Assembly (NCBI GenBank): GCA_964035545.1
Contig: CAXIUT010000205.1
Coordinates: 1,007-65,006 of the forward strand
From: Bugula neritina
Taxonomy: Eukaryota; Animalia; Bryozoa
Direction: 5' to 3'
Length of the DNA stretch: 64,000 nt
In this document: in pieces, positions 1 to 64,000 of the stretch
How positions within the stretch are numbered: position 1 is the first letter of the stretch
Layout: every line of letters starts with the position of its first letter
Notes under the pieces: model-generated
Told to the model about the DNA's origin: nothing
Seen by the model: only the letters and a program-made list of their open reading frames with translations
Database searches by the model: none
Position numbers and translations under genes: made by a program

Positions 1-878
1 TGTCTAATTGCTTATTAAATATAGGTGATATAATTTATCTAAATAGGCATAGAACTAATTTAAATTATAAAAAGTTTATGTTATTTTTAAATTTTATTTT
101 TTTTGTAGATCCTTTTAGATTAAAAAAAAAAAAACACATTTTAAATTCGTTATATAATTTTGTATATAACTCTTTGTCTTTTAATAAACTAAAAAAACAT
201 AATGTCTTTAAATCTACTAAAGCTCTTAATTTAAATACTATTAATAATTGATATGTTAATCTTTTTTCTAAGATATTACTTTTTAATAAAAAAGAAGCGC
301 CTTACACTTTTTATAAAAGTGTAATTTGATTTTACAATCAAAATTATGAAATTAACAAAATAAATTCTATATCTACTAGTAGGACCAATCATTTATATTT
401 GAAATATTTGTTACCTCTTTTTTCAAGAACAAACTCTTATATACGATACAATCTTATTTCTTTTTGTAAAAAAGCAAATTTCAGTAACATATATAGCCCC
501 ACTGGTGAGGTAAAAACATATATACTAAATAATAAATACTGAAAATTTAAAGACTGATTGATTAAGAATAAAAAAAATGTAGTAAAACACCTTTTAGTGA
601 ATAATCATAAAAAAAGTGTTTTTTCTAATTGACGTAGGTATAATAATCATTTTTATAGATGATCTAAATATAGTTATTATGTGAATAGACGTAATACATT
701 AAAAAATATTTTTTTTTCTAAAAAAAGATCTGTGTCTAAAAACTATATTATAAATAACAAATTAAGTCCTTATATAAAAGATACAACTTTTTTACCATTA
801 AATTATTATAAATTAAATCTATTAAAACACATCAATTTTTTTAATAATAAAAAAAGTAAATTGAAATCCATAATATAA
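1..878 (+). CDS. rps4: 3' part of expanded ribosomal protein S4 (wrapped copy; full gene at 56605-58995)
   Basis: Same sequence as 58118-58995; frame open with TGA=Trp up to TAA at 876-878. Confidence 0.6.
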
Positions 879-882
879 TTTG

Positions 883-1809
883 ATGTTTTTATATAGTACC
901 ACACATTTTTTTATAAAAAAACATTGTTTTTTTATATATAAAAACGCCACACTTATTAGACACAAGCGTCTTTTTAAGGGGGTTAGGTCGTTAATAAGAC
1001 AGTTATTGGTACATTTGTTTGATTTGTATAAAAAAACTTTAAATAATTACAATGTTTATTTGAATACAATAAATTTAAAAAACAAATCTAACCATAGTTA
1101 TAATAACACTATTATAAAATTATTTTTGTATAGTTATTCTTTAATGTCTAATTTGAATGTCTTCAAAAAAGCTTTAAATAATTATGTCTTCTCTTTTTTT
1201 AGTATTTATTTAAATTTAAAGAATGTAGTATTTTTAAATAAAAAAACTTATTTATATAAGTTGTACATTTTTGTTTTTTTATATTATTTCTTTAGTGATT
1301 TAAAAGATACAAACTTTTTCGTATTAAACAAATTATATCTGTGTTTTAATTACTATTCTATAATAAATAGTTTTCATGACTCTTTAATAAAATGTTACTC
1401 CACTAATCTGAAGGTAGACTCATTGAACACTGATTCTATATTTAATAATAGTAACAATAAAATGTTTTATTTTTACCTGTTTAAAGTGCTTCGTTTTAAA
1501 CATTTCAATTTTAATACGCCTTCGAGAACAACTGCTTCTTTTTATATATCATATAAATCCTCTTATTTAAATATATTTATTATGAGACATTTTTATAGTA
1601 ATTATAGGTCTTTTATGACACATTTTAAATATTTTTTATATGGATATAAAAAATATTTTTATACTTCTATGTATCTGTACTCCTCATGACGGTTTTTTTT
1701 TAGATACAGTTATGCTCGTTACTTAAATAGTCTAAATATAACAGCAAGATTAGATACAACAAAATCAAAAAAGTTAAAAAACGTTTTAAAACTGAAGTTT
1801 GTATTTTAA
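883..1809 (+). CDS. orf308, basic AT-rich protein; possibly a separated C-terminal part of rps4
   Basis: TTG-ATG at 880/883 just after the rps4 stop; reads through TGA 1687-1689 to TAA 1807-1809; no recognisable motif. Confidence 0.55.
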
Positions 1810-1814
1810 AATAA

Positions 1815-2216
1815 ATGAATAACATAAAAAAACCTTTTTTTAATAAAAGCATTAATATAAAAAATAGAGTGTTTTTCAACGATAATAGTTACTATGTTAT
1901 TGCAGGAGATACTTGTTTTTTGTCTAAAAAATGTATAGACTCTTGTCTTAGAATAATACGTTTTTATATTAGAAGAGCCACAACAAAAAAGAATAAAAAA
2001 GTTATTACTTGTTTACAATTAAATATACCTGTTACCAAAAAAAGTAAAAAGACCAGAATGGGTGCAGGTAAAGGTAAAGTCAAAAAATTACTTTCTAAAG
2101 TGTACATGAATAGTATAATGTTTATTTTTAAAAACGTAAAACCTTTTATAATGTATAAAGTCTTTAAGTATTTAAAATACCATATGCCTATAAAGATATT
2201 AATATATAAAACATAG
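1815..2216 (+). CDS. rpl16: ribosomal protein L16
   Basis: PVTKKSKKTRMGAGKG motif typical of uL16. Confidence 0.93.
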   Translation: MNNIKKPFFNKSINIKNRVFFNDNSYYVIAGDTCFLSKKCIDSCLRIIRFYIRRATTKKNKKVITCLQLNIPVTKKSKKTRMGAGKGKVKKLLSKVYMNSIMFIFKNVKPFIMYKVFKYLKYHMPIKILIYKT

Positions 2217-2218
2217 AG

Positions 2219-2587
2219 ATGGTTTTAGTAGGTACACAATTACTTGTTTCAGATAATTCGGGGGCTATTTCAGTAAACTGTATAAAAATATTAGGTTCTA
2301 GTTTCTGTAATCACACTTATGTGGGTGATAAGTTAATAGTTTCAGTAAGAACTACATTTACAAGAGCGAAAACCTTACTACGTAATGTTTATAAGAGTGT
2401 TTTAATTAGACAAAAAACTTATACATATAGAAAAAGTGGTTTACGTATATGTTTTTCTTCAAACAGTGTTGTTCTTATAAAAATACGTAATGAACCAATA
2501 GGTACTCGAGTAGTCGGATGTACTTTACAGGAATTAAGGTATAAAAAGTTTTTAAAGATAATGTTACTTTCTTGGAAAACCATATAG
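2219..2587 (+). CDS. rpl14: ribosomal protein L14
   Basis: VSDNSGA...CIKILG, GD...VSV, PIGTRVVG...ELR motifs of uL14. Confidence 0.96.
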   Translation: MVLVGTQLLVSDNSGAISVNCIKILGSSFCNHTYVGDKLIVSVRTTFTRAKTLLRNVYKSVLIRQKTYTYRKSGLRICFSSNSVVLIKIRNEPIGTRVVGCTLQELRYKKFLKIMLLSWKTI

Positions 2588-2595
2588 CTTGTGAT

Positions 2596-3132
2596 ATGTT
2601 ATTTTATAAAGATTACAATAGTTTTATTTATTTTTTAAATATAAAAGAGAAAGTACATTTTTTTTACAATAGGTTTAAGCAATGAACGAGCATAATACAA
2701 CTTTTAATACACCGTATTAAAATAAAATATACTATATTGCCTTCTATAGATAACAATATTATCTTTTCTAACAATAAATTATTTTTTAATAATTTATTTT
2801 TTAATACGTTTTTTAATAACAATAAAAATACTAAATATAATACATATTTTTTAAATATAAAAATAACATTGCTATTTAATAACCATTACTATACATTAAT
2901 TAATATTATGAATAATACGTTTTATAAAAAAATATATATGGAAAAAACAAGATCACATATTAATTTCTTAAAACAAATTACAATTCATAATAATAATATA
3001 TATAAAGTCTTTAATAATGTGTTTTTACAATTAAAAAAAATTAAACCTATGTGTTATATATACTTCTTTTTTAATACAAACAATTATTTTTTTAATAAAT
3101 TAATACTAAGTCATTTGTTTATAAACATTTAA
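2596..3132 (+). CDS. rpl5: probable highly divergent ribosomal protein L5 (178 aa)
   Basis: ATG 2596, one TGA read as Trp. Size and position after rpl14 match uL5; sequence similarity is weak. Confidence 0.45.
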
Positions 3133-3135
3133 GAT

Positions 3136-4710
3136 ATGATGCTGCATTTATTTAAAACAAAACAAGTAGAAACAAAGAACGAATATATAGAGGGGTGATG
3201 TCGACTTATAGTCTCTAATGGTACCACATCTAGAGAAACAACTGAGCCTAATGAAATTTTAAACAACACAAAACGTAATGTATTTAACAATAAAGCTAAA
3301 GGACTTTTTAGAAGAACAGAGGTAATATTCAAGGCTAATAGATACTATTCTACATCTACTCACCTAAAAGAGAGAAAGTTTTGTCTTGACGTGTTTTCCA
3401 AAGATTGTCTTGACTTGTTGTCCAATCTAACAAATAATCTTGTAACACAGAAGAGATTATTTGTTAGAGGTACTTCTAATTTTAATTATTTTAATTATTC
3501 TTATAAATCGAATAGGTATTTTAAATGAAATAGCTTATCTTATGAAAAAATGATTAAACTATTTTCTTATGAATTTAAAGAACTTAATAATGCCGTGCAT
3601 ATTTTTTTCTTTTCTTCTCTTTTAATTAAATATTTAGTATGTATATCTAAAAATAAAATATTTTTATTATTCAATGAATTTATATTTTTTAAATTAAAGA
3701 ATCTATTAAATATAATTTTTAAGAATTCTTTTAATAAGTTATTTAATTTAAATTATATAGAATATTTTTATATTTTTAATTACATCTACAAAAGAAAACA
3801 TGATTTGTTTCTGTATAAATCCGAAGTAAAGAATTTATACAATAATGAGAAAGTACTTAGCTCTTTAAAAAAGAATTTACTTAATAAATTCTTTAGTAAG
3901 TATTGATTAAGAGGTAGTTACGTACATACATTTGTAATGAAATATATGTTACGCTTTTATAGAAACTTTTCTTCTAAAGAAGGTAAATATGTAAGACGTT
4001 CTTTTAAGAGATATAGCTTTCGTAAATTATTTGAACTAAATGCGAAGAATAATTGATTGGATAACATTTATAAGCCTTCTTCTAATAACAATTTAGAAAA
4101 AAAAATATTTCGTTACAAAAGTCTTTATAAAAAATATAAGTCTTTTTATAATACTTCTAATGTATCAGTCTACCGAGAAAATGGAATGGATAAAAGCCAT
4201 TTGAAAAAAAAAATATTTCAGAAAAGATCTTTTAACAAACAAATATTTATTTATCAAATAAAAACATTATTTCACTTAAGTAAAAGTAATTTAAGAAGAA
4301 ATCTCTTTTTGAATAATATACTAAAAACAAATTTTATTTTTAAACATAATAATTTGAAAAAGACTCTTATTAAAAAGTGTTTGACTAATTGATATTGAGA
4401 GAAAACAACAAATGCTATGAAAAAAAATAAGAGATTTTTTTTTAAAAACAATACTTATTTAAAAAAAAATATGAGATATGCTTCTTATTATTTTAATTCT
4501 TTTTTTAAATATGAAATAAAAATAATAAATTATTTTTATTTATATTTAAAAAAAAGTTTATTTTATTTAAAAAGTACGGATATTTTTTCTATGTTCAAAC
4601 AGTATATTTTCATTTATAAGTTCGATTGTACAAATATTAATATAGATAATTTAAATAAATTGTCTATCAACTTTTTTTTAAATTATAACGTAAACTTCTT
4701 AAAAAGTTAA
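3136..4710 (+). CDS. orf524, unknown basic protein
   Basis: ORF-track pieces 3550, 4057 and 4417 share one frame with ATG 3136, joined only by TGA codons; ends at TAA 4710. Confidence 0.7.
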
Positions 4711-4733
4711 CTTTTTTTTTTATAAAAACAAAT

Positions 4734-5618
4734 ATGTTCTCTAAAAATTATAGACCTCGTCATTATTATAATAATATTTTATTTACTCCTTGACCTTTTT
4801 TTATCGGTGTTTGTTTATTTCAAATAATATTTGTATTTATATTCTTATTAAATAAATATTATTTATTTAGTTATACAATAACTTATCTAATTTTTTTTAT
4901 TACATTATATATAACTATAGAATCAATAATACAATGATTTATGGAAATAGTTGAAGAATCTTTTTTTGGTAAGTATACAAAAAAACTTAGAGCAGCTCTT
5001 TCTTTTGGTTTTATGCTATTTCTAATTTCAGAAATAATGCTTTTTGGATCATTCTTTTGAGTGTTTTTTGATAGAATTTTTCATACTTCTTATGTAACAG
5101 GTTTTTTAACAGTACCTACAAGTATAGAGGCTATCAGATGATTTAAAGAACCTTTGTACGCAACAATTATATTAGTTGCATCAGGTTATACAGGTAATTA
5201 CTCTTGTTATCTATATAAATCAAGGAAAATAGTATTAGCTTATCTGTTTAGTATTTTAACGAATCTATTAGGTATGTTTTTTTTATATATACAGTATAGT
5301 GAATATACTCATTTAGAATTTAGTATATCTGATAATGTGTACTGTAGTATTTTTTTTTTATTAACAGGTTTTCATGGGATTCATGTAATAGTAGGTAATA
5401 TATTTTTATTTACACAATATCTGTTAAAGTTTTTTTATATTGATAATAAAGTATTTGGTTTAACATTAGCTTTAATATATTGACATTTCGTAGATGTAAT
5501 ATGAATATTTTTGTTTGTATTTGTTTATGTCTTTAATAACATAGATTATCTGTTCTTAAAAGGAGAAGCACTTCTTTATTATAGTGAGAACTTCACTTAC
5601 TTTTTAAATAGCAGATAA
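4734..5618 (+). CDS. cox3: cytochrome c oxidase subunit 3
   Basis: TP(W)PFF, FLISE.MLFGSFF(W), TGFHGIHV, Y(W)HFVDVI(W), with TGA at the conserved Trp sites. Confidence 0.96.
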
Positions 5619-6230
5619 ATGTTATTTAATTATATTTACATATTTTATATACTTATAATATTTTCTTCTTTTTTAATGATAGTTTCAAATAATCCAATAC
5701 ATTCTGTATTTTTTTTTATATCTATATTTCTTAATAGTTCAATAATTATTATTTTGCATAATATAGATTTTTTAGGATTCTTACTTCTAATAGTTTATGT
5801 AGGTGCAATAGCGATACTGTTTTTATTCGTAGTTATGATGACTAATATAAAGAGAATTGAAAACGATACGACAATCCATTTTTTTATAGGTATTTGTGTT
5901 TTTTTAATATTTGTTGTACAGTTCTTTTATATTTTTTATAATAATATTGTTTTTTACATACCTAATAATTTATTAATAAACATAAATGATTTTGAATTTA
6001 TTAACTATTTAAATGTGTCAGACGAGTATAACAGAACCTACTTAATTAAACAAATAGGTGTTCTTTTGTTTTTAAAGTATTATTTGTTTGTATTTTTTAC
6101 CGGTTTATTACTTTTAGTAGCTTTAATAGGTTGTATACACTTAACGAATTTTAAAAAAGGTTACTCTATGAGGAAACAATATAATCAATATTTTAGAAAG
6201 TATAATTTAATAAACATACAAACTTATTAA
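5619..6230 (+). CDS. nad6: NADH dehydrogenase subunit 6
   Basis: NPIHSV, LIVYVGAIAILFLFVVMM, LLVALIGCI. Confidence 0.96.
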   Translation: MLFNYIYIFYILIIFSSFLMIVSNNPIHSVFFFISIFLNSSIIIILHNIDFLGFLLLIVYVGAIAILFLFVVMMTNIKRIENDTTIHFFIGICVFLIFVVQFFYIFYNNIVFYIPNNLLININDFEFINYLNVSDEYNRTYLIKQIGVLLFLKYYLFVFFTGLLLLVALIGCIHLTNFKKGYSMRKQYNQYFRKYNLINIQTY

Positions 6231-6232
6231 GT

Positions 6233-7312
6233 ATGAAAAAAAAAATCTTAAACGTCTTATATTTATATAATATACATATCGGTCATAATTACAATTATAA
6301 TACAGAGTTAAATAATTATATTCTAGGTAAACGATTAGGCTTTTATATAATCGATTTATCAAAATCTTTTATATTATTAAAGAAAGCTTTGTTTTTTGTA
6401 CATAATTTATCGTTAAAACATTGTAGCTTCTTATTTTATTATAGCCAATACCCTAAAATGGAACTTTGATATAGATGTTTGTTATTAAGTTTAATAAAGA
6501 AACACTCTCAATCAATTGTAATACATAATTGAATTTATGGCTCCATTAGTAATTATTATTTTACTTTTTTTCATTTAATAAAAGAAATACATGATACGTG
6601 ATTAAATCATAATATTTATTTGTCTCCGAAGAAACATTTAAATAAGCATATTTATACCTATTATAATAGTAACAGTGAAGAATCTCTTTATTCTTTTTTT
6701 CATTATAAATTTTTATTACTAAAACATAAAAATAAAAGTAATACCCATCTAAAGAGTTTTAAGTGGTATAGGCATTGGTTAAGAAAACAAAACCAATATA
6801 GAGTCTGGAAGTTAAAAAAAGTGTCTAGTTACTACTTTAATTTTTTAAAAAAATTATTTTTCAATGATATTTACAATGTATTTAAAAAAAAAACACATTT
6901 TAATTTCAAATACTTGTTTTTAAAATTATTTTATTTTTTAAATCTAAAAAAAAAAGATTATTTTTTTTGGGATTCGGAAGTAGAATTAAAAAAAAAAAAT
7001 TATTATATACATAACAAATTTAAAATATACTGACGACTGATATTATATTTTAAATATTTTAATAATTTTTTTCAATTACCAGAAGCCTTTTTTTGTATTT
7101 TTCCGGATACGAATGATAACCCTTTGCGAGAATATAGTAATGCAGGGTTAAATTCTATTGGCTTAGTCGATACAAATAACAGTTTAGATAATATTAATTA
7201 TCCTATTATAAGTAATGATGATTCTATTGTTATAATTTTTTTTTATTATTCATTAATTTCAAATATATTATCTAAAAATAAATTATATTTCTATAAACTT
7301 TTTTGTAGATAG
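6233..7312 (+). CDS. rps2: ribosomal protein S2 (359 aa, central insertion)
   Basis: HIGH...YILGKR.GFYIIDL, (W)IYGSISN, LPEA, IGLVDTN...YPIISNDDS; one frame through TGA codons. Confidence 0.92.
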
Positions 7313-7393
7313 ATTACTTATGTATACTTGCTTACCTATTTTATACTTGCTTACTTGAGATCTTAAAGTTTTAAATATATATAATAATCTATT

Positions 7394-8032
7394 ATGTTAA
7401 TAAATAATAAGAATATTACTTTTTCTTTAAAAAAATATAATATACAAAATTATATATTTTTAATAATAACGATTCTAGATGCTTTGGATATAGCATTACC
7501 TAGATTCTGTTACCATGACCAATTAACTACCAGTGGTAATTGTAGAATGTGTCTTGTAGAATTAGAAGGTTCAACCGTGCCTTTAGTGTCTTGTTCTACT
7601 ATTTACACGAACAATATGGTACTATATACACATACCTCTTTTTTAAGACAAAGTCAAGAATACATAATTGAATTTATATTATTAAATCATCCTTTAGATT
7701 GTCCTATTTGTGACCAATCTGGTGAATGTGATTTACAAGATATATCTTTAATATTTGGATCTGATAAAAGTAGATTATATCATGTCAAGAAATCTATAAT
7801 TAATAAATATTTAGGTTATTTGATAAAGACAGAGATGAATAGATGCATTTATTGTACTAGATGCGTTAGGTATACTTTTGAAATAAACAATATCTATACA
7901 TTTAATACTTTAGGTAGAGGGGTATATACTGAAGTGTCCAATTATTATGGTAATAATAATTCTTTTTATACGAGCTATATAAATGGTAATGTTATTGATT
8001 TATGTCCAGTGTCTACTATAATTAATTATTAG
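7394..8032 (+). CDS. nad11: NADH dehydrogenase subunit 11, N-terminal Fe-S part (nad11a)
   Basis: PRFCYH..L...GNCRMCLVE, NHPLDCPICDQSGECDLQD, RCIYCTRCVR, GNVIDLCPV, then TAG. Confidence 0.96.
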   Translation: MLINNKNITFSLKKYNIQNYIFLIITILDALDIALPRFCYHDQLTTSGNCRMCLVELEGSTVPLVSCSTIYTNNMVLYTHTSFLRQSQEYIIEFILLNHPLDCPICDQSGECDLQDISLIFGSDKSRLYHVKKSIINKYLGYLIKTEMNRCIYCTRCVRYTFEINNIYTFNTLGRGVYTEVSNYYGNNNSFYTSYINGNVIDLCPVSTIINY

Positions 8033-8033
8033 T

Positions 8034-9518
8034 ATGGGTGCATTATCCTCTAAACCGTATCTATTTAAAAATAAGACTTGAGAGCTCTTTAGTATAGAGT
8101 CTGTAGACATTTTTGATAGTCTCTGTAATAAAATACAGTTTCATGTTAAAGATAACGTTATCGAGAGGGTGTTACCTAGAATAACATTACATTTAAGTGA
8201 TGATTGGATAACTGATAAAATACGCTTTTGTTATGATGGTTTTTATAAGCAACGATTATCATTACCTGGGTATAACTATAAAAGACTATGTGTTGGTATT
8301 TCTTATTTATGACATTTAATGCTGTGTAGTTGACATTTGTGCTTTGATAAAATAAAAATAAGTTATTATTTATACTTTAATAAGAGTATGAATAATTACC
8401 ATTTTTATAGTGGGCACTTAATAGATACTTTTAGTTTATATTCGTTAAAACAACTATCTTCTTTTATTGGGTTTCATAATATCAATATAAATTTGAACTT
8501 TAATATCGATTTGAGGAAATATTTTATTTTTAATAATAATATTAATAATTTTGATTCTAATAATCTTTTCTTAATATTAGGTACTAATCCTAAAGTAGAC
8601 ACACCTATTTTGAACATTAAAATCAGGAAAATAAAATTTTATTTCAATAAAAAAATAGACATTTTTTATATAGGAAATAAAATGCTTATTAATTATTCTA
8701 TGATACATTTAGGTATTACAAATAAAAGTTTTACTAGTATATTATTAGGTAAAAGTTTCTCTTGTTATAGTATTCTTAAAGTTTGTAACATACTTTGTTT
8801 GTTTAGTATAAGTTTTAATTTAATAAAAAGTCATCTTATGTTGTTAACGTTAGATAACCTTTCTTTTTTTTTAAAAAAACAGAACTTCATTTATAACTAT
8901 ATAACATTGTTTTCAAGTGATGTATCTATATATGAATTAGGTCTGAATTCGTATTACTACTCTAATAATTTATATATTAATAGATCTAAATTGAATTGAA
9001 TATACTTATTAGGAGTAGATTATACGAAGCATATGTTTTTCAAATTAAAAAAAGTTTTCTGTATATATCATGGACATCATGGTGATAATGGTATTTCTAG
9101 TTCGAATATTGTTATTCCTAGTAAAATGTTTATTGAAAATACAAGTTATTTTCTAAACTGTGAGGGACGTTTTTTTATTACAAATACTATTATCAATAGC
9201 GAGAAAAAAGAAAATTCGAATGAATCTATTTTATATAATTTATTTACTTATATAAGTAAGAAGTTAATTAAATACATAAAATTAAAAAACTTATTTACAG
9301 TGTTTTTTTATAAGTTACCTGTTTTTTTTACAAAATATAAATTTGTTTTAAAAAAGCATATAAAATGTTTTTTTAATTTACCTAATAAGTTGTTTAAGTG
9401 TTTTTTTTTTAATAATGTTTGAAATTACTATAATTTAGACGTAATAAGCAAGAATTCTTTTTACTTATCTTTTATACGTAATACAAACTTTTTTATTTAT
9501 AATTTCATACGTGTCTAA
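8034..9518 (+). CDS. nad11: NADH dehydrogenase subunit 11, C-terminal part (nad11b, 494 aa)
   Basis: Starts M-GALSSKPY..K..(W)EL, continuing CPV-GALTSKPY; also RVLPR...WITDKIRFCYDG, YHGHHGD, NCEGR; ends at TAA 9518. Confidence 0.9.
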
Positions 9519-10281
9519 TTCATTTAAAATTATATCTGTTATATCTGTAATATCTATTGTACTTCTTTTATGATTAATAAAACTCATAATATTTGTACTT
9601 TTATGTGTGTTACATTACATTTCAATTTCTTTTTTCTACAATAGAGAAAAGTTTTTAGGGGCCATACATAAACTAAAAGTAGAACTCTACAGCAAAAAAG
9701 CTTCTTTTTTTTACGCTTCTAATATAAAGTCAATAACTCAACACAAAAAGTGTTTTACTTATATCCATGCAGCGGCTCTTGAGAATAGTTTTGACGCGTT
9801 TATTATAAGAGGTTCTGCTGCTCATGTAATTTACCACATGACTGATTATATTAGAACTTACATTCATGATAAAATGAGACTTGTTCATCCAGGTAGGTAT
9901 TCATATACTACGTTTGAATCACTTATGAAAGTGGACCTGGCTATTTTAAAGAGAAATTTGACTACTAGGGATAGATCACATCCATTACATTTTGCATTTC
10001 TTGTACTTAACGCGTTAGACGAACATCGTTGACTAACTAATTTACGTTTTGATAGGTGGTCTTTGTTATTAGACCGCATTTGAAACACTTGTGTCTCTGA
10101 AGTATTTAGAGTGTATTATGGGCTTTCAGGATATTTACATTTACAATATGCACCATTTATGTGGCCATTCTTAGAGTTTGAAAGTTTACCATTATGCTAT
10201 TTCGAGTCTTTGCCATTCTCCACTTTACAAGTGATAATAGAAACTTCTCATAGTGATTGAGGAAGTTATAGTGATTTATAA
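9511..10281 (+). CDS. orf of about 256 aa, unknown, hydrophobic N-terminus (start uncertain)
   Basis: Frame of the 9607 ORF is open upstream to GTG 9511 and downstream through TGA codons to TAA 10281. Confidence 0.55.
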
Positions 10282-10447
10282 TATTTAAAACTGTTTATAC
10301 GATTATTCTTATATTTCCGATGATTATTATACGGTATCTGAAATAAAGCACAATAAGCTTATAAATATAAGCGTTACTTTCTAACTGAAACACAAAATAG
10401 GGATACACTTGAGTACCTGTTTTTTAGTTGAGACTTTAAATTACGAA

Positions 10448-11260
10448 ATGAATTATAAATTAGCTAATGACCTTCGTTTGAGATATTTTAAAATACATAA
10501 AATTTGTAAGTCGATTGAACTAGTGACCTTATCGTTATTACATCTTTACAAAAAAAAACAAGAAACGGTCTTTTTTATAATTAGATTACTAAGCTGTTCT
10601 AATATATTACCTTTACAAATATCCAACTTTGTAAGTTTAAAATATTTATTAGTACCTTTTTTAACAGACAAAAGTTGTAGTGGTATACTTAATCATTCAG
10701 TGTGGCACAAATCTAAAAACATATTTGACTTTTTTAATTATAAAAATATAATAGTACATATACATGGTACGAGTTTAAAATTTAAAAAATATATAAATCT
10801 TTTTTCTTTAAATAAATACAGTATAGGTAATATTTTATTTTTATCAGATGAGAGTGTAAGTTATTATATGTCTTATGTCTTATTTAAATCAGTAATGCAT
10901 TTAAAGTACAGTCTATTTATTTTAATATTTAATGAGTGTTTAAACATCTATAGTCAATCGACAAATTATTATATTTTTTTGTCTTTATCTTTGTTTTTAA
11001 ATATAATTATATTAGATAGATTTTTTTTATTAAGCAATAAAAAAATTTTAAAAAACTTATATTTTTATATAAACACTATAACGTTGTTAGATCTATTACA
11101 AAATAATTGGTTTAGTGAGTTAGGCAGCAGAGCTACTTCAATGAAAAATTCTATTACCAATTCCAAAGAAAATCTGGATCGTTATACTTTGTTATATAAC
11201 CGTTTTAGACAATCTAAAATAACTAATGAAATAATTGAGATCATATCTTCTTTATTATAA
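10448..11260 (+). CDS. atp3: ATP synthase F1 gamma subunit
   Basis: N-terminal LRLRYFKIHKICKSIELV, TDKSCSG.LN, and C-terminal SELGSRATSMKNSITN...LLYNRFRQSKITNEIIEIISS. Confidence 0.93.
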   Translation: MNYKLANDLRLRYFKIHKICKSIELVTLSLLHLYKKKQETVFFIIRLLSCSNILPLQISNFVSLKYLLVPFLTDKSCSGILNHSVWHKSKNIFDFFNYKNIIVHIHGTSLKFKKYINLFSLNKYSIGNILFLSDESVSYYMSYVLFKSVMHLKYSLFILIFNECLNIYSQSTNYYIFLSLSLFLNIIILDRFFLLSNKKILKNLYFYINTITLLDLLQNNWFSELGSRATSMKNSITNSKENLDRYTLLYNRFRQSKITNEIIEIISSLL

Positions 11261-11263
11261 TTT

Positions 11264-12064
11264 ATGTTTTTTGAATATATTAATCTTTTTATTTATAATA
11301 ACGTCAATAGTTTGAGTATACTATTTTTTAATGCCTTTGAGGGGTTTAGTATTGAGTACATAGATTTATGCTTTTTATGAAATAAAAATATGTTTTATTT
11401 CTTATTAACTTTTGTATTACTAAGGTTTAGTTTAATGTTTGTTTTATTTAATAATAACATATTAATGTCTCTAGTATGTGTTAACTATATACATGAATTT
11501 TTTAAATTCATTTTTAATTTAATATTAAATTATGTTAAATACAGAATTAATATTTTTTATTATTTTATTAGTTATATATTTTTTATTATTTTTTTTAATA
11601 ATGTTATTGGTTTACTACCATTTAGTAGTACAATTAATAGTCATTTTAATATAACTATCATATTATCATTCATCTGTTGATTTGGAATTATGTTAATAGG
11701 TTTTGCTAATTTTGGCAGAAATTTCATTTCTCTTTTTTGTGTATCAGGTATACCTGGTGTATTAGTACCGTTTTTAGGTGGTATTGAAATATTATCTTAT
11801 TTTTTTAGATTTGTAAGTTTATCACTTCGTTTATTTGCTAATATAGTAGCAGGCCATGTCTTATTAGAAACCATATATGTGTTTACTTTTTTTTTTCTAC
11901 TAAATTATTATAGTATCACTTTTCTAAATTTTATATGTTTTTTATTTCCTTTACAATTTCTTGTAATATTAATAATGTTTGAAACAGTAATCTCTTTTTT
12001 ACAAGCTTATATTTTTGCAGTGTTATCATTGATTTACTTAAAAGATTCGTTATATTTACATTAA
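11264..12064 (+). CDS. atp6: ATP synthase subunit a
   Basis: NVIGLLPF, EILSYFFRFVSLSLRLFANIVAGH, ETVISFLQAYIF..L...YL.D. Confidence 0.96.
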
Positions 12065-12065
12065 T

Positions 12066-13229
<1,164 letters not shown>

Positions 13230-15188
13230 GGTTTCGCTGATTCCGGAAAAACTTGTTTTCCTATTACTGATCTAATAAAGGAAATTAATATGTATATAAG
13301 GCTCAAATTTGTCTTACAAGTATTATATGTATTAACGGAGGTTGCTACTATAATTTACATGAACGGTCACATAATGAACTTGTCTCTTATGTGTTTAGGT
13401 ATGACCCCCTTGAGCGTGTGTTTTTACTTTCATATACACCTTTTTATGATAAGAACTAATTTTTGTTATAAATCGAAATATAAAGTGACAGTACATAAAG
13501 TACTCATAGACTATGTAGTTAGTTTAAATCGATCAGTAGTGCTTTTTATATATAAATATATAGGGGTGAACTACGATAGTAGCAGACTCAATACAAAGGT
13601 GAGTTTTTTTGCAGGGCAGCTTTATAAAAATATAAATAAAGAAATACAATGAATTGATTTCTTTCTCTTGAGAAAACTTATTTATTTTTTTATATTGAGA
13701 ATATATGCGATGGACTGAGACGTATTAACAATATTGTCGAATAAGATTTTTTTAATTTTTTTAAAGATTAATTCTTATTTCCTTAGTGTATATAGCGGGT
13801 ATAATATAGCTTCAATAGTTTGTTTCAGAAGACGTGATTTTTTCATTGATGAAAAGTTTAACAATGATAAGTTATCATCTATTATAAACACTCACATATC
13901 TAATAATACATGACCTATGAAAGATAGTTTCGTCAGTTCTAGAATTAGATTATTTATTATTGCTTTGAAGAGTCATATAGCGGTATTAACAAGGCAAGAT
14001 TTGGTTAAAGAGAGAATATCTTTAAGTAATTACTATTCCTTTCATTTATATAATAGATTGTACTCTATACAATCTATTAAAAAGACTAGCCACATTAACG
14101 ATGAAGAGTGCTTAAATTTGTTAAATAAAACAAGATATATTCATTTTATAAAATACAATGTACAACTAGGTATTGTTAATATTATAGATCTAGTTTTGCA
14201 GAAGATGCTTCTTAACATCATAGAACCTTTTTACGAAGCATCTTTTAAAAAAATAGCAAACCACGCGTTTTTCTGTGTTAGCTCTGCTGTACAGAAAGTG
14301 TTTGAGTTATTAGGAGAGACGAACAAGGTTTTTATACATTTAGATCTACGTGATAGCTTTAATAGTATTTCTAGAAAGCGTTTATTAGGTATATGAGTAC
14401 CTACACCTTTTAAAAAAGCAGTGATATATTGGTTTCACTCATCTCTAAATGTGCCTTCTCATTATAAAAAAAGTAATCTAGGTCCACTTTTTTGTAGTAT
14501 ACTGTTACAAAAAATATCCAAAAGTGTTTATAAAGAATCTCCTTATTTTCACTCAATAGGTGTGAAAAGCCCTTATACACATTGCATTTATTGTGCAGAG
14601 TCTTTAACACTGATATTTAATGTAGGGTGTAAATATGTGGTATTAAAAAAAACTTACGAGTATCTCGATCGGCTTTTTTTAAAAAAAACTACTATATCTC
14701 TTATCAGAGATAGGACAACTGTCTTTTCTAATTGGAGTAAAAGCCTAAAAATAAATTATTTAGGCTTTACTTTTAATTATAACCCGTCTTTACTTTTTGT
14801 GAATAAATCTCTATCTTTTTATCAGAGAGAGGGTACTTGCTATAAATTGAGAATATCTGTTTTAATGTCTTGTTTGAACACCCATAAATCTAAAATAAAA
14901 AAACTAATTAGAAAAAACTATCATAGTCGTGTAACGAAATTGATACGTTTGTTAAACACTATAATAAGTAGGTTTTTAACTTATTATAAGTTTTTCCCTC
15001 AATTAAGGAATGTTTTTTCATATTTAGATACCTTTGTGCATTCTAGAGTACTTATATTTTTAAAAAAAAAATATAAAAACACCCCTATTAATAAAGTGAT
15101 AAAAAAACATTTTATTATCAAGTCTTGAACTTTTACAGATGGTTTTGGGGTCAAAGCAATTCGCTTAATAAAACATAGTAAGTCTTAA
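13230..15188 (+). CDS. intron-encoded maturase with degenerate reverse transcriptase (652 codons, in frame with cox1 exon 1)
   Basis: RT-like blocks [56 protein letters not shown]. Domain-X-like [13 protein letters not shown]...FSYLD..V. The expected YADD position reads YCAES. Confidence 0.88.
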
Positions 15189-15289
15189 AAAACCTTTTTA
15201 TATCTTTTTTTTGTTTTAATATACTTTTTTTTAATGGTTTTTTCTCTAAATATTCAGATATTAAGAAGAATTAAATAAAACCTGACTTA

Positions 15290-15370
15290 TTCCTCTGTCT
15301 TTCTCGCAGGAATTTCTCTGTCTTTATCGCAGGGAATAGAACATGACGTTTTCCTCTGTTCTTCTCGCAG
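15290..15370 (+). repeat. three imperfect ~21-nt direct repeats upstream of atp9
   Basis: ttcctctgtctttctcgcagg (15290), tttctctgtctttatcgcagg (15313), ttcctctgttcttctcgcag (15351). Confidence 0.8.
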
Positions 15371-15442
15371 AAGCGAGTTTTTTTTCTTTTTAGAAAGAAG
15401 AAAACTTTTTTAAAAAACGACTTTTTTTTATTAAAATAACTT

Positions 15443-15661
15443 ATGGTTGCAGAATTCAAATTTTTAGGTGCAGGTATAGCAACAGTAGCTCTTTCGGGTG
15501 TAGGTAACGGTATAGGTTACATTTTCAATGGATTATTAAATGCTGTAGCAGTTAATCCAAGTCTTACTAAAGTATTGTTTAATTACGCAATTATCGGTTT
15601 TGCTTTAACTGAAGCAATTGCGTTATTTACTTTAATGATTGTTTTTTTAATTTTGTTTTAG
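15443..15661 (+). CDS. atp9: ATP synthase subunit c, nested inside the cox1 intron
   Basis: [22 protein letters not shown]...NP...[25 protein letters not shown]; 72 aa, catalytic Glu intact. Confidence 0.97.
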
Positions 15662-15929
15662 TATTGTATGGTTCTTAGTATTTAGTAATATTAAGTTATC
15701 AGATAATCCAAGATGCACTGTGAAATTCTTTCCTTCTTTGTATTATTATTTATAAATAATAGCAAGTGATAGTAAAGTGCAATTAGAACAAGTATTGTAT
15801 ATTCCAAAATATCAAGTAATACTTAGAGATATTCTTATGTAAATAATTTTCTGAAATAATATAAATATGATGTAAATATTATTTCATGCAATTTTTTATA
15901 CTTTAATTAAATGTAAAAGTACACGTAGA

Positions 15930-15963
15930 GAGCGTAGTACTAGGCGACTGGTTTGCTGTGTTC
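15930..15963 (+). ncRNA. group II intron domain V
   Basis: GAGCGTAGT-ACTAG-GCGA-CTGGT-TT-GCTGTGTTC: AGC triad, 9-bp plus 5-bp stems, 2-nt bulge, GNRA loop. Confidence 0.9.
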
Positions 15964-16010
15964 GGAGGGAGTTTAGTAAACAGATATGTTTTTGTAAGAA
16001 CTATCCCAAT

Positions 16011-17078
16011 TATGTTGTTGCTCATTTTCACTATGTATTATCAATGGGTGCTGTGTTTGCTATCTTTTCTGGTTTTTATTATTGATTTGGTAAAGTAACA
16101 GGATATCAATATTCTGAAACTTTAGGTAAATTACATTTTTGACTTACTTTTATAGGTGCTAACATAACCTTTTTTCCAATGCACGTCTTAGGGCTTTCAG
16201 GAATGCCTAGAAGAATACCCGATTATCCAGATATGTATGCAGATTTAAATATACTTTGTTCGATAGGTTCTTTGATAGCTAGTTTAGGGTTGTTGTTATG
16301 GTTCTATGTAATAATAGATGCGTTTTTTAATCAAATAAAATGTGCTAGTAATCCTTGACAGATCTATCCTTCTTATGAGGAATTTTTAATTAGAGTGTGA
16401 AAAGTGTCTAAATACTTAGATAGCTCTTTCGACTTAAATAGTACTTCTAATTACATTTCAGATAAAAATACACTAATATCTTCTTTAAAAAGTAAAAAAG
16501 TTGATCTTCAAACGTTATCTCATTTGATTTTAAAAGATAATCTATTTGATATTAGTAATGGTGTATTACATATATGAATGAGATTACATAATAGGTATAA
16601 ATATACTTTAGAATTTAATTCTAAAAGTTACAAAGTAGATACGTTAGAGTGAACACTCACATCACCTCCAGCATATCATACTTTCACTAAACCTATAAAA
16701 ATAATTATAACTGCAGAGAAGTACAATACATTTAAATTTAAAAATAATAAAAAAGCTTATATTGATTACACTTCTTCTATAGAAGGTAACTATTTTAATA
16801 GTTTTATATTTTCAGGTAATATTTTAAGTACTATTTATATGTCTTATAATAATAAAAATATAGATACCAATATAACTAAAGATTATGTTGTAAAAAAGAA
16901 AAATGTCTGCAATACATCTAAATCTAATTTATACGTTTCTTCGTATATGTACAAGTTGGACCATAGATTATTCTCTAATTTCTTAAGGAACAGAGCTATA
17001 AATTTAAGTTTTTTAAAAGATAATGAAAGATTATCTGATTTGTTCTTTAAAAAAGTATTAATTGATAGTTTAAAATAA
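16011..17078 (+). CDS. cox1: cytochrome c oxidase subunit 1, exon 2, with long C-terminal insertion and extension
   Basis: [38 protein letters not shown](W)[11 protein letters not shown]; frame open to TAA 17078. Confidence 0.95.
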
Positions 17079-17130
17079 GTCTCTTAGCAGAAAAATTCCT
17101 TTTTTTCTTTTGTTTATAAAGTTTGTTATT

Positions 17131-17191
17131 TCCGGTCTTTTGGTAAAAGTTATCATCTCAGATAGAGTGAGTTCGAATCTCATTGCCGGTC
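17131..17191 (+). pseudogene. degenerate tRNA-like element resembling the 3' half of tRNA-Met
   Basis: T-arm gtgag-ttcgaat-ctcat followed by tgccggt, partly pairing with 5' tccggt; shrunken D-arm and a 6-nt anticodon-like loop. Confidence 0.5.
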
Positions 17192-17201
17192 ATTTTGTTC
17201 T

Positions 17202-17229
17202 TTTAACTGTACTTGTTAGTACAGTTAAA
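17202..17229. terminator. 12-bp perfect hairpin between the convergent cox1 and nad7 3' ends
   Basis: tttaactgtact-tgtt-agtacagttaaa. Confidence 0.6.
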
Positions 17230-17283
17230 CTTAACTTCTTTTAAACTTAAAATGTGTAAAACTTAATGTTTTTTCTAGAGATT

Positions 17284-18459
17284 TTATCTATCTACCTCAC
17301 CAAAAACAATGTCTTGGGTGCCTATAATAGTTACTAAATCTGAAATCATATGACCGTTTGACATATGATTTAATGCCTGTAAATGCATAAAACCAGGTGT
17401 TCTTATTTTACATCTATAAGGTCTATTTGACCCATCAGAAATCATATATATACCAGTTTCCCCTTTTGGTGCTTCCACACATCTATAAATATGTCCTTTC
17501 TTTACATATAACCCCTCACTGTATATTTTAAAGTGATGTATAAGCGCTTCCATAGACTGTTGCATCTTCTTTCTTGTTGGATTGGTAATTTTATTATCAT
17601 CTACTTTTATTAAACCTGCAGGTAGGTTTTGAAGACACTGCATAATGATATTGATACTTTGCCTCATTTCGAGTATACGTATTAGATATCTATCATAGCA
17701 ATCACCATTTTTACCTAATGGTACCACAAAGTTTAAATGCTTATACATTTCATAACCATACTTTTTTCTAATATCTCAATCTAAACCGGAACCTCTACAT
17801 AAAACGCCTGTGAGTCCTAGATCGATAGACTCTCTATAATTTATTTTTGCTACATCAACCAATCGTTGTTTTCAAATTCTATTATTTGTTAAAAGTTCTT
17901 CTACCTCATTAATTCTAGAGTTAAACTGATTTACAAATAAATAAATCTCTTGTAACATACCAAAAGGTATATCAAAGTTAACACCACCAGGTCTAATATA
18001 TGCAGCATGCATTCGAGACCCAGAAACTCTTTCATAAAATTCCATAATCTTCTCTCTTTCCTCAAAAGACCATAGTAATGGCGTTAATGCACCTACATCT
18101 ATTGCGTGTGTCGTGATCGATAGTAAGTGGTTTAAAATTCTAGTTAATTCTAAAAAAATAACTCTTATATATTTCGCTCTATAAGGTATATTTATTTGTA
18201 TTAAGTTTTCCACAGTATATGAATATAGATGTTCTTGTGCCATCATAGACACGTAATCTAATCTATCAAAATATGGTAAAGCTTGTAAATAAGTTTTATA
18301 TTCAATTAGTTTCTCAGTACCTCTATGTAGTAATCCTATATGTGGATCTGCTTTAATTATTATTTCACCATCTAATTCTAATATTAATCTTAAAACCCCA
18401 TGCGCTGAGGGGTGTTGTGGTCCAAAATTTAAAATAAAATGTTTTATTTTTTTAAACAC
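17284..18459 (-). CDS. nad7: NADH dehydrogenase subunit 7 (GTG start; only minus-strand gene)
   Basis: [48 protein letters not shown]; the two track ORFs join through TGA. Confidence 0.98.
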
Positions 18460-18671
18460 TTTTTGTAATGTATAACTTTTTTTTATCTTTCTTAAAAACT
18501 ACAATAGTTTGTATTTGCTTTTTTATTTTTTTCTTTATTTACTTACTTTATTATAATTCTATTTATTGTAATGTAACTCTTCTTTATTTATATAATAAAA
18601 TATATTAAAATTATGGTATACAATCTGAAAATTATACATTATAATTTAATTTTTTTAACTTTTCTGAACAA

Positions 18672-19139
18672 ATGTCTTTAAAAAAAAAGCCAATTGATTT
18701 TGTATTACAACTATATTTATACTCTGATGTAAAAATGTTTGACTCTAAAATAAAAACAGCTCTAAGTAAAAAACGTATTTCTCATCATGATTTGATGGAC
18801 ATATTTAGATATAAGATCAAATATTTAAATATCAATACAGTTTTAAAATTGAATGTCTTTGTTTATTGCTTTACAGATGGTACTTTTATTGTTTATATAA
18901 AGTTACCTTCTCTTTATAATTTATTGAGCCGCTCTATAAATTTAAAGCAAAATTTTAAAATACCTGGAAAGATGTTAACTTATAACAATAACTTTTATAT
19001 CTTAACACCTTATATAGTTTATGAAATAGCAAAATTTAAATATCAATATGAAAGTTTTACAAATGTACCTTTTATTGATTACTATAAAAGATGTGTAAAT
19101 GGCTTTAAAAGTAATGGTCTTCTTTTGTATTTATGTTAG
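18672..19139 (+). CDS. rpl11: ribosomal protein L11 (divergent)
   Basis: LNVFVYCFTDGTF.VYIKLPS..LL and LT...VYEIAKFK resemble the uL11 C-domain. Confidence 0.75.
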   Translation: MSLKKKPIDFVLQLYLYSDVKMFDSKIKTALSKKRISHHDLMDIFRYKIKYLNINTVLKLNVFVYCFTDGTFIVYIKLPSLYNLLSRSINLKQNFKIPGKMLTYNNNFYILTPYIVYEIAKFKYQYESFTNVPFIDYYKRCVNGFKSNGLLLYLC

Positions 19140-19684
19140 ACCTTTCAATACCTTATGATCAAACTAATATATATAAAAAATCGTTTAATCAAATAAACAT
19201 AGCTTATTTTTTTTTTAATAAAAAAGTACATTTTATACATAGTGACACTTATAAAAAACATAAGTACTATCAATGTTGAACAAATAACTTAAAATGCTTT
19301 TTTGGTTATAATAAAAAGTTATTATTTTTTTTACTACCTATATTTGGGTATAATAAAAACATACTTTTTACAAATGTAGATGAATATTATTTCACATGTT
19401 TTAAGTATTTGTTAAGATATTATGGATATTATTTTACTTTAAGTTGGTATTTACTTTATTTAAAGCAAAGACATTTCATACTACCTTTATTGTCTAAAGG
19501 TATACGTTTTTACAAAAAATATCCTTGCCGGGGGCAACGTACACATACAAATTATAAAACAACAAGGAAAGTAAATAAAAACATAACATTAAAACTCTTT
19601 AAAAAAAAATTAAATAAAAGATTTATTACTAAATTTTTCCCTAGTTATAATGAAATGAACTTGTTTTATTATCATAGATTTTAA
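19133..19684 (+). CDS. rps13: ribosomal protein S13
   Basis: GIRFYKKYPCRGQRTHTNYKT; in frame from ATG 19133 through one TGA. Confidence 0.9.
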
Positions 19685-19692
19685 TTATTTTT

Positions 19693-20580
19693 ATGTTTTT
19701 GCAATCGAATAATAATCATGATAGAGATATATACAAAAAATTTATTCTTTTTTATAATATAATTAACACTTTATTTTTTAATAAAGACATTTGAGTATAC
19801 TTCTTGTTACCTAACTTTTTATACTTTTTAAAAAAAAAAATCAAATCGTTAAATTGAACTTGTAATATACAAAATGTGTTACACACATTTGTTACAAAAA
19901 ACGTCTTTTTAAAAAAAGACGTTTTTATATATAACTTTTTAAAAAAAATTATTACACTCTTTAAGACTTATTTATGAAGTATACACTTAAAGTGTTTTAA
20001 TAATTTTTTTTATTTAAAGACGTCTGCCTTTTTTAATTTTAAATCAAAGTATAAGTGTTTTGATTTATCAAATAATTATTTTTATTATATGAGAAAACAA
20101 AGTATCTTATATAGTAAATTTAAATTTTTTTTTGATAATAGTATTACACCATTTATGAACTTCAACAAATTGTCGAATTGTCTTTTTTTAAAAAAAAAAA
20201 TAGCATTACATAATATACTACATAATCTATTGAATGATACTTATTTTTTATATTCTGATATAAATACTTTTTTCAACAATAAAACACTTGCTATAAATAG
20301 ACCGATTCGTTATTTTAAAATATTTAATTCTATAATCTTTTCTAATAGAAATGTGTTTTTTAAAAATATAATCAGTTATAATTTGAAAGACTTTTTTTAT
20401 ATAAAAGACAATTGTCTTTTTAAAAAAAAAAGCTCTTTTAATAAAAACAAATTTAATCTACTTTTACTAAATAAAAAAATTTTTTTTTTATTAAAAACAA
20501 TATTTTTTTATCTAATAAGAAGTGATCTTTTCTTTCTAACTATTATTATAAATTGTTTATTAACTACAAAACGTCTTTAA
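19693..20580 (+). CDS. orf295, K/F/N-rich; may be the frameshifted 5' part of rps11
   Basis: ATG 19693 to TAA 20580 with TGA=Trp; overlaps the open frame of the next ORF. Confidence 0.55.
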
Positions 20581-22520
20581 CAGTTTTTTATAAATTATAT
20601 AATAGAAAGAAAAAACACAGTCTTTTATTTAAAAATTTTTTTTTACATAAAAAATTGAACTATTACAGTATGTTAAGTGCTAAAACAGACAACAAACATA
20701 ATCTAAATACATTCTTTAGTACGGGCAATAGAAACAACATTTCATTTAAAACACATTTATCTTATAGGTCTAAGGTTTTAAAACTTAAGAAACCTTTTTT
20801 TAAGAAGTATGTGTATTTACAAAAAAAAAATAAAATGTTTTATTTTTTTAAAAAAATAAAACACTATAAATACATTAACTTTATTTGTTTTTATATGTAT
20901 TATTATTCTATTAATTCTAGATATTCTATTTTCTTATTAAAAAAGAGTATCTCTAGATGCATTACCTTTTTTAAAATATTCACCCTTTATTTGTTTAATA
21001 AGAAGTTGTTTGTAAAAGAAAGCACTTCTTTTATAAACAAATATAAAAAAACGTTTGTTTTTAAAAAAAATTTATTATATAGTAATAGTATTAAGTTTAA
21101 TAGGAAACATAATAAAAACACATGTTCTTTTCTACTTAATAGTCTAGATTCTAAATACCTATCTAAATATCGTAATAAGAAACATAAAAATACATTGTAC
21201 AGTAATAATTTTTTTCTAAATCAATTTAAACCTTTGTTTTCTTATTTCTCAAAAAACAAAACGTTTTTAAAAAATAAATTATCGATTTTTTTACTTTTAG
21301 ATAATAAGGATAAGTACAGTAATAGAACATATGATAGAGTTAGTAATAGGCGTTTTAACACTATGTTAAAACGAAAATGATTTAAAAGTGTAAGACCTCA
21401 TAAAAGAATAGACTTGAGTCCTTATAAAAGAAGAGCTTATAAAAGAATAAATAGAGTAGCTTGTAATAAAGAATTATTCAGTACTTTTTCAAATAAAAAT
21501 ATTAAACAATTGAAAAGCTATTTTAACTCATATATAAAAAGATCTTTTTTTAAAAGCTCAATGATTTTAAAAAAAAATCTTTTTTTTAATAAACACTGAA
21601 TTAGTTCTAAAAAACTTTATAATACAAAGTTGATCTCTTTGTATAAAAATGTTTTTTATTTTAGACCTCATTACAGTTCTCTGTTTTCTAAGGTGGGTAC
21701 TCTTTTTAAAGGATTAAAACTAGTATTTGACAAACATGACTTTTATCCAGTTGAGAAATTGAAAATGTTTTTAAAAATGTATAAGATGTACAATGTTTAT
21801 AATATTAGGTACTATATAAAGAAATTACATTTATATTTATTTTTTAAATATTTTAAACACAACATAAGCCACCATTTCTTTTCAATTTTTTTTACTAAAA
21901 TAAATAGTTATCTAAAAGAGCGTGTTAAGGTTAAAAATATAGTATCTTATCGTTATAATTTTGTCCATAGAGGTACCATCGTGTTTAAAAATGTATTAAA
22001 GAATGTTTTTTTGACTTTAATAGATTCTAAAGGCAATACTTTATACACTATGTCTTCAGGTAGTTTGTCTTTTAAAAATCATGCACGGTATAAAAACAGT
22101 CATTATATAACGATTGAACATTTAACTAAGAAATTTTTTAAAAATATTAGACTTATCATCAAAGCTCTTAAAATTAGATATTTAAATATTTTTATAAAAG
22201 GTTCATTATTTAATAATAATTCTTTTTTTAATAGTATAAAACAAATACTTCGTTATCATTATAGTTTTTATAAAAAATACAGTCTCTTATTTAAAAAATA
22301 TTATATTTTTTTTAAATCTTATTTTAAATTTTTTAAAAGAAATTTAATGATAAATAGAGAGACTGTGTGTATAAACATTAATAATTATTTATACAATATA
22401 TATAAATTATTAGTAGTTATGAAATTTCTTACAAAGTATATTAAATCAAAAAGATTAAAGATACTATTTATAAAATATAAATTAAAAAGAAAAAATATTT
22501 TTCAAAATGAAAAAATATAA
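20553..22520 (+). CDS. rps11: expanded ribosomal protein S11 (about 655 aa; start uncertain)
   Basis: RGTIVFKNVLKNVFLTLIDSKGNTLYTMSSGSLSFKNHAR matches the uS11 core; three track ORFs join through TGA; position after rps13 fits. Confidence 0.78.
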
Positions 22521-23328
22521 GAGTATTACAAATTCAATGAGACATGTTTTATTATTGAATCAAAAAGATTTATCAAATAAAAAAAAAATTCTTAGCTTAT
22601 CAAAAATAAAAAAGAAACACTCCGGTCGTAATAACACAGGTAAAATAATGATTCGTTCTAAGTCTTCTAAAAATACACATAAGAACTTTTATAGAATAAT
22701 AGACTATAAAAGGTTAATGAACTCTAATATACCAGGTAAAATCTGTAGATTTGAATATGATCCAAATAGGTCTTCTTTCATTACATTAGTTAGGTATTGG
22801 AATAATATATATTGTTATATAATAGGTATTTCTAATTTATCTTTAAATAATGTTATATATTCTTATAACTATAATATTTTAAATACGAAAACTTATAATT
22901 TAGGTGACAGTAATAGTCTTATCTACTTACCTAAAGGTTCCATTATAAATAATATAGAATATATACCTAACCATGGTAGTGTTTATGCACGTTCTGCAGG
23001 CACTTATGGTATATTACTTAAAAAATATATAAATATAAATAAAGCCTTAATAGAATTACCTTCCAAAGTGCAACTCTATATCTCTATTTATAATAAAGCT
23101 ACTTTAGGTGTTATATGTAATAGTTTATATAGTAAGATATCTTTAGGTAAAGCAGGTAGAAATAGGTGATTAGGTCGTAAATCTATTGTTAGAGGTGTTG
23201 CTAAAAATGCTATAGATCATCCCCATGGTGGTGGTGAGGGTAAAAAAAATAATCCTGCATTACAAAAAAATCCTTGAGGAAAAGCTTTGAAATGAAATTT
23301 AAGAAATAAAAAAAATGTTTTATATTAA
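22507..23328 (+). CDS. rpl2: ribosomal protein L2
   Basis: [35 protein letters not shown](W)LG...VRGVA...DHPHGGGEG. Confidence 0.97.
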
Positions 23329-23578
23329 TAAAAATCTAATAAAACTATACCATAAAAAACAATTAAATAACGTTTATACTAAAGATAAATCTGTTGTTAT
23401 TACAAAAGATGCCATTAATAAGACATTTTTTGTATATAATGGTAAAACGTTATTAGAAAAAGAGATGAATAATTTTTATTTGATAGGTAAAAAGTTAGGT
23501 AGCTTAAAAAATATAAATACTAAAAAAATGAGTGTATATAGATCAAAAAAGAAAAAAAAAAGTTCAAAAAAAAAATAG
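23315..23578 (+). CDS. rps19: ribosomal protein S19
   Basis: FFVYNGK...IGKKLG motif; lies between rpl2 and rps3. Confidence 0.85.
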   Translation: MFYINKNLIKLYHKKQLNNVYTKDKSVVITKDAINKTFFVYNGKTLLEKEMNNFYLIGKKLGSLKNINTKKMSVYRSKKKKKSSKKK

Positions 23579-26500
23579 ATGTCGATGTCTAATACTATAT
23601 CTCTAAGACAGTTTTTTATATGAAATTCTAATTGATTTTGTGATTTTAATTATTATAATTTAGTTTTTGAGGATATCAAGATCTCTAAATATTTGAATGA
23701 TATATTTTATAATTTTGGGTTACCTACAAGTAATTTTATTATAAAAAGATATATTAATCAAATGATTATACAATCGAATATACATTTTAATTTTTTATAT
23801 AAAAAAGTACATCTTAAGATTCAAAGATTAAAATATCTTTTTAGAAGACATAAAAAATTTTCATTAAATAACTTTCTATTAAAAAAAAACACTTTTTTTA
23901 TTTTTAGAGAATATTTACATTTTTTTTTTGAATTTTTTTTTTTAAAATCAAAATCTTTAAGTTGAAACATTAAAGATTTTTTTAATTTTAACTTTGTTTA
24001 TTTTAAGTTTAAAAAAAATAAAGTTATAGATTTGTTTTATAATTCTTTTTGTAATAAAAGAAAGAAATTAAAAAAACTATTTTTTGATTCTTTATTAAAA
24101 TTAAAGACTCTTAGAAATAGTAAACAAATTAGATTTTTTGTTTTGAAATATATATTTCTTTTAAAAAACCATTCCGACTTTTCAGAAAAAAGTATTCAAG
24201 TACAAAACAAGTCTAAAAGACGTCTTAAAGTGTTTAATACTAGTCTTGTTAGAAACCAGCTAAAAAACACGACTTATTTCTTCGACTTTATTCCTTATAC
24301 CGATTATACTATTCTTCGAACACCTATTAAAAGTTTCTCTGTTAATTTCGATATAAAGTTGAAAGATATTCTATTTGAACCTTTCCAATTAAAAGAGACT
24401 ATTTTAGTTAATAGCAGGTTGTTTTTTAGTAATAAGTTATTATTTAAACACAACGATAAACCAAATAACAATTACAAGGTACATAGTACAAATAAATCAA
24501 ATAGCAGTTATAAAGCATATAACAATAATACGCAAACACATTCTTTTAAAGGAGATAATAGGTACAATAGAAAAAACCACTTCAAAGCTAGACGGTATAA
24601 ACGTAAGTTTATACCTGCTACTCGTCAGCATAATAATGATAACAAGTATAAAACGTTTAGTGCTTTTAAAAAAGCAGTAGATAATATATTTAATAATAAA
24701 ATAGATCTATTAAAGAGACTAATACGTAATAAGTCTAAGTACAATCAGTTATTTCTAAAAAAACCAAATACTCATAAAACTTTTTTCAATTGAAAAAAAA
24801 TGAAAACGCCGGCGTTTTTATCTTTTTTCAATTATACTTCTAAAAAGAGTGTCTTTAAAAGTACAAATAACATATTGTGTTCTCTTCTAATATCAGTATT
24901 ACTTTTTTTCTTTATATATTCAAAAAATGAAAGCTCTAATTTAAGAGCTTTCCAGAGAGTATTTAATAACTATAAACAGTTTATAGTAACTTATATAAAA
25001 TCTAATAGTGTATTTTACTTAAAAAAACCTTCTCACTTTTTAAAATATTATAATACTTCAAATAAACACTTCCACAGAAAAAAATTATCAAAAAATAAAA
25101 AGGTACAATTACCTTTTTATTTTTTTAAAAGATATTACAATTATGTTATGACATTGTGTGCACTTGACACGAGTATAAAAAAAACATTTTATTATAAATA
25201 TGTTTTCAATGTACAAGATTTGTTATACTTATATAATGATAATACCTTTTATATACAGAAGAATATCGTTTTCTTTAATAGTGCTCTTAGGCACTTTATT
25301 TTATCTATGAATTTAGATAATGTGTATTACACAACTCTTATTTTTTTTTTTAAAAAAAAATTTAAATTATTTAAAAAACCTCTTTCTATAAAATGTTATT
25401 TTTTAAAATATCTAAATTCTTATATGAATAATACTAATTTGTTAATGTTATTATTAGTCATGGATAATTTAAAGAACGTACATGTTTATAAAAACATTCT
25501 TTTATATAAACGTTTTAAAAATAATGTATATATAACATATAAGTACTCTAACTCTATTAAGAACAACTCGGTGGATAAAACAATGTGAAAGTTTCACGCA
25601 AGGTATACTATTTTTAATAAATATGTACATATTAACAATGCTTATTTAAAATTACTTGATTTTAAAACCACATTTGCGTTTTTTCAAGATTTAACAACGT
25701 ATTTAAAAATGAATATAAATTGGATTTTTAATAAGAACAAATATTTTTCTTATAGTATAAATTTATTAAATAATATAGTTATACACAAAACAACTAGTAA
25801 TATCTCTAGATTAGACAGTAATGTGTTTTATAAAGAAAATTCGTTCAAAAGATTTAACTATTTTAATAGCTTTATAATAAACAACAACCTTTTCGAATCC
25901 ATGTATAAGCACTTTCGACCTTGTTCTGAAGACAAGTTTAGTGCTAGTACTTTAGATAAGTACAACTATTTGATATACTTGTTTAGTACTCATGGCTCTT
26001 TGAATACACATTTAAAAAAAGTAATTGTGTTTTTTAAAAAAAATACATTACTTTTTAATTGGTTTAATAAGATAATAGTAACAAACATCTTTAAAAATGT
26101 TTTTTATGTATTTAAAAATGTATTATTTTTAACTTTAAAAAAAATGAAAATTAATAGGAATATATTTTATAAAAACAATGTCTTATTAATTTTCAACTAT
26201 TTTATTAATAACTATATTGTTAATAAGGTTATACACAGATATTATAACAACTACAACCTATTTAGTAGTATATATTTATGTTATAATAGTAATTTCAATT
26301 TTAAAAATTATATAGAAGATATAACATTACTATTTACAATGAAAAACAATACCTTTTCTTATTATTATTTAAAATATATAACTTTAAATTTGTTTTATTT
26401 TTTTTATAGTCTTGAATCTACTATTTCTATTTATAGTAATCAAAATTGTTTTTTACTATTAATATATAATTTTAAAACTATAAATTTTTTTAATAGTGCT

Positions 26501-26908
26501 AAAATATTATGTGAATTTATTACACTACATTTAAAAAAGAAAATGACAATTAGAAAAGTGTTTTTTTTTATAAAAAAAAAACAGAGGTCTGAAATGTATC
26601 GAAAAAATACACTCATTAGAGATAGAAAGAACAAATTTGTTAAAAACTTTTTTATAAATTATAGATTTCCTTTAAAAGGTATACGTGTCTTATATTCAGG
26701 TAATCTAAAAAAAGCTAAAAGAAAAAAAAAAATTAGTTATTTTGTATGACTATCAAATATATTGTATAGTGGTAAAATGCCTTTTAGACAATTCAAATAT
26801 TATATTGATTATCATAAAAGATCAGTTTTCTTAAAGAATGCTAGTGTAGGTATTAAAGTATGGTTGTTGTATAATATTTATAAAAAAAAAAACATAGATG
26901 TCGAATAA
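23579..26908 (+). CDS. rps3: giant ribosomal protein S3 (1109 aa)
   Basis: N-terminal NTISLR...(W)NSN(W); C-terminal LKGIRVLYSG, GKMP, IDY, GIKVW. One frame joined only by TGA codons. Confidence 0.88.
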
Positions 26909-27281
26909 CTCTTTTATAAGTTCATTTAATATAGGTACACTTTCAAATAAACTGTTTATAAATATTCGTTTAAATAGTAGAAATATAAGATTATGTAAAT
27001 CCTTATATTTAAATAATCTTATTAGTTCTTATAACTATAATTACAAATCGAAACAAATGAGATTATGTTTTAACCCGATTATCTTTCATAATAAAATGAG
27101 TACTATTAAACAAGTCTCTAAAGCGAGTAGAAAAGTTAATATATCAATAAAACAATTAAACAGATGAAAATATAGTAAAAGTCGTTTTTTTATATTATCT
27201 ACTGACAAAGGTATTTTAACAAGTAGTGAAGCATTAGCTTATGGTATTGGGGGTGAGTTACTTTTTATATTTAAATATTAA
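26898..27281 (+). CDS. rps8: ribosomal protein S8
   Basis: IKQVSKASRKV, ILSTDKGILTSSEA...GIGGELL. Confidence 0.93.
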
Positions 27282-27781
27282 TGTTTAATTATTATTTATT
27301 TAATAAAAATGATTTTTTTTTTTATAAAGAAGCTAATGTTTTCTTATTTTACACTCGTTTAGGAATTGTTAAAATAAAAAAACATGAGTTAATGAATATG
27401 TTTATTAAAAACTATTTTTACTATCTATATAATTTGTCTCTTTTTACATTTAATTTTTTTAAAAGTTTCATAAAAACTATTAATTTCGGACACATTAATA
27501 AATTAAAAATGGTAGGTATAGGTTATAAACGTTTCTACAATAATAATTTCGTTACTTATAAACTAAGATATAGTCACTTAATATATAAAACAATACCGTT
27601 TAATCTCCTAACATTTAAGAAAAAAAAAAAAAGAAAGTGAACTTCTTTCTTTAGTTTGAATAAAGAAATTAATAATACTTTTTTTTATAAAGTTTTATTA
27701 TATAGAGTTTCAAACGTCTATACTAAAAAAGGTTTTTTTAAAATACATCAAAAAGTGAACTTTAAAAAAGCCATTCTTTAA
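27281..27781 (+). CDS. rpl6: ribosomal protein L6
   Basis: KLKMVGIGYK, LRYSH, YR..NVYTKKG; follows rps8 with a TAATG overlap. Confidence 0.85.
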
Positions 27782-27792
27782 CGAAAATAACT

Positions 27793-28200
27793 ATGTCCGA
27801 AGAGAACATTATTCAAACTATATCATATATTAACAGTATCAATACTAATGGCTCCACTTCATGTATTTTAAAAAAAAAAAAAACTTTCTTTTTTCATTAT
27901 GATGGTAATTTTTTAAATTGTACCTTTTCCAGTGTAACATCTAAGACATTATCTTCTTTAACAAAAGATACCTTTTTAAAAAGCTATATGTACTTTTTGC
28001 CATTTTCTTCTATGACTATTGCCGAGTACCACTACTTTTCTACACATATCGCTTCTATATTAAAAAACGTATGCCTTTTTGAAAAAAAATTTCATTTATT
28101 TTTAAATTATACATACGGTTTCATTGAAAGTAATTTTCAAAATTTAAATAATATTATTTATTATAAAAATATTTTAATATCTGATATTTTTTTTTATTAA
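27793..28200 (+). CDS. orf135, unknown (faint bL31-like INTNGST segment)
   Basis: Clean ATG-TAA ORF within the ribosomal protein cluster. Confidence 0.5.
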   Translation: MSEENIIQTISYINSINTNGSTSCILKKKKTFFFHYDGNFLNCTFSSVTSKTLSSLTKDTFLKSYMYFLPFSSMTIAEYHYFSTHIASILKNVCLFEKKFHLFLNYTYGFIESNFQNLNNIIYYKNILISDIFFY

Positions 28201-28201
28201 T

Positions 28202-28687
28202 ATGTTAATTAAAAAAAGAATAAAGTTAATTAATTTTTTATACAACGATAAAGTACAATTCATTAGTTTTCTTTCTTTGTGCAATGATAAAAAAAAGGTT
28301 AAAACTGTTTTTAATCTTTTTACTGTTCCAGAATTGGTATTAAAACATCATAGTTGATTATACCTTATTATAGGTAAAAATGAATTATTTGATTATAATT
28401 TTATAATAAAACATTTAAATCTATTAAAGTTATATAAGGACTCTATTTTTTTTTATAAATCTAAATATTTATTTACTTTTAAATTCTTTAAAAATGATTT
28501 AAAAAAGAATTTAAATTTTTTTTTATTTATTACTAAAACAGTAATGTACTGTAATTTGACATTTTTTAAAAAATTGAGGGATTTTTTACTTTTTTTTTTT
28601 TACAAATGAAAGTTATATGTGTTGTTTTTTTTTTTAAATGCATGTTTTTATAAATTATTTATTTATTATAATGTCTTTTTTATCTAA
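28202..28687 (+). CDS. orf161, unknown (size and position compatible with a divergent uL10)
   Basis: ATG 28202 to TAA 28687 with two TGA codons; fills the gap before rps12; missed by the ORF track. Confidence 0.5.
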
Positions 28688-28693
28688 ATAACT

Positions 28694-29092
28694 ATGATTA
28701 CTTTCAGACAATTAATAATGAGATATAAAAGAGTTCCTAAGAAAAGAAAAAGTTTAGTACCTGCATTAGAAAGATGCCCTCATAAACTCGGTACGGTTCA
28801 AGATAGTTTAATTGAAAATCCTAAAAAACCTAATTCTGCTAAAAGATGTGTTTTTCGTTTAAAATTAAAAAATAATCGAATTATCAGAGCTCATATACCT
28901 GGAACTTATAAATTATATAAGAAACAAAAAAAACTTAATAAATTTGGTGTAGCTTTAGTTAGAGGTGGTAGAACACAGGACTTAATAGGTATACGTTATA
29001 AATTAGTGTTATCTAAATTTGATGTGCCAGGTATATGAAAAAGAAGGACTCGAAAAACTAAATTTGTTCGAGATCCATATAGTCCTTGGTAA
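28694..29092 (+). CDS. rps12: ribosomal protein S12
   Basis: PALERCPHK.G, PKKPNSAKR, AHIPG, LVRGGRTQDL.G.RYK. Confidence 0.97.
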
Positions 29093-29270
29093 AATAATAT
29101 TCAATAATTGCTTTTATTTTTATTTGTTGTAATAATCTTACTTTTTATTTGTTGTAATTCTCTTACTTTTTTAAGTATTAATTCGTTATATAATTGGTAC
29201 CATAAAAAGATAATGGACTGTTATTCTTTACTTGACCATTTATTTATACAATTTTTTATATCACTTCCTA

Positions 29271-29420
29271 TAACGTAGTATAAAGTTAGGGAGAGGAGTG
29301 CCTCTCTACATTAGTGTAGACCCCTCCCTAACTTTATACTACGTTAGGCACGAATAAAATTAGGGAGGGGTCTACACTAATGTAGAGAGGCACACCCCTC
29401 CCTAACTTTATTCGTGCCTA
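29271..29420. repeat. GC-rich double-hairpin element (two adjacent, mutually inverted hairpins)
   Basis: Hairpin 1: taacgtagtataaagttaggga...tccctaactttatactacgtta. Hairpin 2: taggcacgaataaa.ttagggag...ctccctaactttattcgtgccta. The two cores are near reverse complements. Confidence 0.9.
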
Positions 29421-29662
29421 GTATAACACATCTTAAAATAAAAAAATGATAATGTTAATCACTTATATTCTTTATTGTTGTAGACCTTCTAATGGGGGTA
29501 GCAGAGAACTATCTCTGTTTTGCCGAGTTATCTCCGCAAGTGACATCTGTATATTGTTTACAAAGGTTTATAAGCTTTTAAAACAATATCAAATGTTTAT
29601 TAAAATCTTTGTAAAACTTCTTCTTTATTTTTTTTTATTAGTTCTTTTTTATAATTACAATT

Positions 29663-30898
29663 ATGGATTTTAAAGTACTGTTCTTATTTTTTATAATTAT
29701 ACCTTTTATATCGAACATGATATATATATGTACTTTTATTCGATATGAGTACATTCTTTTGGTTCACGGTAACGTGGTTGAATACCCGTTACTATGTTGT
29801 ACCATAACATTTGTTACATTCTTACTTCTAGTATTACCCTATTTTATCTATACACACAATGGTAGATTCTTATATTGAACACTCTTTGTGTGTAATTTGA
29901 TAATATACGTAGTATTGACATTATTATTTGTCAAGCTACATTTAAGTAACGTAGGTCCTATTTCCCTATTAGGGGGGGAAATAGTACTTATTAAGATAAT
30001 ACCTTTGGAACATAAAGTGAACTACGTATTCTCTTATTTAGAGACACGTAGTACACAATTAATTGTTCAAAATGATATAAAAGCGTCAAGCTTTTATGTT
30101 GATATATCACCTAAACAATTCATCTATTGTTTAGGTTTAAATGATTTAGATGAGATTAAGAAATCTATTGATATCTTCACTAGTGAAGATATCAATAGAT
30201 ACCTTGATCGCTCTGAAGCAGATTACGCTTCAGAGAACACTTCTTTGTTATCTGTGTTCTCAGATAACTTAGAATCATATAAAATGACATTTTCGTCTTG
30301 AGATACAGATGTTAAACTGTTACTCATTATGAGTGCAGTTACATTTGTAACATTCTTAGCGTACCTTTACGTACGCTCTGATGGCTCTCATGGCTCTCAT
30401 GAAGACAAAACCTGTTCCGAACCAGTAATTCGTTCGGAACCAGTTATTAGTTCGGAACCAGTAATTGGTTCGGAACAGGTAAAGAATATTAGTTTAAATG
30501 GTGACCCTATGGATACTCCTCTTGATTCAGAAACTATTGAGTTTCTAGAGAGTGAGTATCATAATCTTCAAGAGGAAACTGGTATTTCAAATATCAGTAT
30601 TGAAGAGGGTATAATTGCGGAGCATCAAATGCTCCGTGATAGCCATGTTCCATTCATCAAGGAATTCCTTGATGGAAAGGGGGACCCTACTAAGATGAAG
30701 CAACTCTTAGAGTTGTGGGAAACTTGTGGGGGGTCTTTGGAAAACATCTACTATCCTCTTAAGAGGGAGATGTTTTTTCTAAGTTCAGATATCTCTGCTA
30801 AGCAGGAATGTCTGCTAAGCAGGAATGTCTGGATAACTACCAACCCTTGAGTCCCCCTGAAGGGTTATCAGAAGACCTGGTGAGCCAGGATATGATAA
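29663..30898 (+). CDS. orf411, unknown membrane protein with acidic tail; C-terminus frameshifted by a 17-nt duplication
   Basis: Track ORFs 29663, 29888 and 30329 share one frame via TGA; SEPVI repeats; tandem tctgctaagcaggaatg at 30794-30827. Confidence 0.65.
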
Positions 30899-31049
30899 AC
30901 GTTCTGACATTGGATAAGGCAATCTTATCTTATACAGAACGTTTAGATAAAATAAACATGTTATTAGAAATTCTGGGAACTATCTCAGACTTATTTTAAC
31001 TGTTTGTTTCTTCACGTTTAAACTATATATATTTGTCGTCGTAGAAATG

Positions 31050-31120
31050 ACTCCTATAGCTTAAAGTAAAAGCAACATACTTTACATCTGTAGATAGTGG
31101 TGCGAAACCACTTGGGAGTA
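31050..31120 (+). tRNA. atypical or degenerate tRNA, identity uncertain (anticodon loop ctttaca; Val-like or UUA)
   Basis: Acceptor actccta/tgggagt, D-stem gctt/aagc, anticodon stem acata/tctgt with one mismatch, T-arm agtgg-tgcgaaa-ccact. Confidence 0.6.
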
Positions 31121-31242
31121 ATACTAAATCTAAATACTAAACTTCATATAAAATGTCTCTTTATAGATATTAATTACCTCTTTAATAAAGAGAAGAATAA
31201 GATAAGGTAAAAAGACTATAAAGTAAATAATTCAAATAAAAT

Positions 31243-31611
31243 ATGTTTAAATATATATTATATACTTATATAAATGTATTTGTTTTTATGGTGTTGTCTT
31301 TAGGTCTATCTTGCATTTTCGTAGGTATTTGTTACTTCTTATCTAAGAGTAGATATAATTTTGAAAAGATCACAAGCTATGAGTGTGGGTTTGATCCTTT
31401 TTCGGATACAAGAGAGCCTTTTGAAATTAAATTTTATTTAATAGCGATTCTATTTATTATTTTTGATGTAGAGATAATCTTTTTTTTACCATGAATTGTT
31501 TGTCAAAAACAATTATTATTATTTGGGTATTATACAATGTATATATTTTTTATAATTTTAATAATTGGATTCTTCTATGAATTTAAAAAATGTTCTTTAG
31601 ATTGAAATTAA
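31243..31611 (+). CDS. nad3: NADH dehydrogenase subunit 3
   Basis: EKITSYECGFDP, FYLIAILFIIFDVEIIFFLP(W). Confidence 0.97.
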
Positions 31612-31613
31612 GT

Positions 31614-32591
31614 ATGTGTGTGTTTTTTTTTCTAGAAAAATTAAGTTTTTTTTTTATAACAATAATATTTGTTTTATTATGTATCGCGATATTTACCTTG
31701 GTAGAAAGGAAAGTAATGGCGAGTGTACAAAGAAGAAAAGGCCCGAATATCACAGGTCTATTCGGATTCCTTCAACCCTTTGCAGATGGATTAAAATTAT
31801 TATTAAAAGAAATAATAATACCGTCTAACAGTAATATATTTGTTTTCCTAATATCCCCCATTTTAACTTTATTTTTTACAATTTTTTTATTTTTTATGGT
31901 GCCTTTTTCTCCAGGTTATATTGTTTTAGAATCGCCCTTTTCAATACTGTTTTTATTAGCAATATCATCATTAAGTGTACATGGTATCATATTTTCAGGT
32001 TGGTCAAGTAATTCTAAATATGCCTTTTTAGGTAGTATTAGATCAGTATCTCAAATGATTTCATATGAAATTTGTCTAAGTACTATATTTATAGGTGTTA
32101 TATTATTAAGTGGTTCTTATTCATTAATAGATCTAGTATACTATCAAGAACATGTTTGGTTTATAGTACCTCTATTCCCCTTATGGGTATTATTTGTGAT
32201 TGTTTCTTTAGCTGAAACCAATCGTGCACCTTTTGATTTGCCTGAAGCCGAAGCCGAATTAGTAGCTGGTTATAATGTAGAATATTCTTCTATTTTGTTT
32301 GCAATGTTTTTTTTAGCAGAATACGGTAATATTTTAATAATGTGTTCTTTATCGACTATATTTTTTTTAGGTGGATGAAATAGCATTTTTTTTTTTAGTA
32401 CTTATTTTTCTTTTGCTTTAAAAGTAAGTTTTCATGTTTTTTTGTTTTTATTAGTTAGATTCGCGTATCCAAGATATAGATACGATCAATTAATGAAAAT
32501 ATGTTGAAAAACGATACTCCCATTATCTTTTTTTTTTATCCTCTTAGAAGCATCTGTAATGCTTGCTTTTAATATTTTTCCACATATATAA
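31614..32591 (+). CDS. nad1: NADH dehydrogenase subunit 1
   Basis: ERKVMASVQRRKGPN, QPFADGLKL, AETNRAPFDLPEAEAELVAGYNVEY, PRYRYDQLM. Confidence 0.98.
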
Positions 32592-32594
32592 TTG

Positions 32595-33557
32595 ATGCTT
32601 TTAAAAAGTATTTATAATTGTTTATATTATTCGAGTCAAAATAGAGAACTCTTTACTGTTATTTGTACTTTGGGCTCTTCTAAGAAGAATAAAGAAATAC
32701 TTAATTACATATTTTTTTATATATATTCCAATGCAATATTATTAAAGTACCTCACTGATAAAGAAGATGAGAATAAAGTAAAGTATTTCAAAGACCCTTT
32801 TTTATTGGGTAATGCGATTAGTAATAACGTAGTATTTTTGAATTTTGATATACAGCTTAAAAATAATTATTTTTTTTGACATTTCTTTTCTAATGATTAT
32901 TTAATTAGATCTTTTCTAAATGTAATTATGAATAGTGGTAAAAAGTACAACACTTATAATATAATCTATAAATCGTTTTATTTTATAAAAAAGCTAATAG
33001 GTATTCAACCTATATTACTTTTAAAAAAATTTCTATATAAGTACAGGTTTTTATTTAATATACACTACATAACTTTAAAATACAAAGTTATAACTTTACC
33101 TAAATTACTTTCTGTAAAAAGTCAAATAAATAGATCAATAAAGTATATACTTAACACTTTGAAGTTCAAAAGTTTAAAAATAAAAAGTAACAACAAGCAC
33201 ATATCTTTCTATAAAAGAATAAGTTATTTAGTATTGAATTTTTTTCTAAATAACTTTGTTTTTAAAAAAACAATTCAAAGACAAAGAGAACAGTTATTGA
33301 GAAATAAATATGTATTCTTCAAAGAAGAACATAAAAATAAATATATTACTAATGATGAGATTAATTCTAAAAAACCAAGATTATTTAAAATGAGAAAAAC
33401 TAAATTCAGACAACGTTCTATAAATAAATCTTATAAAATAAAAAATAATAGAATAAAATATTTAAACACACCTTTTTTGATAAAAAATGATTTTTTAATA
33501 ACAAATCATCAAATACATATATTATCAAAAAAAAAAATAAAATCGAAATGAATTTAG
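32595..33557 (+). CDS. rps7: ribosomal protein S7 (extended, 320 aa)
   Basis: SFLNVIMNSGKKY...IIYKSF and LPKLLS...QINRSIKYI match uS7; track ORFs join through TGA. Confidence 0.75.
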
Positions 33558-33581
33558 CTCTTCAAAATTAACAATATTATT

Positions 33582-33637
33582 ATTTATTTTATTTTAATTT
33601 ATTTTAAGTTCTTAAAATAAATTAAAATAAAATAAAT
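33582..33637. repeat. 27-bp perfect AT-rich inverted repeat between rps7 and nad9
   Basis: atttattttattttaatttattttaag-tt-cttaaaataaattaaaataaaataaat. Confidence 0.8.
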
Positions 33638-33662
33638 TAAAATAAATAAATTAATTAACAAA

Positions 33663-34259
33663 ATGATTTATTCTTACCTCTCACAAATATATCCAAAATC
33701 TTTTTTAAAACATGTAAATTCTTTTAATACAAATCTTAATTTATTTACAAATAAAAATGTAGTTATTAAGAATAGTAAAACAAATCTTTACATAAAACAC
33801 ACTATTTTAAATAATTTTTTATATTTTTTATCTAAACATATGAATACCTCTTTGACACTATTTGTAGATTTGAGTGCGTCAGATTATCCTAATAGTATAT
33901 ATAGGTATTTATGTGTTTATAATTTATCATCTTTCTTTTATAATATGAGAGTTACTTTAAAAGTACCATTAAAAAAAAATTACATACATTCTATAACCCA
34001 TTTATACCATTGTGCGTCTTGATTTGAAAGAGAATGTTGAGATTTATTTGGTATTTTTTTTTTGAATAACATAGACTTACGTCGTTTATTATGCGATTAT
34101 GGCTTTTCAGGGCATCCATTGAAGAAAGATTTTCCGCTTAGTGGCTTTTTTGAAATATATTTTTCATTATCTTCTAATTTAGTAGATTATAAATATATAA
34201 AAATGATCCAAGAATTTAGATTTTTTAATAACCAGTCTCCTTGGAAATACTATATATAA
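33663..34259 (+). CDS. nad9: NADH dehydrogenase subunit 9
   Basis: DLSASDYP, (W)FEREC(W)DLFG, DLRRLLCDYGFSGHPLKKDFPLSG, QEFRFF...SPW. Confidence 0.97.
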
Positions 34260-34306
34260 ATATTAATATTTAAATATTCATAGTACAAGGCAATTATATA
34301 TTAGTG

Positions 34307-35806
34307 ATGTTGAATTTTATTTTTTTTATACCTGAATTTTTTTTTTTCTTTTCTGTATTATTAGTTTTAATTTACAGTATAAGTTATTCATTATCTAGTT
34401 TTTTAAAATATCCAAATTTATATAAAAATATAATATATTTATCTATTTTATTTCTAGTATATACACTTTTTTTATTTCTTAATCAAAAAGGTGTGTTTTA
34501 CTTCAATATAAATGTGCTATATAAACATAAAGGTAATATACTGTTAGAAACATTTTTTGTATTAATAACAATATTAATATTATTAACAACTTATAATTAT
34601 AATACAAATTATAAATTAAACTCATTTGAATATGTGATTCTTTTGTTAATTACTTTAGGTAATTCGTTTCTTTTTGTTAACTCTATGAACTTAGTTTTTT
34701 TATTTATATTGTTGGAATTACAAAACATCAGTATTAGCATTTTAATTGCTCTTAGTAGGTATAGTAGGTATTCTATAGAGGCAAGTATAAAATACTTTAT
34801 ACTATCTTCTTTCTCTTCTTTATTATTATTATTCGGTATTTCTATACTCTATGGATGTACTGGCTTTTTATCAATACATGATGTATTTCTACTTTTAAAC
34901 TCTTTTAATTCTATAGAAAATTCTTTAGTAATAATTAGCATAAACTTAAGTGCTCTATTTTTATTAATAGGTCTTTTATTTAAGATGTATAGTGTACCAT
35001 TTCATTTATGGGTACCTGAAGTATACTCTTCCACTACAACAAATGTATTAATATACATTTCAACAATACCATTAATAGTTATGATTTTTTTTTTTTTAAA
35101 AATATATTTTTTTATTTTCTCAGACCTATTCGAATTAAAAAGTTTAATTTTTAATCTGATAGGTATTCTCACATTATTCATAGGTACAATAGGTACTTTG
35201 TGACAAACTAATATAAAAAAACTCTTAGGTTATAGTACTATTACTATTAATGGTTTTTTTATATATTCATTGACCTTTTCAAATATGGAGTTGTTAGAAT
35301 TAAGTATAATGTATATTTTAGTATATATACTAACTGTACTTTTATTTCTTGTGTTACTTTTAAATACACGATTGTGTAGTGTTAATACACAAAACAAACA
35401 ACATAGCAGTAATACTATCAATACTATTTATGATCTTTTCGATTTAAAATCATACAATAAAAGACTTTTTAATTTGTATTTATTAAAAATATTTTCACTT
35501 TCTGGTATACCACCTTTCATTGGTTTTTTAAGTAAATTATTTTGATTAAAATTATTTGCAATAGAATATTTTATATTTTTTTTTATTTTCATTTTTGTCT
35601 TTTTAATAAGTTTCTATAATTATATCAGATTATTAAAAAATACAACATCGAAATCAAATAAGAGTAAATTTAAATATCTTTCATTTAATCATAACATATT
35701 CTATCTTTTTTTTATTGTACAATATTTTTTAATATACTGTATTTTTAATAGTGACTTTTTAATGGCTTTTATTAAACTTATTTTCTTTTCTACTATCTTG
35801 ATATAA
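34307..35806 (+). CDS. nad2: NADH dehydrogenase subunit 2
   Basis: EASIKYFILSS, FKMYSVPFHLWVPEVY, IKKLLGYST, SLSGIPPFIGFLSKL. Confidence 0.95.
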
Positions 35807-36085
35807 ATGGTATACTCTTTAAAAAAAAGTATTAAATACAGACTTTTGTATAATAATGTAGAGAAGACTAAGTTTTTTAAGAATATTGTATTAAAAAATA
35901 CATTTTTTTTTTTTGATATTTATAAATTTAATAAATTAAAAAATTATATCTCTATTTCTAAAATAAGAAATAGATGTGTCATTAGTAATCGTGCGCGTAG
36001 CACGTTTAAAAAGTTAAGAGTTTCTAGGTTTGTTTTTAAAGAGTATTCCAGTAATGGTCTATTCAATGGTATAAAAAAAAGTTAA
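35807..36085 (+). CDS. rps14: ribosomal protein S14
   Basis: IRNRCVISNRAR...LRVSRFVFKE...G...GIKKS. Confidence 0.95.
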   Translation: MVYSLKKSIKYRLLYNNVEKTKFFKNIVLKNTFFFFDIYKFNKLKNYISISKIRNRCVISNRARSTFKKLRVSRFVFKEYSSNGLFNGIKKS

Positions 36086-36212
36086 TTTGTTTCTATATAA
36101 TCTAAACTATATCTGTGTAACATGATATTAATGTTATCTGAATTGAGTCTAAATATTGGGGTATCACTTTAATAGTTTTAATTCCCTCTAATAGTTTAAA
36201 GATAGTATCTTC

Positions 36213-36325
36213 TTTTATTAAGTTTTATTAAGTTTTATTAAGTTTTACTACGTTTTATAGAACGGCTAGTTTTATTAAGTTTTATTAAGTTTTATTAAGT
36301 TTTACTACGTTTTATAGAACGGCTA
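36213..36325 (+). repeat. 57-nt tandem duplication, itself built from 10-nt ttttattaag units
   Basis: (ttttattaag)3-ttttactacg-ttttatagaacggcta occurs twice in tandem. Confidence 0.88.
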
Positions 36326-36471
36326 CTTTTTGTCTATTACCTAAGCAGATAATTCTCCTCCGTTCTTTTAGGAGGAGGAGGGGATTAAATGTAAAAAATA
36401 CACATTTTAGGTATATATATTTCTACTTATACCTAAAATGGCACAACTAAGTTGTGACGGTTAAAAGAAGT

Positions 36472-36951
36472 ATGATGTCTATAGTAAATAGTTTTGTTTT
36501 AGAGTTTTTAAAAGGGTTGCACACTACCTACACTTATTTATTTCATAGTAAAGTAACGTTAAATTATCCTTTTGAAAAAGGCCCTGTTAGTACTCGTTTT
36601 AGAGGTGAGCATTGTTTAAGACGTTATTCGACTGGTGAAGAGAGATGCATAGCTTGCAAATTATGTGAAGTGGTTTGCCCTGCATTAGCAATAACGATAG
36701 AATCGGAATCTAGGTTTCTAGATAACAGTAGAAGGACGACGAAGTATGATATTGATATGACTAAATGTATATATTGTGGTTTTTGCCAAGAGGCTTGCCC
36801 TGTAGATGCCATCGTAGAAGGACCTAATTTTGAGTACTCTACAGAAACACATGAAGAGCTCTTATATAATAAACATAAGTTGTTATACAATGGCGATAAA
36901 TGAGAATCAGAAATAAATGTGTCCTTGTCTAAAGAGTTATTTTTTAAATAA
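36472..36951 (+). CDS. nad8: NADH dehydrogenase subunit 8
   Basis: [47 protein letters not shown]. Confidence 0.98.
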
Positions 36952-37032
36952 TTCTGATAAATTATTATTATAACTATTAAAAAAGAGTCTGAGAAACTTC
37001 TCTTATTCTAAAGTGTTAACAATTTTCAAGTC

Positions 37033-37305
37033 ATGATGTGAATAAATTTATTTTTTTCATTTAATTTATTTATAATAGGTATATTTGGTGTCCTTTTAGC
37101 TAGAAAGAATTTAATATTAGTAATAATGTCTTTAGAGCTGATGTTATTATCTATAAATCTTAATTTTATTTTTTTTTCTATTTACACAGACACTTTAGCA
37201 GGTCAGCTAGCTTCATTTTTTCTACTTGCAGTAGGAGCTTCAGAATCTGCAGTAGGGTTATCATTTATTGTAATCTATTACAAAGGTTATAGATTTTACT
37301 ATTAA
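37033..37305 (+). CDS. nad4L: NADH dehydrogenase subunit 4L
   Basis: RKNLILVIMSLELMLLSINLNF...GQ...AVGASESAVGL; missed by the ORF track because of an early TGA. Confidence 0.95.
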
Positions 37306-37307
37306 AT

Positions 37308-39410
37308 ATGTATTTACTTCCTATTTATTTTTGTATATCCTCTTTTTTATTTTCTTTTTTTTTCGGGAGATGTATTCTTAAAGAACACTTTTTATTATTA
37401 ATTATAATAAATTGTTATTTATCTTTTTTTATTTCTGTGTATATATTTAATGAAGTTTGCTTCCATCATATAAATACATATATCTTTATCTTTCCTTGAT
37501 TAAAAATAACAACTCTAAATATATATTGATCTTTTTTATTCGATCCTTTATCAGCAACCATGTTAGTGGTGATAACATCAATATCACTTTGTGCCAATCT
37601 ATATTCTATAGAATATATGTTTTATGACCCTCATAAAGTCCGATATTTCACATATTTATCTGTTTTTACATTTTCTATGCTGATGTTAGTAACATCAAAT
37701 AATGTACTTCAACTGTTTTTTGGTTGAGAGTTTGTAGGTATTTCTTCTTATTTATTAATAAACTTTTGATATAGTAGGATACAAGCAAATAAATCCTCTA
37801 TCTTAGCAGTAATGGTAAATAAAATAGGTGATATATTTTTATTATATACCTGTTTCATTTTACAAAAAACGTTTTCTAGTTTAGATTTTAATGTAATCTT
37901 TTTATGTCTGAATTCTTATGATTCTTATATAAATGTGTTCTTTTCTTGTATAGAAAATTCTATTTGTTATGAATTAATGTGGAACAATAACTGTACTACA
38001 TTAAGCTATATAGTCTTCTATAAAAACTTATTAGAAGAAATGTTCTTATATGATATTTCTAATAGTATTTCTTCTACGAATTTCTTATTTTATTCTAATT
38101 TAATATGTATTTTTGTTTTTATAGCCTCTATATGTAAATCAGCACAATTTGGTTTTCATTTTTGACTTGCAGAAGCAATGGAAGGTCCTACACCTGTATC
38201 TTCGTTATTACATGCTGCTACCATGGTGACTGCAGGTATTTTTTTAACTATAAGGATGAGCTTTTTATTTGATTATAGTACATATGTACCTATTTATATA
38301 ATCTTTCTAGGTTCAATAACCACGTTTTTTAGTTCTATCATAGGTGTCACACAAAATGATATAAAAAAAATAGTAGCTTATTCAACTTGTAGTCAACTTG
38401 GTTATATGTATTTAAGTACAGGTATTTTTGCTTATAGCAATAGCATGTTTCATTTATTTAATCATGCTTTTTTTAAAGCACTTTTATTTTTATCTTCAGG
38501 TTATTTGATTCATTCTTTATCGAATGAACAAGATCTCAGAAAGATGGGGGGTTTAATAAAACTCTTACCTTTTGGTTATTTTTCTTTACTAATTGGTTCA
38601 ATGTCTTTAATGGGAATACCTTATTTTTCAGGTTTTTTTTCTAAAGATATGATAATAGAAAATTTTTATAGTACTTTTGTAGTAGATCTAAATAATATAA
38701 ATAAATACCCTATTATTTATTTTTCTCAACTAATAGCACTAATATCTGTTGTTTTTACAATAGTATATAGTTTAAAAATAGTATTTTATGTTTTTCTTAA
38801 TAGTTATAGTGGTTTACGCTATTATATAAACAATATCCACTTCTCTACATATTATATAATATTACCTGTGTTTTTTTTAGCACTATTAAGTATGACTAGT
38901 GGTTATTTAACGAATGATTTGATGATTGGTACTGGTACGACTTTTTGGGGTAATTCAATAAATACTTCTAGTATGGTAGGCCTTTTTAGTAAAAAACATT
39001 ATTATATAATATTATTTTGTGAATTTAAAAAATATACTTACTATTTAATTTTTTTTTTTAGTATTTATTATTTAACTTTATTTATATATTTTTTTTTTTT
39101 TGTTTCTAATTTATTTAAAATAAAATACTTAAATAAGTTATTCGTACATTTAAATAATAAAGTAATTTTTTTTAATAAATTGCTTATTTCTTCTATCTTA
39201 TATTCTATCTATTATATGTCTTATAATGTCTTTTATAAATTAGTAGATAAAAAGATCTTTGATTTCTTTTCTTCATTTAGCATAATATTTTATATAAAAA
39301 ATATAACTCTATTATTAAAAAAAAAAAAATTAAATATTATATATAACCCTATAGGAAGTATAATATTTTCTTTAATATTTTTTTTTATGTTTTTTATAAT
39401 CATTATATAA
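37308..39410 (+). CDS. nad5: NADH dehydrogenase subunit 5
   Basis: G(W)EFVG.SSYLLI.F(W), NKIGD, KSAQFGFHF(W)LAEAMEGPTPVSSLLHAATMV, HAFFKALLFL. Confidence 0.98.
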
Positions 39411-39411
39411 T

Positions 39412-40164
39412 ATGTATTTCTCTCTTTTAGAGAGTAAGTTAAAGAAGTACAATAACAAACCTTCTTTAATGAGAATAAGTTTTTTTTTATTAATTGTAAT
39501 GTGAATTAATTTTTTTTTTTATTCCTTGATCACAATAACTATCTATAAGTTATTGTGTTTTAATGTGGACTACTTTATATTTAATGTATATAAATTAAAT
39601 AAAAATATTAATGTTTTTTATAGTTTAACTGGTTTTTTAGAAACTTGTTTAAGTTACAACTCGGTAGAGAGTTATAGTTATAACAGTTACTCTATAAGCA
39701 ATTGTTTAAAACCATTTAATATTTTTTATATATTAGATGTAGTCGAATTCAAATACTTATATTTAATAGATAAAGAAGATTTAAATATGAATAATAATAT
39801 AATGTTTAATAATCTTATATATTTAAATTTTTATATAAGATCAAGTAACTTCTTATGGGTAGATGTGATATCACTACAAAAAACATTGATTATTAACATA
39901 GGTGAAACCGTTTTATTTTTTTTTAGGATGTTTAACCCTACACATTTCAATTTGAAATTGATTACTATATATATAGTACATCCTAATGAAACCTCTCTGT
40001 ATTTAAATAAAATACAGTGTTTTTGTTATAATTTAATGTTTTTATATCCATTGGAGCTAATCGATTTACCAGTGTTGTTATATATTGATAGCCTTTATAT
40101 ATATTTTTATGATTTGAAGTTGTATAATACATTCTTTGTGTACTATATAACTTTCTTCAATTAA
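39412..40164 (+). CDS. cox11: cytochrome c oxidase assembly protein Cox11
   Basis: IYKLLC, GETVLFFFRMFNPT, YIVHP...YLNKIQCFCY (Cu-binding CFC), E.IDLPVLLYID. Confidence 0.9.
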
Positions 40165-40181
40165 CTTTTTTACTATATGTG

Positions 40182-40253
40182 GTCAGTGTAGCCAAGTGGT
40201 AAGGCATTGGTTTTTGATTCCAAGATACGGAGGTTCGAATCCTCCCACTGGGT
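40182..40253 (+). tRNA. trnQ: tRNA-Gln(UUG)
   Basis: Cloverleaf; anticodon loop tt-ttg-at; G1:G72 mismatch. Confidence 0.92.
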
Positions 40254-40299
40254 CTATGTTAAAACCTATTAAAATATAATTTTACTTGGCCTTTAAAGG

Positions 40300-40371
40300 T
40301 AGCCCATAACTCAATGGTAGAGTATTTGCTTGATAAGCAAAAGGTTAGTGGTTCGATTCCACTTGGGCGTA
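40300..40371 (+). tRNA. trnI: tRNA-Ile(GAU)
   Basis: Cloverleaf; tttgc-tt-gat-aa-gcaaa; acceptor positions 1-2 mismatched. Confidence 0.93.
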
Positions 40372-40654
40372 TCGAACTTCTGGCTTCAAGTAGTACGATA
40401 CCACTTGTCGACCCCCCTTCCGGGTAATCCACATTATAACAAATCTTAAAAGTCTTTAATATAACAAATAAAACGACTTTCTTAATAATAATTCTTTAGT
40501 TGAATGAAAACATTGTTTTTTTCTCTACGGTCTATGAGGAGTAGATAGTAAAGATTCTAAAATACAAAGATATGAGGTATCAAATCCTTTTAAGAATGAT
40601 ATATACTTAGATCTATTCAAGGTTAATGTCTTTAAAGCTCTTAACCGATTAAGT

Positions 40655-42530
40655 ATTGGGTTTGATTCTGGCTCGGAGTGAACGCTTAGCTCATACTTTA
40701 CACATGCTAGTCAAACATATATATTACTGTGTGCTTATTCAAAATGAACACACAATGGTACCAAATAGTTTATTATTATTGATTTTATATATTTATGTGG
40801 CGTATTGGTGAGTACAATGTATAAAAAGTTATCTTTTTGCTAGGAATGTTTATTTTTATTAATTCCTAATAACTTTATTTAATATAAAGAGATAAAGGTT
40901 GATAAATCGCAATGAGGTATTTGTATGTAGTTTTAGGTAGTTGGTCCTATTAAAAGAGTACCAAGCCAATCATGCTTAGCTGCGCTTAGAGGTAGTCCAG
41001 TCACATGGGAAAGGAGGTTATTTCCTACTTTTTTAGAAGAGCTGCAGTGAGGAATCTTGGGCAATGAGTTAGCGCTTGACCCAGTAATGTTCGAAGTGTG
41101 AATAAAGTATGTTGACTGTAAAACACTATAGCACAATAACAAATAATGATCTTGTCGCTACATAGCACCGGCTAATCTCCGTGCCAGCCGCCGCGGTAAT
41201 ACGGAAGGTGCCAGTGTTACTCTTCCTAACTGGGCGTAAAGGGTAGGTAGGCGATAATTTAAGTTTTATATTAAATTCCAATCTAATTGTAATCTATTCT
41301 AAACTATTTTATTTGAGTAGTATAAAAGTTCTTGTTATTTGAAGTTTAGGTCTAATAGTCTTTAGATTTCGTAGTAATTCCAAAGGTTAAGACATAGTTC
41401 TATTTACTACTGACGCTGATTTACTAAAGTATGGGTATCGAACGGGATTAGATACCCCTGTAGTCCATACCGTAAACGATGAATATTAAATGTTTAAAAA
41501 CAATGAATTAAATTAATATTTATTATAATTTATTTTTTTATGTTTTTTTATGTTAAAGCTAACGCGTTAAATATTCCGCCTGATTAGTATGATCGCAAGA
41601 TTCAAAGTTAAAGAAATTGACGGAGGTTATTTTAAAGCAGTGGAGCATGTGGTTTAATTCGATACACCGCGAGGAATCTTACCAATTTTTGTATAGTGTA
41701 TTAAATAATAAGATATAATAAAGAGATCTTTATTATATATATAATATATTATTTTATAAAGTATTATAAGTAGTACTTTAATTATGTTAAAATGGTTGTT
41801 AAACTTTTAAAAATCATATTAAAAAATAATCACTTTCATATATATACAAAAAGGCTCCCCACCTAAAAAGTAGGGAGTAACTACAGGTGTTGCATGGCTG
41901 TCGTAAATTCGTGTTGTGAAATGTTTTCTTTTTCCTATACTATCTTAACGAATAAAACCCTGGTATTTTTTAGTTGTCTTTATGTTCTTTAGATTGCACT
42001 TGGTTAAAAGTGATCTACTATACACATAAAAGTTAAAATTCTAAATATTATTTTATATTTGTAGTATTTAATAAAAATATCATAGTATTATATATTTTTA
42101 TATGAAGCAAATTTAAATATGGGATCACTACAAGTCAATATGGCCTTTATAAATTGGGCTACACATGTGCTACAATGGTAATTACAAAAAGTTGCAAATA
42201 TGTAAGTATGAGCAAATCTATAAAAATTATCTTTTAATTCGGATTGTTCTTTGTAACTCAAGGACATAAAGTAGGAATTGCTAGTAATCGTATATTAGTG
42301 TGGTACGGTGAATATTTTATATAACCTCGTACATACCGCCCGTCACGCTAGAGGTTACCGTATTATTGTTTAAGTTGTTGTACTTTTTTTATTATTTTAT
42401 TTTTTTTATATGTTTAAAGCGTTTAGATCAGATAAAAATATCTTTAGTATTTTACCAATATAGTATTGTTGACTTTAGTGAAGTCGTAACATGGTAGTTG
42501 TAGGGGAACCTGTTGCTGGAAAAATGTCAT
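40655..42530 (+). rRNA. rns: small subunit rRNA (ends approximate)
   Basis: tttgattctggctc, gtgccagccgccgcggtaatac, attagataccc, aattgacgg, gtacataccgcccgtca, aagtcgtaacatggta. Confidence 0.96.
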
Positions 42531-42801
42531 TTACCTAAAATACTTTTTATTCTATTCTAACTTGCGAAATATAAAGTTCTAATTAGTATATCTTTTAAAT
42601 ATCATAAGTAAAGATACTTACATTAATAGTTTAATACTTTTTTAAAAAACTATAATAAGGACCCTAGTCTTAAGTTTTTAGCTCTATTCGCCAGACCGCG
42701 CCATAGAGTTTTTTTAGATAGAAGCGTTATAACTTGACGAAGTTGTAGGAGAGCTGTAATCCTGGGTGTCAGAACCTTTAAATCTGTGTTTTTCCCTATG
42801 G

Positions 42802-42854
42802 AACTACCCCAAGGTAGTTACCTATGGTACCATAGGTAACTACTTGGGGTAGTT
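42802..42854. repeat. 53-nt near-perfect palindrome
   Basis: aactaccccaa-g-gtagttacctatggtaccataggtaactac-ttggggtagtt. Confidence 0.9.
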
Positions 42855-42912
42855 AACGGTAGGGTGAGTCCTAAGACGGAGCGGTCCAACGCCTTCTAGG
42901 TTTTTAGTGGGT

Positions 42913-43009
42913 GTAGCAGTTTAGTTTAGTTTACACTCGGGTGGTTAGGTGGGTACGGGTGTAGGTAGCAGTTTAGTTTAGTTTACACTCGGGTGGTTAG
43001 GTGGGTACG
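42913..43009 (+). repeat. 45-nt G/T-rich direct repeat (2 copies, period 52)
   Basis: gtagcagtttagtttagtttacactcgggtggttaggtgggtacg at 42913 and 42965. Confidence 0.9.
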
Positions 43010-43048
43010 AAATTAAGCAGTCTCGGGTGGTAACCCCGTTAGTATTAG

Positions 43049-43120
43049 TGCGGTATAGTTTAATTGGTAGAGCGTCAGGCTCATAATCTGAAAGTATGAG
43101 TTCGATTCTCATTGCCGCTA
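43049..43120 (+). tRNA. trnM: tRNA-Met(CAU), probable initiator
   Basis: Cloverleaf; tcagg-ct-cat-aa-tctga; 1:72 mismatch. Confidence 0.92.
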
Positions 43121-43150
43121 AATGTAAAATTTAATAGCGTACTTACTTGT

Positions 43151-43222
43151 ACGCGAGTAGCTCAATGGTAGAGCATATGGCTGTTAACCATAATGTTATG
43201 GGTTCGAATCCCATCTTGCGTT
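43151..43222 (+). tRNA. trnN: tRNA-Asn(GUU)
   Basis: Cloverleaf; tatgg-ct-gtt-aa-ccata; acceptor fully paired. Confidence 0.95.
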
Positions 43223-43245
43223 GGGTATCTTTACTATATATAAAG

Positions 43246-43317
43246 TGGAGTGTAGCTCAGTGGCAGAGTATCGGTTTGTGGTACCGAATGTCGTGGGTTC
43301 GAGTCCCATCACTCACC
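43246..43317 (+). tRNA. trnH: tRNA-His(GUG)
   Basis: tcggt-tt-gtg-gt-accga; C discriminator; positions 1-2 mismatched. Confidence 0.93.
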
Positions 43318-43325
43318 TAGTACTA

Positions 43326-43397
43326 GGTGAGATAGCTTAATGGTAAAGCCTCAAATTGCTAATTTGAAAGATATGGGTTCGAACCCTATTCTCACCA
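43326..43397 (+). tRNA. trnS: tRNA-Ser(GCU), short variable loop
   Basis: tcaaa-tt-gct-aa-tttga; variable region only aagat. Confidence 0.88.
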
Positions 43398-43440
43398 ACT
43401 AACAAAAAGCTATATAGTTTTCAAGTCCAAATATGCCGCT

Positions 43441-43513
43441 TAACGCTTGGTGGAACGGTAGACACAGCAGACTTAAAATTTGTACATTGCAGGTTCGACT
43501 CCTGCAGCGGGTA
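43441..43513 (+). tRNA. trnL: tRNA-Leu(UAA), short variable loop
   Basis: gcaga-ct-taa-aa-tttgt; positions 1-3 mismatched. Confidence 0.9.
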
Positions 43514-43529
43514 TACCCCGGGGTATACA

Positions 43530-43600
43530 TACCGTATAGCTTAGTGGTAAAGCAAAAGACTGAAAATCTTTGGACAGTGGTTCGATTCCATTTATGGGCA
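43530..43600 (+). tRNA. trnF: tRNA-Phe(GAA)
   Basis: aaaga-ct-gaa-aa-tcttt; positions 1-2 mismatched. Confidence 0.93.
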
Positions 43601-43653
43601 TTAGATTAGCGTTTTTTGATTGTTACCCATAGCTCAATAGCGTTTTTTGATTG

Positions 43654-43726
43654 TTACCCATAGCTCAATTGGTAGAGTAGTCGGCTTTTAACCGATATGT
43701 TGCAGGTTCGAGTCCTGTTGGGTGTA
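43654..43726 (+). tRNA. trnK: tRNA-Lys(UUU)
   Basis: gtcgg-ct-ttt-aa-ccgat; its 5' end is duplicated in tandem just upstream. Confidence 0.93.
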
Positions 43727-43756
43727 ATGTTTTTTGCAAATTGGAGATGGTCTAAA

Positions 43757-43829
43757 TTGGAGATGGTCTAATTTGGTATGACAATTGCTTTGGAAGCAAT
43801 TAATGTGAGTTCGAGTCTCGCTCTCCAGA
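43757..43829 (+). tRNA. trnP: tRNA-Pro(UGG)
   Basis: attgc-tt-tgg-aa-gcaat; its 5' end is duplicated in tandem just upstream. Confidence 0.93.
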
Positions 43830-43843
43830 GCGTTTTTTTTAAA

Positions 43844-43917
43844 ACGTGAGTGCCAGAGTGGTCTAATGGGACAGTTTTGAAAACTGTATGCCGTGAGTTC
43901 GAATCTCACCTCATCCC
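43844..43917 (+). tRNA. trnS: tRNA-Ser(UGA), short variable loop
   Basis: acagt-tt-tga-aa-actgt; variable region atgcc; positions 1-2 mismatched. Confidence 0.88.
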
Positions 43918-43967
43918 AAACAAGTGAGTTTGGGTATACCTAACATATTACGTGTGTTTTTTTTATG

Positions 43968-44038
43968 GCCCCTTTCGTCTAGTGGTAGGACATCACTTTT
44001 TCAATGTGAAGGCATGAGTTCGATTCTCATAAGGGGTA
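43968..44038 (+). tRNA. trnE: tRNA-Glu(UUC)
   Basis: Acceptor gcccctt/aaggggt; anticodon loop tt-ttc-aa. Confidence 0.94.
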
Positions 44039-44086
44039 TTTCGTAGGTAGTGTAATGGCATGATTATATTCTCATAAGGTACACTT

Positions 44087-44158
44087 GCACCCGTAGTTCA
44101 GTGGTAGAACGTTTCCCTCATAAGGAAGGTGTCGCGGGTTCGAATCCTGTCGGGTGTA
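44087..44158 (+). tRNA. trnM: tRNA-Met(CAU), probable elongator (lysidine-Ile not excluded)
   Basis: tttcc-ct-cat-aa-ggaag; acceptor fully paired. Confidence 0.9.
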
Positions 44159-44159
44159 C

Positions 44160-44242
44160 TCAGAGATGCCAGAGTGGTCTATTGGGGTGGACTGTAAATC
44201 CACTAGTGTATGCTATCATAGGTTCGAATCCTATTCTCGCTA
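44160..44242 (+). tRNA. trnY: tRNA-Tyr(GUA)
   Basis: gtgga-ct-gta-aa-tccac; long variable arm; positions 1-3 mismatched. Confidence 0.93.
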
Positions 44243-44274
44243 TTTTTTAAAAAGTTTTCTTCAAAAACCCCGCT

Positions 44275-44347
44275 TGCTTCGTAGCTCAATTGGTAGAGCA
44301 ATAGTCTTCAAAATTATAGGTTATAGGTTCGAGTCCTATTGAATGTG
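44275..44347 (+). tRNA. trnW: tRNA-Trp(UCA)
   Basis: atagt-ct-tca-aa-attat; positions 1-3 mismatched; supports TGA=Trp. Confidence 0.93.
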
Positions 44348-44614
44348 TTTATCCTCTTATATAAACACCCAATGCAAGTGAGTGAAGTAAAACCACGTCT
44401 GAACTTCGTACTCTTCTACTTATTTCTTAAATGGTTTCTTAGAGGACTTACTTTTTTAGATATAACTCTGATTAAAAAAAGTAACATAGCATATAACGGT
44501 CTTATAACTACAAATAATGAGATAAGACGCAATTAAAAAAAAGATACCAGGCTTGTCTTAGTATCTTTTTTCTAGTACTAAGATACTTCAGTGTATATCA
44601 ATTCAGTTTTTGTT

Positions 44615-47207
44615 CACATATATACAAATATATAATGGATATCTAGGCATTCAGAATAATAACGTTATGAAGACGAAACAAAATACTGAAACTCACAGTT
44701 GTTTATGATTTATTTTAAATTGCAATAATTATATTTTTATAATATTGTAAATGTTTTTTTTATTTATAGATAGCGAATTAAAACATTTTATTAGCTATTT
44801 AAAAGAAATATAAATTAGAAACCGATATTAGTGGCGAATGAATTCGGTGTTAAGTATAATTTGAAACTAGTAATAATTAAATAATAGAGAATGTTAACCA
44901 TAGAAGGTTAAAGTCCTTTCTAAAATTATTATTCATTAAATATACTTATATAAAGGCAATCAATTACTTTTGTCTTTACTTATAGTAAACCCACTTACTT
45001 AACTTAATTAAATCTGTATGACCGATAGTGAACAAGTAGCGTGAGTGAAAGATGAAAAGAACCTTGTTTAGAGACCTTAAAAGATAGATTTTGAAATTGT
45101 ATATTTATAAGTATTTGTAGTGACTTTCTCTTAACTAGCATCTCTTTTAAAAAAAGAAGAGTTACAAAGTTGTGACTTTATATTATAAATATAGTATAAA
45201 GTCACGGAAAGAATCACAATGTACCTTTTGTATCATGGGTGAGTTAGTATACTTAAATAGCAAGCTTAAATGTTTAATTGTATGCATAATTATTGTAAGT
45301 ATTAACAATACTATAGTTATTTAAGTATGACCCGAAACCAAGTGATCTAATCTTGATCAGGTTGACGATTTAGAAGTATAAAACTTCTAGAGAAAATCTG
45401 AGGACCGTACTCGTGTATGTGCAATATACTGAGGTGAATTGTGATTAGGGGTGAAAGTCCAATCAAACTTGGTATAGCTGGTTTTCCACGAAATCTATAT
45501 AAGTAGAGTATTATATAATTAAAACTTTTACATAAAATGTAAAGCACATTATTTGCAATGGGAAGTAACATTTTACTGCGCACTATATAACTTATAATTT
45601 TTATGATTTAAATGTATAATAAACGGAATATATGCGAAAAGGTATATATTCGATAGAGAAACAACTCTTATCGTAAATTAATATTTTTAATTGTTTTTTT
45701 AGTGTGTTAATAAAATTAAATTTAATTACGACTAAAATGTAGGAATGGGGGCCGCCATCATTTAAAGAGTGCGTTTAAGCACATTAGTTTGAATAAATTT
45801 ATGTTTTTTTAAATGTATTGAATCTAAAAAAAGTTAATTTAAGTTACGAATTTTTACTAAAATAGTAGTGGAATATTCTGTATTGTATTAATGATTTTAA
45901 TATTCTTATCAGAATTAATAATTCTTATATCAGTAACAATAAAAAATGTGAGAAACATTTTCACTGAAAATCTAAAAGGTTTTTCTTCATAGGTTATCTA
46001 GAACAAGTTAATCGTTTCTAAGAAATAAGCCAACGCTTTTTTCTAAGATAATATTTTACATATTAATTTATGATTATTTATTATAACAATAACTAAACAA
46101 ATATATCTATAGAATAATTTATAAAATATTTTGTTTATTTATTCAGGAAAAATTAATTAATTATATTTTTATAAAAAAGCTCTTATCTGTTAAAAAACAG
46201 ATAAGTTAAATATTAGTTAAATAGCTAAATTTGTAAAAAAAAATTGTTTCAAAATCAACGTACCTAAACTAACACTAGTAGATTGGTATAGAATACTAAA
46301 GTGATTAAGATAATAATGTTAAAGGAACTCGGCAAAATAACTCTGTATCCTCGGTATTAAGAGTATTAAGTAGATAATATATTATTTATTTAATGGCAGA
46401 AAGCAGAAAGGGGCGACTGTTTAATAAAAACACAGGATTCTGCTAAATTTAAAAAATGATGTATTGAATCTGACACTTGCCCAGTGCTGTAGTAACATAA
46501 AAAAGTTAGATCTATTTAAATAGTTTTAACTTTATAAATGCTCAGCAAACGGCGGCTGTAACCATGACGGTCCAAAGGTAGCGAAATTTATTGTCATTTA
46601 ATTGTTGACCTGCATGAATAGTGTAACGACTTCTTTACTGTCTCTAACAATATCTTAGTGAAATTAAATTTTCTGTGAAAATTCAGAAATAATACAGCAA
46701 GACGGCAAGACCCTATGAACCTTTACTATAATTATATAATATAATTTTGTAAACTCTTTGTTTAGACTTAGACTTATATTGTTTAAAATGTTTCTGAAAA
46801 AAAGTTCTCTGTATAGTTTCATTATTATGTTTAATGTATTACAATACATATTTAATATATATTATTAATGTTTTTTTACTTATATAATGGTTAGTTTTGT
46901 TGGGGCAACAACCTGCTAAAAAGTAACGCAGGTGTACTAAGGTAGTCATTCAACTGTATTAATACAAGTTTGAATATTTAATGGTATAATACTGCTTTAC
47001 TGTTAGATATACATATCAATCAGTAATATTATATAAGATATCATTTACAATGTAATATATTGGTCATTTTATGACCCATAGATGATGTCTTATATATATT
47101 GGTCATAGTGACCCAGTAATTTATAGTGGAATAATTATTGATCAACGGATAAAAGGTACTCTAGGGATAACAGGCTTATTACTCTTGAGAGCTCTTATCA
47201 ACGGAGT

Positions 47208-47241
<34 letters not shown>

Positions 47242-47600
47242 AGAGCTGAAGGTGGTTCTAAGGGTTTAGCTGTTCGCTAATTAAAGTGGTACGTGAGCTG
47301 GGTTTAGAACGTTGTGAAACAGTTTGGACGCTATCTGCTGTATTGTTAAAAAAATAAAATATTTTTTTTTTTTAGTACGAAAGGAACAAAAAAAGCAAAT
47401 CTATGGTTGACCAATTATTTATATTTTAAGTACTGTTGGGTAGCTACATTTGATAAAATAATTGCTAAAAGCATATTTATAGCAAGAAGTTTAAATATTT
47501 TTATTTTTTAAGAAAGGGGTTGTATATTACAACTGTATAGGTTAGAAGTGTATTTATAGTGATATATTTTGAGCGAACTAATACTAACTCTGTGATAATA
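44615..47600 (+). rRNA. rnl: large subunit rRNA (ends approximate)
   Basis: gaccgatagtgaacaagta, gacccgaaacc, aaggaactcggcaaa, aaggtagcgaaatt, gggataacaggct, ggcacctcgatgtcggctc, gagctgggtttagaacgt. Confidence 0.96.
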
Positions 47601-47791
47601 TGTGAAACTGTAAACTTTTATTTTTTTTTCTCTCTTATTCTTAAATGTGTTTTTTTTACTTGCCTTTATTATATAATTATGTATGTGCTTTTTTTTACTA
47701 TACTAGTAATCTTAAATATCAAGTAAGAGTCAGACTTTCTTGTTTTATATATAAAGAATGTTCTCCATCTCTTTTACTTAAAGAATATTAC

Positions 47792-47819
47792 TCTATTTAT
47801 TTTTTAAAAAATAAATAGA
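47792..47819. repeat. 28-nt perfect palindrome upstream of cob
   Basis: tctatttatttttt/aaaaaataaataga. Confidence 0.7.
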
Positions 47820-47878
47820 ACAATAGTTGTTCTTCGCAACTCTGTAGATGAATAATACTTCTTTCAAAAACAAAATAA

Positions 47879-49114
47879 GTGTTTCTTTTAAATGAATTCT
47901 TATTATTAAAAAATATTTTTAACAATTTAAGTAATTTAATGATTAGATATCCCTTATCGAAAAATATAGGTTACATGTGAAATTTTGGTTCTATTTCTGG
48001 TGCCTTCTTAGCAATTCAAATAATAACAGGCATCTTTTTAGCAATGTTTTATATTCCAGATATAAATTTAGCTTTTTCTAGTGTAGATTACATAATGCAT
48101 AATGTAATGTACGGGTGGTTCGTAAGATTAATACATTTAAATTCAGCATCTTTTTTTTTCTTATTTATTTATATACACATGTTAAGAGGTTTGTACTATA
48201 AATCGTATCAATTTCCAAGAACGAATACTTGAATAACAGGTGTAACAATATATGTCTTACTGATGGGTACGGCTTTTTTAGGATATGTTTTACCTTGAGG
48301 TCAAATGAGTTTTTGAGCAGCAACTGTTATAACAAATTTATTAACAGTTGCTCCTGTAATAGGAGATGATTTAGTATCTTTTATTTGGGGAGGTTTTTCA
48401 ATAAATCGTAACACTTTAAATAGATTTTTTTGTTTACATTATTTATTACCTTTTATAATAAGTGCTATCGTAATGATACATATAGTAATGCTTCATCAAA
48501 CAGGATCGAATAATGAATTGAAATTGAAATTATCCAAGACTTATAACATAGTATTTACCCCTTTTTTTAGTGCGAAAGATTTATTTTCAGTATTTCTTAT
48601 TTTAATAACATTTTTTTTTTTTATTTCAATAACACCAGAGTTATTAAATCATAATATTAATTATATACATGCTAATCCAATAGTAACACCAGTACATATA
48701 GTACCTGAATGGTACTTTTTACCTTATTACGCTATTTTGAGGTCTATTTTACAAAAAGAAATAGGTATAATATATATGTTTTTGTCTATTTTTTTATTGT
48801 TTTTATTACCAATACTAGATTCTAAAACAAATAGATTAGTAGTACATTTTTCGATTTATAAAAAAATGTTTTGGTTTTTTTGTTTCAATTTTATTTTTTT
48901 GGGATTCTTAGGCAGTCAAACAGTAGCTTTTCCATGTATTGAGCTAGGTTTATTATGTACATGACTTCACTTGTTCTACTTTCTTATTTTTATTCCTTTT
49001 TTAAATGTTTCTTATGAGAACATGCATACGTTTTTTAAAAACGATGAGTTTTTAAAAAACGATAAACGAAATTTATTAGAGTACTTCAGAGGAATATATG
49101 TTTACTTGGTCTAA
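47879..49114 (+). CDS. cob: apocytochrome b (probable GTG start; first ATG at 47939)
   Basis: YM(W)[29 protein letters not shown](W)GQMSF(W)[28 protein letters not shown]. Confidence 0.97.
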
Positions 49115-50744
49115 TTTGACTTTGTTTTTATTGATTCATGCTCTCTGAAAAGCTAGTACTCTAATAAATATAGTCTTTAAGGTCTTCTTCGGGATGAGCG
49201 TATATTCTAAAATACGACTAGAATGTTTATATATATGAACGTTAGTATTAACGTTAGTATTAACGTTGCTAGATATTCTGGTTGGCGAGCCAGTAACACT
49301 TAAAAGAATAAGAGAATCTTTGTTTAATTGTTACAGAGAAATTATTATTTTTATAAGTCTGAATATATTTTTTTTTTGTATCTTTTTTTTTTGTATATTT
49401 GAATTAGATCATATAGGTTTTAGGTGAGTTTGAAAATTAACTTTTCAAAGTTTTAACTTCTATATAGGTATCGATGGAATATCCTTAATGTTTATTTTTT
49501 TAACGACTTTGATAACACCTTTGTGTTTGATATTTAGTTGGTATAATAACACAAATGTACTTAACCATAGGTTTTATTTTTTAAATATATTGTTGCTAGA
49601 AATTTTAATTTTGGCAGTGTTTCTTGTTTTAGATATCGTAGCATTCTATATATTATTTGAATTGATATTAATACCTTTTTATGTATTGGTAACGTTATAT
49701 AATTTTAAGAATTATAAGAGTGTTAGCTCCTCGAATAGGAAGATGCATGCGTTCTATTTATTATTATTTTACACCTTATTTGCCTCTTTAGTTATGTTTA
49801 CGGCAATACTGTTACTGTATATAAATACAGGAACCACTAACCTTCTATTGTTGTGGTACTGTAATATGCCTTTGTTCTTAGAAAAGTTTTTATGATGGTG
49901 CTTTTTTTTGTCTTTTAGTGTGAAGGTACCTATCATGCCTTTTCATTTATGACTACCTGAAGCACATGTCGAATCTCCTACAGAGTGTTCCGTGTTATTG
50001 GCGGCATTACTATTAAAGGTTGGAGCATACGGCTTTCTAAGAGTCTTAATTACTATTTTTCCAAATGCAACAGTGTCTTATAATATATTTGTGATAGTTT
50101 TTTGTACCGTCTCAAGTCTCTATACTTCCATGTGTGCAATGGTTCAAATTGATATTAAACGTATTATCGCATATGCTTCAATAGCACATATGAATATCTG
50201 CATCTTGGGTATAATGACTTTTGAAGTAGAGTCCATTCTTGGAAGTGTTGTACTGTTATTTGGACATGGTTTGGTTTCAGCAGGTCTATTTTTCTCAATA
50301 GGAATGTTATATATAAGGTATCATACCAAAAATCTAAAAATGTTTAGTGGTATGGTTTTTCAAATGCCCTACCTATCTTTTTTATTTTTTTTTTTTATAA
50401 TTAGTAACTTTTCTTTTCCTGGAACAGTTAATTTTGTAGGTGAGTTTCTGATACTATTTAGCTTTTTTAAAGAGGAATTAAGTTTTTTCTATCTTGTTTT
50501 TTTCATATGTATTATAATTACAACTACTTATAGTCTTGTGTTATATAATAAACTCTTTTTTGGTTTGCCACAAAAGTTTAGTTTAAATAAACCTAAGAAA
50601 GATTTACTTAAATATGAGCAGTTCATATTATTTTCTTTACTAGGTCTGATTATATTTTTTGGAATAGAGCCATCGTTTTTTTTTAATCATATAACATCCG
50701 ATTTAAAAAGATTGTTCTTTATATTGTTTACATCGGGTCTCTAA
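49098..50744 (+). CDS. nad4: NADH dehydrogenase subunit 4
   Basis: IGIDGISL, FYILFE..LIP, VKVP..PFHL(W)LPEAHVESP, D.KRIIAYASIAHMN, FPGTVNFVGE. Confidence 0.96.
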
Positions 50745-50926
50745 GTTTTGACATCCTAATATACATCTAAAAGTTCTCAGGTTTGACCACTTTATGGGAT
50801 ACCTGCGGTATCTATCCTTTTTATATATGTTGTTAACTTCTCGTGTAGCGTGGTTACCGTGGTTACCTTAAAATCTATATAAGCATTCCCTCTTCCCTCT
50901 AATCTATATAGCCCTCCCCCTATAAT

Positions 50927-52597
50927 ATGCTAGGACGTAATGATCTGTTTATTGGAAAAATCACAAATTTGATGGATAATATAATTATCGGTAGTACCAC
51001 TGTTTCTCCCTATACAGGGGAGAAAGTTATCTTCTATAACAATGTATCTAGGTATGTTGAATGTGAAGCCTGTGTGTTCGAAATACACAATGGACGTATA
51101 AAGATGTTACTTACGAAAGGTAAGCAAGAGAACCTGTTCGTTGGTTATAGTATCTTTAGAACTAATCAAACGATGACATTGTCTTTAGATTGAAATATCT
51201 TAGGTACAATCATAACACCTTTTGGAAAAAAATTAAACTCTATTAATATAGACCTTGATGAGCATTTAAGTCTAAATTCCAATTTTTTTTCTTTCGAATA
51301 CAAAGAAATCCATGCAGAATCGCCTGATATCATTAGTAGAAAACTAGTAAGTAAACCGCTATTAACAGGTCTAAATGTAGTTGATTGCTTGATACCTGTG
51401 GGTTTTGGACAAAGACAGCTGATAATAGGTGATAATAATACGGGTAAGAGTTCGTTAGCAATAACAGTAATTCTTAATCAAAATCAATTTAACAAAGACT
51501 ATTCGTCTTTTTTAAAAAAAAAAATATTTATTCCTTTTTTTAAACCTTGTATATATGTGTCTATTGGGCAGAAACGTTCTGAGGTAGCGAGGCTTCAAGC
51601 CGTGTTACGTAATAATGATAGTAGTTGATATACTTGTATATTGTTTACTAGTTCGGATGACTTACCAGTTATTCAATATTATGCACCTTATTCTGGATGT
51701 ACTATAGGAGAATGGTTTATGTATAAAGGATATGATTGTCTACTTGTATTTGATGACCTATCACAACATTCTGTGGCTTATAGGCAAATGACCTTATTAT
51801 TACGTAGACCACCTGGTAGAGAAGCTTTCCCAGGAGACGTTTTTTTCTTACATTCACGTTTGTTAGAAAGGTCAGCTCAATTAGCGGATTATAAAGGAGA
51901 AGGTTCTTTAACATCTTTACCTATTATTGAAACTTTATGTGGTGACGTATCTTCTTATATACCTACTAATGTAATTTCTATTACAGATGGACAACTTTTT
52001 CTTTCCAAAAATTTATTTAATAGAGGGGTAATACCTGCTGTTAATTTAGGATTGTCAGTAAGTAGAGTGGGTTCGTCTGCACAATATAGCTCCATGATAA
52101 CAGTCTCAAAAACCATAAAAGCGCATTTATCATTATATAATCAATTTAAAGATGCGGAGTTATTAGGTAGCAGTTCGAATCACTTAGTAGGTAAATATAT
52201 AAAGAGAGGGCAGCGTCTAACTTTATTTTTTACGCAACCACTGTATGGTACACAAAGGTTTTTTAAACAGATAGTATACTTATATTGTTTGGGGGAGGGT
52301 TTTGCGGATGACCTAGATGTTAGACTAACGAAATTTTTTTTAGCTTCACTGTTTAATAGGGAATATAATTCTTATATAGATTTAAAGGGAACCTATATCT
52401 CATTTTTTTTGAATGATTTACACTTTGAGAATTATTTAAAGTCTTTTGGTTTAAATAAGCATCTCAAAACGTTACTATCTGACTGGTTATTATGCTTTAA
52501 AACCTTTTTTTCAAACATGGTCTTGCCTATGGTTAAAGCTTTTGAAAATCAAACTTATATCTGATCTTTAATATCAGATTATCAAGACTCTTTTTAG
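50927..52597 (+). CDS. atp1: ATP synthase F1 alpha subunit (divergent)
   Basis: PLLTGL.VVD.LIPVG.GQRQLIIGD..TGK, CIYVSIGQKRS, DDLSQHSVAYRQ..LLLRRPPGREAFPGDVFFLHSRLLER, YIPTNVISITDGQ. Confidence 0.97.
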
Positions 52598-53002
52598 ATG
52601 TTTTTTTTTAATATTTATTTTGTTATTCTTTTTATAGAATATTTTATAATTTTAAATAATTCTAAAAGTATTATTTTTTTTTATATATTTTTTTTAATAA
52701 TCTATTTTTTTTCTAAAATGTTCTATTATTATAAGAGCACGAACTTTTTAAATACAAAAAGGACCTTCTCTAGCTCTAATACTTACATACATTTAAGCAC
52801 CTCTTATTTCTTTTATATCCAACTTAAAGCAGCCTCTTTATATCTTTTGTATAAAATAATAACGTTTTCTTTTTATAATTTTTATTTGAAAGTAAAACAA
52901 GTAATTAAATTAAATCTAAATTACTTTCTTATAAGTATTTCAAACCTAAAAAGACGGTTACTGTTGTATAAAAATGTATGTGTCGGACACATACATTTTT
53001 AA
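52598..53002 (+). CDS. orf134, hydrophobic N-terminus; candidate divergent ATP synthase b subunit (atp4)
   Basis: Begins immediately after the atp1 stop; N-terminal hydrophobic segments; no diagnostic motif. Confidence 0.45.
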   Translation: MFFFNIYFVILFIEYFIILNNSKSIIFFYIFFLIIYFFSKMFYYYKSTNFLNTKRTFSSSNTYIHLSTSYFFYIQLKAASLYLLYKIITFSFYNFYLKVKQVIKLNLNYFLISISNLKRRLLLYKNVCVGHIHF

Positions 53003-53048
53003 TTTTAAAATCTTCTAATCTTTTTAGAAGATTTTTTTACGTCTAAAT

Positions 53049-53747
53049 ATGTTAGCTAAAAAAAATACTTTTTTTAAGTATAAGAGTCTTTTATCTTTCT
53101 CTAGTTTTAATAATAACAGCATAAACAGTTATGTTTGAAATATACGTCGGACAGTAGCGTTCTTGTTCTTCTTTTTATATAAAAAAAGCTACTTTTTAAA
53201 AATATATTTCAAATATAACTTTCTGATATATTGTATTATATTAAAAAGTAAATTCGCTGGCCATTATTGTAATAATATTTCTGTTATTAAAGATCTTTAC
53301 ATTAATAAATATTGCTTTTTTATAAACAAGTTGTATTTCGATACAATTTTTAATCTAAAAAGAACTTCAACCATATTTTTTCTAATGTCCTCAAGAGTGT
53401 CTCTCTTTCTTAGTAACGTTACGTATCTAAGAAAATATAATTATTTTTATAATTTATTTAATTACTATAATAATAATATATTTCTTACAATGGTTTGATT
53501 ATATAATCTTAAACTGTCTACTTTTTTTAATATAAATATTAGTAGTTTACCTCATAAGTTAAAGAAGTTTATAGTTTTAAAATCACCTCATACAGACAAG
53601 AAATCTAGGGAGAAATTTAATATAAAAAGGATTAAAAAAACCTTATTTTACCCTTCGATATTCAATACTACATCTAATTTTTTATTTGTTAATTTTATTA
53701 ATGAAAATCTATTAATAAAAAATTTAAATAATAACAAAGTATTTTAA
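53049..53747 (+). CDS. rps10: ribosomal protein S10 (with insertion)
   Basis: LPHKLKKFIVLKSPHTDKKSREKF after reading TGA 53496-53498 as Trp. Confidence 0.92.
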
Positions 53748-53749
53748 TT

Positions 53750-54064
53750 ATGTATTTAAGAAAGGTAGGTCTCATAAAGAATTATTATAATAAGTTATTT
53801 ATGGATAATGTTTATCCATATCCAAAATCGCGTAATGGTTTATATTTGAAAAAAAAAAAATTAATTCATAGAACGTTTCAAGTGATGTACCCTATTTTTA
53901 ATAAAAACACATCTTTTTTTTCTTTATATTGCAGTCTAATAACACATAAAAACACTAAAATAAAAAATAATTTAAATCAATCTATTCTTTTCGAAAGTTA
54001 TATTTCAAATAATAAATTGTTTTTAAATGTACCATTATCTTCTCTTTTTATATTGGTTAAATAA
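53750..54064 (+). CDS. orf104, possible divergent ribosomal protein S16
   Basis: YLRKVG.K..Y...KSRNGLYL...MYP loosely resembles bS16 IRL.R.G.K...SRDG.FIE..G.Y.P. Confidence 0.45.
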   Translation: MYLRKVGLIKNYYNKLFMDNVYPYPKSRNGLYLKKKKLIHRTFQVMYPIFNKNTSFFSLYCSLITHKNTKIKNNLNQSILFESYISNNKLFLNVPLSSLFILVK

Positions 54065-54074
54065 AACACCAAAA

Positions 54075-54365
54075 ATGCCACATATTGATATATTTTTATT
54101 AGTTAGTCAATCCATATATATATGATATTTATTCATATTTTATTTTTTCTATACAAAAGTAGCATGTTTTTTATATACTTTTTCATCGTTTGAATTACTT
54201 TTTTTTCTAAAAGGTTTTTTTTTCAGTAAAATAAAAACTTTCATATACATGTCTAGTTGGATGTGCAACAAAACTATTTTAATAACCATTTTTCTTACCC
54301 TTATGAAGGAGTACTCTTTCTTATTAGGTGTTCTTTTTTTTTCTAAAAATACTTTTCAAATATAA
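54075..54365 (+). CDS. atp8: ATP synthase subunit 8
   Basis: MPHIDIFLLVSQ... (MPQLD-like) followed by a hydrophobic stretch; stop overlaps the cox2 ATG; missed by the ORF track. Confidence 0.8.
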
Positions 54366-55444
54366 TGCTTCTAATGAGTCTGATTATTGCTATGTTTTTT
54401 TTGTCATGGTCTTTTAAAGACTATATATTAAATGTATTTAATTCTAATATATCCTTCGTAAAACCATTAAATTCTAGTCTATCTGAAATATTAGAAAATA
54501 GTAGTTCCGCTTCTTACATGAAGGTATCTCTAAGTACCTTTTTAAATGTTTCAGATGTTTATGATGATTACCAACCATACTTATTTGGTTTACCATTACC
54601 TGCTTCAGAAACGATGAATAGTTTAGTTGATTTATATACAGAAGTATATACTTTGATCGTATGCGTTTTTGTTGTTGTGTTCTTTCTTTTTGTTGAGACT
54701 ATTGTGAAGTATATGCATAAGCAGTTTGATCCGGCCACTAACCGCTATTTCTATATTTACCCTATACCTTTTTCAAATGAAGAAGAACATTTTATAGACA
54801 CTTTAGTTATAATTATACCAACATGAATAGTATTACATATATTAGCACCTTCATTAGGTTATTTATATAATGAAGAAGTTAAGTTTTATGACGTATGTCT
54901 ATCATTTGATGTGAATGTTATTGGATGTCAATGATACTGAACATATGAATATGTTATAGAGATATTTACGAATGTGTGTTATTCTGAATGAAATCCGTAC
55001 GTGAGAGACGACTCTCACTCTCACTGTACTCAATTTATTTTTTCTTTTGACTCTATTATAAATCTTGAAGACCCTGAAAAAAGACTCCTTTCTGTGTATG
55101 AGCCTTTAGTTTTACCTGTAAATACTAACATATTATTATCTTTTACATCTAGAGATGTAATACACTCTTGAGCATTACCTCAAATGGGTATTAAAGTGGA
55201 TTGCGTACCTGGCAGAATTACACATGCTATATTTTGTAGTTACTCTATGGGAGTTTTCTATGGTCAGTGTTCCGAACTGTGTGGGGTGTTTCACGGCTTC
55301 ATGCCTATATGTGTTGAAGTTGTAACATTTGATCACTTTTTTATATGAGCAGTAAACACTTATTTAATATCGTTGTTTGAACATAGTAGTACTGAAGTAG
55401 TAGGTTTTTTTTTTGAAAAAATAAAACAATTCTTGAAAAGGTAA
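54365..55444 (+). CDS. cox2: cytochrome c oxidase subunit 2 (N-terminal extension)
   Basis: GCQ(W)Y(W)TYEY, DVIHS(W)ALPQMGIKVDCVPGR, CuA motif GQCSELCGVFHGFMPI. Confidence 0.97.
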
Positions 55445-55538
55445 GTAATTAATTAATAGATATGTCTATTAGTGCTCTAAACAAGAAAAATAATAATTAA
55501 TTTCTTGTAAGAGGTTACTTTTATTAAAATTATATCCG

Positions 55539-55617
55539 AGCGGTATCGTTTAAAAATTGGCAGAGCGAGCGTTAGGTTAATAATCTGAAAGTATGAGTTC
55601 GATTCTCATTGCCGCTA
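55539..55617 (+). pseudogene. altered duplicate of the initiator-type tRNA-Met; anticodon loop tt-aat-aa
   Basis: 3' half identical to trnM 43049 (taatctgaaagtatgagttcgattctcattgccgctaaat); gagc duplicated after the D-arm. Confidence 0.8.
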
Positions 55618-55746
55618 AATTAGTCTAACTTTGGTTAGTTAGTATTATAAATAAGAATCTATTTGTGGTGTGTTTATTTTTACTATATGTCGTTTTTTTT
55701 TTTTTACTTTTTACTGGTTTAATGTTTATTTACTTAATATATAGAG

Positions 55747-56544
55747 ATGTATAATTTCACAAATTACACGGTCTTATTTTTATCAGAAATAAAAATAAGA
55801 CTTTTTTATATTTTTATGGACCTTTTTATTACTTTTTTTTTTCTAATCTGTAATTTTAATAATTTTATATTATTTTTACTACAACCATTAGAAACATTTA
55901 ATTTAGATTTAAATTATAATAATGTGAGTTGTTTGTTATATAACTTTTTAAATTTAAATTATGATGACTTTATAGACTCTGATAACCTATTGTTTTTTAA
56001 ATATAATAATTCATTTGATTTGTATACCTCTTTAGAAATAAATATATCTAATACAAATTGTTTATATTTAAAACTAATATTTTTTTTTGTAGTAATAATA
56101 ATATTACCTATAATTACATATCAAATATACTTATTTATTCTACCTAGTTTATATAAACATGAATTAAAGACAAAAGCTTTTTTATTCTTTTTTTATTATT
56201 ATATATTTTTTGTTCTAAAGTTTAATTATTTGTTTTCTACTATTCTGAACTTTAACTATAATAATTATCAAGAATTTCAAAATTATGAATTTGATATTGA
56301 ATTTATCTTTTATGATTATTTTATATTATATTTGAAAACGTTTTTTTTATTTTTATTAAACGTATATCTTTTATTTTGATATATAAATTATTTTATTAAT
56401 AAGAAGCTTTTTCATGTTTTTTATGTTTTCGTAAATATAATATTTTATACTAATTTATTTATATTTATATTGTTTTATATAAGCCTGTTTATATTTGATT
56501 ATAAAAAGCATATAGGTTTATATGAACACATAATAAAAACGTAA
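55747..56544 (+). CDS. tatC: twin-arginine translocase subunit TatC (mttB)
   Basis: LSEIKIRLFY (ELR.R-like) and LPIITYQIYLFILPSLYKHE (P...YQ.W.FI.PGLY..E-like). Confidence 0.85.
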
Positions 56545-56604
56545 CATAAGTTTAAGGTATCACTGTGATATAGACTTTGACAAATAACTTAACAAAACTA
56601 ATAA

Positions 56605-58995
56605 ATGTATATAAGAAACCCCTATATAACCAAATTTAAAGAAATACATTATGAAATACCAAATTTAATTTACTTTTACAATATCAGAGGTGATAGGAAA
56701 CAAAGTTTCTTTTATCTAACTGATTTCCTTATTAAATTATCATATAAATATTGTTTTAAAATGTTATGTATCCTGCTATTAAAACGTTTTTTATTTATGT
56801 CTTTTTTTAAATATACTTTAAATTGAAATAGGTACAATTTAAAAACATTAGATATTTCAAGTGTTAAAAACTTATTTGAAAAAAAAACCTTAATAAGAAA
56901 AAATGTTGTTACATTGTTACAGTTTAAAATAAAAAATTTATTTTCTTTTATATTTAATTATTCTTATTTTTTAAATATATATACATATAAACTAAAAAAA
57001 TATTTGAAAACATTATCGATAAAGGATGTTTTCAAATATTTTTTTATTTATAATAAGTGTAAATTAAGTATATATAAATTAATAAACAAGAATAGTAAAT
57101 CTATTTTTATTAGTACAATACAAATGTATTTTTTAAATAGAAAGGAATACACTTTTGATGTTTTACTTTCTATTAAAAGTAAAGAAAAAACGAGTTTAAA
57201 TAGTTACAATACTATATTGTTTTTATTATTAGTGATTAAGAACATAAAAAAACAAGTTTTTTTAAAAGAACACTTGTTGGTTTTTAAAAAAGAAAAAAAA
57301 CACATATTGTCTTCTTTTTTAAAAAGAGAACCTTTTTCAAAGAATCAATATTTATTTAAGAATAAAACTGTACACTTACTATCAGATAATACGAAGTTTT
57401 TATCTAATAATACCTCGGTAACTGCTACTAAGCAGGTGCGTTTTATACTTAGCTTTTTAAAAAAGTACCATTTCTTAAAAAATTATTTATCGTTTAAATC
57501 ATGAAACTGATTTAATTACTTATCATTTAATAAATTAAAATTAAAAATGAGACTGTTTTTTTTTATTAATAGTTTCCAAAGTACAGTCAATAAAAGACTA
57601 AGATTATTTTTTTTAAAAATAAAAAACAAGTTTTTTAATTTTTTAAATAGGTGAGCGAACACGAACCCAAAAATAATGCCTTTTCATAGACGGGCGAAGC
57701 TGTTTGCACATTTTAAAGGTTTTATAAGACATTTAAAACACCTATATGTTTCGAGATTAAATAATAATACTGGAAAAAAAAAACCTTCTTTAAATAGGTA
57801 TCATACTTTGTTTAACACCCATTTAAAATTCAAGTTTCTATCTATTTTAGGTAAAAGAAAATTATTAAAAGAATTAACTTTTCTCCATACAAGAAAAAAA
57901 ATTTTAAAAATGTTCTTGAAAATCTATTATAATATTAATTATAATACTTTTTTCTACTTTATAAGAAACTTAAAGTATAAGCTTAATATAACAAAGATAA
58001 AAGACTTTGTGTTTTTTTTGGAATATAAATCAAATATCTTTTTAAAAAAGTACTTTTTTTTAAATCTTAACGAGATAGAGAAGTTATACCAGAATAATTT
58101 TTTTAAAAAAAAACATTTGTCTAATTGCTTATTAAATATAGGTGATATAATTTATCTAAATAGGCATAGAACTAATTTAAATTATAAAAAGTTTATGTTA
58201 TTTTTAAATTTTATTTTTTTTGTAGATCCTTTTAGATTAAAAAAAAAAAAACACATTTTAAATTCGTTATATAATTTTGTATATAACTCTTTGTCTTTTA
58301 ATAAACTAAAAAAACATAATGTCTTTAAATCTACTAAAGCTCTTAATTTAAATACTATTAATAATTGATATGTTAATCTTTTTTCTAAGATATTACTTTT
58401 TAATAAAAAAGAAGCGCCTTACACTTTTTATAAAAGTGTAATTTGATTTTACAATCAAAATTATGAAATTAACAAAATAAATTCTATATCTACTAGTAGG
58501 ACCAATCATTTATATTTGAAATATTTGTTACCTCTTTTTTCAAGAACAAACTCTTATATACGATACAATCTTATTTCTTTTTGTAAAAAAGCAAATTTCA
58601 GTAACATATATAGCCCCACTGGTGAGGTAAAAACATATATACTAAATAATAAATACTGAAAATTTAAAGACTGATTGATTAAGAATAAAAAAAATGTAGT
58701 AAAACACCTTTTAGTGAATAATCATAAAAAAAGTGTTTTTTCTAATTGACGTAGGTATAATAATCATTTTTATAGATGATCTAAATATAGTTATTATGTG
58801 AATAGACGTAATACATTAAAAAATATTTTTTTTTCTAAAAAAAGATCTGTGTCTAAAAACTATATTATAAATAACAAATTAAGTCCTTATATAAAAGATA
58901 CAACTTTTTTACCATTAAATTATTATAAATTAAATCTATTAAAACACATCAATTTTTTTAATAATAAAAAAAGTAAATTGAAATCCATAATATAA
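56605..58995 (+). CDS. rps4: expanded ribosomal protein S4 (796 aa)
   Basis: Four track ORFs in one frame via TGA; S4-like segment KKILKMFLKIYYNI...FFLEYKSNIFL...LLNIGDIIYL. Confidence 0.65.
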
Positions 58996-58999
58996 TTTG

Positions 59000-59926
59000 A
59001 TGTTTTTATATAGTACCACACATTTTTTTATAAAAAAACATTGTTTTTTTATATATAAAAACGCCACACTTATTAGACACAAGCGTCTTTTTAAGGGGGT
59101 TAGGTCGTTAATAAGACAGTTATTGGTACATTTGTTTGATTTGTATAAAAAAACTTTAAATAATTACAATGTTTATTTGAATACAATAAATTTAAAAAAC
59201 AAATCTAACCATAGTTATAATAACACTATTATAAAATTATTTTTGTATAGTTATTCTTTAATGTCTAATTTGAATGTCTTCAAAAAAGCTTTAAATAATT
59301 ATGTCTTCTCTTTTTTTAGTATTTATTTAAATTTAAAGAATGTAGTATTTTTAAATAAAAAAACTTATTTATATAAGTTGTACATTTTTGTTTTTTTATA
59401 TTATTTCTTTAGTGATTTAAAAGATACAAACTTTTTCGTATTAAACAAATTATATCTGTGTTTTAATTACTATTCTATAATAAATAGTTTTCATGACTCT
59501 TTAATAAAATGTTACTCCACTAATCTGAAGGTAGACTCATTGAACACTGATTCTATATTTAATAATAGTAACAATAAAATGTTTTATTTTTACCTGTTTA
59601 AAGTGCTTCGTTTTAAACATTTCAATTTTAATACGCCTTCGAGAACAACTGCTTCTTTTTATATATCATATAAATCCTCTTATTTAAATATATTTATTAT
59701 GAGACATTTTTATAGTAATTATAGGTCTTTTATGACACATTTTAAATATTTTTTATATGGATATAAAAAATATTTTTATACTTCTATGTATCTGTACTCC
59801 TCATGACGGTTTTTTTTTAGATACAGTTATGCTCGTTACTTAAATAGTCTAAATATAACAGCAAGATTAGATACAACAAAATCAAAAAAGTTAAAAAACG
59901 TTTTAAAACTGAAGTTTGTATTTTAA
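59000..59926 (+). CDS. orf308 (wrapped copy)
   Basis: Copy of 883-1809. Confidence 0.55.
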
Positions 59927-59931
59927 AATAA

Positions 59932-60333
59932 ATGAATAACATAAAAAAACCTTTTTTTAATAAAAGCATTAATATAAAAAATAGAGTGTTTTTCAACGAT
60001 AATAGTTACTATGTTATTGCAGGAGATACTTGTTTTTTGTCTAAAAAATGTATAGACTCTTGTCTTAGAATAATACGTTTTTATATTAGAAGAGCCACAA
60101 CAAAAAAGAATAAAAAAGTTATTACTTGTTTACAATTAAATATACCTGTTACCAAAAAAAGTAAAAAGACCAGAATGGGTGCAGGTAAAGGTAAAGTCAA
60201 AAAATTACTTTCTAAAGTGTACATGAATAGTATAATGTTTATTTTTAAAAACGTAAAACCTTTTATAATGTATAAAGTCTTTAAGTATTTAAAATACCAT
60301 ATGCCTATAAAGATATTAATATATAAAACATAG
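59932..60333 (+). CDS. rpl16: ribosomal protein L16 (wrapped copy)
   Basis: Copy of 1815-2216. Confidence 0.93.
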   Translation: MNNIKKPFFNKSINIKNRVFFNDNSYYVIAGDTCFLSKKCIDSCLRIIRFYIRRATTKKNKKVITCLQLNIPVTKKSKKTRMGAGKGKVKKLLSKVYMNSIMFIFKNVKPFIMYKVFKYLKYHMPIKILIYKT

Positions 60334-60335
60334 AG

Positions 60336-60704
60336 ATGGTTTTAGTAGGTACACAATTACTTGTTTCAGATAATTCGGGGGCTATTTCAGTAAACTGTAT
60401 AAAAATATTAGGTTCTAGTTTCTGTAATCACACTTATGTGGGTGATAAGTTAATAGTTTCAGTAAGAACTACATTTACAAGAGCGAAAACCTTACTACGT
60501 AATGTTTATAAGAGTGTTTTAATTAGACAAAAAACTTATACATATAGAAAAAGTGGTTTACGTATATGTTTTTCTTCAAACAGTGTTGTTCTTATAAAAA
60601 TACGTAATGAACCAATAGGTACTCGAGTAGTCGGATGTACTTTACAGGAATTAAGGTATAAAAAGTTTTTAAAGATAATGTTACTTTCTTGGAAAACCAT
60701 ATAG
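60336..60704 (+). CDS. rpl14: ribosomal protein L14 (wrapped copy)
   Basis: Copy of 2219-2587. Confidence 0.96.
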   Translation: MVLVGTQLLVSDNSGAISVNCIKILGSSFCNHTYVGDKLIVSVRTTFTRAKTLLRNVYKSVLIRQKTYTYRKSGLRICFSSNSVVLIKIRNEPIGTRVVGCTLQELRYKKFLKIMLLSWKTI

Positions 60705-60712
60705 CTTGTGAT

Positions 60713-61249
60713 ATGTTATTTTATAAAGATTACAATAGTTTTATTTATTTTTTAAATATAAAAGAGAAAGTACATTTTTTTTACAATAGGTTTAAGCAAT
60801 GAACGAGCATAATACAACTTTTAATACACCGTATTAAAATAAAATATACTATATTGCCTTCTATAGATAACAATATTATCTTTTCTAACAATAAATTATT
60901 TTTTAATAATTTATTTTTTAATACGTTTTTTAATAACAATAAAAATACTAAATATAATACATATTTTTTAAATATAAAAATAACATTGCTATTTAATAAC
61001 CATTACTATACATTAATTAATATTATGAATAATACGTTTTATAAAAAAATATATATGGAAAAAACAAGATCACATATTAATTTCTTAAAACAAATTACAA
61101 TTCATAATAATAATATATATAAAGTCTTTAATAATGTGTTTTTACAATTAAAAAAAATTAAACCTATGTGTTATATATACTTCTTTTTTAATACAAACAA
61201 TTATTTTTTTAATAAATTAATACTAAGTCATTTGTTTATAAACATTTAA
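60713..61249 (+). CDS. rpl5: probable ribosomal protein L5 (wrapped copy)
   Basis: Copy of 2596-3132. Confidence 0.45.
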
Positions 61250-61252
61250 GAT

Positions 61253-62827
61253 ATGATGCTGCATTTATTTAAAACAAAACAAGTAGAAACAAAGAACGAA
61301 TATATAGAGGGGTGATGTCGACTTATAGTCTCTAATGGTACCACATCTAGAGAAACAACTGAGCCTAATGAAATTTTAAACAACACAAAACGTAATGTAT
61401 TTAACAATAAAGCTAAAGGACTTTTTAGAAGAACAGAGGTAATATTCAAGGCTAATAGATACTATTCTACATCTACTCACCTAAAAGAGAGAAAGTTTTG
61501 TCTTGACGTGTTTTCCAAAGATTGTCTTGACTTGTTGTCCAATCTAACAAATAATCTTGTAACACAGAAGAGATTATTTGTTAGAGGTACTTCTAATTTT
61601 AATTATTTTAATTATTCTTATAAATCGAATAGGTATTTTAAATGAAATAGCTTATCTTATGAAAAAATGATTAAACTATTTTCTTATGAATTTAAAGAAC
61701 TTAATAATGCCGTGCATATTTTTTTCTTTTCTTCTCTTTTAATTAAATATTTAGTATGTATATCTAAAAATAAAATATTTTTATTATTCAATGAATTTAT
61801 ATTTTTTAAATTAAAGAATCTATTAAATATAATTTTTAAGAATTCTTTTAATAAGTTATTTAATTTAAATTATATAGAATATTTTTATATTTTTAATTAC
61901 ATCTACAAAAGAAAACATGATTTGTTTCTGTATAAATCCGAAGTAAAGAATTTATACAATAATGAGAAAGTACTTAGCTCTTTAAAAAAGAATTTACTTA
62001 ATAAATTCTTTAGTAAGTATTGATTAAGAGGTAGTTACGTACATACATTTGTAATGAAATATATGTTACGCTTTTATAGAAACTTTTCTTCTAAAGAAGG
62101 TAAATATGTAAGACGTTCTTTTAAGAGATATAGCTTTCGTAAATTATTTGAACTAAATGCGAAGAATAATTGATTGGATAACATTTATAAGCCTTCTTCT
62201 AATAACAATTTAGAAAAAAAAATATTTCGTTACAAAAGTCTTTATAAAAAATATAAGTCTTTTTATAATACTTCTAATGTATCAGTCTACCGAGAAAATG
62301 GAATGGATAAAAGCCATTTGAAAAAAAAAATATTTCAGAAAAGATCTTTTAACAAACAAATATTTATTTATCAAATAAAAACATTATTTCACTTAAGTAA
62401 AAGTAATTTAAGAAGAAATCTCTTTTTGAATAATATACTAAAAACAAATTTTATTTTTAAACATAATAATTTGAAAAAGACTCTTATTAAAAAGTGTTTG
62501 ACTAATTGATATTGAGAGAAAACAACAAATGCTATGAAAAAAAATAAGAGATTTTTTTTTAAAAACAATACTTATTTAAAAAAAAATATGAGATATGCTT
62601 CTTATTATTTTAATTCTTTTTTTAAATATGAAATAAAAATAATAAATTATTTTTATTTATATTTAAAAAAAAGTTTATTTTATTTAAAAAGTACGGATAT
62701 TTTTTCTATGTTCAAACAGTATATTTTCATTTATAAGTTCGATTGTACAAATATTAATATAGATAATTTAAATAAATTGTCTATCAACTTTTTTTTAAAT
62801 TATAACGTAAACTTCTTAAAAAGTTAA
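61253..62827 (+). CDS. orf524 (wrapped copy)
   Basis: Copy of 3136-4710. Confidence 0.7.
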
Positions 62828-62850
62828 CTTTTTTTTTTATAAAAACAAAT

Positions 62851-63735
62851 ATGTTCTCTAAAAATTATAGACCTCGTCATTATTATAATAATATTTTATT
62901 TACTCCTTGACCTTTTTTTATCGGTGTTTGTTTATTTCAAATAATATTTGTATTTATATTCTTATTAAATAAATATTATTTATTTAGTTATACAATAACT
63001 TATCTAATTTTTTTTATTACATTATATATAACTATAGAATCAATAATACAATGATTTATGGAAATAGTTGAAGAATCTTTTTTTGGTAAGTATACAAAAA
63101 AACTTAGAGCAGCTCTTTCTTTTGGTTTTATGCTATTTCTAATTTCAGAAATAATGCTTTTTGGATCATTCTTTTGAGTGTTTTTTGATAGAATTTTTCA
63201 TACTTCTTATGTAACAGGTTTTTTAACAGTACCTACAAGTATAGAGGCTATCAGATGATTTAAAGAACCTTTGTACGCAACAATTATATTAGTTGCATCA
63301 GGTTATACAGGTAATTACTCTTGTTATCTATATAAATCAAGGAAAATAGTATTAGCTTATCTGTTTAGTATTTTAACGAATCTATTAGGTATGTTTTTTT
63401 TATATATACAGTATAGTGAATATACTCATTTAGAATTTAGTATATCTGATAATGTGTACTGTAGTATTTTTTTTTTATTAACAGGTTTTCATGGGATTCA
63501 TGTAATAGTAGGTAATATATTTTTATTTACACAATATCTGTTAAAGTTTTTTTATATTGATAATAAAGTATTTGGTTTAACATTAGCTTTAATATATTGA
63601 CATTTCGTAGATGTAATATGAATATTTTTGTTTGTATTTGTTTATGTCTTTAATAACATAGATTATCTGTTCTTAAAAGGAGAAGCACTTCTTTATTATA
63701 GTGAGAACTTCACTTACTTTTTAAATAGCAGATAA
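62851..63735 (+). CDS. cox3: cytochrome c oxidase subunit 3 (wrapped copy)
   Basis: Copy of 4734-5618. Confidence 0.96.
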
Positions 63736-64000
63736 ATGTTATTTAATTATATTTACATATTTTATATACTTATAATATTTTCTTCTTTTTTAATGATAGT
63801 TTCAAATAATCCAATACATTCTGTATTTTTTTTTATATCTATATTTCTTAATAGTTCAATAATTATTATTTTGCATAATATAGATTTTTTAGGATTCTTA
63901 CTTCTAATAGTTTATGTAGGTGCAATAGCGATACTGTTTTTATTCGTAGTTATGATGACTAATATAAAGAGAATTGAAAACGATACGACAATCCATTTTT
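63736..64000 (+). CDS. nad6: NADH dehydrogenase subunit 6, 5' part (wrapped copy, cut by the window end)
   Basis: Copy of 5619-5883. Confidence 0.93.
   Translation, partial: MLFNYIYIFYILIIFSSFLMIVSNNPIHSVFFFISIFLNSSIIIILHNIDFLGFLLLIVYVGAIAILFLFVVMMTNIKRIENDTTIHF

What the first reader, a model, noticed from the sequence alone, without database searches (positions are those of the whole stretch)
13230..16010. The only atp9 gene is nested inside the cox1 group II intron
Seen: cox1 breaks at HDTY|YVVAHFHY. Between the exons lie, in order and on the same strand, a maturase ORF (to 15188), an intact atp9 (15443-15661), then a canonical domain V (15930-15963), a DVI-like stem and a CCCAAT 3' end. 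I found no other atp9 in the 58,117-bp unit. Known: group II intron cargo sits in domain IV and is normally only the intron-encoded protein, while ATP synthase subunit c is essential and needed at high copy. Inference: either (a) atp9 mRNA is the excised intron or is cut from it, coupling c-ring synthesis to cox1 splicing; or (b) atp9 has its own promoter or processing sites, which would break the intron in DIV and make cox1 trans-spliced despite collinear exons. Either way, precise intron loss would delete atp9, so the intron is locked in by an essential host passenger.
Basis: partly seen in the sequence, partly recalled or inferred. Interest (0 to 1): 0.95.

Follow-up and report, generated by a model that had tools for sequence, protein, structure and literature searches.

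The report
atp9 nested inside cox1 group II intron
In the compact mitochondrial genome of an uncultured marine protist, the only mitochondrial copy of the essential ATP synthase gene atp9 sits inside the self-splicing intron that interrupts cox1. This is a real and unusual arrangement, but how atp9 is expressed from there is still untested.

Summary
The window is a circular 58,117-bp, 24% GC mitochondrial genome in which TGA codes for Trp. cox1 is split at HDTY|YVVAHFHY by a 2,781-nt group II intron (13230-16010).

The intron has:
- a 5' ribozyme part conserved with five homologous introns at the same cox1 site in environmental mitogenomes;
- a protein ORF in frame with exon 1 that keeps the maturase X domain but has lost the RT active site and the whole D/En domain;
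- a canonical domain V, and a domain VI with a bulged A.

An intact atp9 (15443-15661) lies between the maturase stop and domain V. It is under purifying selection (dN/dS 0.05-0.11) and is the only atp9 in the unit.

None of the five homologous introns carries atp9. In relatives, atp9 lies after atp3, after cox3, before cox11, or directly downstream of cox1. The nested position is therefore derived.

Expression is untested. Metatranscriptome contigs were uninformative.

Closest precedents are cox1 of Isochrysis galbana (12 genes between the exons) and the hexacoral ND5-717 group I intron. I file it as a new variant of a known kind. The organism's nuclear genome was not available.

The parts
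12066..13229 (+). cox1 exon 1, taken from the first ATG; ends ..ALHDTY
   Evidence: ORF map under code 4; exon end located; the same exon end is seen in homologs L004, L005 and L011
13230..16010 (+). Group II intron, 2,781 nt, starting GGUUUCG and ending CCCAAU
   Evidence: homologous introns at the same cox1 site in L004, L005-L010, L011, L012 and L026
13230..13830 (+). 5' ribozyme part (domains I-III, not modelled in detail). It overlaps the in-frame ORF and includes a window-specific insert of about 63 nt at about 13424-13492.
   Evidence: Long invariant blocks in a 4-sequence alignment. A basal domain I helix (intron nt 7-10 paired with CAGC near 13624-13627) has two compensatory changes in L011. 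A candidate EBS2 lies at 13512-13518. No match to the Rfam D1-D4 models.
13230..15188 (+). Intron-encoded protein ORF, in frame with exon 1. The RT motifs are degenerate (YADD has become YCAE), the D/En domain is absent, and the maturase X domain is kept (about 14877-15110).
   Evidence: Open frame of 653 codons, P about 6e-21; GIIM E 5.2e-11 and no RVT_1 hit; alignment with P0001, P0002, P0003 and P0005
15236..15271 (+). Possible out-of-frame remnant of the protein segment that follows the X domain in homologs
   Evidence: tblastn with the C-terminus of P0003, 60% identity over 15 aa, E 0.002 in an 836-nt search space. Weak evidence.
15289..15371 (+). Three direct repeats of about 22 nt, relatively G+C-rich and able to form hairpins, upstream of atp9. 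They occur nowhere else in the genome.
   Evidence: fold z-score -2.2; an indel difference at 15403 in contigs of marine samples
15443..15661 (+). atp9 (F-type ATP synthase subunit c), 72 aa, intact, stop codon TAG
   Evidence: PF00137 38.5 bits; unique in the unit; 75-85% identical to about 200 environmental homologs; dN/dS 0.05-0.11
15913..15926 (+). Strand just upstream of domain V. It can form a 14-bp helix with 13414-13427, which lies in the window-specific domain I insert. Its core CACGY is conserved in all homologs.
   Evidence: Shuffle P about 0.045, so only marginal.
15930..15963 (+). Domain V: AGC triad, 2-nt bulge, GCGA tetraloop
   Evidence: Rfam alignment; compensatory changes in the distal and basal stems among homologs
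15966..16007 (+). Domain VI, with bulged U16002 and A16003. A16003 is the candidate branch point, 7 nt before the last intron base.
   Evidence: Rfam alignment; CUAUCCC is invariant in all homologs
16011..17078 (+). cox1 exon 2 (YVVAHFHY..), including a long C-terminal insertion and extension
   Evidence: the extension is shared with relative L021

Best explanation
This is a genuine, cis-arranged group II intron in cox1. It is old and immobile. Its protein has been reduced to a maturase, with the RT active site and the whole DNA-binding/endonuclease domain lost.

atp9 has been relocated, together with about 250 nt of spacer on each side, into the 3' part of domain IV. That is the structurally permissive loop that, in homologous introns, is filled by the end of the intron protein ORF. 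The move is derived. Relatives keep atp9 elsewhere, in two cases immediately downstream of cox1, so a short-range rearrangement is the likely origin. One possibility is tandem duplication of the domain V / domain VI / exon 2 / atp9 segment followed by reciprocal loss.

The inferred mechanism is as follows. Nearly all genes lie on one strand and abut or overlap, so the region is probably transcribed as part of a long polycistronic RNA. atp9 would then be translated from whatever RNA carries it: the unspliced precursor (which must be translated anyway to make the in-frame maturase), the excised intron, or its fragments. The intron would splice in cis with the help of its own maturase. Because precise intron loss would remove the only mitochondrial atp9, the intron is effectively fixed.

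Shown: the anatomy, the homology, the derived position, and purifying selection on atp9. Inferred: co-transcription, cis-splicing, the translation route and the rearrangement path.
For: Anatomy.

Homologous introns at the same site, with the same 5' end (GGUUUCGC) and near-identical domain V and VI. In these, the distance from the protein stop to domain V is 13-20 nt in L005, L012 and L026, 227 nt in L011 and 765 nt in L004, against 741 nt here. None carries atp9.

Degeneration of the intron protein.

atp9 intact, unique and constrained. The one difference seen in marine-sample contigs, T>A at 15490, is a synonymous third-position change by my reading of the frame.

Position of atp9 in relatives:
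- atp3-atp9-orf147 (L013-L018; in L018-L020 the orf145 lies upstream of atp9)
- 3' end of cox1 followed by atp9 (L021, the closest at 85% identity, and L026)
- atp9 followed by cox11 (L022), and cox3 followed by atp9 (L024)

Compact, overlapping gene layout.

No other intron detected.

Assembly support: the stretch occurs once in the assembly. The source run holds all sampled words and has a 59-kb contig. Contigs from independent marine samples bridge the domain IV spacer into atp9 (15344-15572) with 1 mismatch.
Against: - No RNA evidence shows that cox1 is spliced at these boundaries in this organism, that atp9 is transcribed, or in what form.
- The 5' end is GGUUU, not the canonical GUGYG.
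- The domain V/VI match is below Rfam's gathering score here (35.4 against 40).
- Domains I-III could not be modelled in full. EBS1 is unresolved.
- The spacers beside atp9 are among the longest non-coding stretches in the genome and carry hairpin repeats. These could be processing signals that cut the intron.
- No sequence trace of the proposed duplication-and-loss path was found.
- The organism's nuclear genome is unknown.
Confidence: 0.6

Rival explanations
1. Broken intron. atp9 mRNA is cut out of domain IV, or transcribed from its own start, before splicing. The two intron halves (exon 1 with domains I-III and the maturase; domains V-VI with exon 2) then assemble through base pairing and tertiary contacts, and cox1 is joined in a trans-like reaction even though the exons are collinear.
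For: - Domain IV breaks are tolerated in known trans-spliced group II introns (Diphylleia cox1, PMC4779616). In Isochrysis cox1, 12 genes lie between the exons and trans-splicing was inferred (PMC9551565).
- The spacers around atp9 are unusually long and contain hairpin repeats.
- A window-specific insert in domain I can form a 14-bp helix with the strand just upstream of domain V. This would help hold two halves together.
Against: - The helix is only marginally above chance, P about 0.045.
- The exons are collinear, on the same strand and only 2.8 kb apart.
- No tRNA or other known punctuation flanks atp9.
- Overlapping genes elsewhere show that this genome does not need cleavage between cistrons.
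- No RNA ends were observed.
Confidence: 0.22
2. Strict coupling. The excised intron itself is the functional atp9 mRNA, so synthesis of subunit c depends on, and is timed by, cox1 splicing.
For: Excised group II introns are stable RNPs bound by their maturase. atp9 has no recognisable promoter or processing site of its own. One intron is released for each spliced cox1 mRNA.
Against: Nothing prevents translation from the precursor. A lariat RNP bound by maturase may be a poor template. Subunit c is needed in many more copies than Cox1. There are no RNA data.
Confidence: 0.1
3. The nested atp9 is a redundant or decaying copy and the working gene is nuclear, or the adjacency is an assembly artefact.
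For: The nuclear genome of the owner is not available. The assembly is a mixture of organisms.
Against: - The ORF is intact, the C-terminal transmembrane helix is near-identical to that of relatives, and dN/dS is 0.05-0.11.
- All relatives sampled keep atp9 in the mitochondrial DNA.
- The stretch is single-copy in the assembly.
- An independent marine sample has the spacer-atp9 junction.
- The contig is longer than one unit and closes on itself exactly.
Confidence: 0.06

Closest known systems
Mitochondrial ORF-containing group II introns of cox1, with the protein in frame with the upstream exon (yeast aI1/aI2 type; from my own knowledge), and the environmental homologs found here (L004, L005-L010, L011, L012, L026)
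   Same: Same cox1 insertion site (HDTY|Y). Same 5' end. Near-identical domains V and VI. Protein ORF fused in frame to exon 1 and carrying the X domain.
   Different: The homologs have an intact RT (YADD), and most have the D/En domain. Their ORF ends 13-20 nt before domain V in three of the five. None carries atp9. Here the RT and En functions are lost, and 741 nt including atp9 occupy that space.
cox1 of Isochrysis galbana (haptophyte): two exons with 12 genes between them and a group II domain V fragment next to exon b; trans-splicing was inferred (PMC9551565)
   Same: Host genes lie between the two halves of a cox1 group II intron, in a genome where all genes share one strand. The authors explain it by high rearrangement rates.
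   Different: There, 12 genes and several kb separate the halves, no intron protein is present, and splicing was verified by RNA-seq. Here there is a single gene, a retained maturase and a 2.8-kb intron that can plausibly splice in cis, but no RNA proof.
Hexacoral / corallimorpharian ND5-717 group I intron with mitochondrial genes embedded in P8 (PMC6545197)
   Same: Essential mitochondrial genes are nested in a peripheral, permissive loop of a self-splicing intron. The intron cannot be lost without relocating them.
   Different: It is a group I intron, not group II. It holds two to nearly all mitochondrial genes. [quoted passage not shown]
Trans-spliced group II introns broken in domain IV (Diphylleia rotans cox1, PMC4779616; plant nad1/nad2/nad5 and Chlamydomonas psaA as reviewed in PMC8393795)
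   Same: Domain IV is the place where unrelated sequence can intervene without destroying the ribozyme.
   Different: In those cases the halves lie at separate loci and are transcribed independently. Here they are collinear and contiguous.

Membership tests
Group II intron | Domain V: a 34-nt hairpin with the AGC catalytic triad, a 2-nt bulge and a GNRA loop | tested here: met
   15930-15963 has AGC at positions 2-4, a UU bulge and a GCGA loop. Stem changes among homologs are compensatory.
Group II intron | Domain VI with a bulged adenosine 7-8 nt upstream of the 3' splice site, and an intron ending in AY | tested here: met
   The Rfam alignment places the bulged UA at 16002-16003. The intron ends in AU at 16010, directly before YVVAHFHY.
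Group II intron | Score at or above the Rfam RF00029 gathering threshold | tested here: not met
   35.4 bits against 40. The hit is not listed in the whole-genome scan. The homolog in L004 reaches 41.5 bits.
Group II intron | Canonical 5' end GUGYG | tested here: not met
   The 5' end is GGUUUCG. It is invariant in all four homologs that have a 5' end, so it is a feature of this intron family rather than decay.
Group II intron | Domains I-III with EBS1/EBS2 pairing to the 5' exon | tested here: inconclusive
   Sequence blocks are strongly conserved, and one basal helix has two compensatory changes. An EBS2-like motif pairs with exon positions -15 to -9 in W, L005 and L011, and in 5 of 6 positions in L004. 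The only EBS1 candidate is at 13599-13604 and has no counterpart in homologs. No Rfam D1-D4 model matched.
Group II intron | Intron-encoded RT/maturase protein in domain IV | tested here: met
   X/GIIM domain at E 5.2e-11. 32-47% identity to homologous intron proteins that do carry RVT_1. The RT motifs here are degenerate, with no RVT_1 hit and YADD changed to YCAE.
Group II intron | Splicing at the predicted boundaries seen in RNA | tested here: inconclusive
   A 13229->16011 joint exists in one metatranscriptome and one possibly identical seawater run, but at depth 138 against 2-5 for this organism's own contigs, at 90% likeness and with only 26 nt on one side. It most likely comes from other organisms.
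F-type ATP synthase subunit c (atp9, PF00137) | Pfam score above the cut-off, and a two-helix hairpin with the conserved carboxylate in helix 2 | tested here: met
   38.5 bits against 24. 72 aa with a glycine-rich first helix and Glu in ..[10 protein letters not shown].., the same as in relatives.
F-type ATP synthase subunit c (atp9, PF00137) | Evolving as a functional gene | tested here: met
   dN/dS is 0.05-0.11 against six relatives. dS is near saturation.
Trans-spliced (domain IV-broken) group II intron | Intron halves encoded at separate loci or strands and transcribed independently | tested here: not met
   At the DNA level both halves are collinear on the + strand and 2.8 kb apart in one contig. 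Independent transcription could not be tested.

The most novel reading that the evidence does not exclude
The excised cox1 intron is itself the atp9 messenger, or its obligatory precursor. Synthesis of the ATP synthase c-ring would then be mechanistically coupled to cox1 splicing, and the essential passenger would hold the selfish intron in place. This would be the first cis-spliced group II intron shown to work as a carrier of a housekeeping gene, and a living intermediate on the path from cis- to trans-splicing.
Probability: 0.2. Interest if true: 0.8.

Novelty: new variant of a known kind. Interest (0 to 1): 0.58.

Why it matters
Group II introns normally carry only their own protein. Host genes between intron halves have so far been described mainly in clearly trans-spliced genes (Diphylleia, Isochrysis, plants) or in group I introns (hexacoral ND5-717).

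This locus is different in three ways:
- It has one essential OXPHOS gene in domain IV.
- It still has a maturase.
- Its exons are collinear and only 2.8 kb apart.

It therefore looks like an early, still cis-competent stage of the process that leads to fragmented, trans-spliced genes. It offers a natural test of how much foreign, translated sequence domain IV tolerates. It also lets one ask whether an excised intron can serve as an mRNA, and whether a host gene can protect an immobile intron from loss.

The comparative data add two side points. The intron family is mobile across distinct protist lineages. And atp9 changes place often in this clade of gene-rich mitogenomes that encode atp3 and cox11.

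Tried and rejected
- **Word-index protein search** with the maturase piece found nothing. The exhaustive HMMER search was needed.
- **Read laying.**
  - The source run X1 gave only short chance matches, because its long contig was filtered out.
  - RNA runs X2 and X3 cover intron and exons alike at 2-5x, so they cannot separate RNA from contaminating DNA or spliced from unspliced RNA.
  - The 13229->16011 joint was rejected as evidence because of its depth, its likeness threshold and its short side.
  - X2 and X4 share the same contigs and may be one data set filed twice.
- **Traces of the relocation path.** Remnants of cox1 exon 2 or of the En domain were sought in the spacers around atp9, and remnants of atp9 after cox1. 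Only low-complexity AT-rich matches appeared. The one exception is a weak remnant of the segment after the X domain.
- **Spacer homology with relatives:** none convincing.
- **The three upstream repeats** occur nowhere else in the genome, so they are not a general promoter or processing motif.
- **Full secondary-structure modelling of domains I-III.** RNAalifold on four sequences recovers domains V and VI and a few helices only.
- **The 14-bp long-range helix** is only marginal, P about 0.045.
- **Metagenome scan for close relatives** of this maturase found none. The profile scan found one more distant homolog, L026, with no cargo.
- **Names for atp9 relatives.** Cluster look-up gave no organism names. 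One relative is mislabelled as archaeal.
- **Literature searches** for atp9 inside an intron found no report.
- **ORF173 in domain IV of L004** has no detectable relatives.
- **Contig C1.** I did not pursue the animal-type contig C1 beyond reading one locus. It is not human-like; its subunit c sequence differs from the human one as I remember it.
Full report
**What the window is.** The first 5,883 bases recur exactly at the end, so the window is a circular unit of 58,117 bp with 24% G+C. Reading frames are open only if TGA codes for Trp.

The unit carries:
- unsplit rRNA genes and about 19 tRNA genes, most of them in one cluster;
- nad7, nad9 and a nad11-like pair of ORFs (identified by eye; nad9 by Pfam);
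- many ribosomal protein genes;
- atp1, atp3, cox11 and tatC.

That gene set matches what has been described for heterolobosean mitochondria (PMC5421314, PMC7194472). I did not test this placement with a phylogeny.

The window is contig C214 of a 216-Mb, 321-contig assembly that is clearly a mixture. Contig C1 carries the last exon of an animal-type nuclear subunit c gene. Contig C73 is a second, unrelated mitochondrial genome with its own atp9. The owner of this mitochondrion is therefore a protist sequenced along with an animal. Near-identical contigs turn up in marine metatranscriptomes and seawater metagenomes from other studies.

**Checking the observation.** cox1 exon 1 ends at 13229 (..ALHDTY) and exon 2 begins at 16011 (YVVAHFHY..). 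The reading frame of exon 1 runs on for 653 more codons to a stop at 15186-15188. The chance of this is about 6e-21 given the base composition.

The distal part of this ORF has a group II maturase (GIIM) domain, E 5.2e-11, but no reverse transcriptase hit. atp9 at 15443-15661 is intact and matches PF00137.

Rfam's group II model matches 15928-16010 and ends on the last intron base. Domain V has the AGC triad, a 2-nt bulge and a GCGA loop. Domain VI has a bulged A at 16003. The score of 35.4 bits is below the gathering score of 40.

No second atp9 exists in the unit. The region is single-copy in the assembly.

**Is it really an intron?** The strongest evidence is comparative. An exhaustive HMMER search with the maturase piece found 13 proteins. 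The best of them are fusions of the cox1 exon to an intron protein, and they start in the same way after HDTY (GFADSG..). Their contigs (L004, L005-L010, L011, L012), and L026 from a profile scan, hold homologous introns at the same cox1 site.

These homologs share:
- an identical 5' end, GGUUUCGC;
- long invariant blocks across the first 600 nt or so;
- near-identical domains V and VI.

Domain V shows compensatory changes between homologs. A basal domain I helix (intron nt 7-10 paired with CAGC near 13624) has two compensatory changes in L011. The element in L004 passes Rfam's threshold at 41.5 bits.

The non-canonical 5' end is therefore a feature of this intron family, not a sign of decay. 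I could not model domains I-III in full. An EBS2-like motif is conserved, but EBS1 is unresolved.

**What is special here.** In three of the five homologs the intron protein has an intact RT (YADD) and an HNH endonuclease, and its ORF ends 13-20 nt before domain V. In L011 the gap is 227 nt. In L004 it is 765 nt and holds an unrelated 173-aa ORF. None of them has atp9.

In the window the protein has lost RT motif 1. Motifs 3 and 4 are degenerate, YADD has become YCAE, and the entire D/En domain is missing. The X domain is kept and the frame stays open. In place of the lost 3' coding part are 741 nt:
- a 254-nt spacer with three hairpin-forming 22-nt repeats that are unique in the genome;
- atp9;
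- a 268-nt spacer.

A weak, out-of-frame remnant of the segment that follows the X domain may survive at 15236-15271. No other intron is detectable in the genome.

**Where atp9 came from.** About 200 environmental proteins are 71-85% identical to this atp9. Their contigs show a related family of 45-60-kb mitogenomes that also encode atp3 and cox11.

In these relatives atp9 lies:
- between atp3 and orf147/rps19 (L013-L017; in L018-L020 the orf145 lies upstream of atp9);
- directly after the 3' end of cox1 (L021, the closest relative at 85% identity, which shares the unusual cox1 C-terminal extension);
- before cox11 (L022);
- after cox3 (L024).

The more distant L026 also has cox1 followed by atp9, with the cargo-free intron upstream. 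So atp9 moves often in this group, and the nested position is derived.

An ancestor with the order cox1-atp9 would need only a short-range rearrangement. One candidate is duplication of the domain V / domain VI / exon 2 / atp9 segment followed by reciprocal losses. I found no sequence trace of that path, so it remains inference.

**Is the nested atp9 functional?** It is intact. Its second helix is identical or nearly so to that of relatives and includes the carboxylate. dN/dS against six relatives is 0.05-0.11, with dS near saturation. The one difference seen in marine-sample contigs, T>A at 15490, falls on a third codon position and is synonymous by my reading.

**How it is expressed.** This part is not shown. 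Contigs from two marine metatranscriptomes cover the intron, the maturase, the atp9 flank and the exons alike, at 2-5x. This cannot separate precursor RNA from DNA carry-over. The single joint 13229->16011 has depth 138 at 90% likeness with a 26-nt side, so it almost certainly comes from intronless cox1 of other organisms.

The sequence itself does say three things:
- Nearly all genes are on one strand, with median gaps of a few bases and frequent overlaps of up to 38 nt. Translation from polycistronic RNA must therefore be routine.
- The maturase is in frame with exon 1 and so must be made from the unspliced precursor.
- No tRNA or other recognisable punctuation flanks atp9.

The most economical reading is that atp9 is co-transcribed with cox1. 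It would be translated from the precursor, from the excised intron, or from both, and the intron would splice in cis with its own maturase.

Three things speak for it: the spacers are unusually long, they carry hairpins, and a window-specific insert of about 63 nt in domain I can form a 14-bp helix with the strand just 5' of domain V. That helix is only marginally unexpected, P about 0.045.

**Comparison with what is known.** Searches for atp9 inside an intron found no report. The concept is not new, however.
- In Isochrysis galbana, cox1 has two exons separated by 12 genes, with a group II domain V next to exon b. [quoted passage not shown]
- Diphylleia trans-splices a cox1 gene split into four pieces through group II introns (PMC4779616).
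- Hexacoral ND5-717 is a group I intron with many mitochondrial genes in its P8 segment (PMC6545197).

The present case differs in three ways. It has a single essential gene. It keeps a maturase. And its compact, collinear layout is still compatible with ordinary cis-splicing. It looks like an early stage of the same process.

**Verdict.** The finding is real and uncommon, and would be publishable as part of a mitogenome description. It is a new variant of a known kind rather than a new category, and the mechanistic claims are untested. The lock-in argument is logically sound. It fits the intron being the only one left in the genome and immobile, but it is not demonstrated. Interest: 0.58.

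Noticed in passing
G000 contigs C1 (L002 1492-1674) and C73 (L003 1477-1710, minus strand): The assembly is a mixture. C1 carries the last exon of an animal-type nuclear ATP synthase subunit c gene, preceded by a splice acceptor. C73 is a second, very AT-rich mitochondrial contig with a divergent atp9 (32% identity). The window's mitochondrion therefore belongs to a co-sequenced protist, not to the main organism.
   Followed up: partly
window 10385-11260, 39400-40164, 50912-52597, 55738-56544: The mitogenome encodes atp3 (ATP synthase gamma), cox11, atp1 and tatC, in addition to nad7 and nad9 and a nad11-like pair of ORFs. It reads TGA as Trp. The gene set is like that of Heterolobosea or jakobids. 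Many related 45-60-kb mitogenomes exist in soil, freshwater and marine metagenomes. One of them is labelled as an archaeal MAG protein.
   Followed up: partly
window 31050-31120: A tRNA gene (Rfam 49.6 bits) for which ARAGORN reads the anticodon UUA, which would pair with UAA. Yet 40 of 49 long ORFs end in TAA. ARAGORN called no tRNA-Trp or tRNA-Leu. Possible explanations are anticodon editing, miscalling, or a decoding oddity.
   Followed up: no
window 7388-8032 and 8022-9518: By eye, nad11 appears as two ORFs overlapping by about 8 nt: an N-terminal Fe-S part and a C-terminal part. I ran no Pfam search on either ORF. A relative (L017) has it as one product. This could be a frameshift, a split gene or a sequencing error.
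   Followed up: no
window 16360-17078; L021 2-925: cox1 has an insertion before the conserved TLEWTL..PP.H.F motif and a C-terminal extension of about 130 aa. Both are shared with the closest relative, L021.
   Followed up: partly
window 17125-17200: Just downstream of cox1 there is a tRNA-like fragment with a canonical T-arm (GTGAG TTCGAAT CTCAT) that neither ARAGORN nor Rfam calls. It could be a degenerate tRNA or one that needs editing.
   Followed up: no
L004 3117-3638 and about 3640-3760: The closest homologous intron also has extra cargo in the same domain IV position: a 173-aa hydrophobic ORF with no detectable relatives, followed by a relatively G+C-rich element of about 110 nt that looks structured. 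Domain IV of this intron family may take up foreign sequence repeatedly.
   Followed up: partly
L006 9569-10762: A mitochondrial contig that reads TGA as Trp and carries the same intron family encodes tufA (EF-Tu) downstream of cox1. This gene is rarely retained in mitochondrial DNA.
   Followed up: no
window 13424-13492: A window-specific insert of about 63 nt in domain I of the intron. Its start resembles the sequence at 13843-13862.
   Followed up: partly
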